A stretch of DNA of 64,000 bases from Candidatus Latescibacterota bacterium (GTDB lineage Bacteria; Latescibacterota; UBA2968; UBA8231): NCBI GenBank assembly GCA_965204725.1, contig OZ242005.1:1984001-2048000 (forward strand). The letters are read 5' to 3'. The translations under genes and the position numbers were made by a program. A model generated the notes under the pieces. The model saw only the letters and a program-made list of their open reading frames with translations, was not told where the DNA came from and searched no databases. This document shows, in pieces, positions 1 to 64,000 of the stretch (position 1 is the stretch's first letter; each line of letters starts with the position of its first letter).

Positions 1-864
1 CAGTCGCAAGCGGCCCGCCCAGCGGCGCACCAAAGCGCGCCCTTGCCAAAAGCGCGGGTCCCAACGCCGGCCGCACAACGCACGCTGGCCCACCCTTAAA
101 AGAACGGCCTCCGGTCCGCGGCGCGCCGACGCGCCGAGCAGGAGCCGGACCCGCTGCGCGTACTCCTCCACGCTCGGCGGCTGCCCGGTCGGCGCGAGCA
201 GCCGCGCCTTGGTCCGGGCCAGCGGCTCGCTGCGCCGCAAGACGACCAAGGCCGTCTGCACCTTGTTGAAGGCACCGGGCAAGGCGACAACGGCCCGCAC
301 CTCCGCGCGCGCGAGCAACCAGTCGCGCACACCCTGCCGCCGGGCGTTGGCGAGGAATCCCTCGGGCAGGATCAGGGCCATCCAACCAGCGGGCCGGGTC
401 AGTTGCAAGGCGCGCTCGGCAAAAAGTGCCTCCACCGGGAAGGCCGACACCTGCTTCTGTCCATCGAGCAGCCTAAAACGCTGGACGAGCCGGCTCGATC
501 CATCCGGCCCCAACCAAGGCAGCATCGGCCCCAACTTGCCAAAAGGCGGGTTGGCCAACACGCAATCAAACGACTCGTCGGCAACTGCGGGAAAAGCGCC
601 GAGCAAGCCGTCGCCGGTGTAAAAGCGGTCGGCCCGACGGCGTCCTTGCTCGACCAGCCGCCCGTCAATCTCAATGCCCGTAGTCTGATAATCTGGGCCG
701 ACGACGGCCAACAACGCCCCTTCGCCCGCCGCTGGATCGACCACGCGCACCCCAGCCCTTAGCTCGTCTCCGGCCAGTGTCCGCACTGCGTCCCAAGCCA
801 GTCGCGCTACGGCTGGCGGGGTAAAATGCTGCGCTAGGGTCTTCGCGTTTCCCCTGTTACTCAT
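1..864 (-). CDS. N6-adenine DNA methyltransferase (HsdM/type IIG-like), runs off the left edge
   Basis: Not in the ORF track. Manual translation from ATG at 864: MSNRGNAKTLAQHFTPP (motif X), VVDPAAGEG (motif I), GIEID, FDCVLANPPFG (motif IV), ALILPEGFL. Open to position 1. Confidence 0.85.
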   Translation of the reverse strand, partial: MSNRGNAKTLAQHFTPPAVARLAWDAVRTLAGDELRAGVRVVDPAAGEGALLAVVGPDYQTTGIEIDGRLVEQGRRRADRFYTGDGLLGAFPAVADESFDCVLANPPFGKLGPMLPWLGPDGSSRLVQRFRLLDGQKQVSAFPVEALFAERALQLTRPAGWMALILPEGFLANARRQGVRDWLLARAEVRAVVALPGAFNKVQTALVVLRRSEPLARTKARLLAPTGQPPSVEEYAQRVRLLLGASARRGPEAVLLRVGQRALCGRRWDPRFWQGRALVRRWAGRLRL

Positions 865-963
865 TGGTGTATCCCATTTGGGGCAACAGCCTCTTATTGC
901 AGATAGTCAAACGGCCTAGATAACAAACTGCCGAACAAACCATTGGAGGGCCAAGCGGCTCGC

Positions 964-979
964 TGGCATACTTTCTGCT
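964..979 (+). promoter_or_regulatory. putative sigma54 (-24/-12) promoter of ssb
   Basis: TGGCATACTTTCTGCT, a GG-N10-GC element about 80 bp upstream of the ssb ATG. Confidence 0.5.
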
Positions 980-1056
980 ATTTCCATACCAAGCGTCCAC
1001 CAACGGGACGCCTCACTCGCTTACCGTTTGTACCCATCCATTCTCAGGAGGATCCC

Positions 1057-1458
1057 ATGCCGACCTTAAGGATGCCCAACATCAACCAAGTCGCCCTCAG
1101 CGGCCGCTTGGTGCAAGAACCCGACTTCCGCTTCATGGACAACGGAGCTGCCCGCCTGCGAGGGCGGATCGCCGTCAACCGCTCCTATCGCGACCGCAAT
1201 CAAGAGTGGCAAGAGGAGACCTCCTTCTTCGACATCATCCTCTGGCAAAAAGCCGCTGAAACCTTGGCTAAGCGGCTGCACAAGGGCACGCCGGTCTTTG
1301 TCACGGGCCGCCTGCAAAGCCACTCTTGGCGCAACGACGACGACCAGCTCCGCTTCCGCGTCCAAGTGCAGGTGCGGAACCTGCAAGTGCTAGAACGAGA
1401 TGCAGAAGCCCTGCCGGCGGAAGACGCGCAGGAAGACACCGCCCTCCGGGCGGCTTGA
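1057..1458 (+). CDS. ssb: single-stranded DNA-binding protein lacking the acidic C-terminal tip
   Basis: INQVALSGRL, IAVNR, EETSFFDIILW, KGTPVFVTGRLQS OB-fold motifs; SD AGGAG before ATG 1057. Confidence 0.9.
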   Translation: MPTLRMPNINQVALSGRLVQEPDFRFMDNGAARLRGRIAVNRSYRDRNQEWQEETSFFDIILWQKAAETLAKRLHKGTPVFVTGRLQSHSWRNDDDQLRFRVQVQVRNLQVLERDAEALPAEDAQEDTALRAA

Positions 1459-1527
1459 GCAAGGAATGCGCGCGGGCCGGCGGGTGCAGTCGGCGGACGA
1501 ACGAGACGCGCCGCGCCCAGCCCGCGC

Positions 1528-2709
1528 TTATTCCACTCGCTCAAAGAGCGCGGCAATGCCCATGCCCCCGCCAATGCACAACGCGGCGATCCCCAGCCGG
1601 ACGCGGTGCTGCTGCATCTGGTGCAAAAGTGTGGTGGCTAGGCGCGCCCCGCTGGCGCCGACGGCGTGGCCCATGGCAATGGCCCCGCCTTGGATGTTCA
1701 CTTGGTCCCAGTCCCAATCCAACTCTCGGCCCACAGCCAAGCTCTGGGCGGCAAAGGCTTCGTTGAGTTCAATCCGGTCGATGTCTTCGAGCCGGGTCCC
1801 GGTCTGGGCCAACAGCTTGCGAATGGCCGGGGCCGGGCCGATCCCCATAATGCGGGGGTCAACGCCTGCACTGGCCGTTCCCCGCAGGTAGGCCAGCGGC
1901 GTCAGCCCGCGCACCTTGGCCCCATCGGCGGTCATCAACAGCAGCGCGGCGGCCCCATCGTTGATTCCCGAAGCATTGCCCGCGGTCACAGTCCCATCCT
2001 TCGCAAACGCCGGTTTGAGCCGACTCAGCTGCTCAACGGTGGTCCCGGGGCGCGGATGCTCGTCGGTTGCAAAAAGGGTCTCCCCGCCTTTTTGCGCGAT
2101 ACCTACGGGCACGATCTGACCGGCAAACGCCTCCTGCTCTTGGGCAGCGGCCCACCGCTGTTGGCTCCGCGCTGCGAATTGGTCCTGCTCGGCGCGGGTA
2201 ATGCCGTACTCAGCGGCCAAGTTCTCGGCCGTGACCCCCATGTGGCAGTCGTAAAAGCAATCCCACAGCCCATCGAGCAGCAGCATGTCCTCCACCGCGC
2301 CGTGCCCTAGCCGCTGACCCCACCGCGCCCTGGGCAGCACATAGGGGGCTTGGCTCATGTTTTCCATGCCCCCGGCCAGCACGACCTCGGCCTCGCCGGC
2401 CCGCAGGCTTTGGGCGGCCAGCCCGATGGCCTTCAGCCCCGAGCCGCAGAGCTTATTGACCGTCATGGACGGCACCTCGTACGGCAGCCCGGCCGCGATG
2501 GCCGCTTGGCGCGCTGGATTGGCCCCGGCCCCGCCCTGATACACCATGCCCATCAGCACTTCATCCACTTCGCGCGCTTCTATATGGCTCTCGGCCAAGG
2601 CCGCGGCGAGCACCTTGCCGCCGAGCTCGGCCGCCGTTATGTCCTGCAATGCCCCGCCAAAGCGGCCCGTGGCCGTGCGCCGGGCACTGACTACAACTGG
2701 ATCTGCCAT
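1528..2709 (-). CDS. acetyl-CoA C-acetyltransferase (thiolase)
   Basis: NKLCGSG, NEAFA, GHAVGASG and CIGGG thiolase motifs. Confidence 0.95.
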   Translation of the reverse strand: MADPVVVSARRTATGRFGGALQDITAAELGGKVLAAALAESHIEAREVDEVLMGMVYQGGAGANPARQAAIAAGLPYEVPSMTVNKLCGSGLKAIGLAAQSLRAGEAEVVLAGGMENMSQAPYVLPRARWGQRLGHGAVEDMLLLDGLWDCFYDCHMGVTAENLAAEYGITRAEQDQFAARSQQRWAAAQEQEAFAGQIVPVGIAQKGGETLFATDEHPRPGTTVEQLSRLKPAFAKDGTVTAGNASGINDGAAALLLMTADGAKVRGLTPLAYLRGTASAGVDPRIMGIGPAPAIRKLLAQTGTRLEDIDRIELNEAFAAQSLAVGRELDWDWDQVNIQGGAIAMGHAVGASGARLATTLLHQMQQHRVRLGIAALCIGGGMGIAALFERVE

Positions 2710-2745
2710 GTTTCCTATTCCACCTTTCGCTTATGCGGGGCCGCG

Positions 2746-2774
2746 TTGACGCCGAGCCGCCGCGAACTTAACTT
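2746..2774 (+). promoter_or_regulatory. sigma70-type promoter of tRNA-Ala
   Basis: TTGACG-N17-TAACTT, 16 bp upstream of the tRNA. Confidence 0.55.
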
Positions 2775-2790
2775 TTTACCTACTCGATAG

Positions 2791-2866
2791 GGGGCTGTAG
2801 CTCAGCTGGGAGAGCGCGGGCTTTGCAAGCCTGAGGTCGTCGGTTCGATCCCGATCAGCTCCACCA
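2791..2866 (+). tRNA. tRNA-Ala (TGC)
   Basis: GGGGCTG acceptor stem, D-loop AGCTGGGA, anticodon arm CGGGC-TTTGCAA-GCCTG, GGTTCGATCC T-arm, encoded CCA; 76 nt. Confidence 0.97.
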
Positions 2867-2896
2867 AATATCGCGGACGCTGCGAAAATCCCAACA

Positions 2897-3177
2897 CTAA
2901 ATGACTTGCAAGCTGTAGAGATGCTTCGACTTCGCTACGCTGCGCTCAGCATGACACACAGACGAGGACTGCGTACCCCAGCCCTTGTCATACTGAGCGA
3001 AGCGAAGTATCTCATACCCAAAACGCCCGCAAACGCGGAAATCCAGTCTTAAAGGATGTAGGACGGCTATATAGCAATCCTAAATGACTTGCAAGCATGT
3101 AGAGATGCTTCGACTACGCTACGCTACGCTCAGCATGACACACAGACGGGGACTGCGTGCCCCAGCCCTTGTCATAC
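2897..3177. repeat. REP-like inverted pair within a ~97-bp direct duplication
   Basis: 2897-2993 is repeated at 3080-3177; GAGATGCTTCG...GCTCAGCATGACA (2918-2956) is inverted to TGTCATACTGAGCGAAGCGAAGTATCTC (2986-3013). Confidence 0.8.
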
Positions 3178-3233
3178 CAACAAAAAATAAACCTCAATCA
3201 ACCTAAAGGCGAAAATTTCCCACGGAGGACCCG

Positions 3234-4808
3234 ATGCCGCACGACCCATGGCGACTCATCTACGTCAGCGACCCTTCGGGCAACGCCAACTACGATTTTG
3301 ACCCGGGCAGGGCGCGTCCCCTCATAACCTCCCACCCCGCCACGCCCGAGGAACTACGGCGCATCATCGACAACGTCGCCGCCAACAGGGCCGATACCTT
3401 TATCCAAGAGGTCTATAACGCCGGCTGGACCCTGTACTTTCGCTCCCCGCGCTTCGAGTACGACGCTCGTCCCCAGCACCGGCGCTTTATTCCCATGATG
3501 GACGACGGGATCATGCCGCTGCAAGTGATGCTCGACCAAGCCCGCAAGCACGGGATGAATTTCCTCGCTGGTTTTCGCATGAACGACAGCCACGGTGCGC
3601 CCGATCAGGGGGGGATGTTTCTCCACAAGAACCCGCAGTGGAAAATTGCGGAAATGCCGCCGGGCACGGCCTTCGTCCCCGGCAACAGGATGGATTTCAC
3701 CTTTGCCGAGGTGCGCGATTACCTCTTTTCCGTGATGGCGGAAGTCGTCGATCAATTCGACGTCGATGGGCTGGAGTTGGTCTTCCGCGAAGGTCTTTAC
3801 TTTCCCGCGCCCCAAGGCGATAGAAGCCTAGCGCACGCGCGCCAACCGCTTATGACCGACTTGATCCGGCGGGTGCGGGAAATGCTCGACCAAGCCGGAA
3901 GCAGCCGGGGCCGCGACCTGATTTTGGGGGTCCGCGTCCCGGAGACCTTGGCGGAGTGCCACAACTGCGGTCTCGACGTACCTACCTATATAAAGGAAGG
4001 ACTCGTCGACTATGTCGCTCCCCAAGACGCCATGTATTCGGATTTCAACGCCCCATACCAAGAGTTCAGCCAGCTCACCAAAGCTACTCCGTGCGCGCTC
4101 ATCCCCGGCCTCCTCCCCTATTGCGCCAACCTCGACCGCACCGGACCGCCTTTGACGCTCGAAAACTACCGCGCCTTGGCCCATTCGTTTGCTCGCCAAG
4201 GAGCCGACGGGGTCTCTATGTACAACTTTCAGATGCACTGGGATGCCTTCTGGAAATCGACCCGGGATCCCGGGTCGGAAGCCATGTATCCGCTAGCCCT
4301 TAGCTACCTGCGCGAACTGCGCGATCCGGCCAAAATTGTCGCGGGGGCGCGGCATTATCTCTTTCACCCTATGTGGAGCGGCTCTACGGCCTTTGGCACT
4401 CCGGGCACGACCGCCGGTGGAGTCGTCCGCGACGCCGAGATACAGCTCGAGCGAACGGAGCGGCAACCTTATGGGCAGTATCGCTTTCGCCTGTTTGAAA
4501 ACTTTGACGAACTCGTCTTTGCGAAGCTGTTCTTCCGCGCTACCGGCTTGGGGCCTTACGATCAAATTGCGGTCGATGTCAACGGCACGGCCATCCCCGC
4601 CCACAGCGTCCGCCGCATCTGGCACAGCGAGGGTCGGCCCCCCAATCAGGGACGGCCCCTCCCCGCTCATACCACCTGCATTATCGATCTGTCGTCGCCG
4701 CCTATACGCGCCGGCGACAATGCCCTCGGCGTCCGCTTGCTCTCCTCCGGCCTCCCCGAGGGGGCTGTCGTCATCGACGAGGTGGAAGTGACCGCGCTCC
4801 CGCGATAG
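3234..4808 (+). CDS. glycoside hydrolase family 10-like (GHL10) TIM-barrel protein
   Basis: FRMNDSH, MDFTFAEVRDY, FDVDGLELVF, GADGVSMYNF pattern; SD GGAGG. Confidence 0.6.
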   Translation: MPHDPWRLIYVSDPSGNANYDFDPGRARPLITSHPATPEELRRIIDNVAANRADTFIQEVYNAGWTLYFRSPRFEYDARPQHRRFIPMMDDGIMPLQVMLDQARKHGMNFLAGFRMNDSHGAPDQGGMFLHKNPQWKIAEMPPGTAFVPGNRMDFTFAEVRDYLFSVMAEVVDQFDVDGLELVFREGLYFPAPQGDRSLAHARQPLMTDLIRRVREMLDQAGSSRGRDLILGVRVPETLAECHNCGLDVPTYIKEGLVDYVAPQDAMYSDFNAPYQEFSQLTKATPCALIPGLLPYCANLDRTGPPLTLENYRALAHSFARQGADGVSMYNFQMHWDAFWKSTRDPGSEAMYPLALSYLRELRDPAKIVAGARHYLFHPMWSGSTAFGTPGTTAGGVVRDAEIQLERTERQPYGQYRFRLFENFDELVFAKLFFRATGLGPYDQIAVDVNGTAIPAHSVRRIWHSEGRPPNQGRPLPAHTTCIIDLSSPPIRAGDNALGVRLLSSGLPEGAVVIDEVEVTALPR

Positions 4809-4832
4809 GGGTCGCTTTTCTAAACTGCATTA

Positions 4833-4939
4833 GGCGCGGTGATCGACGGGGGCGCTGTATATTTTCTTTCTACGGCTAGCAACTTCCTTGCTGGCGAGGG
4901 CTGGCGGTATTTCACGGGCAGTCCGATGGTGAGATGGCC
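4833..4939 (+). pseudogene. orphan fragment of the GT-C paralogue first external loop
   Basis: Encodes GAVIDGGAVYFLSTASNFLAGEGWRYFTGSPMVRWP, matching the array paralogues; flanks are unrelated. Confidence 0.8.
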
Positions 4940-5102
4940 TGCGGCGTCAGACGGCGTAGGGGGCGTTTTGTGGGCAGTCTGTGGGGGCATGGGTTGGTTT
5001 GTAGCAAGTCTTATTCAATAAGACTTGGTCGGGTTGTTTTTGTGCGTTTTGTGCGTTTTGTGGCTTATAAACCAATGTACAAATGTACAGAGGAACGTTG
5101 AG

Positions 5103-7685
5103 ATGATGACCTTAAATTCGGATCGTGCTCGTGTGTATTTGGGGGATCGGGGTTTGCGCGGCTGTGTTCTTGCCCTGCTCGCCATCTGCACGGTGTGTTT
5201 CTGGATACGCACGGAGCACATCGCTGGGACTCTGCCTTATCCGCAGCATGTCGATGAGGCCATTATCGCAAACGCAGCGGGCGATATTATGAGGTATGGG
5301 GATTGGCATCCGGGGACCTTCAACTACCCGTCCCTCCCCAAATATCTTGCCGTAGCGGCGATGAGCGTCGGTTTCGTCTTCGCCGCGCCCGAATTGGAAG
5401 TCGTTGTCAACAAACAGCGTGGGATCGACATAAAGGATGATCTTGGGGACGTGTCTATGCCATTCTATACCGTTCCGGTCATTGTCGAGAAAGCGCGGTG
5501 GTTGTTTGCGTTGCTGTCGATCGTGGCCTTGGCGATGAGTGGCGTCGTGGCCTATCAACTGCTAGATCGGCCCAGTGCTTTGATACTTGGGCCGCTCGTG
5601 CTTGCACTCTCCTACGACTTCTTTGATATGTCCAAAAGTTATCTAAACGTCGATATCGTCGGTGCTTGTTTCGTCATGCTGGGCATAGCCGCAGCACTGC
5701 AAGGCACTCGCTGTCCTTCCCCATCGCTGCGCTGGCGCGCTGTCATACCGGCAATCTGTGCCGGCTTGGCGGCCGGCAGCAAGTACACCTACGGCCTTCT
5801 TCTGGTGCCCGTCCTGCTTGCCATCTATCTGTTCATGGAGCGTGGCCGCTGGCTTGGGGCGACGACCATCGCCCTAGCGACGGCGGGCCTATCGTTCCTC
5901 GCGGTCGTTCCATATAGCGTGATTGATCTGCCGACTTTTTTGAACGGACTCGCCACCGACGTTGCTGTTTATGCCACCGGGCATCCGGGCCATGAGGCCA
6001 ACCCCGGACTAGACCAACTCGCTTTCTATGTGTTCTGCCTTGCTCAGGATTTCGGGGTTCCCGGCCTTATTCTCTGTTTGCTGGGTCTGATTTACGCTGT
6101 TGTATCCGACTGGCGCAGGGCGCTTGTCTTCCTCTCATTCCCGGTGGCCTTGTTGGCTTTGCTCTCGGCGCAACAAGTCCACTTCTTGCGCAATATAATG
6201 CCTGTTTTCCCCTGCGTCGCAGTACTCATCGCTTGCGGTATTTACTTCCTTCATGGGTGCTTGATGCGCGTTCCTTGGATTCGCCGGATAGAAGTTCGCG
6301 GGCTTCAAAGCGCGATTGGCGTGGTTGGTTTTCTGGGCATCTTTGCGCTGGGCTTGAACTTACCACTCAGCAATTTTGCCGCCCTACAGATGGAAGTCGC
6401 TGGCGAAACTCGCGTAAGAGCGGTGGCTTGGATAAAGGAGCATGTCGCCACAGACACAACCGTTATCATCCCGGCGGAGCTTTATTTCGACTCCCGCCCG
6501 CTGGCTTCTAGTGGCTATCCGATACGGATAGTGGAATTCAAGTCCCTTGACACGGCGCAGCGCATTGACTCGCTCATGGCGGAAATTCCCGGACCCGTGG
6601 TCGTGCTCGTCCCAAAGTGGGTCGTTGATCTTCGGCAACTGGATGCAGACAGGGCCAAAGCCAAGGCGGCAGCACTGAATGAGGCGGTGAAGCAAGCGCA
6701 ACTTGTGCCGTTAGTTGACTTTGGGTCCTTTGGAGTGGAAATCAATCATTATGACTATGGGGGAGTCCCTGGGGGGAATCCCGGATTTAGCATTGCCCGA
6801 AGAGTGGCCGCCGAGCACGTGAACACGAAAGGAGGTTCTTCCTTCGATGCAAAAAGGCATCGCGCCCAGAGACAACGCTATGTGCAGCAACTCATCGAAC
6901 AGGCTGGCGAGCAGGTGATCCACGCCGACTCAACTTGGCCGATTAGCACTTGGGGCGTAGAACGGGCCGACGAGCAGGTGGGTCGCGCCGGCTGGGACGT
7001 GTACCGCAACGGACGCAAGCTGACCTACCACAAACAGCCGTGTGCCCCCGACGACGGGCAGACGAATTTTGTCTTGCAAGTTAGCCCTAACGACCCAGCC
7101 GACCTGCCAGCCGACCGCCAGCAGCACGGCTTTGACCACCTCGACTTCTATTTCCACATGCACGGCGGCGTCCGGCTCGACGACCAGTGCGTGGTGACCG
7201 CCCAACTCCCCGACTACCCCATCGGCCGCATCCATATCGGCCGGTGGATTGACGGCAACCACCGCATGCTCTGGGAAATGAAGGCCAAACCGTTCGCTGG
7301 AGAAAGGCATCGCGCCCAGAGACAACGCTACGTACAGCAACTCATCGAACAGGCCGACGAGCAGGTGGCTCGCGCCGGCTGGAGCGTGTACCGCACGGGA
7401 CGCCAACTGCTCTACCGCAAAGAGCCATGCGTCCCCGCCGACGTGCAGGCGAAGATCGTTTTACACGTCATCCCCACCGACCCAAATGTCCTTTCCATCG
7501 CCCGCCAGCAGCACGGCTATGACAGCCTCGGCTTCTACTTTGACCAGCGCGGCTTCCAGCTCGACGACCAGTGCATCGCAATCGCCCAACTCCCCGACTA
7601 CGCCATCGACCGCATCCGAGTCGGCCAGTGGATTGCCAAAGAGGACCGCACCCTCTGGGAAGCGGAGTTTTCGGCCAGCCAGTGA
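5103..7685 (+). CDS. GT-C (ArnT/PMT-like) glycosyltransferase with a divergent N-terminus and two C-terminal repeat modules
   Basis: HVDE loop motif, FNYPSL, GSKY, FLRN, many TM helices; from ~6840 it is near-identical to the array C-terminal modules; start could be 5025. Confidence 0.75.
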   Translation: MMTLNSDRARVYLGDRGLRGCVLALLAICTVCFWIRTEHIAGTLPYPQHVDEAIIANAAGDIMRYGDWHPGTFNYPSLPKYLAVAAMSVGFVFAAPELEVVVNKQRGIDIKDDLGDVSMPFYTVPVIVEKARWLFALLSIVALAMSGVVAYQLLDRPSALILGPLVLALSYDFFDMSKSYLNVDIVGACFVMLGIAAALQGTRCPSPSLRWRAVIPAICAGLAAGSKYTYGLLLVPVLLAIYLFMERGRWLGATTIALATAGLSFLAVVPYSVIDLPTFLNGLATDVAVYATGHPGHEANPGLDQLAFYVFCLAQDFGVPGLILCLLGLIYAVVSDWRRALVFLSFPVALLALLSAQQVHFLRNIMPVFPCVAVLIACGIYFLHGCLMRVPWIRRIEVRGLQSAIGVVGFLGIFALGLNLPLSNFAALQMEVAGETRVRAVAWIKEHVATDTTVIIPAELYFDSRPLASSGYPIRIVEFKSLDTAQRIDSLMAEIPGPVVVLVPKWVVDLRQLDADRAKAKAAALNEAVKQAQLVPLVDFGSFGVEINHYDYGGVPGGNPGFSIARRVAAEHVNTKGGSSFDAKRHRAQRQRYVQQLIEQAGEQVIHADSTWPISTWGVERADEQVGRAGWDVYRNGRKLTYHKQPCAPDDGQTNFVLQVSPNDPADLPADRQQHGFDHLDFYFHMHGGVRLDDQCVVTAQLPDYPIGRIHIGRWIDGNHRMLWEMKAKPFAGERHRAQRQRYVQQLIEQADEQVARAGWSVYRTGRQLLYRKEPCVPADVQAKIVLHVIPTDPNVLSIARQQHGYDSLGFYFDQRGFQLDDQCIAIAQLPDYAIDRIRVGQWIAKEDRTLWEAEFSASQ

Positions 7686-7745
7686 TGTGTCACAGCGGCG
7701 GGACCGCGAGACCTCACTACACCACACCAGCCTCCAGCCTTCCAA

Positions 7746-7792
7746 GGATCGAGGGCATCTTGCCCTCGTTGAGGGCGTCCCGCCCTCGATCC
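7746..7792. repeat. REP-like double palindrome
   Basis: GGATCGAGGGC-ATCTT-GCCCTCG-TT-GAGGGC-GTCCC-GCCCTCGATCC. Confidence 0.6.
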
Positions 7793-7937
7793 CGGACGCA
7801 GCGGCAACAGCAGAAAGGGCCTACGCAAAGCAAGGGGCGCGTACTTGGGTTGTCGCTTTTCTAAATTGACTTACAATTTAAGGGAACGTGGTAGCCCAGC
7901 CCGGTAGCCCGCTGAACCCAAACCAAAGGAGGAGATC

Positions 7938-8189
7938 ATGAACTGGAAGCAGTTACTAGCAGTGCTAACCCTAGTCGTACTCATGTTTTCCACGGCCATG
8001 ACCGTCTCAACTCTTTACAATATCTCGGGGTTTGAGAGAGTTGAGGGCAGAATTGGGCAGCTTGAGAGTAAAATTGGGCAGCTTGAGAGTAGAATCGACC
8101 GTCTTGACGACAAGATAGACGGACTCTCGAATGAGGTCGCCGAAATAAAGGGCGCCCTAAAAGCACATAAGATCATGGCGAATAGATAA
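7938..8189 (+). CDS. small membrane-anchored coiled-coil protein
   Basis: SD AAGGAGGAG; hydrophobic N-terminus; heptads IGQLESK-IGQLESR-IDRLDDK with a 21-bp-period tandem repeat at ~8051-8091. Confidence 0.7.
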   Translation: MNWKQLLAVLTLVVLMFSTAMTVSTLYNISGFERVEGRIGQLESKIGQLESRIDRLDDKIDGLSNEVAEIKGALKAHKIMANR

Positions 8190-8258
8190 GTTCTGGCCGA
8201 CCTAAACATTCCTTCCCAAACGTTCACTAATTTTTAGCCACTAAGAATACAGACGTAC

Positions 8259-10559
8259 GTGATTGTTTTTAATAAATTTATGAGGGGAGGAATCATCGTC
8301 CTCGCCGGGCTGGGCACCACGCACATCCTCGTCCGCACTGCCACCTATGGCGCGGCCGTCAACGCCGACACCACCCTTCATCTTTCTACGGCCCTGAACT
8401 TCCTCGCCGGAGAGGGCTGGCAGGATTTCACCGGCTCCAAGGCAATCGAGTGGCCGCCCGGCTTCACCCTGCTGCTAGCGGCCTTCGATTGGATCGGCAT
8501 CGAGCCGCTGGCCGCGGGTCGGTGGGTCAACGCCATCGCCTTCGGGCTGACCATCCTCGCCGCAGGTCTCTGGCTGCACTCAAATCTCCGGTCACAGTGG
8601 CTGACGCTGGCGACCACCGCGATCCTCGCGGCCTCCCTGCCCCTGACCCATTTCGCATCCTACTGCATCACCGAGCCGCTCTTCGTCCTGTTCACGCTCC
8701 TCGCCTTGATCCAACTGGCATCCTTCCTCGACAGAAAGACAGCTTGGTCGCCCCTGCTGCTGGCGGCAGTTTTCACCGCATTGGCCGCACTGACCCGCTA
8801 TGTAGGCGTCGCCCTAATCGGCGCTGGCGTCCTCGTGCTGCTGCCCCTCGCTCGGCTGAGGCACACCTTCGTCTTTGGCGCGATCTCGTCTCTGCCCTTG
8901 CTGGCAGTATTGGCGTACAATTGGGCGGTCTCCCAGACCCTGACCGGGCCGAGACCCGGATCGGGACAGTCTTTGTCAGACTCGCTGAGCCAAGTAATGG
9001 AGGTGTTCCGCGCGTGGGTCGTTCCCCCCAACGCGCCGGCGGGGTTGGCGCCTCTGCTGTGGCTGGCGGTCGCCGTGGTCGGGCTGGCCGGCGCGGCCGT
9101 CGTCCTTCGTTCCGCTCGAAGGCGAAGCGACTTCCGTTTGAAGCCGGCACTCCCTTTCGGGATGTTCGCTGGGGGCTACCTCGTATTCATGATCGTCGTC
9201 GTGCCGCTCACGGTCGGGGAGGGGGTCAACAGCCGCTTCCTGCTGCCGGTGTATGTGCCGTTGCTGTTGACGGCGGTGTTGCTGCTGGATCGGTTCCTGT
9301 CCATCGAGGCTATGGGACAGATGGTGGCCGCCCGCTACGGTCTGACTGCCCTCGTCCTGCTAGCCACCCTCGCCCACGTCGGCTGGTCAGCGCACAGGAA
9401 CCTCACTATTACCGCCGAAGCGCGGGTCGCCGGGTTCGGGATGTACAACAACACCTATTGTGCAAGCTCCGATATCCTGAATTACATCCGGGACAACCGC
9501 ATCAATGGCCGGATGTACAGCAACAACTGCTACCTTACTTGGTTTTGGGACCAGACCGCGGCCCCGGGAAAGCACCAACTTCTCCCAGACGAGATTCACA
9601 GTTTGACGTCGACCATACTGCGGTGGACCAACAGCGGCAGCGCACACATCGCATGGTCCCGGAGTGAAAAGTCTTTTTACGACTTCGACGACCTCGACAT
9701 CCGGGTCCTGCCCGGAGTAGAACCCGTGGCCGAGTTGTACGACGGTGTTGTATTCCGCGTAACGGCCACCGAACCGTTCGATGCGGAAAGGCATCGCGCC
9801 CGAAAACAACGCTACGTAGATCAACTCATCGAGCAGGCTGGCGAGCCGGTAGTCCGCGCTGCTTGGGATGTGTACCGCACAAGACGCAAGCTGACCTACC
9901 TCAAAAACCCGTGTGCCTCCGCCGACACGCAGGCGGAGTTCATCTTGCAGGCCATCCCCGTCGATCCAGCCGACCTGCCCTCCCACCGCAGGCCGTATGG
10001 CTTTGACTCCCTCAGCTTCTATTTCCACATCCGCGGCGGCATCCAGCTCGACGACCAGTGCGTGGTGACCGCCTCTCTCCCCGACTACGACATCAGCCGT
10101 ATCCGAGTCGGCCAGTGGAGTACCGAAGAGAACCGCACCCTTTGGGAAACGACAGCCGAACCGTTCAATGCAGACAGGCATCGCGCCCAAAGACAACGCT
10201 ACGTAGATCAACTCATCGAACAGGCCAGCGAGCAGGTGGCCCGCGCCGGCTGGAGCGTGTACCGCAAGGGACGCAAGCTGATCTACCGCAAAGAGCCGTG
10301 TGCTCCCGCCGACACCCAAGCGAAGCTCGTTTTACACGTCACCCCTGTCGATCCGGCCGACCTGCCGGCTGACCGCGAGCGGCACGGCTTTGACAGCCTC
10401 GGCTTCTATTTTGACCAGCGCGGCTTCCGGCTCGACGACCAGTGCATCGCAATCGCCCAACTCCCCGACTACCCCATCGGCCGCATCCGGGTCGGCCAGT
10501 GGATTGCCGACGGGAACCGCACCGTCTGGGATGCGGAATTTCTGGAGATCGGCGGATAA
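8259..10559 (+). CDS. GT-C glycosyltransferase paralogue 1 (2 C-terminal modules; N-terminus replaced)
   Basis: RTATYG..D..LSTALNFLAGEGW..WPP, TEPLF, LTRY, RFLLP; start may be 8280. Confidence 0.75.
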   Translation: MIVFNKFMRGGIIVLAGLGTTHILVRTATYGAAVNADTTLHLSTALNFLAGEGWQDFTGSKAIEWPPGFTLLLAAFDWIGIEPLAAGRWVNAIAFGLTILAAGLWLHSNLRSQWLTLATTAILAASLPLTHFASYCITEPLFVLFTLLALIQLASFLDRKTAWSPLLLAAVFTALAALTRYVGVALIGAGVLVLLPLARLRHTFVFGAISSLPLLAVLAYNWAVSQTLTGPRPGSGQSLSDSLSQVMEVFRAWVVPPNAPAGLAPLLWLAVAVVGLAGAAVVLRSARRRSDFRLKPALPFGMFAGGYLVFMIVVVPLTVGEGVNSRFLLPVYVPLLLTAVLLLDRFLSIEAMGQMVAARYGLTALVLLATLAHVGWSAHRNLTITAEARVAGFGMYNNTYCASSDILNYIRDNRINGRMYSNNCYLTWFWDQTAAPGKHQLLPDEIHSLTSTILRWTNSGSAHIAWSRSEKSFYDFDDLDIRVLPGVEPVAELYDGVVFRVTATEPFDAERHRARKQRYVDQLIEQAGEPVVRAAWDVYRTRRKLTYLKNPCASADTQAEFILQAIPVDPADLPSHRRPYGFDSLSFYFHIRGGIQLDDQCVVTASLPDYDISRIRVGQWSTEENRTLWETTAEPFNADRHRAQRQRYVDQLIEQASEQVARAGWSVYRKGRKLIYRKEPCAPADTQAKLVLHVTPVDPADLPADRERHGFDSLGFYFDQRGFRLDDQCIAIAQLPDYPIGRIRVGQWIADGNRTVWDAEFLEIGG

Positions 10560-12941
10560 ATGCCAATGCCTGAGTTGAAAGACGCCGCCATCGAGAAGAT
10601 CGCCCGGTTCGGGCGCGCTCCCTTCGCGCTGCTCATCGTCGTTCTCGCTGGGCTGGGGACAGCGCACATCCTCGTCCGCACCGCTACCTACGGCGCCACG
10701 GTCATCACGGACTCCTTCCATTTCCTTTCTACGGCCCTGAACTTCCTCGCCGGAGAGGGCTGGCGGGATTTCACGGGCGAACCGATGACCTTATGGCCGC
10801 CTTTGTTTCCGCTGCTGCTGGCGGCCTTCGGTTGGGTCGGCGTCGATCCGCTGGAGGCGGGTCGGTGGGTCAACGCCGTGGCCTTTGGGCTGACCATCTT
10901 GGCCGCGGGGGGTTGGCTGTACTCGAACCTCCGGTCGCGGTGGCTGGCACTGGTCGCCACCGGGGTCCTAACGGTCTCCCTGCCCTTGAGTAACTGGGCA
11001 GCCCACTTCATGACCGATCCGCTCTTCGTCCTGTTTACACTCCTCGCCTTGATGCAGTTGGCGGCCTTCCTCAACCGCGGCGCAAGGACATCCCTGTGGT
11101 GGGCGGCGTTTTTCACCGCGCTGGCCGCGCTGACCCGCTATCCGGGCGTGGTCCTGATCGGCGTCGGCGTCCTGCTGCTGCTGGGGTGGCGCACCCGTTC
11201 GCTGGCCGCCCGGTTGAAAGACGCTGTCGTATTTGGGGCGGTCTCATCCATTCCCCTCGCGGGGGTGCTGACGCGCAACTGGGTCGTCTCTGGGACCCTG
11301 ACCGGGCCGAGAAGCGGGGCGGGGCAGTCCCTGTCCGATGGGCTGAGCCAAGTGGTGGATGGATTCCGGGGGTGGGTGATTCCCCCGAACACGCCGGACG
11401 GGTTGGGTTATCTCCTGTCGATAGCGGCCGGACTAGTCGTTCTAGCAGCGGGAGCGGTCGTCTTCTGTCGGGTCGCGGCGTACGGCAGGGGCGGCAAGTC
11501 GCCATCCTTCGGGTTGGGGCCGGTTCTCCCTTTCGGGGGGTTCGCCGCGATTTACCTCGTATTCATCGTCGTCACCGTGCCGCTCGTGGTCCCTTGGGGG
11601 ATGCTCGCCCGCTTTCTGCTGCCGATATACGTGCCGCTGCTGTTGACCGGGGTGTTTTTGCTGGACCGGCTCCTGTGCATTGAGGCGGCGGGATGGATGG
11701 CGGCCGGCCGCTGCGTTGTGGCGGCCCTCGTCTTGCTGGCCACCCTCGCCCACATCGGCTTCTCGGCGCGAGAAAACCTCCGTATTACCATCCAAGCTTA
11801 TGGTGGTGGATACTACTCTTACAACAACACCACCCATTGGCAACAGTCCCTAGATTATATCCGGAATCACCATATTGAGGGCAGGATTTACAGCAATCAC
11901 GCACTCCTTGCTTGGTTTGGGGATAGGACCGCCGCCCTGGGAAAGTACCAGCAGATCCGTGCCGGGTTGCCCGTTTTGGCGAGGGACATGATGCAGTGGA
12001 CCAAAGACGGCATCGGTGCCCATATCGTTTGGTTCCGGTCGTTCGGTGATCAAGGTTTTTACGGCTACGACCTCATGGATATCCGTCTGCTGCCCGGGGT
12101 GGAATCCGTGGCCGAGTTGGCCGACGGCGTGGTATTCCGCGTAACGGCCGCCGAACCCTTCGATGAGGCCAAGCATCGCGCCCGAAAACAACGCTACGTG
12201 CAGCAACTCATCGAACGGGCTGGTGAGTTGGTGGTCCGCGCCGATTGGGACGTGTACCGCACAGGACGCAAGCTGACATACCTCAAAAACCCGTGTGCCT
12301 CCGCCGACACGCAGGCGGAGTTCATCTTGCACGCCACCCCCGTCGATCCAGCCGACCTGCCCTCCCACCGCAGGCCGTACGGCTTTGACTCCCTCAGCTT
12401 CTATTTCAACGTCCGCGGCGGCATCCGGCTCGACGACCAGTGCGTGGTGAGTACCCAACTCCCCGACTACGACATCAGCCGCATCCGAGTCAGCCAGTGG
12501 AGTACCGAAGAGAACCGCACCCTCTGGGAAACGACGGCCGAACCGTTCAATACAGAAAGGCATCGCGCCCAAAGACAACGCTACGTAGATCAACTCATCG
12601 CACAGGCCGACGAGCAAGTGGCCCGCGCTGGCTGGAACGTGTACCGCAAGGGACGCAAGCTCATCTACCGCAAAGAGCCGTGTGCCCCCGCCGACGTGCA
12701 GGCAAAGTTCGTCTTGCACGTCACCCCCACCGACCCAAATGACCTGCTGGCCGACCGCAAGTGGCGCGGCTTTGACAGCCTCGGCTTCTATTTTGACCAG
12801 CGCGGCTTCCGGCTCGACGACCAGTGCATCGCAATCGCCCAACTCCCCGACTACCCCATCGGCCGCATCCGGGTCGGCCAGTGGATTGCCGACGGGAACC
12901 GCACCGTCTGGGAAGCGGAGTTTCTGGAGATCGGCGAATGA
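10560..12941 (+). CDS. GT-C glycosyltransferase paralogue 2 (2 modules)
   Basis: Same motifs; TAA-ATG abuts the upstream gene. Confidence 0.8.
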   Translation: MPMPELKDAAIEKIARFGRAPFALLIVVLAGLGTAHILVRTATYGATVITDSFHFLSTALNFLAGEGWRDFTGEPMTLWPPLFPLLLAAFGWVGVDPLEAGRWVNAVAFGLTILAAGGWLYSNLRSRWLALVATGVLTVSLPLSNWAAHFMTDPLFVLFTLLALMQLAAFLNRGARTSLWWAAFFTALAALTRYPGVVLIGVGVLLLLGWRTRSLAARLKDAVVFGAVSSIPLAGVLTRNWVVSGTLTGPRSGAGQSLSDGLSQVVDGFRGWVIPPNTPDGLGYLLSIAAGLVVLAAGAVVFCRVAAYGRGGKSPSFGLGPVLPFGGFAAIYLVFIVVTVPLVVPWGMLARFLLPIYVPLLLTGVFLLDRLLCIEAAGWMAAGRCVVAALVLLATLAHIGFSARENLRITIQAYGGGYYSYNNTTHWQQSLDYIRNHHIEGRIYSNHALLAWFGDRTAALGKYQQIRAGLPVLARDMMQWTKDGIGAHIVWFRSFGDQGFYGYDLMDIRLLPGVESVAELADGVVFRVTAAEPFDEAKHRARKQRYVQQLIERAGELVVRADWDVYRTGRKLTYLKNPCASADTQAEFILHATPVDPADLPSHRRPYGFDSLSFYFNVRGGIRLDDQCVVSTQLPDYDISRIRVSQWSTEENRTLWETTAEPFNTERHRAQRQRYVDQLIAQADEQVARAGWNVYRKGRKLIYRKEPCAPADVQAKFVLHVTPTDPNDLLADRKWRGFDSLGFYFDQRGFRLDDQCIAIAQLPDYPIGRIRVGQWIADGNRTVWEAEFLEIGE

Positions 12942-15362
12942 ATGCCAATGCCTGAGTTGAAAGACGCCGCCATCGCGTGGCTCGCCCCGTGCTGGCGCAC
13001 CCGCTTCCCCCTGCTCATCGTCTGTATCGCCGGGCTGGGCACCGCGCACATCCTCGTCCGCACTGCTACCTACGGCGCGGCGATCGGCGAGGACGCTACA
13101 ATTTTCCTTTCTACGGCCTTGAACTTCCTCGCGGGAGAAGGCTGGCTGGATCTCGTGGGCAGACCGCTGGTGGGGTGGCCGCCCTTGTTCCCCCTGCTGC
13201 TGGCAGCCTTCGGTTGGGTCGGCATCGAGCCGCTGGAAGCGGGTCGCTGGATCAACGCCACCGCCTTTGGGCTGACCATCCTAGCCGCAGGTCTCTGGCT
13301 GCACTCAAATCTCCGGTCGCGGCTGCTGACGCTGGTCGCCACCGCAATCATCGCGACCTCCCTGCCCTTGAGCCATCTGGCGTCAAGCTTCTTGACCGAG
13401 CCGCTCTTCGTCCTGTTCACGCTCCTCGCCTTGATCCAGTTGGGGACTTTCCTCAATTGCGGCGGGAGGACGCCCCTACTGCTAGCCGCGGTTTTCACCG
13501 CCTTGGCCGCACTGACCCGCTATCAGGGGCCCGCCCTGATAGCGGGCGGCGTCCTGTTGCTGCTGCTCTGCGCCCGGCTGAAGCATACCCTCGTCTTTGT
13601 CGCGATCTCGTCTGTGCCCTTGCTGGCGGTATTGGTGCGCAATTGGGCCGTCTCCGGGACCCTGACCGGGCCGAGATCCGGCGTGGGACAGTCCCTATTC
13701 GATGGACTAAGCCAGACCGTCGATGTGTTCCGCACGTGGGTCGTCCCCTCCAACGCGCCGGGCTGGTTCGGTTATCTCCTGTGGCTGGCTTTCGGAGTTG
13801 TCGTCCTCGCCAGCGCGGCGGTCGTCCTGCGCACCAGCAGAGCACCCACAAGGGACGCTGCCGACTCCCCATCGTATTTCCGTTTGAGGCCGGCTCTCCC
13901 TTTCGGGGTGTTCGCCGGAGTCTATCTGTCATTGATGGCCGTCGTGCCCTTATTCGTGTTGCAGGCGGGCATCGAAAGCCGCTACCTGCTGCCGGTGTAT
14001 GTGCCGCTGCTGTTGGCGGCGATGTTGCTGCTGGATCGGTTCCTGTCCATCAAGGCTACGGGCCGGATGGCCGCGACCCAGTACGGGGTGGCGTCCCTCG
14101 TCTTGCTGGGAGCCTGCGCCCACGTCGGCAGCTCGGCGCACAGGAACCTCACTATTACCGCCGAAGCGTGGGTCGCCGGGTTCGGGATCTACAACAACGA
14201 CTATTGTGCAACCTCCGAGATACTGAATTACCTCCGGGACACCCCCATCGATGGCCGGATATACAGCAACAACTGCTTCCTTGCTTGGTTTTGGGATCGG
14301 ACCGCGGCCCCGGGAAAGTACCATTATATCCCAGACCAGATTCACAGTTTGACGTCGGTCATACACAGCGACAGCGACAGCGCGCATATCGTATGGTCCC
14401 GGAGTGAAAAGTCTTTTTACGACTTCGACGATCTCGACATCCGGGTCCTGCCCGGCGTGGAACCCGTGGCCGAACTGGCCGATGGCGTGGTATTCCGCGT
14501 AACGGCCGCCGAGCCGTTCGATGCAAAAAGGCATCGCGCCCGCAAACAACGCTATGTGCAGCAACTCATCGAACAGGCCGGCGAGTTGGTGATCCACGCC
14601 GACTCGACGTGGCCGGTCAGCACTTGGGGCGTAGAACGGACCGACGAGCAGGTCGCCCGCGCCGGCTGGGACATGTACCGCAACGGACGCAAGCTGACCT
14701 ACCACAAAAAGCCGTGTGCCCCCGACGATGTGGAGGCGAATTTCGTCTTGCAAGTCAGCCCGGACGAACCGGCCTACCTGTCAGCCGACCGCAGGCAGTA
14801 CGGCTTTGACCACCTCGACTTCAATTTTCGCATCCACGGCGGCGTCCGGCTCGACGAGCAGTGTGTGGTGACCGCCCAACTTCCCGACTACCCCATCAGC
14901 CACCTCTATATCGGCCGGTGGATGGCCGGCAACGACCGCATGCTCTGGGAAGTGAAGGCCGAATCGTTCAAGTCGGAAAGGCACCCCGCCCAGAGACAAC
15001 GCGACGCGGAGCAACTCATCGCACAGGCCGGCGAGCCGGTGGTTCGCGCCGACTGGAGCGTGTACCGCACCGGACGCAAGCTGACCTACCGCAAACAGCC
15101 CTGCGGCCCCGACGACGTGCAGGCGAAGTTCATTTTGCACGTCACCCCCGCCGACCCCAACGACCTGCCGACCAACCGCCAGCGGCACGGCTTTGAAAGC
15201 TTCAGCTTCTATTTTGACCAGCGCGGCTTCCAACTCGACGACCAGTGCATCGCAATCGCCCAACTCCCCGACTCCCCCATCGGCCGCATCCGAGTTGGCC
15301 AGTGGATTTCCAAAGGGAACCGCACCGTCTGGGAAGCGGAGTTTCTGGAGATCGGCGAATGA
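12942..15362 (+). CDS. GT-C glycosyltransferase paralogue 3 (2 modules)
   Basis: Same motifs; TGA-ATG abutment. Confidence 0.8.
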   Translation: MPMPELKDAAIAWLAPCWRTRFPLLIVCIAGLGTAHILVRTATYGAAIGEDATIFLSTALNFLAGEGWLDLVGRPLVGWPPLFPLLLAAFGWVGIEPLEAGRWINATAFGLTILAAGLWLHSNLRSRLLTLVATAIIATSLPLSHLASSFLTEPLFVLFTLLALIQLGTFLNCGGRTPLLLAAVFTALAALTRYQGPALIAGGVLLLLLCARLKHTLVFVAISSVPLLAVLVRNWAVSGTLTGPRSGVGQSLFDGLSQTVDVFRTWVVPSNAPGWFGYLLWLAFGVVVLASAAVVLRTSRAPTRDAADSPSYFRLRPALPFGVFAGVYLSLMAVVPLFVLQAGIESRYLLPVYVPLLLAAMLLLDRFLSIKATGRMAATQYGVASLVLLGACAHVGSSAHRNLTITAEAWVAGFGIYNNDYCATSEILNYLRDTPIDGRIYSNNCFLAWFWDRTAAPGKYHYIPDQIHSLTSVIHSDSDSAHIVWSRSEKSFYDFDDLDIRVLPGVEPVAELADGVVFRVTAAEPFDAKRHRARKQRYVQQLIEQAGELVIHADSTWPVSTWGVERTDEQVARAGWDMYRNGRKLTYHKKPCAPDDVEANFVLQVSPDEPAYLSADRRQYGFDHLDFNFRIHGGVRLDEQCVVTAQLPDYPISHLYIGRWMAGNDRMLWEVKAESFKSERHPAQRQRDAEQLIAQAGEPVVRADWSVYRTGRKLTYRKQPCGPDDVQAKFILHVTPADPNDLPTNRQRHGFESFSFYFDQRGFQLDDQCIAIAQLPDSPIGRIRVGQWISKGNRTVWEAEFLEIGE

Positions 15363-17450
15363 ATGCCAATGCCTAAGTTGACGCGCTCCGCATTCGGGCG
15401 CGACCGCACCACCCGGCTCATCGTCGTCCTCGCCGGGCTGGGCACCGTCCACATCCTCGTCCGCACCGCCACCTACGGCGCCGCGGTCGGCACAGACTCC
15501 ACAACTTTCCTGTCCGTGGCCATGAACTTCCTCGCGGGAGAGGGCTGGCAGTCCTTCGGCGGCAACCCGCTGGTGGGGTGGCCGCCGCTCTTTCCCCTGC
15601 TGCTGGCGGCCGGCGGTTGGATCGGCGTCGAGCCGCTGGAGGCGGGTCGGTGGATCAACGCCATCGCCTTTGGGCTGATCATCCTCGTCGCCGGGTGCTG
15701 GCTGCGCTCGCATCTCCGGTCGCAGTGGCTGGTGCTGGCCGCCACCGTGGTCCTAATGGTCTCCCTGCCCTTGAGCCATTTCGCGTCCAGCTTCCTGACC
15801 GAGCCCCTCTTCTTCCTATTTACGCTCCTCGCCTTAATCAAGTTGGCGGCCTTCCTCCAGCACGGCGGGCGGACGCCCCTGCTGCTCAGTGCGATTTTCA
15901 CCGCGCTGGGCGCGCTGACCCGCTATGCGGGCGTGGTGCAGATCGGCGCGGGCGTCCTCATCCTGCTGCCCCTCGCCCGGCTGCGGCATACCCTCGTCTT
16001 TGGCGCGGTCTCGTCCCTGCCCTTGCTGGCGGTATTGGCGCACAACTGGGCCGTCGCCGGGACCCTGACCGGAAAGAGAAAAGGCTCAGGGCAGCCCCTA
16101 TCCGAGGGATTGAGCCAGACCGTCAATATATTCCGGGAATGGGCGGTTCCCCCCAACGTGCCAGACGGACTGGCCGATTATCTCCTGTGGATAACGACCG
16201 GGCTGGGCGCACCAGACTGGTTCGGTTCTTTTCTGTGGGTGGCGACCGGGTTGGTTGTTGTGGCGACCGGGGCGGTGGTCGTTGGGTCCGGTCGCGGCTT
16301 AGGCATGGGTGAGCATCGGACCGCGCCGGCGTATTCGTATTCCAGTCTAGGGCCGGCTCTGCTTTTCGGGGTGTTCGCCTTGATTTACATCATAGTTCTA
16401 GTCGTCGTCTTGCCATTCGTGATCCCGGTGGGAATCTACAGCCGCTACCTGCTGCCGGTGTACGCGCCGTTGCTGTTGGTCGCAACGTTCTTGTTGGACC
16501 GGTTCCTGTGCATCAAGGTTGCGGGCTGGGTAGCCGTGGCCAAGTGGTCTCTGGCGTCCTTCATCCTGCTGGGCGCTCTCGCCCACATCGGCCTCTCAGC
16601 ACACAGAAACCTCGGTCTTACCGCCCAAGCACGGGCCGCCGGGTACGAACAAGACTGGACGTACAACGTCGCCGAGTGGCAACATTCCGCGACCCTGAAT
16701 TACGTCAGGACCAACCTCCGCGATGGCAGGACGTACAGCAACAACCCGTTCCTTGTCTGGTTTGCCGATCGGACCGCGGCCATTAAAAAACATTGGGCAC
16801 TTCCCAGTGAGCTACGCGATTGGACGCAGTATGCGAGATGGTGGACCGAACGGGGCGAAGACCAAGCATATATCGTCTGGATCAAAGACGACTATCGATC
16901 CATTTATTACGACTACAACGACCTCGACCTCCGCTTTTTGCCCGGCGTCAAGGTGGTGACCGAGGCGTCCGATGGCGTGGTATTCCGCGTAACGGTCGCA
17001 GCCGCGGCCGAACCGTTCGATGAGGCCAAGCATCGCGCCCAGAAAGAACGCTACCAAGAACGCTATGTGCAGCAACTCGTCGAACAAGCGGGCGAGCGAG
17101 TGGCTCGCTCCGGCTGGGACGTGTACCTCAATGGGCGCAAGCTGACCTATTTCAAAAAGCCGTGCGCCCCTGCGGACGTGCAGGCGAAGTTCGTTTTGCA
17201 CGTCGTTCCGGCCGACCCAGCCGACCTTTCTATCTCCCGCCAGCGGCACGGCTTTGACAACCTCGGCTTCCATTTCGACCGGCGCGGTTTCCGGCTCGAC
17301 GACCAGAGTATAACGACCGTCCGGGCCGGCGATCAGTGCATCGCTATCGTCCAACTCCCCGCCTACGCCATCGGCCGCATCCAGACCGGCCAATGGATTT
17401 CCGCAGACAACCGCACCCTCTGGGAAGCGAAGTTTTCCCCGAGCCGGTGA
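15363..17450 (+). CDS. GT-C glycosyltransferase paralogue 4 (1 module)
   Basis: Same motifs; TGA-ATG abutment. Confidence 0.8.
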   Translation: MPMPKLTRSAFGRDRTTRLIVVLAGLGTVHILVRTATYGAAVGTDSTTFLSVAMNFLAGEGWQSFGGNPLVGWPPLFPLLLAAGGWIGVEPLEAGRWINAIAFGLIILVAGCWLRSHLRSQWLVLAATVVLMVSLPLSHFASSFLTEPLFFLFTLLALIKLAAFLQHGGRTPLLLSAIFTALGALTRYAGVVQIGAGVLILLPLARLRHTLVFGAVSSLPLLAVLAHNWAVAGTLTGKRKGSGQPLSEGLSQTVNIFREWAVPPNVPDGLADYLLWITTGLGAPDWFGSFLWVATGLVVVATGAVVVGSGRGLGMGEHRTAPAYSYSSLGPALLFGVFALIYIIVLVVVLPFVIPVGIYSRYLLPVYAPLLLVATFLLDRFLCIKVAGWVAVAKWSLASFILLGALAHIGLSAHRNLGLTAQARAAGYEQDWTYNVAEWQHSATLNYVRTNLRDGRTYSNNPFLVWFADRTAAIKKHWALPSELRDWTQYARWWTERGEDQAYIVWIKDDYRSIYYDYNDLDLRFLPGVKVVTEASDGVVFRVTVAAAAEPFDEAKHRAQKERYQERYVQQLVEQAGERVARSGWDVYLNGRKLTYFKKPCAPADVQAKFVLHVVPADPADLSISRQRHGFDNLGFHFDRRGFRLDDQSITTVRAGDQCIAIVQLPAYAIGRIQTGQWISADNRTLWEAKFSPSR

Positions 17451-17478
17451 TGCAGGGCACCCGATATTACGCGATGCC

Positions 17479-18450
17479 CTACTCGGCTCGGTCTAACAGG
17501 AGCCTAAAGGCTTCGAGGCTGGGCACCTGTATGGCCGCCCGATGCAACTGCTTGAGACGCGGCACATCGTCGGTGGCCTCAATGCGGGCGGCCAACGGAT
17601 CCGACGCAGCTAGCCCAAAGCGAACCTCGAGCACCTCGAGCAGAGCTTCAATGGTGCGTTCTCGGCCGCCTTGCTCAATGCCCTGCTCAATGCCCTGCTC
17701 GATGCCCTGCTCAATGCCCTGCTCAATGCCCTGCTCGATGCCCTGCTCGATGCCCTGCTTAATGCCCTGCTTAATCCCCTTTTCCGTGAAATACTGCGCT
17801 ACCGACGACTCGTACATGGTCTCCTCCTCGATGATGGTCATGATCGTCTCTAAGTTATACACCAGCCCGCTCAACATCGCAAGATCGGCCAGATAATTGG
17901 CTTTGACGCCCTCGTCCATCGGCACCTGTTGCGCCCGGTTGACACACTGGCGCAACCACCCCTCGGCATCTACTCCCACCGGCGGCTGCATCAGCGGCGC
18001 GAACGGCAGCAAGCCGGAAGGTCCCGCGGCGAGGATGCGTTGGCCGTCTATCTCAATCAGCCGAATGACCTTGTATTGCACTAAGACGCGGTAGCCGGAA
18101 CGCTCTTGGACGTAGTAGCCCGGATCATTTCGGCCAGCGTCTGGGCGCAAATAGATTACGTTGGAATAGATGGGTCGGTTGTGCTGTTCAATGCCGCGTC
18201 CGATATAGCCGATCATGCGGCGCGGCATGGGCGGTTTGCTGTCGGTGGTTTGGAACTCGTGGTGGACCAGCACCTCCTCGCCGCCGACGTGGACGCGAAT
18301 GAGGCTATCGGTGCGGTGGGTTTCGGCGGTGGGCTGCTCGGTATCGACGACGCCGAGGACTTGGACGTCGTCTTGTTGGAGGGCGAAGCGGGCGAAGTCG
18401 GCGGGGTAGGTGTGGATGAGGTGTTTGGCGATGGAATCGAATTCGGCCAT
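17479..18450 (-). CDS. Rpn-family (YhgA-like, PD-(D/E)XK) recombination-promoting nuclease, copy 1
   Basis: MAEFDSIAK, RTD, HHEFQT, MPRRMIGY, LLPFAPLM; 9x GI(K/E)Q repeat; helical C-terminus. Confidence 0.8.
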   Translation of the reverse strand: MAEFDSIAKHLIHTYPADFARFALQQDDVQVLGVVDTEQPTAETHRTDSLIRVHVGGEEVLVHHEFQTTDSKPPMPRRMIGYIGRGIEQHNRPIYSNVIYLRPDAGRNDPGYYVQERSGYRVLVQYKVIRLIEIDGQRILAAGPSGLLPFAPLMQPPVGVDAEGWLRQCVNRAQQVPMDEGVKANYLADLAMLSGLVYNLETIMTIIEEETMYESSVAQYFTEKGIKQGIKQGIEQGIEQGIEQGIEQGIEQGIEQGIEQGGRERTIEALLEVLEVRFGLAASDPLAARIEATDDVPRLKQLHRAAIQVPSLEAFRLLLDRAE

Positions 18451-18497
18451 GGGTCTTGCCTTGGGTTGCGGGTGGGATGGGGTGGTATTCGCAATAG

Positions 18498-18512
18498 GCA
18501 AGAATCGTGCCA
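18498..18512 (-). promoter_or_regulatory. sigma54 promoter of rpn copy 1
   Basis: TGGCAC-GATTC-TTGC on the minus strand, matching the consensus TGGCAC-N5-TTGC. Confidence 0.75.
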
Positions 18513-18704
18513 CGGCGGCGGCTCATAGGGGCGGGCTGGGGATCGGCGGCGTGGGTGTGTAGCGAAAAGGGGACAGGCGTGGGACGTTGGGGGAAAAGTT
18601 TGACTGACTTGCCCACTCGCGTGGGGCAAGATAAAAACAAGGCCCTAGAGGGATTTACCAAAAAATACCGCGTACATACATTTGGTTTATGTTGAACAAT
18701 ATGA

Positions 18705-20720
18705 ATGCCAATGTCTGAGTTGAAGCACTCCGTTATCGAGCGGATCGCCCAGTTCGAGCGCGACCACTGCGCGCTGCTCATCGCCTGCATCGCCGGGCTG
18801 GGCACCGCCCACATCCTCGCCCGTACCTCCACCTACGGCGCGGCCATCGGCACGGACTCCGTAGCGTTCCTTTCTACGGCCATGAACTTCCTCGCCGGAG
18901 AGGGCTGGCGATCCTTCGCGGGCTGGCCGCCGGTGGGCTGGCCGCCCTTGTTCCCCCTGCTGCTGACGGCCTTCGGTTGGGGCGGCATCGATCTACTGGA
19001 GGCGGGTCGGTGGATCAACGCTGCGGCCTTTGGGCTGACCATCCTCGCCGCCGGGCGCTATCTGCGCTCGAATGTTAGGTCGCAGTGGCTGGCGCTGGCG
19101 GCCACCGCGATCATCGCGGCCTCCCTGCACCTGAGCGATTGGGCGGCCAATTATACAACCGAGCCGCTCTTCGTCCTGTTGACGCTCCTCGCCTTGATCC
19201 AACTGGCGGCCTTCCGCGACCGGCGGACGACCGCGCCCCTGTGGTGGGCAGCGGTTTTCACCGCGCTGGCCGCGCTGACCCGCTATCCGGGCGTGGCCCT
19301 GATCGGCACTGGTGTCCTCATCCTGCTGCCCCTCGCCCGGCTGAGGCACACCCTCGCCTTTGGCGCGATCTCGTCCGTGCCCTTGCTGGCGGTGTTGGCG
19401 TTCAATTGGACGACCTCCAAGACCCTGACCGGGGGAAGACTAACGACCTCGGGACAATCCCTCTCCGTTGGGCTGAGCCAGACCGGCGCGGTGTTCCACG
19501 AGTGGGTCGTCCCCCCCAACGCGCCGAATGGGGCCGCGTATCTGCTGTGGCTGGCGGTCGGGCTGGTCGTCCTCGCCGGCGTCGCGGCGGTCGTCCTGCG
19601 TGGTCGCCAGCCGGACCCAGAGGCCGCGCCGTCGTCCCTCGGGTTGAGGCCAGTGCTCCCTTTCGGGGGGTTCGCCGTACTCTACCTCGTATTCATCGTC
19701 GCCGTCGTGCCCCTCACGGTCGATCAGGGCATCGACAGCCGCTACCTACTGCCGATATACGTGCCGCTGCTGTTGACGGCGGCGTTGCTGCTCGATCGGT
19801 TCCTGTCCATCGCCACGGCGGGCCGGATGATGGCCGTCCGCTACGGGCTGGTGTCCCTCGTCGTGCTCGCCACCCTCACCCACGTCGGCTGCTCGGCCCT
19901 AAAAAACCTTAGTCTTACTGCCCGAGCCTATACCGCTGGGTATCCGGCCCAAGCGTACAACGCCGCCCATTGGCGACACTCAGAGACCGTGAAGTACCTC
20001 CAGTACCACCATCTTGAAGGCAAAATTTACAGCAACCACAAAGCACTCGCTTGGTTTGCGGACCGGACTGTCGCCCCGGGAAAGCACCAACCGCTCCCGG
20101 GCGAGATAGTGTACGTCGATAACGAGGCCGGCGCACATATCGTTTGGTTCTGGGAGTTCTACTATCGAGATAGGTACGACTACGACATCATGGACCTCCA
20201 CGTTCTGCCCGGCTTGGAAACCGTGGCCGAGCTATCCGACGGCGTGGTATTCCGCATAACGGACGCCGCGGCGGCCGAACGGTTCGACGCGAAAAGGCAG
20301 CGCGCCCGGAAGGAACGCTACCAAGAACGCTACGTGCAGCAACTCCTCGAACAGAGCAGCGAGCGGGTGGTCCACTCCGACTGGGACGTGTACCGCACAG
20401 GACGCAAGCTGACGTACCTCAAAAAGCCCTGCGCCCCCGCGGACACGCAGGCCAAGTTCATTTTGCACGTCACCCCGGTCGATCCAATCGACCTGCCAGC
20501 CCACCGCAAGCGGCACGGCTTTGACAGCCTCGGCTTCTATTTCGACCAGCGCGGCTTCCGGCTCGGCTACGAGGGCATAAAAACGACCAACCAAGGCGAC
20601 CACCTGTGCATAGTGGCCGTCCAGCTCCCCGACTACGCCATCGGCCGCATCCGGGTCGGCCAATGGATTGCCGCCGGGAACCGCACCCTCTGGGAAGCAG
20701 AGTTTGTGCCGGGCCGGTGA
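18705..20720 (+). CDS. GT-C glycosyltransferase paralogue 5 (1 module)
   Basis: Same motifs. Confidence 0.8.
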   Translation: MPMSELKHSVIERIAQFERDHCALLIACIAGLGTAHILARTSTYGAAIGTDSVAFLSTAMNFLAGEGWRSFAGWPPVGWPPLFPLLLTAFGWGGIDLLEAGRWINAAAFGLTILAAGRYLRSNVRSQWLALAATAIIAASLHLSDWAANYTTEPLFVLLTLLALIQLAAFRDRRTTAPLWWAAVFTALAALTRYPGVALIGTGVLILLPLARLRHTLAFGAISSVPLLAVLAFNWTTSKTLTGGRLTTSGQSLSVGLSQTGAVFHEWVVPPNAPNGAAYLLWLAVGLVVLAGVAAVVLRGRQPDPEAAPSSLGLRPVLPFGGFAVLYLVFIVAVVPLTVDQGIDSRYLLPIYVPLLLTAALLLDRFLSIATAGRMMAVRYGLVSLVVLATLTHVGCSALKNLSLTARAYTAGYPAQAYNAAHWRHSETVKYLQYHHLEGKIYSNHKALAWFADRTVAPGKHQPLPGEIVYVDNEAGAHIVWFWEFYYRDRYDYDIMDLHVLPGLETVAELSDGVVFRITDAAAAERFDAKRQRARKERYQERYVQQLLEQSSERVVHSDWDVYRTGRKLTYLKKPCAPADTQAKFILHVTPVDPIDLPAHRKRHGFDSLGFYFDQRGFRLGYEGIKTTNQGDHLCIVAVQLPDYAIGRIRVGQWIAAGNRTLWEAEFVPGR

Positions 20721-20756
20721 ATTTGACCTCAACCTAGGACTGCTATCAATGGATAA

Positions 20757-22829
20757 ATGCCAATGCCTGAGTTGATGCGCTCCGCGATCGAGAAGATCGC
20801 CCGGTTCGGGCGCGACCACTGCACGCTGCTCATCGTCTGCATCGCCGGGCTGGGCACCATGCACATCCTCGCCCGCACCGCCACCGAAGGCGCGGTGATT
20901 GAGGGGGGCGCTGTATATCTCCTTTCTACGGCTAGCAACTTCCTTGCTGGCGAGGGCTGGCGGGATTTCTCGGGCGCACCGCTGACAGGATGGCCGCCCT
21001 TGTTCCCCCTGCTGCTGGCGGCGCTCGATGGGATCGGCATCGATCCAGTGGCGGGAGGTCGGTGGGTCCATGCCGCCATCTTCGGGTGGATCATCTGGGC
21101 GGCCGGCCTGTATCTACACTCGCATCTCCGGTCGCGGCTGTTGGTGCTGACCGCCACCGCGATCATCGCGGCCTCCCTGCCCCTAGCTCATTTCGCGTCC
21201 CACCTCGAGACTGAGCCGCTCTTCGTCCTGTTGACGCTCCTCGCCTTGATCCAGTTGGCGTCCTTTCTCAACCGCGGCGCGAGGACGTCCCTGTGGTGGG
21301 CGGCGGTTTGCACCGCCTTGGCCGCGCTGACCCGCTATCCGGGCGTGGTCCTGATCGGCACCGGCGTCCTGTTGCTGCTGGGGCGGCGCACCCCGCCGCT
21401 GACCGCCCGGTTGAAAGACGCCATTGTATTCGGTACGGTCTCATCCATTCCCCTCGCCGGGGTGCTGATGCACAACCGAGCAGTCTCCGGGACCCTGACC
21501 GGGCCGAGTTTCGGCTCGGGGCAGTCCCTATCCGATGGACTGAGCCAGATCGTCGAGGTGTTCGGCGAGTGGGTCGTCCCTCCCAACACGCCGGATGGGG
21601 TCGCGTATCTGCTGTGGCTGGCGGTCGGGTTGGTTGGGCTGGCTGGCGCAGCGGTCGTCCTTGGCGTCCCCCGAATGCCAAGCAACAGCCATAAGCAGGA
21701 CCCAGAGGCCGCGCCGCCATCCGTAGGGTTGGGGCCGGCACTCCCTTTCGGGGGGTTCGCCCTAGCGTACCTCGTACTCATGATCGCGGTCGTGCCCTTC
21801 GCGGTTGGTCAGGCCATCGACAGCCGCTACCTGCTGCCGATATACGTGCCGCTGGTGTTGGCGGCGGGGTTGCTGCTCGATCGGTTCCTGTCCATTGAGG
21901 CGACGGGTCGGATGGGGGCCATCCGCTACGGTCTGGCGTCCCTCGTCTTGCTGGGAGCCTGCGCCCACATCGGCTTCTCGGTAGATAGGAATCTCCATAT
22001 TACTCGCCAAGCACGGACACCCGGGAACAAACCATGGATGATCAATAGCAGATCCTGGGAAAAGTCCGAGATCCTGCATTACATTCGGAACAACCCCATC
22101 AATGGCAGGATTTACAGCGATAACGCCTACCTTGCTTGGTTCTGGAGTCGGACCGCGGCTCCAAGAGAGCACCATTTTCTCCGGGCCGAGCTTCACAATT
22201 TTACGGCGGCCATAATGCGGTGGACAGACGGCGATGGCGGATATGTCTTATGGTTCCGAAGATGGAAGCCTGCTTATGACTTCGACGAACTCGACATCCG
22301 GGTCCTGCCCGGGGTGGAAACCGTGGCCGAGCTATCCGACGGCGTGGTATTCCGCGTAACGGCGACCGAACCATTCGATGCAAAAAGGCATCACACCCGA
22401 AAACAACGCTACGTACAGCAACGCATCGAACGGGCCGGCGAGTTGGTGATCCGCGCCGACTCGACTTGGCCGATCAGCGCAGAACGGGCCGACGAGCAGG
22501 TGGCCCGCGCTGGCTGGGACGTGTACCGCAACGGACGCAAGCTGACCTACCACAAACAGCCGTGTACCCCTGACGACGGGCAGACGATATTCCTCTTGCA
22601 AGTCAGCCCTAACGACCCGGCCGACCTGTCAGCCGACCGCAGGCCGTACGGCTTTGACAACCTCGACTTCAATTTCCACACCCGCGGCGGCGTACGGGTC
22701 GACGACCAGTGCGTGGTGACCGCCCAACTCCCCGACTACCCCATCAGCCGCATCTATATCGGCCGGTGGATGGCCGACGGGAACCGCATCCTCTGGGAAA
22801 TGAAGGCCAAACCGCTAGGCTCTAAATGA
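20757..22829 (+). CDS. GT-C glycosyltransferase paralogue 6 (1 module; loop-1 Asp replaced by Gly)
   Basis: Same motifs; VIEGGAV in place of xxxDS. Confidence 0.8.
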   Translation: MPMPELMRSAIEKIARFGRDHCTLLIVCIAGLGTMHILARTATEGAVIEGGAVYLLSTASNFLAGEGWRDFSGAPLTGWPPLFPLLLAALDGIGIDPVAGGRWVHAAIFGWIIWAAGLYLHSHLRSRLLVLTATAIIAASLPLAHFASHLETEPLFVLLTLLALIQLASFLNRGARTSLWWAAVCTALAALTRYPGVVLIGTGVLLLLGRRTPPLTARLKDAIVFGTVSSIPLAGVLMHNRAVSGTLTGPSFGSGQSLSDGLSQIVEVFGEWVVPPNTPDGVAYLLWLAVGLVGLAGAAVVLGVPRMPSNSHKQDPEAAPPSVGLGPALPFGGFALAYLVLMIAVVPFAVGQAIDSRYLLPIYVPLVLAAGLLLDRFLSIEATGRMGAIRYGLASLVLLGACAHIGFSVDRNLHITRQARTPGNKPWMINSRSWEKSEILHYIRNNPINGRIYSDNAYLAWFWSRTAAPREHHFLRAELHNFTAAIMRWTDGDGGYVLWFRRWKPAYDFDELDIRVLPGVETVAELSDGVVFRVTATEPFDAKRHHTRKQRYVQQRIERAGELVIRADSTWPISAERADEQVARAGWDVYRNGRKLTYHKQPCTPDDGQTIFLLQVSPNDPADLSADRRPYGFDNLDFNFHTRGGVRVDDQCVVTAQLPDYPISRIYIGRWMADGNRILWEMKAKPLGSK

Positions 22830-22876
22830 CTCGAAAGCATGAAATGTTCATCGGCACCGTCTTTTTGCCTATAAGG

Positions 22877-22931
22877 CGTCCTTCCCGCGCACGAACGTCA
22901 CCCCGTGCCCCGACACGGGGCGGGAATCCAG
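22877..22931. repeat. REP palindrome interrupted by a second REP-type palindrome
   Basis: CGTCCTTCCCGCGCACG [AACGTCACCCCGTGCCCCGACACGGGG] CGGGAATCCAG. Confidence 0.7.
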
Positions 22932-22965
22932 TCTTGAAAGATGTAGGATTACTATATATGAATGA

Positions 22966-25425
22966 ATGCCAATGCCTGAGTTGATGCGCACCGCCATCGA
23001 GTGGTTCGCTCGGTGCTGGCGCACCCGCTTCCCCCTGCTCATCGTCGTCCTCGCCGGACTGGGCACCGCGCACATCCTCGTCCGCACCGCCACCGATGGC
23101 GCGGTGATCGACGGGGACTCTGTACGTTTCCTGTCCGTGGCTAGGAATTTCCTTGCGGGAGAAGGCTGGCGGGAGTACTCGGGCAAGCCGCTGACAGGAT
23201 GGCCGCCCTTGTTCCCCTTGCTGCTGGCGGCGCTCGATGGGATCGGCATCGATCCAGTGGAAGGAGGTCGGTGGGTCCACGCCGCCGCCTTTGGGTGGAT
23301 CATCTGGGCGGCCGGCCTGTATCTACACTCGCATCTCCGGTCGCGGCTGTTGGGGCTGGCCGCCACCGCCATCATCGCGGCCTCCCTGCCCTTGACCCAT
23401 TTCGTGGTGCGCTTCTTGACCGAGCCGCTCTTCGTCCTGTTGACGCTCCTCGCCTTGATCCAGTTAGCGGCTTTCCTCAACCGCGGCGCGAGGACGTCCC
23501 TGTGGGGGGCGGCGGTTCTCACGGCCTTGGCCGCGCTGACCCGCTATCCGGGCGTGGCTCTGATCGGCACCGGCGTCCTGCTGCTGCTGGGGCGGCGCAC
23601 CCCGCCGCTGGCCACCCGGTTAAAAGACGCCATCGCTTATGGGACCGTCTCATCCGTTCCCCTCGCCGGGGTGCTGATTCATAACTGGGCGGTCTCCGGG
23701 TCTCTGACCGGGCGGAAGGAAATGTCGGGGCAGTCCCTGTCCGATGGACTGAGCCAGATCGCCAATGTGTTCGGCGAGTGGGTCGTCCCCCCCAACGTGC
23801 CGGATGGGGTCGCGTATCTGCTGTGGCTAGTGGTCGGGTTGGTTGGGCTCGCAGCGGTCGTCCTTGGCGTCCTCCGAATGCGAAGTAACAGCCATAAGCC
23901 GGACCCAGAGGCCGCACCGCCATCCGTAGGGTTGGGGCCAGCGCTCCCCTTCGGGGGGTTCGCCCTAGCCTACCTCGTATTCATGATCGTCGTCGTGCCC
24001 TTCGCGGTTGGTCAGGCCATCGACAGCCGCTACCTGCTGCCGGTATATGTGCCGCTGCTGTTGGCGGCGGTGTTGCTGTTGGATCGGTTCCTGTCCATCG
24101 AGGCTACGGGTCGGATGGTCGCCATCCGCTCCGTTCTGACGTCCCTCGTCTTGTTGGGGGCCTGCGCCCACGTCGGCTTCTCGGTAGATAGGCATATCCA
24201 TATTACCCGCCAAGTATGGACAGCCGGGAACAAACCATGGATGATCAATAGCCGCTCTTGGGAAGAGTCCGATATCCTGCATTACATCCGGGACAATCCC
24301 ATCAATGGCAAGATTTTCAGTGATAAACCCTCCCTTGCTTGGTTTTGGAGCCGGACCGCGGCCCCGACAGAGCACCATCTTCTCCCAGCCGAGATCTACA
24401 TTCACAATTTTACGTCGGCCATAATGGGGTGGACAGAAGGCGATGGCGGACATGTCTTATGGTTCAGGAAATGGAAGCCTCTTTGCGACTTAGACGAACT
24501 CGACATCCGGGTCCTGCCCGGGATGGAACCCGTGGTCGAGCTATCCGATGGCGTGGTATTCCGCGTAACGGCGGCCGAACCGTTCGATGAGGACAAGCAT
24601 CACACCCGAAAACAACGCTATGTGCAGCAACTCATTGAACGAGCTGGCGAGTTGGTGATCCACGCCGACTCGACGTGGCCGATCAGCACTTGGGGCGTAG
24701 AACGGACCGACGAGCAGGTAGAACGAGCCGGCTGGGACGTGTACCACACAGGACGCAAGCTGACCTACCACAAAAAGCCGTGTACCCCCGCCGACGTGGA
24801 GACGAACTTCGTCTTACAAGTCAGCCCTAACGAACCGGCCTACCTGTCAGCCGACCGCAGGCAGTACGGCTTTGACCACCTCGACTTCAATTTTCGCATC
24901 CACGGCGGCGTCCGGCTCAACGACCAATGTGTGGTGACCGCCCAACTCCCCGACTACCCCATCAGCCGCCTCTATATCGGCCGGTGGATGGCCGGCAACG
25001 ACCGCATGCTCTGGGAAATGAAGGCCGAATCGTTCAAGTCGGAAAGGCACCCCGCCCAGAGACAACGCTACGCAGAGCAACTCATCGCACAGGCTGACGA
25101 GCAGATCGCTCGCGCCGGCTGGGACATGTACCGCACCGGACGCAAGCTGATTTACCGCAAACAGCCCTGCGGCCCCGCCGACGTGCAGGCCAAGTTCATT
25201 TTGCACGTCACCCCGGCCGACCCCAATGAACTGCCGGCCGACCGCCAGCGGCACGGCTTTGAAAGCCTCGGCTTCCATTTTGACCAGCGCGGCTTCCAAC
25301 TCGACGACCAGTGCATCGCGATCGCCCAACTCCCCGACTACGCCATCGATCGCATCCGGGTCGGCCAGTGGATTGCCGACGGGAACCGCACCCTCTGGGA
25401 AGCGGAGCTTTCGGCCAGCCGGTGA
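22966..25425 (+). CDS. GT-C glycosyltransferase paralogue 7 (2 modules)
   Basis: Same motifs. Confidence 0.8.
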   Translation: MPMPELMRTAIEWFARCWRTRFPLLIVVLAGLGTAHILVRTATDGAVIDGDSVRFLSVARNFLAGEGWREYSGKPLTGWPPLFPLLLAALDGIGIDPVEGGRWVHAAAFGWIIWAAGLYLHSHLRSRLLGLAATAIIAASLPLTHFVVRFLTEPLFVLLTLLALIQLAAFLNRGARTSLWGAAVLTALAALTRYPGVALIGTGVLLLLGRRTPPLATRLKDAIAYGTVSSVPLAGVLIHNWAVSGSLTGRKEMSGQSLSDGLSQIANVFGEWVVPPNVPDGVAYLLWLVVGLVGLAAVVLGVLRMRSNSHKPDPEAAPPSVGLGPALPFGGFALAYLVFMIVVVPFAVGQAIDSRYLLPVYVPLLLAAVLLLDRFLSIEATGRMVAIRSVLTSLVLLGACAHVGFSVDRHIHITRQVWTAGNKPWMINSRSWEESDILHYIRDNPINGKIFSDKPSLAWFWSRTAAPTEHHLLPAEIYIHNFTSAIMGWTEGDGGHVLWFRKWKPLCDLDELDIRVLPGMEPVVELSDGVVFRVTAAEPFDEDKHHTRKQRYVQQLIERAGELVIHADSTWPISTWGVERTDEQVERAGWDVYHTGRKLTYHKKPCTPADVETNFVLQVSPNEPAYLSADRRQYGFDHLDFNFRIHGGVRLNDQCVVTAQLPDYPISRLYIGRWMAGNDRMLWEMKAESFKSERHPAQRQRYAEQLIAQADEQIARAGWDMYRTGRKLIYRKQPCGPADVQAKFILHVTPADPNELPADRQRHGFESLGFHFDQRGFQLDDQCIAIAQLPDYAIDRIRVGQWIADGNRTLWEAELSASR

Positions 25426-25432
25426 TATACCA

Positions 25433-27787
25433 ATGCCTGAGTTGAAAGACGCCGCCATCGAGCGACTCGCCCGGTGCTGGCGCGACCGCTACGCACTGCT
25501 CATCGTCGTCCTCGCCGGGCTGGGCACCGCCCACATCCTCGTCCGCACCGCTACCTACGGCGCCGCAGTCGGCACGGACTCCATCGTTTTCCTTTCTACG
25601 GCCCTGAACTTCCTCGCCGGAGAGGGCTGGCGGGATTTCACCGGAGTACCGATGGTGGTTTGGCCGCCCTTGTTCCCCTTGCTGCTGGCGGCCCTCGGTT
25701 GGGTTGGCCTCGAGCCGCTGGCGGCGGGTCGGTGGGTCAACGCCGCAGCTTTCGGACTGACCATCCTCGCCGCCGGGTGCTGGCTGCGCTCGAATGTTAG
25801 GTCGCAGGGGCTGGCACTGGCCGCTACCGCGACCCTCGCGGCCTCCCTGCCCTTGAGCGATTGGGCGTCCAACTATATGACCGAGCCCCTCTTCGTCCTG
25901 TTGACGCTCCTCGCCTTGATCCAGTTGGCGGCCTTCCTCCAGCGCGGCGGGAGGACGCCCCTTTTGTGGGCGGCGGTTTTCACCGCGCTGGCCGCACTGA
26001 CCCGCTATCCGGGCGTGGTGCTGATCGGCACCGGCGTCCTCATCCTGTGGCCCCTCGCTCGGTGGAAGCAGGTCCTCGTCTTTGGCGCGGTCTCGTCCGT
26101 GCCCTTGCTGGCGGTATTGGCGCACAATTGGACAGTCTCCGCGACTTGGACAGGAGACCGATCAGACCCTGTAAGGCAGTCCCTATCCGAGGGGCTACGC
26201 CAGACCGTCGAGGTGTTCCGCGCGTGGATCGTCCCCCCCCACGCGCCGGATGGGGTTGCGTATCTGCTGTGGCTGGCCATCGGGTTGGTCGTCCTCGCCG
26301 GCACCGCGGTCGTCCTGCACACCCTCCGAAGGCACCGCGACGTCCCAGAGGCGACCCCAGTCTATTTCCGCTTAGGGCCGGTACTCCCATTCGGGGTGTT
26401 CGCCTTGATCTACTTCGTATTCATCATCGTCGTCGTGCCACTGACGATTCCCTATGGAATCGGCGACCGACTCCTGTTACCGGGGTACGTGCCGCTGCTG
26501 TTGACGGCGGGGTTCTTGCTGGATCGGTTCCTGTGCATCGCGGCGGCGGGCTGGATGGTGGCCATCCGCTACGGGATAGCGTCCCTCGTCTTGCTCGCCA
26601 CCCTCGCCCACTTATGCTTCTCGGCGCGAGAAAACCTCCGTCTTACCACCCACGCTTGGGTCGCCGGATACCCGGCCCAAGCGTACAACGCCGCCGCTTG
26701 GCAACAGTCCGAGACCCTGAATTACCTCCGGGACCACCACATTGAGGGCAGGATTTACAGCAACCACAGACCCCTTGCTTGGTTTGCGGATCGGACCGCG
26801 GCTTACGAAAAATACCAGCCGATCCGTGCCGGGTTGCCTCGTTTGGCGCGGGACATAATGCAGTGGACCGAGGACGGCACCCATATCGTTTGGTTCAGGG
26901 CGTTCCACAATCAAGGTGTTTACGGCTACGACCTCATGGACCTCCGTCTGTTGTCCGGCGTGGAACCCGTGGCCGAACTGGCCGATGGCGTGGTATTCCG
27001 CGCAACGGCGACCGAGCCGTTCGATGCAGAAAAGCATCGCGCTCGGAAACAACGCTACGTGCAGGAACTCATTGAACAGGCTGGCGAGCCGGTGGTCCGC
27101 GCTGGCTGGGACGTGTACCTCAAGGAACGCAAGCTGACCTACTTCAAAGAGCCCTGCGCCCCGGCCGACACGCAGGCGATGTTCGTTTTACACGCCATCC
27201 CCCTCGACCCAGCCGACCTGCCCGCCCACCGCAAGCCGTACGGCTTTGACCTCCTCGACTTCTATTTCGACTGGCGCGGCGGCGTGCGGCTCGACGACCA
27301 GTGTGGGGTGATCGCCCAACTCCCCGCCTACGCCATCGGCCGCATCCGGATCGGCCAATGGATTGCCGCCGAAAACCGCACCCTCTGGGAAACGACGGCC
27401 GAACCGTTCGACGCGAAAAGGCATCAACGCTACGTGGAACAACTCATCGCACAGGCTGACGAGCAGGTCACTCGCGCCGGCTGGGACGTGTACCGCACCG
27501 GACGCAAGCTGATCTACCGCAAACAGCCATGCGCTCCCGCCGACGTGCAGACCAAGTTCATTTTGCACGTCACCCCGGCCGATCCCAATGAGCTGCCGGC
27601 CAACCGCCAGCGGCACGGCTTTGAAAGCCTCGGCTTCTATTTTGACCAGCGCGGCTTCCAACTCAATGACCAGTGCATCGCAATCGCCCAACTCCCCGCC
27701 TACGCTATCGATCGCATCCGAGTCGGCCAGTGGATTGCCGCCGGGAATCGCACTGTCTGGGAAGCGGAGCTTTCGGCCAGCCGGTGA
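25433..27787 (+). CDS. GT-C glycosyltransferase paralogue 8 (2 modules)
   Basis: Same motifs; start MPELKDAA by alignment to the paralogues. Confidence 0.8.
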   Translation: MPELKDAAIERLARCWRDRYALLIVVLAGLGTAHILVRTATYGAAVGTDSIVFLSTALNFLAGEGWRDFTGVPMVVWPPLFPLLLAALGWVGLEPLAAGRWVNAAAFGLTILAAGCWLRSNVRSQGLALAATATLAASLPLSDWASNYMTEPLFVLLTLLALIQLAAFLQRGGRTPLLWAAVFTALAALTRYPGVVLIGTGVLILWPLARWKQVLVFGAVSSVPLLAVLAHNWTVSATWTGDRSDPVRQSLSEGLRQTVEVFRAWIVPPHAPDGVAYLLWLAIGLVVLAGTAVVLHTLRRHRDVPEATPVYFRLGPVLPFGVFALIYFVFIIVVVPLTIPYGIGDRLLLPGYVPLLLTAGFLLDRFLCIAAAGWMVAIRYGIASLVLLATLAHLCFSARENLRLTTHAWVAGYPAQAYNAAAWQQSETLNYLRDHHIEGRIYSNHRPLAWFADRTAAYEKYQPIRAGLPRLARDIMQWTEDGTHIVWFRAFHNQGVYGYDLMDLRLLSGVEPVAELADGVVFRATATEPFDAEKHRARKQRYVQELIEQAGEPVVRAGWDVYLKERKLTYFKEPCAPADTQAMFVLHAIPLDPADLPAHRKPYGFDLLDFYFDWRGGVRLDDQCGVIAQLPAYAIGRIRIGQWIAAENRTLWETTAEPFDAKRHQRYVEQLIAQADEQVTRAGWDVYRTGRKLIYRKQPCAPADVQTKFILHVTPADPNELPANRQRHGFESLGFYFDQRGFQLNDQCIAIAQLPAYAIDRIRVGQWIAAGNRTVWEAELSASR

Positions 27788-27869
27788 TGCCGGACGCCCG
27801 GTACGCCATCAATCAGCCGCAGCACTGCGGCTGGGAATGCTATCATAATGAATGATATTACGCGAAGTC

Positions 27870-28817
27870 CTACTCGGCTCGGTCTAACAGGAGCCTAAAG
27901 GCTTCGAGGCTGGGCACCTGTATGGCCGCCCGATGCAACTGCTTGAGACGCGGCACATCGTCGGTGGCCTCAATGCGAGCGACCAACGGATCCGACGCAG
28001 CCAGCCCAAAGCGAATCTCTAGCACCTCAAGCAGAGCTTCAATGGTGCGTTCTCGGCCCCCTCGCTCGATGCCCTGCTCAATGCCCTGCTCAATGCCCTG
28101 CTCGATGCCCTGCTCAATGCCTTGCTTAATGCCCTGCTTAATCCCCTTTTCCGTGAAATACTGCGCTACCGACGACTCGTACATGGTCTCCTCCTCGATG
28201 ATGGTCATAATCGTCTCTAAGTTATACACCAGCCCGCTTAACATCGCAAGATCGGCCAGATAGTTCGCCTTGCGTCTCTCGTCCATCGGCACCTGTTGCG
28301 CCCGGTTGACACACTGGCGCAACCACCCCTCGGCATCGACGCCGGCGGGCGGTTGCATCAACGGCGCAAACGGCAGCAAGCCGGAAGGTCCGGCGTCGAG
28401 GATGCGTTGACCGTCGATCTCAATCAGCCGGATGACCTTGTATTGCACCAAGACGCGATAGCCGTGCCGCTCTTGGACATAGTGCCCTGGGTCATTCCGG
28501 CCAGCGTCTGGGCGCAGGTAGATGACGTTGGAATAGATGGGCCGGTTGTGCTGTTCAATGCCGCGTCCGATATAGCCGATCATGCGGCGCGGCATGGGGG
28601 GTTTGCTGTCGGTGGTTTGGAACTCGTGGTGGACCAGCACCTCCTCGCCGCCGACGTGGACGCGAATGAGGCTATCGGTGCGGTGGGTTTCGGCGGTGGG
28701 CTGCTCGGTATCGACGACGCCGAGGATTCGGATGTCGTCTTGTTGGAGGGCGAAGCGGGCGAAGTCGGCGGGGTAAGTGTGGATGAGGTGTTTGGCGATG
28801 GAATCGAATTCGGCCAT
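27870..28817 (-). CDS. Rpn-family nuclease, copy 2
   Basis: Near-identical to copy 1; 7 tetrapeptide repeats. Confidence 0.8.
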   Translation of the reverse strand: MAEFDSIAKHLIHTYPADFARFALQQDDIRILGVVDTEQPTAETHRTDSLIRVHVGGEEVLVHHEFQTTDSKPPMPRRMIGYIGRGIEQHNRPIYSNVIYLRPDAGRNDPGHYVQERHGYRVLVQYKVIRLIEIDGQRILDAGPSGLLPFAPLMQPPAGVDAEGWLRQCVNRAQQVPMDERRKANYLADLAMLSGLVYNLETIMTIIEEETMYESSVAQYFTEKGIKQGIKQGIEQGIEQGIEQGIEQGIERGGRERTIEALLEVLEIRFGLAASDPLVARIEATDDVPRLKQLHRAAIQVPSLEAFRLLLDRAE

Positions 28818-28863
28818 GAGCCTTGCCTTGGTTGCGGGTGAGAGGGGGTGGTATGTGCAACTG

Positions 28864-28878
28864 GCAAGAATCGTGCCA
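28864..28878 (-). promoter_or_regulatory. sigma54 promoter of rpn copy 2
   Basis: TGGCACGATTCTTGC on the minus strand. Confidence 0.75.
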
Positions 28879-28964
28879 CGGCGGCGGTTCAGAGGGGCGG
28901 GGCGTGGATGGGCGGCGTGGGAGTGTGGCGAAAAGGGGACAGGGGTGGGACGTTGGGGGAAAAA

Positions 28965-29045
28965 CTGGATTGCCGCGTGCGCGGGAATGACGGAAGGCTT
29001 AGGACGACGCAAGAACTCGTCATTCCCGTGCAAGCGGCAATCCAT
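28965..29045. repeat. inverted REP pair (CGTCATTCCCGC..GCGG(G/C)AATCCA family)
   Basis: CTGGATTGCCGCGTGCGCGGGAATGACG ... CGTCATTCCCGTGCAAGCGGCAATCCAT. Confidence 0.8.
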
Positions 29046-29132
29046 AAAAGCGTCCTACCCCAACAACTGAACTGTTCTTGTGCAGGCAGGACGGCTTAAA
29101 CGGGTTCGGACAGAACGCTATTACGCGAAGCC

Positions 29133-30056
29133 CTACTCGGCTCGGTCTAACAGGCGTCCAAAGGCGTCAAGGCTGGGCACCTGTATGGCCGCCCGATGCA
29201 ACTGCTTGAGGCGCGGCACATCGGCGGTGGCCTCAATGCGAGCGACCAACGGATCCGACGCGGCCAACCCAAAGCGAACCTCTAGCACCTCAAGCAGACC
29301 TTCAGTGGCGAGTTCTCGGCCCCCTCGCTCAATGCCCTGCTCAATGCCTTGCTCGATGCCCTGCTTAATCCCCTGCTTAATCCCCTTTTCCGTGAAATAC
29401 TGCGCTACCGACGACTCGTACATGGTCTCCTCCTCGATGATGGTCATAATCGTCTCTAAGTTATACACCAACCCGCTCAACATCGCAAGATCGGCCAGAT
29501 AGTTCGCCTTGACGCCCTCGTCCATCGGCACCTGTTGCGCTCTATTCACACACTGGCGCAACCACCCCTCGGCATCGACGCCTGCGGGCGGCTGCATCAA
29601 CGGCGCAAACGGCAGCAGGCCCGAAGGTCCCGCGGTGAGGATGCGTTGACCGTCGATCTCAATCAGCCGAATGACCTTGTATTGCACCAAGACGCGGTAG
29701 CCGCGTCGTTCTTGGACGTAGTAGCCCGGGTCATTTCGGCCAGCGTCTGGGCGCAAATAGATGACGTTGGAATAGATCGGCCGGTTGTGCTGTTCAATGC
29801 CGCGTCCGATATAGCCGATCATGCGGCGCGGCATGGGCGGTTTGCTGTCGGTGGTTTGAAACTCGTGGTGGACCAGCACCTCCTCGCCGCCGACGTGGAC
29901 GCGAATGAGGCTATCGGTGCGGTGGGTTTCGGCGGTGGGCTGCTCGGTATCGACGACGCCGAGGATTTGGATGTCGTCTTGTTGGAGGGCGAAGCGGGCG
30001 AAGTCGGCGGGGTAGGTGTGGATGAGATGCTTGGCGATGGAATCGAATTCGGCCAT
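29133..30056 (-). CDS. Rpn-family nuclease, copy 3
   Basis: Near-identical to copies 1 and 2; 5 tetrapeptide repeats. Confidence 0.8.
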   Translation of the reverse strand: MAEFDSIAKHLIHTYPADFARFALQQDDIQILGVVDTEQPTAETHRTDSLIRVHVGGEEVLVHHEFQTTDSKPPMPRRMIGYIGRGIEQHNRPIYSNVIYLRPDAGRNDPGYYVQERRGYRVLVQYKVIRLIEIDGQRILTAGPSGLLPFAPLMQPPAGVDAEGWLRQCVNRAQQVPMDEGVKANYLADLAMLSGLVYNLETIMTIIEEETMYESSVAQYFTEKGIKQGIKQGIEQGIEQGIERGGRELATEGLLEVLEVRFGLAASDPLVARIEATADVPRLKQLHRAAIQVPSLDAFGRLLDRAE

Positions 30057-30102
30057 GAGCCTTGCCTTGGTTGCGGGTGAGAAGGGGTGGTATGTGCAAT
30101 AG

Positions 30103-30117
30103 GCAAGAATCGTGCCA
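30103..30117 (-). promoter_or_regulatory. sigma54 promoter of rpn copy 3
   Basis: TGGCACGATTCTTGC on the minus strand. Confidence 0.75.
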
Positions 30118-30347
30118 TGGCGGCGGCTCAGAGGGGAGACGGGGGATCGGCGGCGTGGGTGTGTAGCGAAAAGGGGACAGGCGTGGGGCAACATAAAAAC
30201 AAGGCCCCGGAGGGATTTACCAAAAAATACAGCATTCATACATTGGTTTATGTTGAACAACATCACAAGAAATGGCACCGTCAATGGAAACGGGAACTCA
30301 TAGCGCGGCAGATTTTGCATATAAGGCGTCATTTGTATGTTGCGTAT

Positions 30348-30530
30348 TCCTTTCAGCTAGGCCACTCTGAAAGGGCCGCGTGCGGGGCGCGTCGTCCGTC
30401 ATTGGGTGCGCCGGCACGTCCGTGCCGGCGGCACCGTGCGGGAGTAAGACACCCCTCACGCTGAGTTGTCGCTCCGAACCGATACAAGGGCACAAGGCCC
30501 GTATTACAAGTGGGGAGGACAGCACCAGTA
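30348..30530 (+). ncRNA. putative bridge RNA in the IS110 left end
   Basis: 5' hairpin CCTTTCAG..CTGAAAGG; target loop with CGTCATT (30397-30403) and GCGGGA (30438-30443); donor loop with ACCGATAC (30478-30485) and TACAAGT (30505-30511); boundaries approximate. Confidence 0.75.
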
Positions 30531-30556
30531 TCCATTATAACCAGGAGGCTATTCGC

Positions 30557-31510
30557 ATGAAAGTTATGGCCGGTATAGACGTAGGAAAGAGGAGCTTGGA
30601 CGTGTCGGTAGCGGCTGGTCCGGCGCGTCGATTTGACAACACGCCTGCGGGGCGTACGGCCTTGGTGGAGTGGTTGGAACGTCAGGGGGCGACCGAGGTG
30701 GTGTGCGAACCGACCGGGGGCTATGAGCGGCCTCTGGTGCGTCGGGTGCAGGCCACGGGATGGCCGATCCACCTAGTGCATCCCAACCGTGTGCGCCACT
30801 TTGCCCGGGCGGCGGGCAACCACGCCAAGACCGACGCGCTGGACGCACAGATGCTGGCGCGGTATGGGATGGCCTTCGAGTTGCCGCGTCCGCTGGCCAA
30901 AGAAGCCGACCGAGAGGTGGTACAGGACCTGCTGCGTCGGCGCAAGCAGTTAGTCAACCAGCGCGTACAGGAGCGTCATCGGCTGGACCAAGGGCAAACC
31001 GAAGGGGCGCGCATCTCTATCGAGCGGCACCTCCAATGGCTCGACGAAGAGATTAGCCAGCTCGACGAAGCCTACCAGCAGGCGTTGGCACACAGCGTCT
31101 CATTGGCCGAGGCCGCCGCCCTCTACCGCAGTGTACCGGGCGTGGGTGCGTTGACTGCGGCGACGCTAGTGGGGTATCTGCCGGAGTTAGGGCACTACAG
31201 CGGCAAGGAGGTGACCTCGTTGGTCGGGCTGGCTCCGTGGGCCAACGACAGCGGCCGACAGCAGGGGTATCGCTCGATCCGGGGCGGACGAGGCACCGTG
31301 CGGAAGGTGTTGTACTTGGCGGCCTTGGCCGCCATCCGCTGCAATGACGACCTCAAGCGGTTCTATCAACGACTGTGTACCCGGGGCAAGACCGGCAAGG
31401 TGGCCTTGGTCGCGGTAATGCGGAAGCTCCTGCTGGTGCTCAACGCTATTGCCCAGCGAGGCTCCCCGTGGGTCCAACACCCCACCCCAGCAGGCCACAA
31501 AAAGGCTTGA
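30557..31510 (+). CDS. IS110-family DEDD transposase/recombinase
   Basis: GIDVGK, CEPTG, KTDALD, SVPGVG, GLAPWANDSG, ALVAVMRKL; SD AGGAGG. Confidence 0.93.
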   Translation: MKVMAGIDVGKRSLDVSVAAGPARRFDNTPAGRTALVEWLERQGATEVVCEPTGGYERPLVRRVQATGWPIHLVHPNRVRHFARAAGNHAKTDALDAQMLARYGMAFELPRPLAKEADREVVQDLLRRRKQLVNQRVQERHRLDQGQTEGARISIERHLQWLDEEISQLDEAYQQALAHSVSLAEAAALYRSVPGVGALTAATLVGYLPELGHYSGKEVTSLVGLAPWANDSGRQQGYRSIRGGRGTVRKVLYLAALAAIRCNDDLKRFYQRLCTRGKTGKVALVAVMRKLLLVLNAIAQRGSPWVQHPTPAGHKKA

Positions 31511-31527
31511 CCCGCAACACAGATACT

Positions 31528-31640
31528 CCCGCGCAAGCGGGAATCCAGTGTTCTTTCAGGGGAGGACGCTTTTATGGATTCCCGCGTTCGCGGGAATGAC
31601 GAAAAATAACGGACATGACGAAAAATAACGGACGAAAAAA
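31528..31640. repeat. remainder of the target REP, its inverted partner and a 19-bp tandem repeat
   Basis: CCCGCGCAAGCGGGAATCCAG ... TGGATTCCCGCGTTCGCGGGAATGACG; ATGACGAAAAATAACGGAC x2 at 31596-31633. Confidence 0.75.
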
Positions 31641-31669
31641 TGCGAATCGACGCGGCTGTTGACAGATGA

Positions 31670-33646
31670 ATGCTAATGCCTGAGTTGATGCGCTCCGTCA
31701 TCGAATGGCTCGCCCGGTTCTGGCGCGACCGCTTCCCCCTGCTCATCGTCCTTATCGCCGGGCTGGGCACCGCCCACATCCTCGTCCGCACCGCCACTTA
31801 CGGCGCGGCCGTCAGCCACGAATCCACAATCCACCTTTCTACGGCCCTGAACTTCCTCGCGGGCGAGGGCTGGCGGTATTTCACGGGCAGCCCGATGATA
31901 GGATGGCCGCCCTTGTTCCCCCTGCTGCTCGCGGTCGGCGGTTGGGTCGGCATCGAGCCGCTAGAGGCGGGTCGGTGGGTCAACGCCATGGCCTTTGGGC
32001 TGACCATCCTCGCCGCGGGGCTCTGGCTACACTCAAATCTCCGGTCGCGGCTGCTAACGCTGGCCGCCACCGCAATCATCGCGGCCTCCCTGCCCTTGAG
32101 CGATTGGGCACCCCACATCAAGACCGACACCCTCTTCTTCCTATTCCCGCTCCTCGCCTTGGTCCAACTGGCGTCCTTCCTCAGCCGCAGGACGACCGCG
32201 TCCCTGCTGTGGGCAGCGGTTTTCACCGCGCTGGCCGCCCTGACCCGCTGGCCGGGCGTGGCCCTAATCGGCACCGGCGTCCTGCTGCTTCTGCCCCTCG
32301 CCCGGTGGAAGCAGACCCTCGTCTTTGGTGCGATCTCGTCTGTGCCCTTGCTGGCGGTATTGGCGCGGAATTGGGCGGCCACCGGGCACCTGACCCGGGT
32401 AACAGGGCATAGAACAGCGCCTTCGGGGCAGTCCCTATCCGCTGGGCTAAGCCAGACCGTCGAGGTATTCCGCGAGTGGATCGTCCCCCCCAACGCGCCG
32501 GATGGGGTTGCGTATCTGCTGTGGCTGGCGGTCGCAACGGTCGTCCTCGCCAGCGTCGCGGTCCTCCTGCGCGCCGCCCGAATGCACCGCGACAACCCAA
32601 AGGCCGCGCCGGCGTATTTCCGCTTGCAGCCGGCGCTCCCATTCGGGGGATTCGCCGTGGCTTACCTCGTATTCATGGTCGTAGTTGTGCCCCTCACGGT
32701 TACTCAGGGCATCGACAGCCGCTACCTCCTGCCGATGTACGTGCCGCTGCTGTTGACGGCCGCGTTCTTGCTGGATCGGTTCCTGTCCATGGAGTCTGCG
32801 GGCTGGATGAAGGCCGCCCGCTACGGGCTGGCGTCCCTCGTCGTGCTGGCCTCCCTCGCCCACGTCCGCTTCTCAGCAGAAAAAAACCTCATTCTTACCG
32901 CCCAAGCATGGCGAGCCGGATACGAACAAGACTGGACGTACAATATCGCCGCTTGGCAACAATCCGAGACCCTGAATTACTTGCGGGACAATCATATAGA
33001 GGGCAGAATTTACAGCAACAACAGAGCGCTTGGTTGGTTTGCCAATAGGTCCGCCCCGGGCAAGCACCGCGGCATTCCGCGCAAGAAGCAGTGGGCCGAG
33101 ATGGAGGCCGGGGCGCACCTCGTTTGGTTTGATAAGTTTTATAACCGAGCTTTTATCGGCCACGACGACACAGACCTCCGCGTCCTGCCCAGCGTGGAAA
33201 TCGTGGCCGAACTGGCCGATGGCGTGGTGTTCCGCCGCACGGCCGCCGAACCCTTCGACGCAGAGAGGCACCGCGCCCGGAGACAACGCTATGTGGAACA
33301 ACTCATCCAACAGGCCGACGAGCAGGTGATCCGCGCTGGCTGGGGCGTGTATCGCACGGGACGTACGCTGATCTACCGCAAAGAGCCGTGCGCTCCGGCG
33401 GACGTGCAGGCAAAGTTCGTCTTGCACGTCGTCCCGGCCGATCGGGCCGACCTGCCAATCCACCGCAAACGGCACGGCTCTGAAAATTTCGACTTCTATT
33501 TCTACTGGCGCGGCGAGCGAGTTGACGACCAGTGCATCGCAATCATCCGACTCCCGGCCTACGCCATCGGCCGCATCCATGTCGGCCAGTGGATCTCCGC
33601 CGAGGACCGCACCGTCTGGGAAGCGGAGTTGCCGCCGCGCCGATGA
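31670..33646 (+). CDS. GT-C glycosyltransferase paralogue 9 (1 module)
   Basis: Same motifs; loop 1 reads HES (Glu). Confidence 0.8.
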   Translation: MLMPELMRSVIEWLARFWRDRFPLLIVLIAGLGTAHILVRTATYGAAVSHESTIHLSTALNFLAGEGWRYFTGSPMIGWPPLFPLLLAVGGWVGIEPLEAGRWVNAMAFGLTILAAGLWLHSNLRSRLLTLAATAIIAASLPLSDWAPHIKTDTLFFLFPLLALVQLASFLSRRTTASLLWAAVFTALAALTRWPGVALIGTGVLLLLPLARWKQTLVFGAISSVPLLAVLARNWAATGHLTRVTGHRTAPSGQSLSAGLSQTVEVFREWIVPPNAPDGVAYLLWLAVATVVLASVAVLLRAARMHRDNPKAAPAYFRLQPALPFGGFAVAYLVFMVVVVPLTVTQGIDSRYLLPMYVPLLLTAAFLLDRFLSMESAGWMKAARYGLASLVVLASLAHVRFSAEKNLILTAQAWRAGYEQDWTYNIAAWQQSETLNYLRDNHIEGRIYSNNRALGWFANRSAPGKHRGIPRKKQWAEMEAGAHLVWFDKFYNRAFIGHDDTDLRVLPSVEIVAELADGVVFRRTAAEPFDAERHRARRQRYVEQLIQQADEQVIRAGWGVYRTGRTLIYRKEPCAPADVQAKFVLHVVPADRADLPIHRKRHGSENFDFYFYWRGERVDDQCIAIIRLPAYAIGRIHVGQWISAEDRTVWEAELPPRR

Positions 33647-35697
33647 TACCGGACGCCCCACATTACCGCCGCGATCCCTTCACCCTGCTCATCGCTTGCA
33701 TCGCCGGGCTGGGCACCGCGCACATCCTCGTCCGCACCGCCACCTACGGCGCGGTCGTCACCACGGACTCTATAATTTTCCTTTCTACGGCCCTGAATTT
33801 TCTCGCCGGAGAGGGCTGGCGGGATTTCACGGGCGGCTTGACGGTACGATGGCCGCCCTTGTTCCCCCTGCTGCTAGCGGTCGGCGGTTGGGTCGGCATC
33901 GAGCCGCTGGAAGCGGGGCGGTGGATCAACGCCATGGCCTTCGGGCTGACCATCCTCGTTGCGGGGTGCTGGCTGCGCTCGCATCTCCGGTCGCAGTGGC
34001 TGGCGCTGGTCGCCACCGCAATCCTCGCGGCCTCCCGGCCCTTGAGCGAGATCGCGTCCCATCTCCTGACCGACTCCCTCTTCGTCCTGTTTACGCTCCT
34101 CGCCTTGATGCAGTTGGCGGCCTTCCTCCAACGCGGCGAGAGGACGTCTCTGTGGTGGGCGGCGGTATTCACCGCGCTGGCCGTGCTGACCCGCTATCCG
34201 GGCGTGGTGCTAATCGGTGCCGGCATCCTCATGCTGCTGGTGCGGCGCACCCCACCGCTGGCCGCCCGGTTGAAAGACACCGTCGTATTTGGGGCCATCT
34301 CATCCATCCCCCTCGCCGGGGTGCTGACTCGTAACTGGATCCTCTCCGATACCCTAACCGGGGGGAGAAGCGGGTCGGGGCAGTCCCTGTTCGATTCGCT
34401 GAGCCAAGTGGTGGATGTATTCCGGGAGTGGGTGATTCCCCGGGACGCGGTGGAATGGTTTGCTTATCTCCTGCGGAGGGCGACCAGGCTGAGCACGTCG
34501 GACTGGTTCGGTTCTCTCCTGTGGGCGACGACCGGGCTGGTTGTTGTGGCGATGGTGGCGGTGGTCGTTCTGTCGGGTCGCGGCAAGTCGCCATCCTTCG
34601 GGTTGGGGCCGGTGCTCCCATTTGGGGTGTTCGCCGCGCTCTACCTCGTATTCATGGTCGCCGTCGTGCCGCTCGTGATCCCCGTTGATCTCCCCACTCG
34701 TTACCTGCTGCCGGTGTACGTGCCGTTGCTGTTGGCGGCGGTGTTACTGCTGGACTGGTTCCTGTGCATCGAGGGTGCGGGCCGGGTGGGCGCGGCCAAG
34801 TGGGGTCTGGCGTCCCTCGTCTTGCTGGGCGTCTTCGCCCACACCGGCTTCTCAGCGCACCGGAACCTCCGTCTCACCGCCAAAACGCTGGAACCCGGCT
34901 ACCTAGAGGACGGGGCGTACAACACCGCCGCTTGGCAACAGTCCGAGACCCTGAACTACATCCGGGACAACCGCATTGAGGGCATGACGTACAGCAACAA
35001 CCCGTTCCTCGTCTGGTTTGTGAATAGACCCGTCACCGTGAATGAACGTAGTAAACATGGGGCTCTTCCTTTTAAGATACGGGATTGGACTCAGGATCCG
35101 ATCTCTGAATCGGACGCGGCGAGTGACGTACCGATCTACCCTATCATCTGGATCAAAGACGACCGCATCATCTGGATCAAAGACGACTATCGCTCGGTTT
35201 ATTACGACTACAACGACCTTGACATCCGCTTGCTGCCCAACGTGGAGGTGGTGACCGAGTTGTCCGACAGCGTGGTATTCCGCCTAACGACCGCGCCCGA
35301 ACCGTTCGATGAGGACCGGCATCGCGCCCGCAAACAGCACTACGTGCAGCAACTCATCGCACAGGCCGACGAGCAAGTGGTCCGCGCTGGCTGGGGCGTA
35401 CATCGCACCGGACGCAAGCTGATCTACTTCAAAGAGCCGTGCGCCCCAGCGGACGTGCAGGCAAAGTTCGTCTTGCACGTCGTCCCCACCGACCCAGTGA
35501 ACCTGTCAGCCGACCGCAAACGGTACGGCTCTGAAAATCTCGGCTTTTATTTTAACGAGCGCGGCGAGTGGCTCGACGACCAGTGCATCGCAATCATCCA
35601 CCTCCCCACCTACGCCATCGACCGCATCCATGTCGGCCAGTGGATCTCCGCCGAGAACCGCACCGTCTGGGAAGCGGAGTTGCCGGCCGACCGATGA
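33643..35697 (+). CDS. GT-C glycosyltransferase paralogue 10 (1 module)
   Basis: Same motifs; ATGA overlap with the upstream stop. Confidence 0.8.
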   Translation: MIPDAPHYRRDPFTLLIACIAGLGTAHILVRTATYGAVVTTDSIIFLSTALNFLAGEGWRDFTGGLTVRWPPLFPLLLAVGGWVGIEPLEAGRWINAMAFGLTILVAGCWLRSHLRSQWLALVATAILAASRPLSEIASHLLTDSLFVLFTLLALMQLAAFLQRGERTSLWWAAVFTALAVLTRYPGVVLIGAGILMLLVRRTPPLAARLKDTVVFGAISSIPLAGVLTRNWILSDTLTGGRSGSGQSLFDSLSQVVDVFREWVIPRDAVEWFAYLLRRATRLSTSDWFGSLLWATTGLVVVAMVAVVVLSGRGKSPSFGLGPVLPFGVFAALYLVFMVAVVPLVIPVDLPTRYLLPVYVPLLLAAVLLLDWFLCIEGAGRVGAAKWGLASLVLLGVFAHTGFSAHRNLRLTAKTLEPGYLEDGAYNTAAWQQSETLNYIRDNRIEGMTYSNNPFLVWFVNRPVTVNERSKHGALPFKIRDWTQDPISESDAASDVPIYPIIWIKDDRIIWIKDDYRSVYYDYNDLDIRLLPNVEVVTELSDSVVFRLTTAPEPFDEDRHRARKQHYVQQLIAQADEQVVRAGWGVHRTGRKLIYFKEPCAPADVQAKFVLHVVPTDPVNLSADRKRYGSENLGFYFNERGEWLDDQCIAIIHLPTYAIDRIHVGQWISAENRTVWEAELPADR

Positions 35698-37736
35698 TAC
35701 CGGACACCCGATATGGCTGCCACGCCGCCGCCCGGTTCTGGCGCGACCCCTGTGCGCTGCTCATCGTCTGTATCGCTGGGCTGGGCACCGCCCACATCCT
35801 CGTCCGCACCGCCACCGACGGCGCGGCCATCGACGCGGACTCCACCCTCCACCTTTCTACGGCCCTGAACGTCCTCGCGGGCGAAGGCTGGCGGGATTTC
35901 ACGGGCTTGGTGGTAGTCGGGTGGCCGCCCCTGTTTCCCTTGCTGCTAGCGGCCCTCGGTTGGGTCGGCATCGATCCGCTGGAAGCGGGTCGGCTGGTCA
36001 ATGCCACCGCCTTCGGATTGACCCTCTTGGCGGCTGGCCTGTACCTACACTCGAATCTCCGGTCGCGGGGGCTGGCCCTAGCCGCCAGCCTAGCCATCTT
36101 GGCCGCCCTGCCCTTGAGCGATTTCGCGGCGCGCTTCTTGACCGAGCCGCTCTTCGTCCTATTCACGCTCCTCGCCTTGCTCCAGTTGGCGACCTTCCTC
36201 AATCGCAAGACGGACGCGCCCCTGTTGTGGGCGGCGGCTTTCACCGCGCTGGCTGCCCTGACCCGCTATGCGGGCGTAGCCCTAATCGGCACTGGCGTCC
36301 TCGTGCTACTACCCCTCGCCCGGCTAAGGCACACTCTCGTCTTTGGCGCGATCGCGTCCCTGCCCTTGCTGGCGGTATTGGCGCACAATTGGACGGTCTA
36401 TGGACCAGAAGGGGGCTATGACCCATTTTGGGAAAATGACTTGGCGGCTTCTGGGACCCTGACAGAGGTAGAAGTAAGGAGGGGCTCGGGGCAGTCTCTC
36501 TCCGCTGGGCTGAGCCAGACCGTCGAGGTGTTCCGGGCGTGGGTCGTCCCCCCCAACACGCCGGATGGGATCGCGTATCTGCTGTGGCTGGCGGTCGGGT
36601 TAGTCGTTCTCGCCGGCGTCGCGGTCGTCCTGCGCGCCACCCGCATGCGAAGTACCAGCCCCGGGCATGACCCCGAGGCCACGTCGCCATCCTTTGGATT
36701 GGGGCCGGTGCTCCCTTTCGGAGTGTTCGCCTTGATTTACCACCTCGTTATGCTCGTCGCCGTGCCCTTTACGGTTGGTTATGGCATTGACAGCCGCTAC
36801 TTGCTGCCGGTGTATGTGCCGTTGCTGTTGGCGGCGGTGTTGCTGCTGGATCGGTTCCTGTCCATTGAGGCTACGGGCTGGATGGCCGCGGCCCAGTACG
36901 GGCTGGGGTCCCTCGTCCTAGTGGGCACTCTCGCCCACGTCGGCTACTCAACGGACAGAAACCTCAGTCTTACCACCCACGCTTATGGCACCGGGTTTGA
37001 AGCCTGGACGTACAATGGCACCTACTGGGAATCTTCCGAGATCCTGCATTACATCCGGGACCACCATATCGAGGGCCGGATGTACAGCAACAACTGCTAC
37101 CTTGCTTGGTTTTGGGACCGGACCGCGGCCCCGGGAAAGCACCAGCGTCTCCCAGCCGAGATTCACGGTTTGACGTCGGCCATATTGCGGTGGGCCGATA
37201 ACGACAGTGTGCATATCCTATGGCTCCGGGATGAAAAGCCTTTTTACGACTACGACGACCTCGACATCCGGGTCCTGCCCGGGGTGGAACCCGTGGCCGA
37301 ACGGGCCGATGGCGTGGTATTCCGCGTAACGGCGGCCGAGCCGTTCGATGCAAAAAGACATCGCGCCCGCAAACAACGCTACGTGCAGGGCCTCCTTGAA
37401 CAGGCCGACGAGCAGGTGGCTCGCGCTGGCTGGAGCGTGTACCGCACCGGACGCAAGCTGATCTACCGCAAAGAGCCATGCGCTCCCGCCGACGTGCAGG
37501 CGAAGCTCGTTTTGCACGTCATCCCCACCGACCCGGGCGTCCTTTCCATCGCCCGCCAGCAGCACGGCTATGACAGCCTCGGCTTCTACTTTGACCAGTT
37601 CGGCTTCCGGCTCGACGACCAATGTATCGCGATCGCCCAACTCCCCACCTACGCCATCAGCCGCATCCGAGTCGGCCAGTGGATCTCCGCCGAGAACCGC
37701 ACCGTCTGGGAAGCGGAGCTGCCGACCGACCGATGA
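35694..37736 (+). CDS. GT-C glycosyltransferase paralogue 11 (1 module)
   Basis: Same motifs; ATGA overlap. Confidence 0.8.
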   Translation: MIPDTRYGCHAAARFWRDPCALLIVCIAGLGTAHILVRTATDGAAIDADSTLHLSTALNVLAGEGWRDFTGLVVVGWPPLFPLLLAALGWVGIDPLEAGRLVNATAFGLTLLAAGLYLHSNLRSRGLALAASLAILAALPLSDFAARFLTEPLFVLFTLLALLQLATFLNRKTDAPLLWAAAFTALAALTRYAGVALIGTGVLVLLPLARLRHTLVFGAIASLPLLAVLAHNWTVYGPEGGYDPFWENDLAASGTLTEVEVRRGSGQSLSAGLSQTVEVFRAWVVPPNTPDGIAYLLWLAVGLVVLAGVAVVLRATRMRSTSPGHDPEATSPSFGLGPVLPFGVFALIYHLVMLVAVPFTVGYGIDSRYLLPVYVPLLLAAVLLLDRFLSIEATGWMAAAQYGLGSLVLVGTLAHVGYSTDRNLSLTTHAYGTGFEAWTYNGTYWESSEILHYIRDHHIEGRMYSNNCYLAWFWDRTAAPGKHQRLPAEIHGLTSAILRWADNDSVHILWLRDEKPFYDYDDLDIRVLPGVEPVAERADGVVFRVTAAEPFDAKRHRARKQRYVQGLLEQADEQVARAGWSVYRTGRKLIYRKEPCAPADVQAKLVLHVIPTDPGVLSIARQQHGYDSLGFYFDQFGFRLDDQCIAIAQLPTYAISRIRVGQWISAENRTVWEAELPTDR

Positions 37737-39394
37737 TACCGCCTACTCAAGTCTCCAAGAACGGTTCTTTTATGAAAAATGTGCTAGCTTCGCCATCGCT
37801 GCCGCTCGCGCTGTTGCTGCTCGCGCTGTCAACGATGTTCCTGTTGGGCAATGACCGGGGCCACTTCTACCGGCCCGGGGCCCACAATTGGAATTCGTCA
37901 AGGGGTCTGGCGATAGCCGAGAATCTATCCTTCAAACACAACCTCCGGCTGTTCGACTTCCGAACCTTCGACGAAGAAGGCACGCCGGCCTATATGCTAT
38001 ACGGTCGCTATCCGCTGGGCGGGTACGCGCTCATCAAGCTGGCCACCCTGCCCTTTGGAGAGGACCTGTCGGCCAAGATCTACGCCGGCCGAGTATTGAT
38101 GCTGCTGTTGTTTGCCGGTATGGGCGTCTTGGCGTATCACGCCCTGTCCCGGCTCACGTCCAATCGGTGGATCGGCCTGACGGCCACGCTCTTGGCCTTC
38201 TCCTCGCACTATTTCCTGTACTACGGCGACAAAATTTCCAACGGAGTGACCATCGGCCTCTTCGGAGTCATGCTGACCTTCCACGGGATGGTCCTCTTCG
38301 TCTTGGAAGGCCGCTTCCGGCAACTTCTGATTAAGACGTGTGCGGCCCTGCTGCTCGGCTGGCACGTCTTCGCGCTGCTGCTGCCCTTCATCGTGCTCGG
38401 CCTCGTCCATGAAGCGGTCCGGGCGCGGGCCATCGCCTCAACCCGCTCCCTGTTGGATCAACTCAAACACTTGATTCGCAGCCGGTATGTGCTGCTCGGG
38501 GGCGTCGCGCTGCTTTTTGGCATGACGGTCTTGGTCTTCAACATCGCCAACGAATACTTCGCGCAGGAGGAGGACGGAAGACTGCTAATGAAATTACCCT
38601 CGGTCCGCGCACTCAAGCAGCGCACCGCCGTGGAGGACACGTACGACATTCATTACGAGGACTGGCTGGCGTGGATGCCTTTTCTAAAAAAACAGTTCCA
38701 CCGCATTGGCATAATGTCCCTGCCCTCCTCCCTGCCGGGCTATGTGGTCAATGTGCTGGGCAAAAGCCCGAGTGAGCCGATGGAAGAGTTACAGGGCGTT
38801 GCCATAGGAGTTTTTGCGGTCGGCGCATGCTTGGTTGGTCTGGCGTTCGGCCCCCATAAAATTCTGCTGGCGACCCTGGCCCTGTTCAACTTTTGCTGGG
38901 CAGTGCCGTTGCGCCGCTCGGTCTATGCCCACAGCCACGAGGCCCTGTTTTACATCGGCATCCCCCTCGTCCTGTTCTCGCTGGTTCTGCTATACATGCG
39001 CAAGCTGGCTCAGGACGACCGGCTCATCGCCTGCTTTGCCGCCGCCGCGCTGGGGATATTCGTTCTTTCCAGTTTCAGGATGAGCCTAGTGGGCCACGAC
39101 GCCCAAGCGGCCCAATTCCACGAGACCATAATTGCCGACTTTGAGGGTATCCGTGCAATAACGCACGGGAAGATCGTTTTCGTTCCCGTATCCACCTCCG
39201 ACGAGATTACTCGGTTTGCCGGCGCGCGGTCGGCACTAGATTACTACCTCTCCGGGAGTTCCATCCTATACAACGAACACCGTCCCTACGCCGACTTCCT
39301 CCTCAAGCGCGAACGCGAGGAGGGGCCAGCCCTGCTCACCCCAGAAAACCGACTGATATTCCTATACGACAAGGCCATCTACGACGGCGAATAA
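37733..39394 (+). CDS. divergent GT-C-like polytopic membrane protein (no C-terminal module)
   Basis: Multiple TM helices, YGRYPLG loop, RVLMLLLF, HSHEALF; start may be 37772. Confidence 0.6.
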   Translation: MIPPTQVSKNGSFMKNVLASPSLPLALLLLALSTMFLLGNDRGHFYRPGAHNWNSSRGLAIAENLSFKHNLRLFDFRTFDEEGTPAYMLYGRYPLGGYALIKLATLPFGEDLSAKIYAGRVLMLLLFAGMGVLAYHALSRLTSNRWIGLTATLLAFSSHYFLYYGDKISNGVTIGLFGVMLTFHGMVLFVLEGRFRQLLIKTCAALLLGWHVFALLLPFIVLGLVHEAVRARAIASTRSLLDQLKHLIRSRYVLLGGVALLFGMTVLVFNIANEYFAQEEDGRLLMKLPSVRALKQRTAVEDTYDIHYEDWLAWMPFLKKQFHRIGIMSLPSSLPGYVVNVLGKSPSEPMEELQGVAIGVFAVGACLVGLAFGPHKILLATLALFNFCWAVPLRRSVYAHSHEALFYIGIPLVLFSLVLLYMRKLAQDDRLIACFAAAALGIFVLSSFRMSLVGHDAQAAQFHETIIADFEGIRAITHGKIVFVPVSTSDEITRFAGARSALDYYLSGSSILYNEHRPYADFLLKREREEGPALLTPENRLIFLYDKAIYDGE

Positions 39395-39413
39395 ACAGTC
39401 CGCTCCCTCTTTG

Positions 39414-40577
39414 CTACAACGCTTCTGCGTCCGAGTCTTTTGGGTCCACCTGCTGGTAGAACCGCTTCGTGCCATTTTCAATGGTCATAATGACCGCGCT
39501 TTTGGTTGGATGGCGGTTTTCGTCGTAGCGGGCAATGCGCGTTGCGCCAGCGTACTGTTCGGTCGCCAACAGTTGCCGTCGCACCGCGTCCGGGTCGAGG
39601 CTGTCCGCTCGTTCTGCGGCTTCCAAGAACAAGCGCACCGCATCGTAGCTCACCGCGTCGCCGCCGGTGGGCACCATCCCATATCGGGCTTGGTACGTGT
39701 CGATGAACGCACGCGCACTCGGCTCGTCCGTATCGGGCGAAAAGTGGCTGCTGAAAAAGCTGCCATCCACAGCGGCGGCTTCGTTTTCTAACAGCGTCGG
39801 GTTGTCCCAAGAATCGGCCCCGAGAAAAAGCGTGGGTTCCCCGGCCGCGTCTTGCAGCGGCAGGTCGCGTGCCTGCCGGGTCACCAGCGCGACTTCGGTC
39901 GTCAGCCCCGCTAGGAAAATCGCCTCGGGCGTGGCGGCCGCGATGCGAGTTAGTTGCGCGGCGAAATCCGTCGCACCCCCCTCGTAGAACTCCTCGGCGA
40001 CAATCGCTCCCCCCAAGCCGCTAAAATGGGCGGTAAAAAATTCGGCGATCCCCTCGGTATAGACTTCGCCGCGCTGCGTCAAAACAGCGGCTGCATTCAC
40101 CCCGAGCGTCTCTTTGGCAAACTGCGCCACGACGCGCCCTTGAAACTGGTCGGTGAAAGCGGCCATAAAGACAAAATCGCCCGCCGCGGTCACGGCCGGG
40201 TTGGTGGCCGCCGTGGTAATCATCGGCACGCCGTGGCGCTGGGCTACGGCCCCCACCTCAACGGCGTGTGAGGAGCGGTTGGGGCCAATGACGGCGACGA
40301 CTTCGTCGGTGCGGATCATGGTCTCAGCGGCCTGCACGGCGACTTCTGCTTCCTGTATGTCGATCTGGGTGACCAATTCGACGGACCGGCCCAGCAGCCC
40401 CCCGCGCTCGTTGACTTCGTCCACCGCGATTTTGGCCCCATTCGGATAGGTAATGCGGTCGCCCGATACGATGAACCCAATTTTAACGGGGCCTTCCGCC
40501 GCGGGAGACACAGCATCCTTATTCTCACAAGCGGCGAACGCGATAGCCGCAGCCCAGACGATGTAAAACAATTTCAT
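39414..40577 (-). CDS. LivK-like ABC transporter substrate-binding lipoprotein
   Basis: Lipobox FAAC; VNERGGLLGRSVELV, AVIGP, FTDQFQG, LGADSWD. Confidence 0.85.
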   Translation of the reverse strand: MKLFYIVWAAAIAFAACENKDAVSPAAEGPVKIGFIVSGDRITYPNGAKIAVDEVNERGGLLGRSVELVTQIDIQEAEVAVQAAETMIRTDEVVAVIGPNRSSHAVEVGAVAQRHGVPMITTAATNPAVTAAGDFVFMAAFTDQFQGRVVAQFAKETLGVNAAAVLTQRGEVYTEGIAEFFTAHFSGLGGAIVAEEFYEGGATDFAAQLTRIAAATPEAIFLAGLTTEVALVTRQARDLPLQDAAGEPTLFLGADSWDNPTLLENEAAAVDGSFFSSHFSPDTDEPSARAFIDTYQARYGMVPTGGDAVSYDAVRLFLEAAERADSLDPDAVRRQLLATEQYAGATRIARYDENRHPTKSAVIMTIENGTKRFYQQVDPKDSDAEAL

Positions 40578-41410
40578 GTCAGATCCTTTTCTAGAGGTCG
40601 GTATTCGCCGCGGGCATTCCAGCCGGGATACTGCGCTTCCAAGGCGGCCAGCGTCTGGCCGGTATAGTACGGGTGATCGGGCGGAGGGAAGCGAAAAAGC
40701 TGGCGGTCTGCGGCGGTGAGGCCGGCGATAAACTCGCAAAAGTGCGGGTCGCGCCCCACGTGGGTGTAGTGCTCAACGCCTTCCCAATAGTGGTCGGCGC
40801 GGCCATAGGCGAACTTCCAGATGTAGCGCTGGCCATCGGCGCGCCGGTAGTCGCTCGCGGCGTGCCAAGAGTAGTTGTGGAAGATGGCTACCGAGCCGCC
40901 GGGAGCGACCATCGGCTCGGCTCGGGCCGGGTCTTGGTGCTGGCCGTCGCCGTCGGCCACGAAGAGGGTCGGGGCCTGATCTGCGGCGACGTCTTCGAGG
41001 CAGAACCAGAAGTTGAGCTGGCTGTGGCACCGGTCGGATGCGGTGGGCGGCAGCAGCGAGTTGTTGCCGTTGTCGATGTGGAACGGCCCCCCCTTGCGGC
41101 CCGGGTAGGAGACCAGCCCCAAGCCGGGCCGGTAGTGGATTTGGTCGGTGCCGAGCCAGCGTTGGGCAAAAGCCATGGCTTCGCGATCGACGATGGCGCG
41201 ATTGAGGCACTGTTCGGGATAGGGGAAATAGCAGGAGTCCATGCGAGCGGCGGGCGGATCGTCTGCGATTTCGGCCCAAGGCTTGAGGATGCGGCGCAGG
41301 GCCGCGGCCATGGCGGCGCGTTGGGCTTCGGGGAGATAGCTGCGGACGATGACATAGCCGCGGGTGGCGAGCGCGTTGAGTACTTCGTCGGTTAGCTTTT
41401 GCTCCGGCAC
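40574..41410 (-). CDS. phytanoyl-CoA dioxygenase (PhyH)-family Fe(II)/2OG enzyme
   Basis: GYVIVRSYL, HID, FWFCLEDV, PGGSVAIF, WHAAS. Confidence 0.75.
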   Translation of the reverse strand: MPEQKLTDEVLNALATRGYVIVRSYLPEAQRAAMAAALRRILKPWAEIADDPPAARMDSCYFPYPEQCLNRAIVDREAMAFAQRWLGTDQIHYRPGLGLVSYPGRKGGPFHIDNGNNSLLPPTASDRCHSQLNFWFCLEDVAADQAPTLFVADGDGQHQDPARAEPMVAPGGSVAIFHNYSWHAASDYRRADGQRYIWKFAYGRADHYWEGVEHYTHVGRDPHFCEFIAGLTAADRQLFRFPPPDHPYYTGQTLAALEAQYPGWNARGEYRPLEKDLT

Positions 41411-41534
41411 GATGGGTTCCTTTCGGCTGCCGACGACGAGGGCACTTCAAAAACGACGCAAACAACCCGCTTGTCAACCGGACTTTGGCCTTTCTAACTA
41501 TGCAAATATAATATGTTGAGTTACATTTACATAG

Positions 41535-42701
41535 ATGATAGCCCGCACCATCAAGCCGACCCTAAACCATCTGCTGGACAGCAACCCGGCGGTTGCCTTG
41601 ATCGGGCCACGCCAAGTCGGCAAGACGACGCTCGCCCGGGAAGTCGCCGACGTTCGCGACGCCCTCTACTTGGACCTAGAGCGCCCCAGCGATCGGGCCA
41701 AGATCGCCGACATCGAGCAATACTGCGCTGAAAACGCCAACCGCTTGCTCATTTTCGACGAGGTCCAGCGCGCACCCGGCTTGTTCGCTCCGTTGCGCGG
41801 TATCATAGACGAACATCGGCGGGCCGGCCGGCGGACGGGGCTGTTCCTGCTGCTCGGATCGGCCTCCATCGATCTGCTACAACAGTCGAGCGAGACGCTG
41901 GCGGGTCGCGTCGCGTACTGCGAGTTGCATCCGGTCAATGCGCGAGAGGTGCCCGTGGACGCGCTGCGCCGCCTCTGGTGCCGAGGCGGTTTCCCGGAGA
42001 GCTACCTCGCCCCAAGCGACGCGGCCAGCCTCGACTGGCGGCTCTCCTTCATCCGCACGTATCTAGAGCGCGACATCCCCCAACTCGGGCCGCGCATTCC
42101 CGCCGAGACCTTGCGCCGGTTCTGGACCATGCTCGCCCACAATCAGGGGCAAACCCACAACGCGGCCTCACTCGCCCGAGGCCTCGATGTCAGCGGCGTT
42201 ACCATCGCCCGCTATCTGGATTTGCTGGCCGACCTCCTACTAGTCCACCGCCTGCCGCCTTGGACGAGCAACGTGGGCAGGCGACTCGTCAAGGCCCCCA
42301 AGGTATATGTCAGAGATAGTGGGATTTGTCACGCGCTGCTCGGCATTGAGACGCTCGACGACCTGTTCGGGCATCCGGTCATCGGCAGCAGTTGGGAAGG
42401 CTACGTCATCGAGAACATCGTCGGCGCTCTGCCGCGACGGGCGTCCTGCGGCTACTACCGCACGTCGGGCGGCGCGGAAGTGGACCTAGTGGTCCATCTC
42501 GGCGCGGGCGCAATCTGGGCCATCGAGATCAAGTACAGCTCGGCCCCCAAGGTCTCCAAGGGGTTCCACAGCGCCTGCGAAGACCTGCGGCCTGACCGGA
42601 AGTTCGTCGTTCACGCTGGCAACGAAAGTTTCCCACTGGCAAAAGACATCCGCGCCGTGACGCTCCCGGCCATCGTCCAGCTCCTGACGCAATCGCGTTG
42701 A
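41535..42701 (+). CDS. AAA_14 ATPase with DUF4143-type C-terminus (COG1373-like)
   Basis: GPRQVGKTT, IFDEVQ, LLGSAS, LAGR, GGFP, KAPKVYVRDSG, EVDLV, AIEIK. Confidence 0.9.
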   Translation: MIARTIKPTLNHLLDSNPAVALIGPRQVGKTTLAREVADVRDALYLDLERPSDRAKIADIEQYCAENANRLLIFDEVQRAPGLFAPLRGIIDEHRRAGRRTGLFLLLGSASIDLLQQSSETLAGRVAYCELHPVNAREVPVDALRRLWCRGGFPESYLAPSDAASLDWRLSFIRTYLERDIPQLGPRIPAETLRRFWTMLAHNQGQTHNAASLARGLDVSGVTIARYLDLLADLLLVHRLPPWTSNVGRRLVKAPKVYVRDSGICHALLGIETLDDLFGHPVIGSSWEGYVIENIVGALPRRASCGYYRTSGGAEVDLVVHLGAGAIWAIEIKYSSAPKVSKGFHSACEDLRPDRKFVVHAGNESFPLAKDIRAVTLPAIVQLLTQSR

Positions 42702-42721
42702 GCTATGCGGCATGGTACACT

Positions 42722-43033
42722 TTAGGCGACGTATTTCTGGATGCCGACGACGAGGGCGATGCTCAGGGCCGAGATCAGCGCGACGCCGACGAGCGTGATG
42801 ATCAGAATTTTGCCCATGAGGTAAATCCCCAAGCCCATGAGGCAGGCCACCACTCCCACCAAGAAAATCATCAGCCCCACCCACTAAGCCAACCCGTCCT
42901 TGTCGGCGACCCGATCCGGGTTGAGGCCGGAGATAAGGCCGATGCGTTTTTTGACTCCGATCAGACAGGCGATGACATAGAGCGGCAGAGCGGAAAGCAG
43001 CATGACGAGGAAGATGAGTAGGCCGGTGTTCAT
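42722..43033 (-). pseudogene. small 3-TM membrane protein (DUF3784-like) with an in-frame TAG
   Basis: Manual translation MNTGLLIFLV...ISGLNPDRVADKDGLA*WVGLMIFL...QKYVA*; TAG at 42884-42886; SD AAGGA. Confidence 0.6.
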
Positions 43034-43062
43034 TTGAGAATCCTTTCATCGGTTGGGAATCG

Positions 43063-43103
43063 TCACGACGGAAACGGCACGGGAATCTCATCGCCGTGTC
43101 ACG
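43063..43103. repeat. 41-bp copy of the 3' end of the 658-aa gene (other copy 45340-45380)
   Basis: TCACGAYGGAAACGGCACGGGAATCYCATCGCCGTGYCACG, 3 mismatches. Confidence 0.85.
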
Positions 43104-43298
43104 AGGACAGGAGTGCAGTAGCAGGACTTATAAGAGAGCCTACGATGGGAACAGTAGGCCGTCAGTCGCTAGAAATATCTGAGAATACAATAGGTCGCGG
43201 TGACTTATAGAGCTTCATTTTCCCGGTTCCGACCTAGAGGTGGCGGTTCTTTCACAACATCTCTGTCGATTCAACTTATTTATACACGAACATCATAA

Positions 43299-44222
43299 GA
43301 AGCCTTTTTAAAACTCTTTTTCTTTGTTTTTTCGCTTGAGCAACAGATGGATCATAACGATATGTATAAAGGCTTGGCTATTGTCGGTTAAGGTTTCATA
43401 GTCTTTGGCGTGGATACGATAGTTACCCAACCAAGCAAAGGTTCGTTCGACGACCCATCGGCGCTTGAGTAGGGTAAAGCCTGGACGTGGTTTTTCACGG
43501 ACGTCCAATCGGATTTTATAGGTTTGTTTTAAGTTGGCGACCCATGCGTTGAGCGCCTCCCCTCGGTAACCGGCATCGACCCATACTCTTCTCAGCCGTT
43601 GGACGCCGGCGGAGAAATAGTCCCTCAACAGGGCCTTTAGGCCGTCGGCGTCGGAGACATCGGCGGCGGTGACCTTACATTGCAGGATCGATCCTTGGCT
43701 ATCGACTAACAGGTGGCGTTTGCGTCCTTTGACCCGTTTCCCGGCGTCGTAGCCGATGGCTCGGCCTTGGGTTGCGGTCTTAACACTCTGGGCGTCGATG
43801 CCGCCGGCCGACGGGGTTGGCCGGCGGCCTTGTTGGGTGCGCTGTTGGCGGGTCAAGGCGTCCAGTATCCGGGGCCAGTGCCCGTCTCGCCGCCAGCGAT
43901 TGAAGTATCCATACACTGTTTGCCACGGCCCAAACGTCGGCGGCAGCATCGGCCACGGACAGCCGGTTTTAGCCCGATAGAGGATCCCATTGAGCACCAA
44001 ACGTAGAGTCCGGGGCGGACGACCCGGACCCCCACGACGCCAACGACGCGAGGGCAAGAAGGGAGACAGCCGCTGCCATTGCGCGTCTGTTAGGTCGGTC
44101 GGATATTGATATGGCGTACTCATCGGAGACCTTTCGTTCAGGGTTCTTAGGCGAAACCTGAAGGTGTTCGGTGAGTACGCCTACGTCAAATCCAAGCAAA
44201 AAAGGAGTTTTAAAAAGGCTTC
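43299..44222 (-). mobile_element. IS5-family element (IS1031-like), 924 bp
   Basis: Perfect 18-bp TIR GAAGCCTTTTTAAAACTC at 43299-43316 and 44205-44222; TAA duplication at 43296-43298 and 44223-44225. Confidence 0.9.
43308..44123 (-). CDS. IS5-family DDE transposase
   Basis: YPTDLTDAQW, TGCPW, IDAQSVK, GRKRHLLVD, VDAGY, RWVVERTFAW. Confidence 0.93.
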   Translation of the reverse strand: MSTPYQYPTDLTDAQWQRLSPFLPSRRWRRGGPGRPPRTLRLVLNGILYRAKTGCPWPMLPPTFGPWQTVYGYFNRWRRDGHWPRILDALTRQQRTQQGRRPTPSAGGIDAQSVKTATQGRAIGYDAGKRVKGRKRHLLVDSQGSILQCKVTAADVSDADGLKALLRDYFSAGVQRLRRVWVDAGYRGEALNAWVANLKQTYKIRLDVREKPRPGFTLLKRRWVVERTFAWLGNYRIHAKDYETLTDNSQAFIHIVMIHLLLKRKNKEKEF

Positions 44223-44816
44223 TAAGCAAAGACCGAGAACTATAAAAATAACCACTGCGAGGACTATTGCGGTACAGCACTTCATATTACTATGAATCCA
44301 TTTGATACATTCCTCATTAAGAAAAATCTTGTAACAAAGGTAGCAAACCCAAAACACCATGACCAAGAATCCCAAGCCCTGCATAAGATCTCTTGCGCGA
44401 AAAATACAAAGCCACTTATGGAAACAATTTAACTTATAGGGATAGGGTCTTTTCTCTTCTAAGAAGAGTTGATTCAGCTCAATTGTTCCAAGTTCCTTCT
44501 CAATTTGGCGAAGTCTGTCCGCTAAGATATCAGAATGCCATTGCAGATGACCGACAAGCCCCATCTTGGCGACCGTCATGAATACAACCACGGCTACCAA
44601 GGCTACTAGCTTAAGACCCCCTATCTTCGCCGAATCAAATCCAACTGAAAACGCCCCGCCCGAAATAGCAACATAGAGAGCATATATTGACCAGATTCTC
44701 ACGTCTATTTGGCGGAAGGTTTGACTCGCCTGCTCATACTCCAGCTTTAGCAAGTTGCTCTCTTGCTCATTCTCAAATCGCTCATACTTGCTCCGTTTCT
44801 CTCGAAACCATCCCAT
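44181..44816 (-). CDS. AT-rich hypothetical membrane protein, C-terminus extended by IS5
   Basis: About 4 hydrophobic segments; the last 13 residues derive from the IS end. Confidence 0.6.
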   Translation of the reverse strand: MGWFREKRSKYERFENEQESNLLKLEYEQASQTFRQIDVRIWSIYALYVAISGGAFSVGFDSAKIGGLKLVALVAVVVFMTVAKMGLVGHLQWHSDILADRLRQIEKELGTIELNQLFLEEKRPYPYKLNCFHKWLCIFRARDLMQGLGFLVMVFWVCYLCYKIFLNEECIKWIHSNMKCCTAIVLAVVIFIVLGLCLEAFLKLLFCLDLT

Positions 44817-45125
44817 AAAAATCCATCCTCGACAGCGGTGTGGCAATCTATTTATTAACCCGACGCCCGCCAAGTAAGGCGTATGCCGCGTCGCAATCGG
44901 TCAAAGCAGCGACGCCCCTCATACCCCATCGTACGACGGGCACTAGGTGCCGGTTGAGGCGGAACACGCGACCCAGCAGCTTGGCCCAGTTAAGACGGTA
45001 ACTGGAGGCTTACTCAGTGCCACCTTGAGAGCGTAGGTAGTTGGTAAGCTCTGAAGAAGTCCCCCCAAAGGGCGACTTCAGTTTCAGGACGATGCCGAAA
45101 AATCTAATAGCCGGACAACGGAGGA

Positions 45126-45314
45126 TCAAACAGCGCGTAATTTTTCAGCCGGCAGTTCCAAGGCCCGCTCCTCGTCGCCCATTTTGACGACAATTCGGAA
45201 TAGCTGACGTCCCCCTACCCCGATTCGTCCTCTATCCTCAACGACCGTCCCCGTTAAGGTCCGATTGCCAAAGGGCAGGCGGACCTTGTCTCCAATGCGG
45301 AATTTCGTAGCCAT
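45126..45314 (-). CDS. 62-aa SH3/KOW-like small protein
   Basis: FRIGDKVRL..GTVVE beta-barrel pattern; purine-rich SD. Confidence 0.55.
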   Translation of the reverse strand: MATKFRIGDKVRLPFGNRTLTGTVVEDRGRIGVGGRQLFRIVVKMGDEERALELPAEKLRAV

Positions 45315-45339
45315 GATTGTCCTATCAACCCCCTCTGCT

Positions 45340-47316
45340 TCACGATGGAAACGGCACGGGAATCCCATCGCCGTGCCACGGGAAGGCGTAGCTCGGCGCG
45401 TTGCAGAAGCGGTCTAGCCCAGCACCGATGCGAATCGCCGTGGATGGCGGCAGTTTCACCGAGAAGTACTTCCCTTCGACAGTCGTCGCCACCTCGCCAT
45501 CCTTCCCGGCGGCGCGGTATCTGAGCTCGGTAAAGCGGTGCTCGCCAAAGGCGCCGGCCTGCACGATGAGGCAGCGCGTCTCGTGCCGCGACGTGTTGAC
45601 GAGTTGGATGCCGACCACGGCCAGGCCCAGTTCATCCACCAAGGCGGCCACGTCCAACGGCAGCCCCGGACGCCGGCGATCGGCGTCGAAGTAGCGCACG
45701 GTGGCGCGTAGCAGGCCGCCGTTATAGACCGATTGCGGCGCCCCTAACGCCACCTGAGTCAGCCCCTTGGTCAACACCGGCTGCGACGGAAGCCGATTGG
45801 TCGCAATGATCTCCAAGGGACTGCGCTCGTCGGCGCGCATAGTCTCGTAGGTCTCTAGCGCCTGCTGGTACTCGGCCCGCAAGATTTGCTCCGGCCAGCC
45901 CGGATTCTTGCCGTCGTAGTACTGGAAGCGGGCGAATTCAGTATTGCCCCAGTTTTTCTCGCCCAAAGCCGTGCCCACGTCGTTCCAGTCGCGCTCCACA
46001 TCGCCATCGCGCACCAAAGTAATCAACTCGTAGTCCTGCTGGGCCATAGAAGCGTGATACAGGTGCATGATGTCTTGGCCCCGCAGCGGAGTCGGCTCCA
46101 GCCAGTAGCCGCGCATCTCAATGCCGTCGCTTACGTGCAGCCCCGGCGCTGGATTCCAGTCCCAGCCATCCGGCCCATAGCGCACCGGCACGAGCAACTG
46201 CCCGTCCTCCCGCTTCCGGCCGTTATCGACTTGCAGCTTGATTTGCGAGCGCAAAAAGTCGAGGTAGCCGTGATCGCCGGTGAGCAGTTGGGCGCATTCG
46301 ACCGCGATGTTGATGCCGTGGAACATGATGTTGTAGCCTTGGTAGTGATTCCAGCCGTACTGGCCGCCCCACCACACGCCCTCGCGGCCCCCGCCGATGA
46401 CGCCTTGGGCATCGACGTTGTCCGGGCAAATCCCACCGTTTTGCTCGGTGCGCTCCATCCACGCCTCCGTGTAGTCAAGCACCCATTGTTTGTACTGGTT
46501 GTCGCCGGTGTACAGATAGGCGTTGGTCACCAGCGCGGTGGCCGCTAGGCTGTTGGGCGTGTCGCACTGCAAGACGAGCCGGTCGAACAGCTCGACAATC
46601 TGCTGGCGGCGCGCTGGGTTTTCAAACCAGCGGGTCTCCAAATTTTTGACGATGGGATACAGACTGGCGCGCACTCCGTAGTAGTTGGCTTGGCCGCCCA
46701 GCCCGCGTCCGGCCAGCAGCATGGTGTTGGCGTATTCCGCGTCGGCGTGGAGCTTGGGGCCTTGACTCGAATGGAAGGGCGAGCGCAGGATGCGATGGTT
46801 GGGGTCCCAGTTGGGGGCTTGGGGATCCGCGCCGATAAATAGGGCCGCAAAACGCCGCGCCCGCCGCATGTTTTCCGATACCGTGGGGTCGGCCACGCCA
46901 AAGTCGTACAAGGCCATATTGCCCTCGCCCAAGTGGTGCCACTCCATGGCTTGGTCGAGGTTCCAAAACTCGTTGTGGATGGACGGCCGAAAGACCTTCA
47001 CGTGGTCGTTGTAGCGCGTACGGTGCTCCAAGCGGTCGTCGCTGATGCGGGTGACGGCGTTCCAGTTGCGGAAGTGGAGATCGAGCAAATCGTCGGCCGC
47101 GCCCAGCGCGTAGAACAGGCCAAAGTTGTACATCTGCTCGTAGAGGTCATCGACGTCCTCGGCCAGCAAGGTGCCGCCGCCGCGCTCAAAGTAGCGCCGG
47201 GCGAACAGGCGACCCGACTCCTCCATCAGCGCGATTAGATTCCGCTCCATCAAGGCCCACGCCGGCGGGGCCGCCACCTCGGTCGCTTCAATCCCAATCA
47301 CATTGTTTGCAGTCAT
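45340..47316 (-). CDS. conserved hypothetical 658-aa protein (possible alpha/alpha-barrel enzyme)
   Basis: Long ORF with host-like codon use; SD GGAGG; motifs DDLYE, WHHLGEG, CPDNV, WWGGQYGW; function not recognisable. Confidence 0.6.
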   Translation of the reverse strand: MTANNVIGIEATEVAAPPAWALMERNLIALMEESGRLFARRYFERGGGTLLAEDVDDLYEQMYNFGLFYALGAADDLLDLHFRNWNAVTRISDDRLEHRTRYNDHVKVFRPSIHNEFWNLDQAMEWHHLGEGNMALYDFGVADPTVSENMRRARRFAALFIGADPQAPNWDPNHRILRSPFHSSQGPKLHADAEYANTMLLAGRGLGGQANYYGVRASLYPIVKNLETRWFENPARRQQIVELFDRLVLQCDTPNSLAATALVTNAYLYTGDNQYKQWVLDYTEAWMERTEQNGGICPDNVDAQGVIGGGREGVWWGGQYGWNHYQGYNIMFHGINIAVECAQLLTGDHGYLDFLRSQIKLQVDNGRKREDGQLLVPVRYGPDGWDWNPAPGLHVSDGIEMRGYWLEPTPLRGQDIMHLYHASMAQQDYELITLVRDGDVERDWNDVGTALGEKNWGNTEFARFQYYDGKNPGWPEQILRAEYQQALETYETMRADERSPLEIIATNRLPSQPVLTKGLTQVALGAPQSVYNGGLLRATVRYFDADRRRPGLPLDVAALVDELGLAVVGIQLVNTSRHETRCLIVQAGAFGEHRFTELRYRAAGKDGEVATTVEGKYFSVKLPPSTAIRIGAGLDRFCNAPSYAFPWHGDGIPVPFPS

Positions 47317-47427
47317 CGCTTCCTACCTCCTGTGCGCGAGAAAGGGTCGGTCGTAATTCTAGGCGGCAACCCGTGCGCGGGCAAGCGGTCCGCTTGCCGC
47401 TCCAGCCGCATCTATTACCTTAAAAAC

Positions 47428-48213
47428 ATGGACAGCAAAGACTATCTGCACACCCTCTTCTCCTGCGAGGGCCGCCGCGCCATCGTCACCGGAGCCTCCA
47501 GCGGCTTAGGGGCCGAAATGGCCCGCGTCCTCGTCTCAGCAGGCGCGGACGTCCTCGCCGTCGCCCGCCGCCAAGCGCGCCTCCAAGCACTGGCCGAGCA
47601 ATTGCAAGACCGAGCCGGAACCATCCATGTACACTCGGCCGACCTCAGCGACAACGCGGCCATCGCCGCCCTGCCCGAAAAGGCGCACACACGGCTCGGC
47701 GGCTGCGACATCTTGGTCGCCAATGCCGGCACCGCCACCCGCGCCCGCCTCGAAGACATGCCCGAGCAGGATTTTGCCGCGGTCGTCGATCTCAACCTCA
47801 AGGCGCAGTGGCTGCTCGCCAAAGCCTGCTTCCCCTTGCTTTGCCAATCGGGTGCCGGCCGCATCGTCAATATCGCCTCGATCTACGGCTTGGGGGCCTC
47901 AGTAATCAACGGCCTGAGTGCCTACACCGCCAGCAAACACGGGCTCGTGGGGCTGACGCGCTCGCAGGCAGTGGAATGGAGCCGACACGGCATCACCGCC
48001 AACGCCATCGCCCCCAGCTATTTCCCCACCGAATTGACCGAGACCGCACTCGACAACGAGAAAATGAGCACCCGCCTGCGTAGCTTTACGCCGCAGGGCC
48101 GCTTTGGTCAGCCCGCCGAGTTGGCTACGACCCTACTCTTCTTGTGCTCAAAGGCCAGTGGCTACGTCAACGGGGCCGTCGTACCTGTAGATGGCGGCTG
48201 GACAGCGTGGTAA
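47428..48213 (+). CDS. short-chain dehydrogenase/reductase
   Basis: TGASSGLG, ANAG, NIAS, YTASK, VDGGW. Confidence 0.92.
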   Translation: MDSKDYLHTLFSCEGRRAIVTGASSGLGAEMARVLVSAGADVLAVARRQARLQALAEQLQDRAGTIHVHSADLSDNAAIAALPEKAHTRLGGCDILVANAGTATRARLEDMPEQDFAAVVDLNLKAQWLLAKACFPLLCQSGAGRIVNIASIYGLGASVINGLSAYTASKHGLVGLTRSQAVEWSRHGITANAIAPSYFPTELTETALDNEKMSTRLRSFTPQGRFGQPAELATTLLFLCSKASGYVNGAVVPVDGGWTAW

Positions 48214-48228
48214 TCATTGAAGGGTCGG

Positions 48229-50033
48229 ATGAAAGTAGCGTGGAAGCACTCCGCCCTTGAGAAAACGGCCCGGTGCTGGCGCGACCCCTTCGCCTTGCTC
48301 ATCGCCATCCTCGCCCTCTTGGGCACCGTCCACATCCTCGTCCGCACCGCTTCCTACGGCACCGCGGTCCTCTACGACTCCTCAGTTCTTCTGTCCACGG
48401 CCGTGAACTTCCTCGCCGGAGAGGGCTGGCAGGATTCTTTTGGCCGCCCGCTGGTAGGATGGCCGCCCTTGTTTCCCCTGCTGCTGGCAGCCGGCGGTTG
48501 GGTAGGCATTGAGCCGTTTGCGGCGGGTCGGTTGCTCAACGCCGCGGCCTTTGGGCTGACCATCCTCGCCGCGGGGAACTATCTGCGCTCCAATCTCCGG
48601 TCGCGGGGGCTGGCACTGACTGCCAGCGTAGTCATCGCGACCTCCCTGCCCTTGAGCTATTGGGCGTCCTGCATCATGACCGATAACCTCTTCGTCCTGT
48701 TGACGCTCCTCGCCTTGATCCAGTTGGCGGCCTTCCTCCAGCGCGGCGGACGGATGCCCCTGTTGGGGGGCGCGGTTTTTACCGCACTGGCCGCGCTGAC
48801 CCGCTATCCGGGCGTGGTCCTGATCGGCGTCGGCGTCCTGTTGCTGCTGGTGCGGCGCACCCCGTCGCTGGCCACCCGGTTGAAAGACGCCATCGCTTAT
48901 GGGACCGTCTCATCCATTCTCCTCGCGGGGGTACTGACGCGCAACTGGGAGATCTCCGGGTACCTGACCGGGTGGAGAGACGGATCGGGGCAGTCCCTGC
49001 CCGCTGGGCTGCGCCAAGTGGCCGATGTATTCCGGGAGTGGGTGATTCCCTCGAACGCGCCGGACGGGTTTGGTTACCTCTTGTGGACGGCGGTTGGGCT
49101 GGTTGCGGCAGCGGGGATGGTCGTCGTTCTGGCAGGTCTCGGCTTCGGCCTAGGTGGAAAGGATCGGACGGCGGCACCGCTCTTCGGGTTGGGACCGGCA
49201 CTCCCATTCGGGGTGTTCACTTTGATCTACTCGCTATTCATGGTCGCGGTCGTGCCCTTCACGGCTGCTCAGGAAATCAACAGCCGCTACCTGCTGCCGG
49301 TGTATGTGCCGCTGCTGTTGGCGGCGGTGTTGCTGCTGCTTGGTTTTGGGATCGGACCGCGGCCCCGGGAAAGCACCTGTTTCTCCCGGCTGAGATTCAC
49401 CTTATGACGTCGTCCATACTGGAGGCGACCGATGACGACACCCCGTATATCGTATGGCTCCGGGGCGAAAAGTCTTTTTACGACTACGACGACCTCGACA
49501 TCCGCTTACTGCCCGGGGTGGAACCCGTGGCCGAGTTGGGCGACGGCGTGGTATTCCGCGTAACGGCGACCGAACCCTTCAATGCGGAGCGGCATCGCGC
49601 CCGAAAGCAACGCTACGTGCAGCAACTCATCGAACGGGCTGGCGAGTTGGTGATCCGCGCCGACTCGACGTGGCCGATTCACACTTCGGACGCAGAACGG
49701 GCCGACGAGCAGGTGGCTCGCGCCGGCTGGGACGTGTACCGAAACGGACGCAAGCTGACCTACCACAAACAGCCGTGTGCCCCCGACGACGTGGAGACGA
49801 ATTTCGTCTTGCAAGTCATCCCGGTCGATCCAGCCGACCTGTCAGCCGACCGCAGGCCATCCGGCTTTGACCACCTCGACTTCAATTTCTACATACACGG
49901 CGGCATCCGGCTCGACGACCAGTGTGTGGTGACCGCCCAACTCCCCGACTACCCCATCAGCCGCATCTATATCGGCCGGTGGATGGCCGACAACGACAGC
50001 ATGCTCTGGGAAATGAAGGCCGAGGGGATATGA
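48229..50033 (+). pseudogene. GT-C paralogue 12, frameshifted by an internal deletion
   Basis: At ~49337-49340 the LLL codons join directly to AWFWDRT in another frame; about 250 bp missing versus paralogue 3 (14034-14283). Confidence 0.85.
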
Positions 50034-51958
50034 GCGGGTGGTTCCTCTCAAGCACGGACCACCTGCGCTCAACCCTTGAGAAAACGGCCCGGTTCGGGCG
50101 CGACCCCTTCGCCCTGCTCATCGCCGTCCTCGCCATCTTGGGCACCGCGCACGTCCTCGTCCGCACCGCTACCTACGGCGCGGCCGTCAACACGGATTCC
50201 ACACTTTTCCTGTCCACGGCCCTGAATGTCCTCGCGGGAGAAGGCTGGCAGGATTTCACCGGCTCCAAGGAGATCGAATGGCCGCCCTTGTTCCCCCTAC
50301 TGCTGGCGACCTGCGGTTGGATTGGCATCGAGCCGCTGGAGGCGGGTCGGTGGATCAACGCCATCGCCTTCGGGCTGACCATCTTTGCCGCTGGGAACTG
50401 GCTACGCTCAAATCTCCGGTCGCAGTGGTTGATGCTGGCCGCCACCGCGACCCTCACGGCCTCCCTGCCCCTGACCCATTTCGCGTCCTACCTCCTAACC
50501 GAGCCGCTCTTCGTCCTGTTCGCGCTCCTCGCCTCGATCCAGTTGGCGGCCGTCCTCAACCGCAAGACAGCGTGGCCTCCTCTGTGGTGGGCGGCGGTTT
50601 TCACCGCGTTGGCCGCGCTGACCCGCTATGCGGGCGTGGCCCTAATCGGCACCGGCGTCCTCGTGCTGCTGCCCCTCGCCCGGTGGAAGCATACCCTCGT
50701 CTTTGGCGCGGTCTCGTCCCTGCCCTTGCTGGCGAATTGGACGGTCTCCGAGACCTTGGCCGGCGACAGAGGCGAGTCCTCGGCGCAGTCCCTAGCCGAA
50801 GGGCTGCGCCAGATCGTTGAGGTGTTCCGCACGTGGGTCGTCCCCCCCAACGCGCCGGACGGGCTGGCGTATCTGCTATGGCTGGCGGTCGCCGCGGTCG
50901 TCCTCGCCAACGCCGCGGTCGTCCTGCGCGCCAGCCCCGCACCAGCATCCTTCCGCTTGAGGCCAGTGCTCCCTTTCGGAGGGTTCGCCGTGATCTACCT
51001 CGTATTTACGGTCGCGGCGCAGGGCATCGACAGCCGCTATCTGCTGCCGCTGTACGTGCCGCTGCTGCTGACGGCGGCGTTGCTGCTCGATCGGTTCCTA
51101 TCCATCGCCGCGGCGGGCTGGATAGTCACCGCCCGCTACGTCGTCGGGCTGGCGACCCTCGTCCACGTCGGCTGCTCGGCGCACGAAAACCTCCGTCTTA
51201 CCGCCCAAGCATGGAAAGCCGGGTACGAACAAAACCGGACGTACAACGCCGCCTCTTGGCAACACTCCGAGACCTTGAATTACCTCCGGGACCACCGCAT
51301 TGAGGGCAGGATTTACAGCAACCACAGATCACTGGCTTGGCTTGCGGATCGGACCGCGGCCCCAGGAAAGTACCAAGACCTCCCGCACGAGATGCAGTGG
51401 ACCGAGGCCGGCACCGGCGCGTATATCGTTTGGTTTGAGGGGTTCCACCAGCGAGATCACGACGGCCACGACGGCCTAGACCTCCGTCTGCTGCCCGGCG
51501 TGGAAACCGTGGCCGAACTGGCCGATGGCGTCGTATTCCGCGTAACGGCCGCCGAACCGTTCGATGCGGACAGGCAGCACACTTGGAAAGGACGCTACAT
51601 GGAGCTGGATGAACTCATCAGACAGGCCGGCGAGCGGGTGGTGCGCTCCGACTGGGACGTGTATCGCAATGGACGCCGGTTGACGTACCTCAAAAAGCCG
51701 TGCGCCTCGGCCGACACACAGGCGAAGTTCGTTTTGCACATCGTCCCGGCCGTCCCGGCCGACCTGCCAGACCACCGCAAACAGTACGGTTTTGACAATC
51801 TCGACTTCTATTTCAACCGGCGCGGCGTCCTGCTCGACGGCCAGTGTATCGCGATTGCCCAGCTCCCCGACTACGCCATCAGCCACATCCGCGTCGGCCA
51901 GTGGATTGCCGCCGAGAACCGGCATCTATGGGGAGCGGAGTTTTCAGGGGGCCAGTGA
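50030..51958 (+). CDS. GT-C glycosyltransferase paralogue 13 (1 module)
   Basis: Same motifs; ATGA overlap; several short in-frame deletions. Confidence 0.78.
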   Translation: MSGWFLSSTDHLRSTLEKTARFGRDPFALLIAVLAILGTAHVLVRTATYGAAVNTDSTLFLSTALNVLAGEGWQDFTGSKEIEWPPLFPLLLATCGWIGIEPLEAGRWINAIAFGLTIFAAGNWLRSNLRSQWLMLAATATLTASLPLTHFASYLLTEPLFVLFALLASIQLAAVLNRKTAWPPLWWAAVFTALAALTRYAGVALIGTGVLVLLPLARWKHTLVFGAVSSLPLLANWTVSETLAGDRGESSAQSLAEGLRQIVEVFRTWVVPPNAPDGLAYLLWLAVAAVVLANAAVVLRASPAPASFRLRPVLPFGGFAVIYLVFTVAAQGIDSRYLLPLYVPLLLTAALLLDRFLSIAAAGWIVTARYVVGLATLVHVGCSAHENLRLTAQAWKAGYEQNRTYNAASWQHSETLNYLRDHRIEGRIYSNHRSLAWLADRTAAPGKYQDLPHEMQWTEAGTGAYIVWFEGFHQRDHDGHDGLDLRLLPGVETVAELADGVVFRVTAAEPFDADRQHTWKGRYMELDELIRQAGERVVRSDWDVYRNGRRLTYLKKPCASADTQAKFVLHIVPAVPADLPDHRKQYGFDNLDFYFNRRGVLLDGQCIAIAQLPDYAISHIRVGQWIAAENRHLWGAEFSGGQ

Positions 51959-51969
51959 TAGGTGCCCGC

Positions 51970-52686
51970 TTAAACCGGCGGTGCTTCGAGAAAAACGCGC
52001 ACTCCCATATCGGCGTAGCGCGCCCTCCGGTCGGCCGTGCCATTGCGAAAACAGACCGCAGTATCCGTGCCCTGCAAGGCTTCAACCACGAGGCGCACGC
52101 AATCGTCAACGCTTTTGAGCTGGGGATGGCCCCGGTGATTTAGGTCCATTTGCAGGTCGGTAGGGCCAAAGGAGAGGCAATCGACCCCGGGGCACGCCAA
52201 GTTGAATGCACTCGTCGCGGCCGCCACGGATTCGACTTGCAGCCACAGCACCCCGTATTGGTTCCACCAATCCGCATAGTCTTGTGGGCGGCCGCTCGGG
52301 TCGCCAACGCGGGCACTGCCGCCGTGGCTACGCACCCCTTGCGGCAGATAGTAGAAATTGGCCACGGCCTCTTCAGCGGTTGCCGCGGTTTCCACCTGCG
52401 GCACTTCGATCCCCGACGGCCCCAAGTCCAAGTGGTTGCCGATCAGGTAGGTGTGGCGGGTGTGCTTGATGCGGAAGTGCAGGGGCAGCTTTAGCTCTTT
52501 GGCCATGCCCGCCAGCGCGACCAAGCGGTCTTCGCTGTACGGCGAGTGCTGGCTATCGGTAAAAACAAAATCGCACGCCCCCAACTCGGCGATTCGCCTG
52601 AACGCATCGCGCTCGATGTCGCCGCGGATGCCAAACCCCACCACCTGTTCGCCGCGCTTGATCTGCTGCTTCAAATTCGCTGCCAT
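51970..52686 (-). CDS. HpcH/HpaI aldolase family protein
   Basis: DFVFTDSQHS, VPQVET, PQGVRS, LQVES, FGPTDL. Confidence 0.8.
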   Translation of the reverse strand: MAANLKQQIKRGEQVVGFGIRGDIERDAFRRIAELGACDFVFTDSQHSPYSEDRLVALAGMAKELKLPLHFRIKHTRHTYLIGNHLDLGPSGIEVPQVETAATAEEAVANFYYLPQGVRSHGGSARVGDPSGRPQDYADWWNQYGVLWLQVESVAAATSAFNLACPGVDCLSFGPTDLQMDLNHRGHPQLKSVDDCVRLVVEALQGTDTAVCFRNGTADRRARYADMGVRVFLEAPPV

Positions 52687-52722
52687 GCTCGGGTCTCCTT
52701 TGAGAAAGGGCCGGACGCTCGG

Positions 52723-53586
52723 TTAGGTGTACAGCCCGAATAGGCTAGCCACCAACCAGAGCAGGGTATTGATCTGCAAGGGCCGATCGCTCCAGACGAC
52801 GGCCGTTGGGTCGTCCCCCTGCCCTCGGTGGTACACTAGATAGAGATAGCGCAACACGCCGTAGAGCACAAAAGGGATGGTCCACTGCATTTGCACCCCC
52901 TCTGCATCGTTCATCCCCATCGCGTACAGCGCGTAGCAAACCATGGTCACGGCCGTGAGGACGGCGATCATCTGGTCGAGGAACGGTACGCTGTATTCAT
53001 CGAGGATGGCGCGGTGATCCGCGGCCCCGTCCATCAGTTGGACGAGCTCCTGTCGGCGCTTGACCGCCGCCACGAAGAGCACCAGCGCGAAGATGCAGAC
53101 GATAAACCAAGTGGAAATAGGCACCTCAATGACCACGCCGCCGCCAACTGCCCGCAGCAGGTAACACGCGGCCACGATGAGCACATCGACCAACACCACG
53201 TGCTTGAGCCGGAGCGAGTACGCCGCGTTGAGCGCCGCGTAGAGTGCGGCTACCCCCCCCAAATGAGGGTGTAGCCAAAAAGCACCGGCCAACGCAAGGG
53301 TCAACGCGACCAAAGCCGCCCCCCCGGCCAATGGGACCGAGAGATGGCCGGCGGCAATTGGCCGGTGGCACTTTTGGGGATGCAGGCGGTCGTACTGGCG
53401 GTCGAAGATGTCGTTAAAAAGATAGACGCCCCCGCTCAGCAGGACGAAGCAGAGGGCCGCCCCTAAGCTGCGTACTAGGTAGGGAATTTCAAAGAGATGT
53501 TCGGAAAAGACGAGGGCGGGAAAGACGAAGACATTCTTGATCCATTGCCGGGGGCGCATGGACCACAGGATGTAGTAGAGCGACAA
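52723..53586 (-). CDS. UbiA-family decaprenyl-phosphate phosphoribosyltransferase-like protein
   Basis: MRPRQWIKN, YLFNDIFD..DRLHPQK..RPIAAG, YSLRLKH, KRRQE, YGVLRY, DDPT. Confidence 0.85.
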   Translation of the reverse strand: MSLYYILWSMRPRQWIKNVFVFPALVFSEHLFEIPYLVRSLGAALCFVLLSGGVYLFNDIFDRQYDRLHPQKCHRPIAAGHLSVPLAGGAALVALTLALAGAFWLHPHLGGVAALYAALNAAYSLRLKHVVLVDVLIVAACYLLRAVGGGVVIEVPISTWFIVCIFALVLFVAAVKRRQELVQLMDGAADHRAILDEYSVPFLDQMIAVLTAVTMVCYALYAMGMNDAEGVQMQWTIPFVLYGVLRYLYLVYHRGQGDDPTAVVWSDRPLQINTLLWLVASLFGLYT

Positions 53587-53627
53587 AACGGGGCTATGCT
53601 TCTATACGACCGGAGAGCAGAGGCCGT

Positions 53628-54188
53628 TTAGACCTCCATGATCTCCTTTTCCTTGGTTTCGATGATTCCGTCAACGGAGGCTACGTATTCAGCGGTCAGC
53701 TCCTGCACCTTTTTCTGCGCGCTGCGCGATTCGTCTTCGGAGAGGTCCCCGTCCTTTTGGGCTTGCTGGAGCAGGTCTATTCCGTCGCGCCGCGCATGGC
53801 GCACCGCAACCCGCCCCTCCTCGGCGCGGTGCCGGGCGACTTTGGTGATTTCCACCCGCCGCTCCTCGGTCAGCTCGGGAATGGGCAGCCGGATGATGGT
53901 GCCGTCGTTGGCCGGATTGAGGCCCAAGCTCTTGTCGGCGAGGATGGCCCGTTCAATCACGGGAATTAAGGCCGCCTCCCAAGGCTTAATCGTCAACAAG
54001 CGCGGCTCGGGGACGCTGATGGTCGCCACCTGATTGAGTGGCGTCTGTTGGCCGTAGTAATCCACCCGCACATTGTCGAGCATGGCGACCGAGGCTCGCC
54101 CCGTGCGGATGGAGGCCAAGTCGCGGCGCAGGGCCTCAATGGCCTTATCCATAGCCTCTTTTACTGTTTCAAGGACCTCTTCCAGCAT
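53628..54188 (-). CDS. frr: ribosome recycling factor
   Basis: IRTGRAS, VDYYG, PELTEERR, KEKEIMEV. Confidence 0.97.
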   Translation of the reverse strand: MLEEVLETVKEAMDKAIEALRRDLASIRTGRASVAMLDNVRVDYYGQQTPLNQVATISVPEPRLLTIKPWEAALIPVIERAILADKSLGLNPANDGTIIRLPIPELTEERRVEITKVARHRAEEGRVAVRHARRDGIDLLQQAQKDGDLSEDESRSAQKKVQELTAEYVASVDGIIETKEKEIMEV

Positions 54189-54206
54189 GGCGGCCTCACT
54201 CAGGCG

Positions 54207-54809
54207 TCAGGCGTCTTCACCCAATACGAACCGCTCAAAGCGACGCACGGTAATTTTTTCGCCGATTTTGGCGGTGATCGCGGTGACGAGCTCGCCGATG
54301 GTCTGGTCGGGGTCTTTGACGAAGACCTGTTCCATTAGGCAGTTTTCCTGATAGAACTTCTCCATCCGACCCACGACGATTTTCTCGGCAATGTGCGCGG
54401 GCTTGCCCTCGTTTTTGGCCTGTTCGAGGTAGATGGCCCGCTCTCTTGCCACGGCGTCGGCGGGAATGCCCTCCCGATCGACCGCCAAAGGCTGGGAGGC
54501 GGCAATGTGCATCGCCACATCCTTGGCGAACCCTTGGAAGTCGTCGGTGCGAGCGACGAAGTCGGTTTCGCAGTTGACCTCTAACAACACCCCGAGGCGG
54601 CTGCCTTGGTGAATATAGGCTTGGATCAGGCCCTCGCTGGCGTCGCGGCCGGCCCGCTTCTCCACGGCCGACAAGCCCTGCTTGCGCAAGTACTCAATGG
54701 CCTTTTCGCTGTCGCCGCCGGTCTCTTGCAGGGCCTTCTTGCAGTCCATCATGCCCAAGCCCGTCTTTTGCCGGAGCATCCGTACGCTTTGTGCGGTAAT
54801 CTGAGTCAT
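54207..54809 (-). CDS. tsf: elongation factor Ts (short form)
   Basis: TGLGMMDCKKAL, EVNCETDFVA, MHIAA, VRRFERF. Confidence 0.97.
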   Translation of the reverse strand: MTQITAQSVRMLRQKTGLGMMDCKKALQETGGDSEKAIEYLRKQGLSAVEKRAGRDASEGLIQAYIHQGSRLGVLLEVNCETDFVARTDDFQGFAKDVAMHIAASQPLAVDREGIPADAVARERAIYLEQAKNEGKPAHIAEKIVVGRMEKFYQENCLMEQVFVKDPDQTIGELVTAITAKIGEKITVRRFERFVLGEDA

Positions 54810-54843
54810 TGTCGTTTGCTTTCAAAAATGGTGAATCGGCGGT

Positions 54844-55584
54844 CTAGGCCGGGGCCGCTTCGGCCTCTTGCTTGTCGTCGCGGGCGGCCTTCTCGGCCTC
54901 GGCCTCGGCCTTGCCCTCAAGCACCGCGTCGGCGACGAGGCGCGTGATCAGGCCGATTGAGCGGATGGCATCGTCGTTGCCCGGGATTGGATAGGTCACT
55001 AAGTCGGGGTCGCAGTTGGTATCGACGATGGCCACCGAAGGAATGCCTAGCTTGGCCGTCTCGCGCACGGCGATGTGCTCCTTCTTGATGTCTATGATAA
55101 AGACCAAGCCCGGCAGGCCGCCCATGTTGCGGATGCCGGCCAAGGTCCGCTGGAGCCGGGCGCGCTCTTTTTCGAGCAGCAGGACCTCTTTTTTCTTGAG
55201 GTTCTCGTACGTCCCGTCGCCTGAGATGCGGTCGAGATGCTCCAAGTGCCGGATGCTCTGGCGGATGGTCTGCCAGTTGGTCAACATCCCGCCGAGCCAG
55301 CGCTCGGTGGCGTGGAACATCCCGCAGCGCTCGGCCTCCTGCCGCACCAGATCCGCCGCCTGCTTCTTCGTGCCGACGAAGAACACGGCGCGGCCAGCGC
55401 GGGCCGTCTGGCGCACGGCTTCGCAAGCGGCTTCAACCTTGCCGACCGTCTTTTGCAGGTCAATGATGTGGATGCCGTTGCGCTCGGTGAAGATGTAGGG
55501 CCGCATTTTGGGATTCCAACGCCGAGTCTGGTGCCCGAAGTGGGTCCCGGCTTCCAGCAAATCGCGGATGGTAAAATCGGCCAT
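54844..55584 (-). CDS. rpsB: 30S ribosomal protein S2
   Basis: [34 protein letters not shown]; SD AGGAG before ATG 55584. Confidence 0.97.
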
Positions 55585-55589
55585 TATCG

Positions 55590-55700
55590 CTCCTAAGTGA
55601 GTTGGGCCTCCGCCTCCTTCATTTACACACAGAAGCCCCGCAGCCGCTGAACGCCTGCGGGACACTCTCTGCTGTGCATCGGGAAGCGTGTGTATTGGAA
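55590..55700 (-). promoter_or_regulatory. putative rpsB leader (S2 autoregulatory) RNA
   Basis: Structured 5' UTR: ACACACGC...CCCGCAG/CTGCGGG...GGAGGCCCAAC. Confidence 0.45.
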
Positions 55701-55706
55701 ATGGGA

Positions 55707-56099
55707 CTAGCGCTTGGAAAATTGGAAGCGCTTGCGCGCCCCGGCCAATCCGTACTTTTTGCGCTCTTTCTCGCGGGCATCGCGCGTCAAAAAGCCGCCC
55801 TTCTTCAAGACTTCCCGCTTCTGCGGGTCGTACTGAACCAAGGCGCGGGCAATGCCCAAACAGGCGGCCCCGGCTTGGCCGCGCAGGCCACCGCCCCGGG
55901 TGGAAATGTGAATGTCAAACGTATGCCGCGTTTCGGTCAGGTCCAGCGGCTGCACGAGGATCATCTCTAGGGAATCGCGGCGCAGGTATTCGCCGACCGC
56001 GCGGCCGTTCATGTAAATAGTGCCATCGCCGAGTTGCATCCGCACTCGGGCTACCGAGGTCTTTCTGCGGCCGGTCGCTTCGTAGCTTTCTAAGGGCAT
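55707..56099 (-). CDS. rpsI: 30S ribosomal protein S9
   Basis: [33 protein letters not shown]. Confidence 0.97.
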
Positions 56100-56117
56100 G
56101 GGCGCGTTGCCTTTGGC

Positions 56118-56552
56118 TTAAAGTTCGAGCGGCTGGGGGGTTTGCGCTTGATGCCGGTGCTCGCCGCCGACATAGACGCGGAGCTTCTTGAGCTGCATCC
56201 GGCCCAACTTGGTGTGCGGCAGCATGCCCCGCACGGCCTTGCGGATGATCCGCTCGGGATGCCGCTCGGCCATGCGGCTGTAGGGCGTCGCCCGCAAGCC
56301 ACCGGGATAGCCGGTGTGGCGATAATAGACCTTCTTTGCGGCCTTGTCGCCTGTCACCCGCACCTTATCGGCGTGAATTACGATGACGTGATCTCCCACA
56401 TCGACATGCGGGGCGTATTCGGGCTTGCCCTTGCCGCGCAGCACTTGGGCGATTTCCGAAGCCAGCCGCCCTAGTATCTTGTCTGTGGCATCGACCACAA
56501 ACCACTGCCGCTTGATTTCGCCCGCTTTAGGGGCGTAGGTAATGTCGTTCAT
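56118..56552 (-). CDS. rplM: 50S ribosomal protein L13
   Basis: WFVVDA, LGRLAS, HTGYPGG, AVRGMLP. Confidence 0.97.
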   Translation of the reverse strand: MNDITYAPKAGEIKRQWFVVDATDKILGRLASEIAQVLRGKGKPEYAPHVDVGDHVIVIHADKVRVTGDKAAKKVYYRHTGYPGGLRATPYSRMAERHPERIIRKAVRGMLPHTKLGRMQLKKLRVYVGGEHRHQAQTPQPLEL

Positions 56553-56594
56553 CAGTTTTTTCTTTGGATTATTCAGATTATATAGAAGTTGTTT

Positions 56595-56623
56595 AACGTA
56601 AGCCCTCTATCTTTGCTTGTCAA
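56595..56623 (-). promoter_or_regulatory. sigma70 promoter of the rplM operon
   Basis: TTGACA-N17-TACGTT on the minus strand. Confidence 0.55.
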
Positions 56624-57228
56624 GACTGGTCCACCCGCCGCTTGCGCCACCAACGCCCGAGCAACACCGCCCCCACCAAGCACAATATCCCGACCAATAC
56701 TCTATTGTATTGCGCGAGCACTGCCGTGACCTGTTCCCAACTCTCGCCGACCAAAAACCCGGCGTAGAGCAGCAACCCGTTCCAAACCGCCATGCCAATC
56801 GAACTGCACAGTACCACGGTCGGCCAAGGCATGCGGCCTAGCCCCGCACCGATGGCGATGACCGACCGAATGCCGCTCAAGAACCGGTTGCCTAGAATGA
56901 GCGCGACGCCGTAGCGACTGAGCCACCGCTCGGCTTGGGCCAGCTTGGCCGTGCCCCGACGCCCCGCGAAGAAGGCGCGTCCCCGGCTATAGCCCAGATA
57001 GTACATGACTAAAAAACCAGCCGTGCCCCCAACGCAAGTAACCAAAAAAACCGGCCATATATTCAAGAGGCCGCGCCCTACCAAATAGGCACTAAATACC
57101 ACCACCGTATCGCCCGGTACCGGCGGCACGATGTTTTCCAAAAAGGCACTGAGCAACAACAGGCCGTACGCCCACAGCGGATCAACGCCCGACAGGGCCG
57201 CGAGCAGGGAATCCAAATAGGCCGCCAT
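56620..57228 (-). CDS. DedA family membrane protein
   Basis: FLENIVPPVPGD, RFLSGIR, AGLGRM. Confidence 0.9.
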   Translation of the reverse strand: MAAYLDSLLAALSGVDPLWAYGLLLLSAFLENIVPPVPGDTVVVFSAYLVGRGLLNIWPVFLVTCVGGTAGFLVMYYLGYSRGRAFFAGRRGTAKLAQAERWLSRYGVALILGNRFLSGIRSVIAIGAGLGRMPWPTVVLCSSIGMAVWNGLLLYAGFLVGESWEQVTAVLAQYNRVLVGILCLVGAVLLGRWWRKRRVDQS

Positions 57229-57231
57229 GCT

Positions 57232-58407
57232 TTAGAGCACCAAAAGGGCCACGGCTTGGGCCGCCATACCCTCCTCGCGCCCGACGAACCCCAAGCGCTC
57301 GGTGGTCGTGGCCTTGAGCGAAACTTGCTCCACCGCTAGGCCCAAGGTCGCAGCGAGCGTTTGGCGCATCGCCGCTAGGTGCGGCGCGAGTTTGGGCCGC
57401 TGGGCTGCGACGCCGGCGTCGATGTGTAAGACCCGCGCCCCGCGTTCCGCCAGCAGGTTGCCGACCCGTTCGAGCAGCACCAAGCTCGATATATCCTTGT
57501 ATTGCGCGTCCGAGTCGGGAAAGAGTTGGCCAATATCCCCGGCCGATAGAGCACCCAAGAGCGCGTCAATTATGGCATGCGTCAACACATCGGCGTCCGA
57601 GTGGCCCGCTAGTCCCCGCGCAAAGGGCACGACGACCCCGCCCAAAATTAGGGGCCGCCCTTCCTCCAAGCGATGTACGTCGTATCCCTGTCCTATGCGC
57701 AAGCCCATGGCCGGCATCTCCTCCCTTGCGCGCATTCGCCACTCAGCCCAAGCCAGATCCTCGGGCGTAGTCAGCTTGCGGTTGTCGGCTTCGCCGGGCA
57801 CGACGCAGACTTCGTGGCCCAACCGCTCGACCAGCGCGGCGTCGTCCGTGGCCCCCGCATCAGGCCCGGCCGCGTGGTATGCCCTCAGAAGCAGCGCGCG
57901 GTCAAAGCCCTGCGGGGTCTGCGCCTGCCACAACCGCTCGCGCCGCGGCGTACGGACGACCCGCTCGCCCAGCACCTCCTTAATCGTCTCTACTACGGGT
58001 AGCGCGGGCAGCGCCGCTCCGTGTGTGCGCGTGGCAGCGACGACCCGCTCCAGCAATTCCTCCGAAATAAAGGGCCGCACCGCGTCGTGGACCAATACCA
58101 TATCGGCGCGGGTCTCCTGCAAACCTCGATACACGGATGCGCTGCGCTCCGCCCCCCCGGGCACGAGGGCGGCGATTTTGGCAAAGCCTCCGCGCTCGCT
58201 CAGTTGGCGGCGACAATAGTCCAAGTCCGCGCCCCGCACGACCAAGACGATATCGGTCACCAGCGGACTGGCTTCGAGGCGGGCGAGCGCGTGCCAGAGT
58301 ATGGGCCGACTTCCCAACGGGAGATACTGCTTGGGCCAGTCGCCGCCCATGCGCTGGCCCCGGCCACCGGCCGGCACGATGGCGGTTATGCGTTCCACAG
58401 CCGTCAC
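57232..58407 (-). CDS. ispDF: bifunctional IspD/IspF
   Basis: AGGRGQRM, KQY, VHDAVRP, QTPQ, TDD; then IGQGYDVH, HSDADV, KATTTE. Confidence 0.95.
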   Translation of the reverse strand: MTAVERITAIVPAGGRGQRMGGDWPKQYLPLGSRPILWHALARLEASPLVTDIVLVVRGADLDYCRRQLSERGGFAKIAALVPGGAERSASVYRGLQETRADMVLVHDAVRPFISEELLERVVAATRTHGAALPALPVVETIKEVLGERVVRTPRRERLWQAQTPQGFDRALLLRAYHAAGPDAGATDDAALVERLGHEVCVVPGEADNRKLTTPEDLAWAEWRMRAREEMPAMGLRIGQGYDVHRLEEGRPLILGGVVVPFARGLAGHSDADVLTHAIIDALLGALSAGDIGQLFPDSDAQYKDISSLVLLERVGNLLAERGARVLHIDAGVAAQRPKLAPHLAAMRQTLAATLGLAVEQVSLKATTTERLGFVGREEGMAAQAVALLVL

Positions 58408-59432
58408 GCGATCATCATGGCATCGCCATAGCTATAGAAGCGATAGCCTCGCTCTACGGCCTCGCGGTAAGCGGCCAAAAGCCGTTCCCGCCCGACGAAC
58501 GCGGCCACGAGCAACAACAGGCTCGAGCGCGGCAAGTGAAAGTTCGTCACCAAACTATCGACCGCTTTGAAGGGATAGGGCGGATAGATAAACGCATCGG
58601 CCCAGCCCGCCCGGGCCCGCACATTGCCCTCGGCATCGACACTCGACTCCAAGGTCCGCACCACCGTAGTCCCGACGGCCACGACGCGCCCAGCGGATGC
58701 GCGGCAACGCTTGAGCGCGGCCGCCACCGGCTCGTCGATTTCGCAGTATTCAGGCTCGAGTACATGCTGGCGCGGGTCGGCGCAGCGCACTGGCTCAAAC
58801 GTGCTTGGCCCCACGTGCAAAATAACCTTCAGAACCGCCACGCCCTTGGCCGCGATCGCCGCGATTAACTGAGGGGTAAAGTGCAGGCCAGCCGTGGGCG
58901 CGGCCACGGCACCCGGACGAGCCGCATAGACGGTCTGATAGCGCGTTCGGTCCGCGGCCTCGGGCGCACGCCGAATATAGGGCGGCAGCGGTATTTCCCC
59001 GATCTCTTCGAGCCGCGCCAGCACGTCCTCAACGGCAAAGCGCACGCGGAACCGCCCCGGCGCGATCTGCTCGACGATGTGCGCTTCCACCGCTCCAGCG
59101 CCAAACTCCAACCGCGTCTTTGGTTGTAAGCTCCGCCCGGGGCGTCCCAGAGCTAGCCAATCGCCCGCCGGTAGCGGCCTGATCAACAGCAGCTCCACTC
59201 GGCCTCCGGTCGCCGCTTTACGGCCCCTGAGCCGCGCCGGCACGACCTGTGTTTGGTTCAATACTAGGGCGTCGCCGGGCGCGAGGTGATCGACGATGGC
59301 CCCAAAGTGTAGGTGCTGCAAGGAACCATCCGCCCGGTTCAAGAGCAAAAGGCGCGCTTGATCGCGCTCGGGGGGCGGGCGTTGGGCTATGAGCGCCTCG
59401 GGCAGGTCAAAATCGTATTCGACCAGTTGCAT
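58404..59432 (-). CDS. queA: SAM:tRNA ribosyltransferase-isomerase
   Basis: YDFDLP, PLPPYI, AAPTAGLHFT, VGTT, TNFHLP, YSYGDAM. Confidence 0.96.
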   Translation of the reverse strand: MQLVEYDFDLPEALIAQRPPPERDQARLLLLNRADGSLQHLHFGAIVDHLAPGDALVLNQTQVVPARLRGRKAATGGRVELLLIRPLPAGDWLALGRPGRSLQPKTRLEFGAGAVEAHIVEQIAPGRFRVRFAVEDVLARLEEIGEIPLPPYIRRAPEAADRTRYQTVYAARPGAVAAPTAGLHFTPQLIAAIAAKGVAVLKVILHVGPSTFEPVRCADPRQHVLEPEYCEIDEPVAAALKRCRASAGRVVAVGTTVVRTLESSVDAEGNVRARAGWADAFIYPPYPFKAVDSLVTNFHLPRSSLLLLVAAFVGRERLLAAYREAVERGYRFYSYGDAMMIA

Positions 59433-59446
59433 CGCGGGGGGCCAAC

Positions 59447-60139
59447 CTATCCCCGCCACCGCGCATAGCGGAAAATGGTCCAGAGGATTTTGTACCCGGC
59501 CCGCAGCGCGCCGCTGAGCGTGCCGGTAATTTTGGAGGTGCCGATGCGGCGGCGATAGCGCACGGGCACTTCGGCCGTGCGCAGGCCGAGTCGAGCGGCT
59601 TTAACCTGCATCTCAGCCGTCCAGCCAAAGTTGCGGTCTCGCATTTCCATCCGCAGGAGCGCGCCGTAGCGCAAGGCGCGAAAAGGCCCCAAATCCGTAA
59701 AGGTGACGCCGAACAACAGGCGAATTAAGAAGGTCGCCAACCAGTTGCCAAAACGAGCCTGAGGCAGGAGGGCGCCCTTTTCTCGCTTCCCCAAGACCCG
59801 CGAGCCAATAACCATGTCGGCGCGGTCGGCGACGATCGGCCGCACTAAAGCCGACATGTCTTCGGGATAATCGCTGTAGTCGCCATCGAGAAAGACGACG
59901 ATATCCGGCTTGTCGAGTTGGGCCATGCCGGCCAGACAGGCTTGGCCGTAGCCGCGGCGGGGCTCGCCGACGACGCAGGCGCCCCAGCGGCGCGCCACCT
60001 CGGCCGTGCGGTCGCCGGAGCCATTATCGACGACGATGACCTGCTGGGCGATGTCTGGTAGGTCTTGCAGCACCTTGCCGATGGCTTCTTCTTCGTTGCA
60101 GGCGGGAATGACGACGGCAATGGCAGGAGGCGAGTCCAT
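59447..60139 (-). CDS. GT2 glycosyltransferase (DPM1-like polyprenol-phosphate sugar synthase)
   Basis: VIPACNEE, VDNGSGD, GYG, FLDGDYSD, GSR, TDLGPFRA, R.IGTSKI. Confidence 0.88.
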   Translation of the reverse strand: MDSPPAIAVVIPACNEEEAIGKVLQDLPDIAQQVIVVDNGSGDRTAEVARRWGACVVGEPRRGYGQACLAGMAQLDKPDIVVFLDGDYSDYPEDMSALVRPIVADRADMVIGSRVLGKREKGALLPQARFGNWLATFLIRLLFGVTFTDLGPFRALRYGALLRMEMRDRNFGWTAEMQVKAARLGLRTAEVPVRYRRRIGTSKITGTLSGALRAGYKILWTIFRYARWRG

Positions 60140-60167
60140 GCGCTGGGCACCGCAGGGGAAGGGCGGG

Positions 60168-61004
60168 CTAGAGGTTTTCCTCCAACCAGAGGAAGAACAG
60201 ATCTTGGGCCTCGGCGATGTTGTCGAGCAGTGCAAAGCCATGGTCGGCCGAGTCGAGAAAAACGCGCAGATTCTTGGGCGCGGCCGTCTGCGCCTCCAAG
60301 CGGCGGGCGAAGTCGGCATAGCTAAGCAGGACATCCCCAGCCTGAATTTGGTCCTGATCGCCCACCATAAAGAGCATGGAGCGCGGGCCAAACGGGTCGA
60401 GGCCGGCCCCGGTGACCAGCGGCTCTAGCGAAGAGGCCCCCCACAGCCCGGGGGAGAGGGAGACGCCGGTTTTTATTTGCTCGGGGAACTTGCCCACACT
60501 CACGTAGGCGACATTGCCCCCCGAGCCACTGCCCACGACTGCGATGCGGCGGACATTGACCTTGGACTGGCTCTGCAGCCAGATCAGCGCGGCATGGACA
60601 TCGAGAAAGCCCTGTTCCAGATCTATTAATTCCAAGACCTGCCGCTCATCGGGCAGCGGCGTATCGCCGTGCCCACGCAAGTCGATGGCCAAGGCCGCGT
60701 ACCCCCGCTCAAGCAAGGCCACGTATGTGCCGGTGTTGTTCAACCAGTCGAATTTGCTCCCCCCCAGATCGTGCAGGAGGATGACCACCGGCAGGGACTC
60801 GCCGTCTTGGGTCGTGCCAAAAAGCGCGCTCACCTCGACGCCGTCGTTGGCCGGGAAGCTGACGGATTCAATGGGATATACGCGCCCCGGTCCTCGGGGC
60901 AGCTCGGGGCCGACGATCTGGAGATCGTCTTCTGAGTCGCCGCACCCCACGACTCCAGCGGCGAGAATCCAAACCCAAGTCCACCTACGCAATGCCTTGC
61001 TCAT
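60168..61004 (-). CDS. alpha/beta-hydrolase-fold lipoprotein
   Basis: Lipobox VVGC; LLHDLGG, DLRGHG, GDQD, DHG. Confidence 0.75.
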   Translation of the reverse strand: MSKALRRWTWVWILAAGVVGCGDSEDDLQIVGPELPRGPGRVYPIESVSFPANDGVEVSALFGTTQDGESLPVVILLHDLGGSKFDWLNNTGTYVALLERGYAALAIDLRGHGDTPLPDERQVLELIDLEQGFLDVHAALIWLQSQSKVNVRRIAVVGSGSGGNVAYVSVGKFPEQIKTGVSLSPGLWGASSLEPLVTGAGLDPFGPRSMLFMVGDQDQIQAGDVLLSYADFARRLEAQTAAPKNLRVFLDSADHGFALLDNIAEAQDLFFLWLEENL

Positions 61005-61122
61005 AAGACCCTAATCCTCGCCAAAAGCGCGTTGCGAGCGCCTCAACTGGCAACGCTTCTGATGTTCGTAACTCCTTGGGTTTGAATAAACAATCTCGCC
61101 CTCTAGCTGTCAACTTGACGCC

Positions 61123-61151
61123 TTGACGACAAAATTCTTTTGCCCTATGCT
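61123..61151 (+). promoter_or_regulatory. sigma70 promoter, probably leaderless transcript
   Basis: TTGACG-N17-TATGCT ending 8 nt before ATG 61160; no SD. Confidence 0.5.
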
Positions 61152-61159
61152 GCCGCGCT

Positions 61160-62866
61160 ATGATCTGCGTCGAAAAACTCGGCCTGCGCTATCGCGGCGG
61201 CCCGGCCGCCTTGTGCTCCATTGACCTCCACATCCGCCCGGGGGAAAACATCGCCCTCATCGGCACCAACGGTTCGGGCAAAACCACCCTCGCCCGTTGC
61301 TTAAACGGACTGCAACAGCCCCAAACCGGTCGGGTCCTCGTCGATGGCATGAACCCCGGCAACCCGACTCAGCTCCGCTCCATCCGCCAGCGCGTCGGCA
61401 TGGTCTTTCAAAACCCGGATGATCAGCTCGTCGGCACCACGGTCGCCGACGAATTGGCCTTTGGCTTGGAAAACCTCGCGCTGGCCAGCGATGAAATTCA
61501 GCGCCGCGTCGAAGCAACCCTCGCAGCTTTTGACCTCGAAACCCAGCGCCGCTATCCACCGCACCGGCTCGCCGGCGGCGAGAAGCAGCGCGTGGCCATT
61601 GCCGCCGTGGTGGCCATGCGCCCGCGCTATCTCGTCTTGGACGAATCAACGGCCCTGCTCGACCCCAGCGAAAGGCGGCAGGTAGCCGAGTTGCTCCAGC
61701 GGCTGCGCACCGAATACGGCATTGCGACCATACTCATAACCCAGTCCCCGGAAGAAGCCGTGCGCGCCGACCGCGTCATCGTCCTCCACGCTGGCCGGGT
61801 CCATGCCGACGGCGCCCCTACCGCCCTGTTTGCCCACCCACCCCAGCTCCGCGCCCTCGGCCTCGACCTCCCCTTTGCCAGCACTCTGGCCGCGCGCTTG
61901 TCGCTGGCCGAGCCCCACTTGGAGCTAGACGCCTTGGCCGACGCGCTGGCCGCGCTAAAACCCCAGACGCCCCTGCCCCCGTGGACGCCGCCCGCGCCAC
62001 CGCCGCCAACCCCAAACAAACTAGCGGCTGAACGGCTGACCCATCTCTACGACGAACATCTGCCCGCCCAGCGGCGCGGCATTCGCGACATCGACCTAGC
62101 CATCCCCGACCGCTCCGTATTGGCCTTGGTGGGCACCAACGGATCGGGCAAGACCACTCTCGCTCAACACTTCAACGCCCTGCTCAAACCCTCGCACGGG
62201 CGCGTACTCCTCGACGGCTGCGACATTGGCTTCCAGCCTCTATCTCGCGTACGGCAGCGCGTGGGCTTGGCCTTCCAGTTTCCCGAACTCCAGCTCTTCG
62301 CCGAATCCGTGGCCGAGGATGTGGCTTTTGGGCCGCGCAACCTCGGCTTGGCACCCGAGCGCGTCGATGGCCTCGTGGGGCGCGCCCTCGCCATGGTGGG
62401 CATGCCGCTCGGAGAATTTGGGCCGCGTCAGCCGCTCTCGTTGAGCGGCGGGGAAAGGCGGCGCGTCGCCCTCGCCGGGGTTCTGGCCATGGACCCAGAA
62501 GTCTTAGTGCTCGATGAACCGACTGCCGGCCTCGATCCCCGCACTACGGCCCGCTTGTGCCAGCTCTGCGCCGAGCTAAGCCACCAAGGCCGCACCCTCG
62601 TGCTGATCAGCCACGATATGGAGCTCGTCGGCCGCCTAGCCACCCACGTAGCGGTCCTCCGCCAAGGCCGCATCCCACTGCACGGGCCGGCCCGCGCCGT
62701 GCTCGCCCATCCCGAATTCGAGTCCATCAGTGGGCTGGTACCGCCGCCATCCGTGCAGTTGGCCCGCCGCCTGCGACAACGGGGGCTAGCCCTAGCCGGC
62801 GATCCATTGACCCTAGGCGAAACCATCCACTGGCTCACCCCACTCGTCGCCCTAGCCCATGGCTAA
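61160..62866 (+). CDS. ECF transporter ATPase, fused double domain (EcfA-A')
   Basis: Two GTNGSGKT Walker A motifs; FQNPDDQ and FQFPELQ Q-loops; LSGGE, LDEPT. Confidence 0.88.
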   Translation: MICVEKLGLRYRGGPAALCSIDLHIRPGENIALIGTNGSGKTTLARCLNGLQQPQTGRVLVDGMNPGNPTQLRSIRQRVGMVFQNPDDQLVGTTVADELAFGLENLALASDEIQRRVEATLAAFDLETQRRYPPHRLAGGEKQRVAIAAVVAMRPRYLVLDESTALLDPSERRQVAELLQRLRTEYGIATILITQSPEEAVRADRVIVLHAGRVHADGAPTALFAHPPQLRALGLDLPFASTLAARLSLAEPHLELDALADALAALKPQTPLPPWTPPAPPPPTPNKLAAERLTHLYDEHLPAQRRGIRDIDLAIPDRSVLALVGTNGSGKTTLAQHFNALLKPSHGRVLLDGCDIGFQPLSRVRQRVGLAFQFPELQLFAESVAEDVAFGPRNLGLAPERVDGLVGRALAMVGMPLGEFGPRQPLSLSGGERRRVALAGVLAMDPEVLVLDEPTAGLDPRTTARLCQLCAELSHQGRTLVLISHDMELVGRLATHVAVLRQGRIPLHGPARAVLAHPEFESISGLVPPPSVQLARRLRQRGLALAGDPLTLGETIHWLTPLVALAHG

Positions 62867-64000
62867 ATTTTCCGCCGACTTGCTCGTCCGCCAAGGACGC
62901 CTCATCGATCCGGTCAACGGCACCGATGCCCTAGGGGATATCCTCATCCGCCAAGGGCAAATAGTCCAATCGGCCCCGATCCTAGCGGCCCCTCCAGACG
63001 TGCCCGTCCTGACGGCCACGGGCTTGGTTGTCGCCCCGGGTTTTATCGACATTCACACCCATCTCCGCGAACCGGGCTACGAACACAAGGAGACCATTCA
63101 AAGCGGCACTGCAGCGGCGGCGGCCGGCGGGATATGTGCCGTAGCCGCCATGCCCAATACCAACCCGCCCCCCGACAGCAGCGACCACTTGCTGCAAGTG
63201 CTGGAGCGAGCGCAGACGACCGTCGTGCGCTACTATCCAATCGCCTGTATAACAGTGGGGCGTCAAGGACGCGGCGCGCTCGCCCCCCTCGCGGAGTTGG
63301 CCGAATTGGGAGCGGTGGCCTTTTCCGATGACGGCGATCCGGTCGAAGACGAGGCTTTGATGCGTCGCGCCCTCGAAATCGCCCGCCAGCTCGACCGGCC
63401 CATCTTCCCGCACGCCGAGGTCAAGTCGCTCACGGCCGGTGGCTGTATGCATGCCGGAGCCGTGGCCGCGCGCCTCGGCGTCCAAGGGATGCCGGCAGCC
63501 GGTGAGGAGGGCATGGTGGCCCGCGATATAGAACTGGTCCGCCAGACCGGCGGCCCGTTGCACATCGCCCATATCAGCACGGCCGGCACAGCGCAATTGG
63601 TCCGGCGCGCCAAAGCCGACGGCCTCCCCGTGACCTGCGAAGTGCTACCCCATCACTTTGTACTCACCGACCGCGAGGTCGAGCGCCAAGGCACGGCGGC
63701 CAAGATGAGCCCGCCGCTGCGCGAGGCCGCCGATGTCGAGGCCATGCACGCGGGGCTAGCCGATGGCACCATAGAGGTCATTGCGACCGACCACGCGCCG
63801 CATACGGCCGCGGAAAAAGCCCAACCCCTCACTCAAGCGCCCATGGGCATTGTCGGTCTAGAGACGGCCATCGGCCTCACCTTGACCTATTTGGTGGACC
63901 GCGTCTTGTCCCTGCCCGAGGCCATCGCTTGCTGGACCTGCCACCCGGCGCGCATCTTGCGCCTGCCGGGGGGCGCACTCACCCCGGGGATGCCCGGCGA
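62859..64000 (+). CDS. pyrC: dihydroorotase, runs off the right edge
   Basis: Manual translation: PGFIDIHTHLREPG, AAAGG, MPNT, FSDDG, HIAHIST, EVLPHH, KMSPPLR, ATDHAPH. Confidence 0.92.
   Translation, partial: MAKFSADLLVRQGRLIDPVNGTDALGDILIRQGQIVQSAPILAAPPDVPVLTATGLVVAPGFIDIHTHLREPGYEHKETIQSGTAAAAAGGICAVAAMPNTNPPPDSSDHLLQVLERAQTTVVRYYPIACITVGRQGRGALAPLAELAELGAVAFSDDGDPVEDEALMRRALEIARQLDRPIFPHAEVKSLTAGGCMHAGAVAARLGVQGMPAAGEEGMVARDIELVRQTGGPLHIAHISTAGTAQLVRRAKADGLPVTCEVLPHHFVLTDREVERQGTAAKMSPPLREAADVEAMHAGLADGTIEVIATDHAPHTAAEKAQPLTQAPMGIVGLETAIGLTLTYLVDRVLSLPEAIACWTCHPARILRLPGGALTPGMPG

Follow-up and report, generated by a model that had tools for sequence, protein, structure and literature searches.

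The Insertion Sequence and Its Recombinase

The window analysed here, a single stretch of 64,000 nucleotides, contains an IS110-family insertion sequence of 1,194 bp (30334–31527), which consists of a non-coding left end of 223 bp, a recombinase gene and a short right end that extends 17 bp past the stop codon (Table 1). There are no terminal inverted repeats, and the element is bounded by a core dinucleotide; this reads TT at the left boundary and CT at the right one, and the two cores thus have only the T in common. No Pfam family was found in the neighbouring open reading frames at 29133–30056 (minus strand) and 31670–33643 (plus strand). All of the strings cited in an earlier note on this DNA were found in the sequence where that note had placed them.

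The encoded protein has the two domains of IS110 transposases, PF01548 (DEDD_Tnp_IS110; 2.2e-22, residues 5–144) and PF02371 (Transposase_20; 5.3e-16, residues 189–271), and scores 206.9 bits against the NCBIfam model NF033542 "IS110 family RNA-guided transposase", for which the cut-off is 140. Among recombinases with solved structures, phmmer aligned residues 5–305 to ISCro4 (6.9e-37) and IS621 (3e-35), and the five putative catalytic residues, D8, E51, D93, D96 and S232, align to D11, E60, D102, D105 and S241 of IS621 (chain A of 8WT6; columns were counted by hand, and the chain numbering runs +2 relative to that of the paper). A protein scan of metagenomes gave four loci at 23–34% identity, which were set aside, and a scan of genome contigs gave five loci.

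Table 1. Features of the insertion sequence and its flanks, in window coordinates.
Feature	Position	Strand	Remarks
Left half of interrupted REP, GGCGTCATT	30325–30333	+	Left target GGCGTCA followed by target core TT
IS110-family element	30334–31527	+	Sole copy in its own genome with an intact recombinase gene
Right-donor end, TGTATGTTGCG	30334–30344	+	Starts TGTATG; holds the -10-like TATGTT (30336–30341); left end conserved in relatives
5' stem-loop of predicted bridge RNA (CCTTTCAG / CTGAAAGG)	30349–30374	+	Helix 1; pairing in 88.4% of cells; both sides changed in 2 pairs
Predicted target-binding loop module	30378–30461	+	Base stem 30378–30387 with 30452–30461, internal loop, top hairpin 30405–30435
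Candidate left target guide, TCCGTCATT	30395–30403	+	Same sense as left target plus TT; CGTCATT at 30397–30403
Hairpin GCCGGCACG-TC-CGTGCCGGC	30410–30429	+	In the left end, target loop
Candidate right target guide, GCGGGAG	30438–30444	+	Reverse complement of CT+CCCGC; GCGGGA at 30438–30443
Candidate handshake TA, after right target guide	to 30446	+	Complementary to donor positions 6–7 (TA); by eye
Predicted donor-binding loop module	30465–30523	+	Base stem 30465–30475 with 30514–30523, internal loop, top hairpin 30488–30500; helices 5–6
Candidate left donor guide, ACCGATACA	30478–30486	+	Differs from left donor and core, ACAGATACT, at positions 3 and 9
String ACCGATAC cited in the earlier note	30478	+	Left side of donor loop
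Candidate right donor guide, TATTACAAG	30502–30512	+	TACAAG is the reverse complement of CTTGTA; TACAAGT at 30505
Candidate handshake TG, after right donor guide	within 30502–30512	+	Complementary to target positions 6–7 (CA); by eye
Ribosome-binding site AGGAGG	30543–30548	+	8 nt upstream of ATG
Recombinase gene, 317 aa	30557–31510	+	DEDD RuvC-like and Tnp domains; D8, E51, D93, D96, S232
-35-like hexamer TTGACC	31507–31512	+	17 nt from TATGTT only across a circle junction
Left donor ACAGATA with donor core CT, element end ACAGATACT	31519–31527	+	CT at 22/22 unique right junctions
Right half of interrupted REP, CCCGCGCAAGCGGGAATCCAG	31528–31548	+	Hairpin CCCGC/GCGGG

Target Repeat and Copies Elsewhere in the Genome

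The element interrupts a REP-like repeat, between CGTCATT and CCCGCGMAAGCGGGAATCCAG. This REP is short, present in many copies and imperfectly palindromic, and its stem-loop is conserved; GTCATTCCCGC occurs 124 times, the consensus CGTCATTCCCGCGMAMGCGGGAATCCAG has 71 full-length matches, and the window itself contains eight REP matches at no more than one mismatch, against 2.16 expected. Unoccupied CGTCATTCCCGC sites number 95 in the genome, compared with two for CGTCACTCCCGC, and 37 of the 95 match the full 14-mer TCCGTCATTCCCGC.

All copies in the element's own genome lie at the same point of the repeat, between CGTCATT and CCCGCG, and none of the 146 CTGGATTCCCGC sites, which lie on the other arm of the REP, has an own-genome junction. 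The earlier note had claimed that the guides match this genome's REP repeat, and the REP target shared by these copies, together with the 95 empty sites, agrees with that. It had also proposed to look for other copies in the same REP and had named differing ends or targets as evidence against its reading; the other copies have the CGTCATT left flank, the same ends and the same REP target.

Three long copies are present, of which the one in the window has an open frame, the second is full length with a frameshift, and the third has lost internal sequence; identity among the copies is 92–97%. In addition, three left-end stubs (33–35 bp, 35 bp and 70 bp) end exactly at the boundary between right end and REP, and the deletion in one of them begins at the DNA that encodes the predicted left target guide, which duplicates the target half-site within the element.

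Contigs from the Logan assemblies of four sequencing runs (X1, X3, X4 and X5) contain joints that fall on 29900–32000, namely 30332>31527 and 30333>31530 (with 20-letter sides), 30363>31525, and 30794>31125 (with 16 letters between). These joints do not reflect excision at the locus; they match empty REPs, the stub copies and the long copy with the internal deletion, at other places in the genome. The runs that contain the element are labelled sponge or marine metagenomes.

Predicted Structure of the Left-End RNA

The left end is predicted to fold into a 5' hairpin followed by two stems, each with an internal loop. Its minimum free energy is -88.6 kcal/mol (z = -3.59), and one of 200 shuffled sequences folds as well. 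When a model of 44 pairs was scored on 12 left ends from five genomes, 91.0% of cells were paired, compared with a shuffle mean of 85.2% (reached by 0 of 500 shuffles) and with 45–56% in slid controls, over which the model is favoured because it was built from the window sequence. Ten pairs in the model change on both sides, a number that 22 of 500 shuffles reach, and seven of these belong to helices 2–4 in the target-binding module; the count of further pair types was not above that of shuffles (228/500). This covariation is modest, as the close relatives are few and related.

RNAalifold, run on eight close left ends, pairs the left with the right guide within each loop, and these pairs were excluded from the tested model; they are judged to arise secondarily from the palindrome of the target and from a short inverted repeat at the donor. 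A scan of 29800–32000 against Rfam 15 at E values up to 10 gave nothing relevant; its three matches, one to a CRISPR repeat model and the other two to lncRNAs (E 0.58–7.2), are chance ones that fall far short of the gathering scores.

Predicted Guides for Target and Donor

The claims of the earlier note that CGTCATT in the left end equals the left target and that GCGGGA is the reverse complement of TCCCGC both hold, and the resulting target pair matches at 14 of 16 positions. Likewise, ACCGATACA and TATTACAAG in the donor loop match the circle junction ACAGATA-CT-TGTAT, as had been claimed for the donor halves, with the donor pair matching at 13 of 16. When the 223-bp left end was shuffled 2000 times with dinucleotide content preserved, 16 shuffles reached the target score and 13 the donor score, and none reached both. 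Possible handshake bases were identified by eye, without statistics, and in these the UA of the target loop faces the donor TA and the UG of the donor loop faces the target CA. The left donor guide is imperfect, with C at position 3 opposed to the A of its own donor in all own-genome copies and a further mismatch at position 9; in IS621, mismatches in the donor guide are reported to be generally poorly tolerated (Durrant et al., 2024, PMC11208160). The IS621 donor string given in the earlier note could not be located in that paper's main text.

Covariation of Guides in Relatives

In diverged relatives, the guides at the same loop positions change along with the flanks and ends of the respective element. 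A 9 × 9 cross-table of bridge RNAs against flanks placed the own or same-class target on top in nine of nine rows, with one tie, and left-guide matches in the clade at 40–45% identity reach only 6–7 of 9. Positions 5–7 of the donor guide fall into three classes (ATA, TTG and TAT), each of which tracks the left donor of the element concerned. At donor position 3, guide and donor are A and A in the G141 and G125 elements, and in G145 the guide has G in left-end copies, with a G in the donor of right-end fragments elsewhere in that genome. The first handshake base, again read by eye, tracks partner position 7 as U-A in the present element, C-G in the clade at 40–45% identity, and A-T in L012. CGTCATT is present in 8 of the 12 left ends, and the G118 relatives have an altered left guide, GTGGAT, with GTGGAT flanks. 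The register of the G118 target is uncertain, one T being ambiguous at the junction.

These relatives bear on a different explanation of the matches, namely that the left end once captured a copy of the REP and that the REP-like CGTCATT and GCGGGA do not act as guides. The repeat is palindromic, and the reverse complement of the right target (GCGGG) is therefore the REP's own 3' stem arm, so that the target loop resembles a REP with an enlarged hairpin. Relatives with targets other than a REP, however, have other sequences at both loop positions that match their own flanks, as in the joint change to GTGGAT in G118, and the donor loop likewise matches the ends of the element, so that a captured repeat, already disfavoured, appears very improbable. 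With domains, left-end layout, guide matches and covariation in relatives all agreeing with the bridge-RNA IS110 identity given in the earlier note, it is highly likely, judging from sequence, that the element moves by bridge-RNA-guided recombination as part of the IS110 group (probability about 0.9).

Predicted Cycle and Possible Activity

By analogy with IS621, excision as a circle would join the right end to the left end and bring the -35-like TTGACC to 17 nt from the -10-like TATGTT. The predicted junction promoter, as read from the sequence, would thus consist of TTGACC, 15 nt of the right end, 2 nt of the left end and TATGTT, and a TTGAC-type hexamer stands at the same place in most relatives. 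An RNA of ∼180 nt would then presumably be transcribed from the left end, containing a 5' hairpin and two internal loops, with the donor loop reading ACAGATA-CT-TGTAT. The 317-aa DEDD/serine recombinase would cleave the top strands on the 3' side of the two-base core and exchange them; each left half would keep its own core, and so ...GTCA-TT-TGTAT would persist at the left junction and ACAGATA-CT-CCCGC at the right one. In the right target guide, the G could form a wobble pair with target T8 and a full pair with donor C8 after the exchange. We infer transcription, RNA binding and recombination by this element from its likeness to IS621.

It is conceivable, if somewhat unlikely, that this is a bridge-RNA element by descent that is now inactive in this genome, its guides being fossil and its copies old. 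Such a state would fit with the open frame in only one of the three long copies, with the divergence of copies that are similar and not identical, and with the position-3 mismatch between the left donor guide and its own left donor; contigs of the four runs showed no circle junction either, though contigs cannot show absence. Against this, the copy in the window has its frame open with all five catalytic residues, and retains the ribosome-binding site, both promoter hexamers and both guide pairs, and the 37 perfect 14-nt targets are still free.

Discordance of the Two Cores

The TT/CT core mismatch that was claimed earlier is real and is consistent across six genomes, with TT ending 20 of 26 unique left flanks and CT present at all 22 unique right junctions. 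In IS621, the first core base is reported to be less conserved, TT cores work, and the top strand is cleaved 3' of the core (Hiraizumi et al., 2024, PMC11208158). Junctions with T on the left and C on the right are predicted by this published cleavage point, and the description of the element as a natural specificity variant is therefore correct, yet ordinary. As the junctions keep the core of their own top-strand left half, this is the outcome to be expected if the top strands alone decide the product.

A tentative interpretation, which we hold at somewhat less than an even chance, is that this is a natural "split-core" bridge system, in which the target has TT and the donor CT, the left target guide has U and the right guides G at position 8, and the genomic footprints record the natural reaction. 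The stubs may then be excision products from partial matches, with the guide-coding DNA serving as a decoy site.

A crossover of one base offers another account of the same junctions, in which the shared region is T9 alone and position 8 is part of the left arms (...CAT in the target and ...TAC in the donor), meaning that there would be no core mismatch and only left arms that end differently. The left junctions keep T and the right junctions keep C (22/22), the left target guide has T at position 8 (as part of CGTCATT in 8/12) when both the right target and right donor guides have G, and the protein contacts described for the IS621 structures fix T9 and not C8 (Hiraizumi et al., 2024, PMC11208158), all of which would agree with this. 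Both right-side guides, on the other hand, span position 8, where they have G opposite C/T in the manner of IS621, which means that two of the four guides read this position as core. The sequence by itself is compatible with either reading, and a one-base crossover is considered unlikely.

Comparison With Known Elements

The element is an ordinary-looking member of the known bridge-RNA IS110 family with a guide RNA tuned to a repeat of its host, and the present description, from sponge-associated Latescibacterota, is its first. It leaves current views of the class unchanged; what it adds is a bridge-RNA insertion sequence from a little-studied, uncultured phylum, with target, donor, guides and handshake readable from the sequence. 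It also provides a natural case of target and donor cores that differ at the first base, with the guide for that base differing across the same loop, and a guide split in this way may help in designing guides for cores other than CT. Stubs and orphan left ends, in turn, offer cheap genomic evidence on the side-products of excision.

The closest parallels are found with IS621 of Escherichia coli, as described in PMC11208160 and PMC11208158 and in PDB entries 8WT6–8WT9. Both have the same two protein domains and catalytic residues, an RNA of ∼180 nt encoded in the left end (predicted in the present case) in which a 5' hairpin precedes the target and donor loops, left guides of 9 nt that read the bottom strand and right guides that read the top strand, a discontiguous right donor guide, two-base handshake guides, a promoter split across the circle junction (here again predicted) and a REP-type target. 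The proteins are distant, however (phmmer 3e-35), and a search with the whole element as DNA in distant mode gave no match in 5,426 complete E. coli genomes. The target is CGTCA-TT-CCCGC here and ATCAGGC-CT-AC in IS621, the right target guide has 7 nt compared with 4, and the left end has 223 bp compared with 191 bp; further differences lie at the first core base, which here is T in the target and C in the donor, and at which the target guides disagree, with U in the left and G in the right one. By sequence, the best match with a solved structure is the ISCro4 recombinase (PDB 9T56), for which the comparison covers the protein alignment alone.

Among other IS110 elements that target REPs (see also PMC12288879), ISPpu10 and ISPpu9 of Pseudomonas putida are also reported to insert specifically, and in one orientation, into a REP next to a GC-rich stem-loop (Tobes and Pareja, 2006, PMC1525189; bioRxiv 10.64898/2026.03.19.712850), but these belong to another phylum and differ in REP sequence and guides. 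For ISPpu10, the REP hairpin has been proposed to act as a structural check. Work on CazIS110-1 (bioRxiv 10.1101/2025.10.25.684509) and on IS621 "half-matches" (bioRxiv 10.64898/2026.08.31.748434) describes transposition that is driven by the top strand and of a copy-out type. Those studies are experimental, whereas the evidence here comes from genomic footprints alone; the junctions of the present element carry the top-strand core of the left half, which fits that model.

The element and its REP target site

The window element, at 30334–31527 on the plus strand, sits inside a REP-like repeat, its left and right flanks joining to form one repeat copy (consensus CGTCATTCCCGCGMAMGCGGGAATCCAG). 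Its 317-aa protein matches the Pfam families DEDD_Tnp_IS110 (2.2e-22) and Transposase_20 (5.3e-16) and, alone among the own-genome copies, passes the NCBIfam model NF033542 "IS110 family RNA-guided transposase" (206.9 bits, cut-off 140). Residues 5–305 align to the solved recombinases ISCro4 (6.9e-37) and IS621 (3e-35), and by alignment with hand-counted positions the IS621 catalytic residues D11, E60, D102, D105, and S241 correspond to D8, E51, D93, D96, and S232 here. The earlier note's observation of an IS110 element with guides matching the REP is confirmed, and its interpretation is supported. What is new is a further, REP-targeting element of the IS110 bridge-RNA class; the class and the core mechanics are already known.

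In this genome, GTCATTCCCGC occurs 124 times and CGTCATTCCCGC 95 times, with 71 full-length REP matches, and the core is TT in 95 and CT in only 2 of the 122 CGTCA-NN-CCCGC sites. None of the own-genome element junctions lies at the 146 CTGGATTCCCGC sites, which form the palindrome's other arm and have ATTCCCGC in common with the target; left-target positions 1–6 therefore appear decisive for both site choice and insertion orientation.

Features of the element (window coordinates) and its other copies, stubs and orphan left end (C1, genome holding the window; G145, related genome)
Feature	Position	Strand	Basis or remark
Left flank GGCGTCATT	30325-30333	+	Window sequence
Non-coding left end, 223 bp	from 30334	+	Window sequence
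Predicted 5' hairpin	30349-30374	+	Fold, IS621 layout
Predicted target-binding module	30378-30461	+	Fold, IS621 layout
Left target guide TCCGTCATT	30395-30403	+	Within target-binding module
Target-module top hairpin	30405-30435	+	Fold
Right target guide GCGGGAG	30438-30444	+	Within target-binding module
Predicted donor-binding module	30465-30523	+	Fold, IS621 layout
Left donor guide ACCGATACA	30478-30486	+	Within donor-binding module
Donor-module hairpin	30488-30500	+	Fold
Right donor guide TATTACAAG	30502-30510	+	Within donor-binding module
RBS AGGAGG	30543-30548	+	Window sequence
317-aa ORF	30557-31510	+	Window sequence; then 17 bp right end
-35-like TTGACC	31507-31512	+	Overlaps stop codon, 15 nt from right tip
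Right flank CCCGCGCAAGCGGGAATCCAG	31528-31548	+	Window sequence
Second full copy, 97% identical	C1:149752-150946		Gene split by frameshift; 1-bp length difference
Third copy	C1:4480804-4481663		330 bp replaced by 16 bp; 2-bp deletion at left tip
Orphan left end (L005)	C1:5015047-5015241		Whole bridge-RNA region, then unrelated sequence, without recombinase gene
Stub, 35 bp (L006)	C1:3366070-3366104	-	Ends ...GGCCACT-CT/CCCGC
Stub, 33-34 bp (L007)	C1:1854876-1854909	+	Ends ...GGCCA-CT/CCCGC; 4 bases fit either side
Stub, 70 bp (L056)	G145:C13:1172881-1172950		Breaks at left-target-guide coding DNA (GGGTCATT), joined to CCCGCGAACGCGGGAATCCAG

Bridge RNA guides, predicted fold and putative promoter

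In the window copy, 7 of the 9 positions of the left target guide agree with the left flank and its TT, and against the commonest REP subtype all 9 do; 37 empty TCCGTCATTCCCGC sites are left in the genome. CT+CCCGC, when reverse-complemented, gives the right target guide exactly, and the donor guides match the circle junction ACAGATA-CT-TGTAT at 7/9 and 6/7 positions, with one skipped U in the right donor guide, reminiscent of the discontiguous pairing in IS621 (Durrant et al., PMC11208160). When the left end was shuffled 2000 times, the target score was reached 16 times, the donor score 13 times and both together never. Read by eye, the pair of bases just 3' of the right guide in each loop obeys the "handshake" rule of Hiraizumi et al. 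(PMC11208158), with UA against donor positions 6–7 (TA) and UG against target positions 6–7 (CA); in the other classes the first base changes to C-G or A-T.

The strand at 30346–30535 has a folding energy of -88.6 kcal/mol (z = -3.59), equalled by 1 of 200 shuffles, and modules were assigned after the published IS621 layout (PMC11208160 and PMC11208158). In alignment A3 (12 left ends, five genomes), the model of 44 stem pairs was 91.0% paired vs a shuffle mean of 85.2% (0/500 as high), with slid controls at 45–56%, and both-sided changes occurred at 10 stem pairs, a number reached by 22 of 500 shuffles. These statistics back the predicted fold and are supporting rather than decisive, since the left ends compared are few and related to one another and the model was derived from the window sequence itself.

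As TATGTT begins 2 nt within the left tip, it would stand 17 nt from the -35-like hexamer in the circle only. This putative circle-junction promoter, read by eye, agrees with the description of IS621 (PMC11208160 and PMC11208158), and a TTGAC-type hexamer is found at the equivalent position in most relatives.

The discordant core

The TT/CT core mismatch pointed out in the earlier note recurs across six genomes, where 27 left junctions gave 26 unique flanks and 27 right junctions gave 22. TT ends 20 of the 26 left flanks and CT one; a further four end in AT (copy c3, offset by the loss of 2 nt; a flank lacking one T; and a pair of GTGGAT sites in the related genome G118) and one in TA (copy c5, extra A), whilst all 22 on the right carry CT. 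The first core base is thus T from the target and C from the donor, and every junction retains the one belonging to its left half. This pattern is predicted by IS621 cleavage, in which top strands are cut after position 9, before position 10, and a strand that is exchanged carries its own core along (PMC11208158), together with the top-strand-dominated, copy-out-type transposition reported in two preprints (bioRxiv 10.1101/2025.10.25.684509, 10.64898/2026.08.31.748434). PMC11208158 also calls the first core base of IS621 "less conserved" and TT cores functional. At target loop position 8, the left guide has U, as in the REP, and the right guide G (one relative in genome G145 has C in the left guide); this G would wobble with T8 before exchange and pair fully with donor C8 afterward. 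In IS621, positions 6–7 also differ between target and donor, and are equally informative. On this analysis the discordance is explained by known mechanics, and is a tidy natural case with no new principle.

Copies, stubs and relatives

Seven element matches, the window copy included, were found in the genome. The earlier note had looked to other copies for the same ends and REP target, and every own-genome copy does have CGTCATT on the left, and CCCGCG... on the right wherever a right end exists. The three stubs combine a normal CGTCATT left junction with another end exactly at the right-end/REP boundary (CCCGC). The exact right breakpoint common to all three points to recombinase-made deletions, running from an internal left-target look-alike to the true right junction; in the 70-bp stub, the DNA at the break encodes the left target guide and so duplicates the target half-site. 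The joint of the L007 stub (c7), where four bases fit either side, could also be a product of 4-bp microhomology. An orphan left end like that of L005, with the whole bridge-RNA region followed by unrelated sequence and without the recombinase gene, was also seen in G145 (L052).

The closest named records are Candidatus Latescibacterota MAGs (77% protein identity). Matches at E <= 1e-40 were present in 10 of 168 genomes of the phylum set, and left-end DNA was found in 6 genomes out of the 76 of the family, each from the same genus. Six remoter elements (L019, L017, L020, L018, L021, and L012; 32–45% identity) have other flanks than the window copy and other loop sequences, flank and loop matching each other. 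When nine bridge RNAs were scored against nine sets of flanks, every row peaked on its own target or on one of the same class, apart from a single tie. Donor-guide positions 5–7 are ATA, TTG or TAT, identical to the element's own left donor. At position 3, guide and donor are both A in elements of G141 and G125; in G145, G is found in the guide of left-end copies and in the donor of right-end fragments elsewhere in the genome, whilst the window's genome and G118 have C in the guide against A in the donor.

In G118, the left-target-guide variant TCCGTGGAT occurs beside TCCGTCATT (L042, L047, L051, and L054). The guide variant (GTCATT or GTGGAT) and the flank type, of which there are also two, occur in mixed combinations, one element of each guide type occupying the other type's flank. 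All of those copies contain stop codons, and the mixing would fit a bridge RNA acting in trans or inter-copy recombination.

Surroundings of the element

Two tandem paralogous ORFs (27870–29045 and 29133–30332, both on the minus strand) have in common a core starting MAEFDSIAKHLIHTYPADFARF... and, towards the C-terminus, a tract of GI[EK]QGIEQ repeats; the N-terminal extensions, which are mechanical, cross REP copies, and a Pfam search with the second returned no families. A REP variant whose loop contains a further hairpin (CCCGCGAAAG-AACGTCACCCCGTGCCCCGACACGGGG-CGGGAATCCAG) recurs across several genomes of the genus; it flanks L074 (own genome), L066, L068, L077, and the stub L006 on the right. 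At 31577–31602, 50 bp beyond the element's right end, there is a second, oppositely oriented REP, followed by a head-to-tail duplication of ~19 bp (ATGACGAAAAATAACGGAC, twice; 31595–31636). The left side of the REP belongs to a longer repeated unit (...GAAATGTTGATCGGCACGGTCTTTTTTGC-N-TAT-N-AGGCGTCATT) common to several loci and several genomes of the genus, as seen in left flanks and in loose ends, at 30313, of sequencing-run contigs aligned to the window. Sequencing runs with the element, from eight studies, are labeled as sponge or marine metagenomes, and depth over the REP (31533–31603) exceeds that on either side by a factor of up to hundreds, as a high-copy repeat should show.
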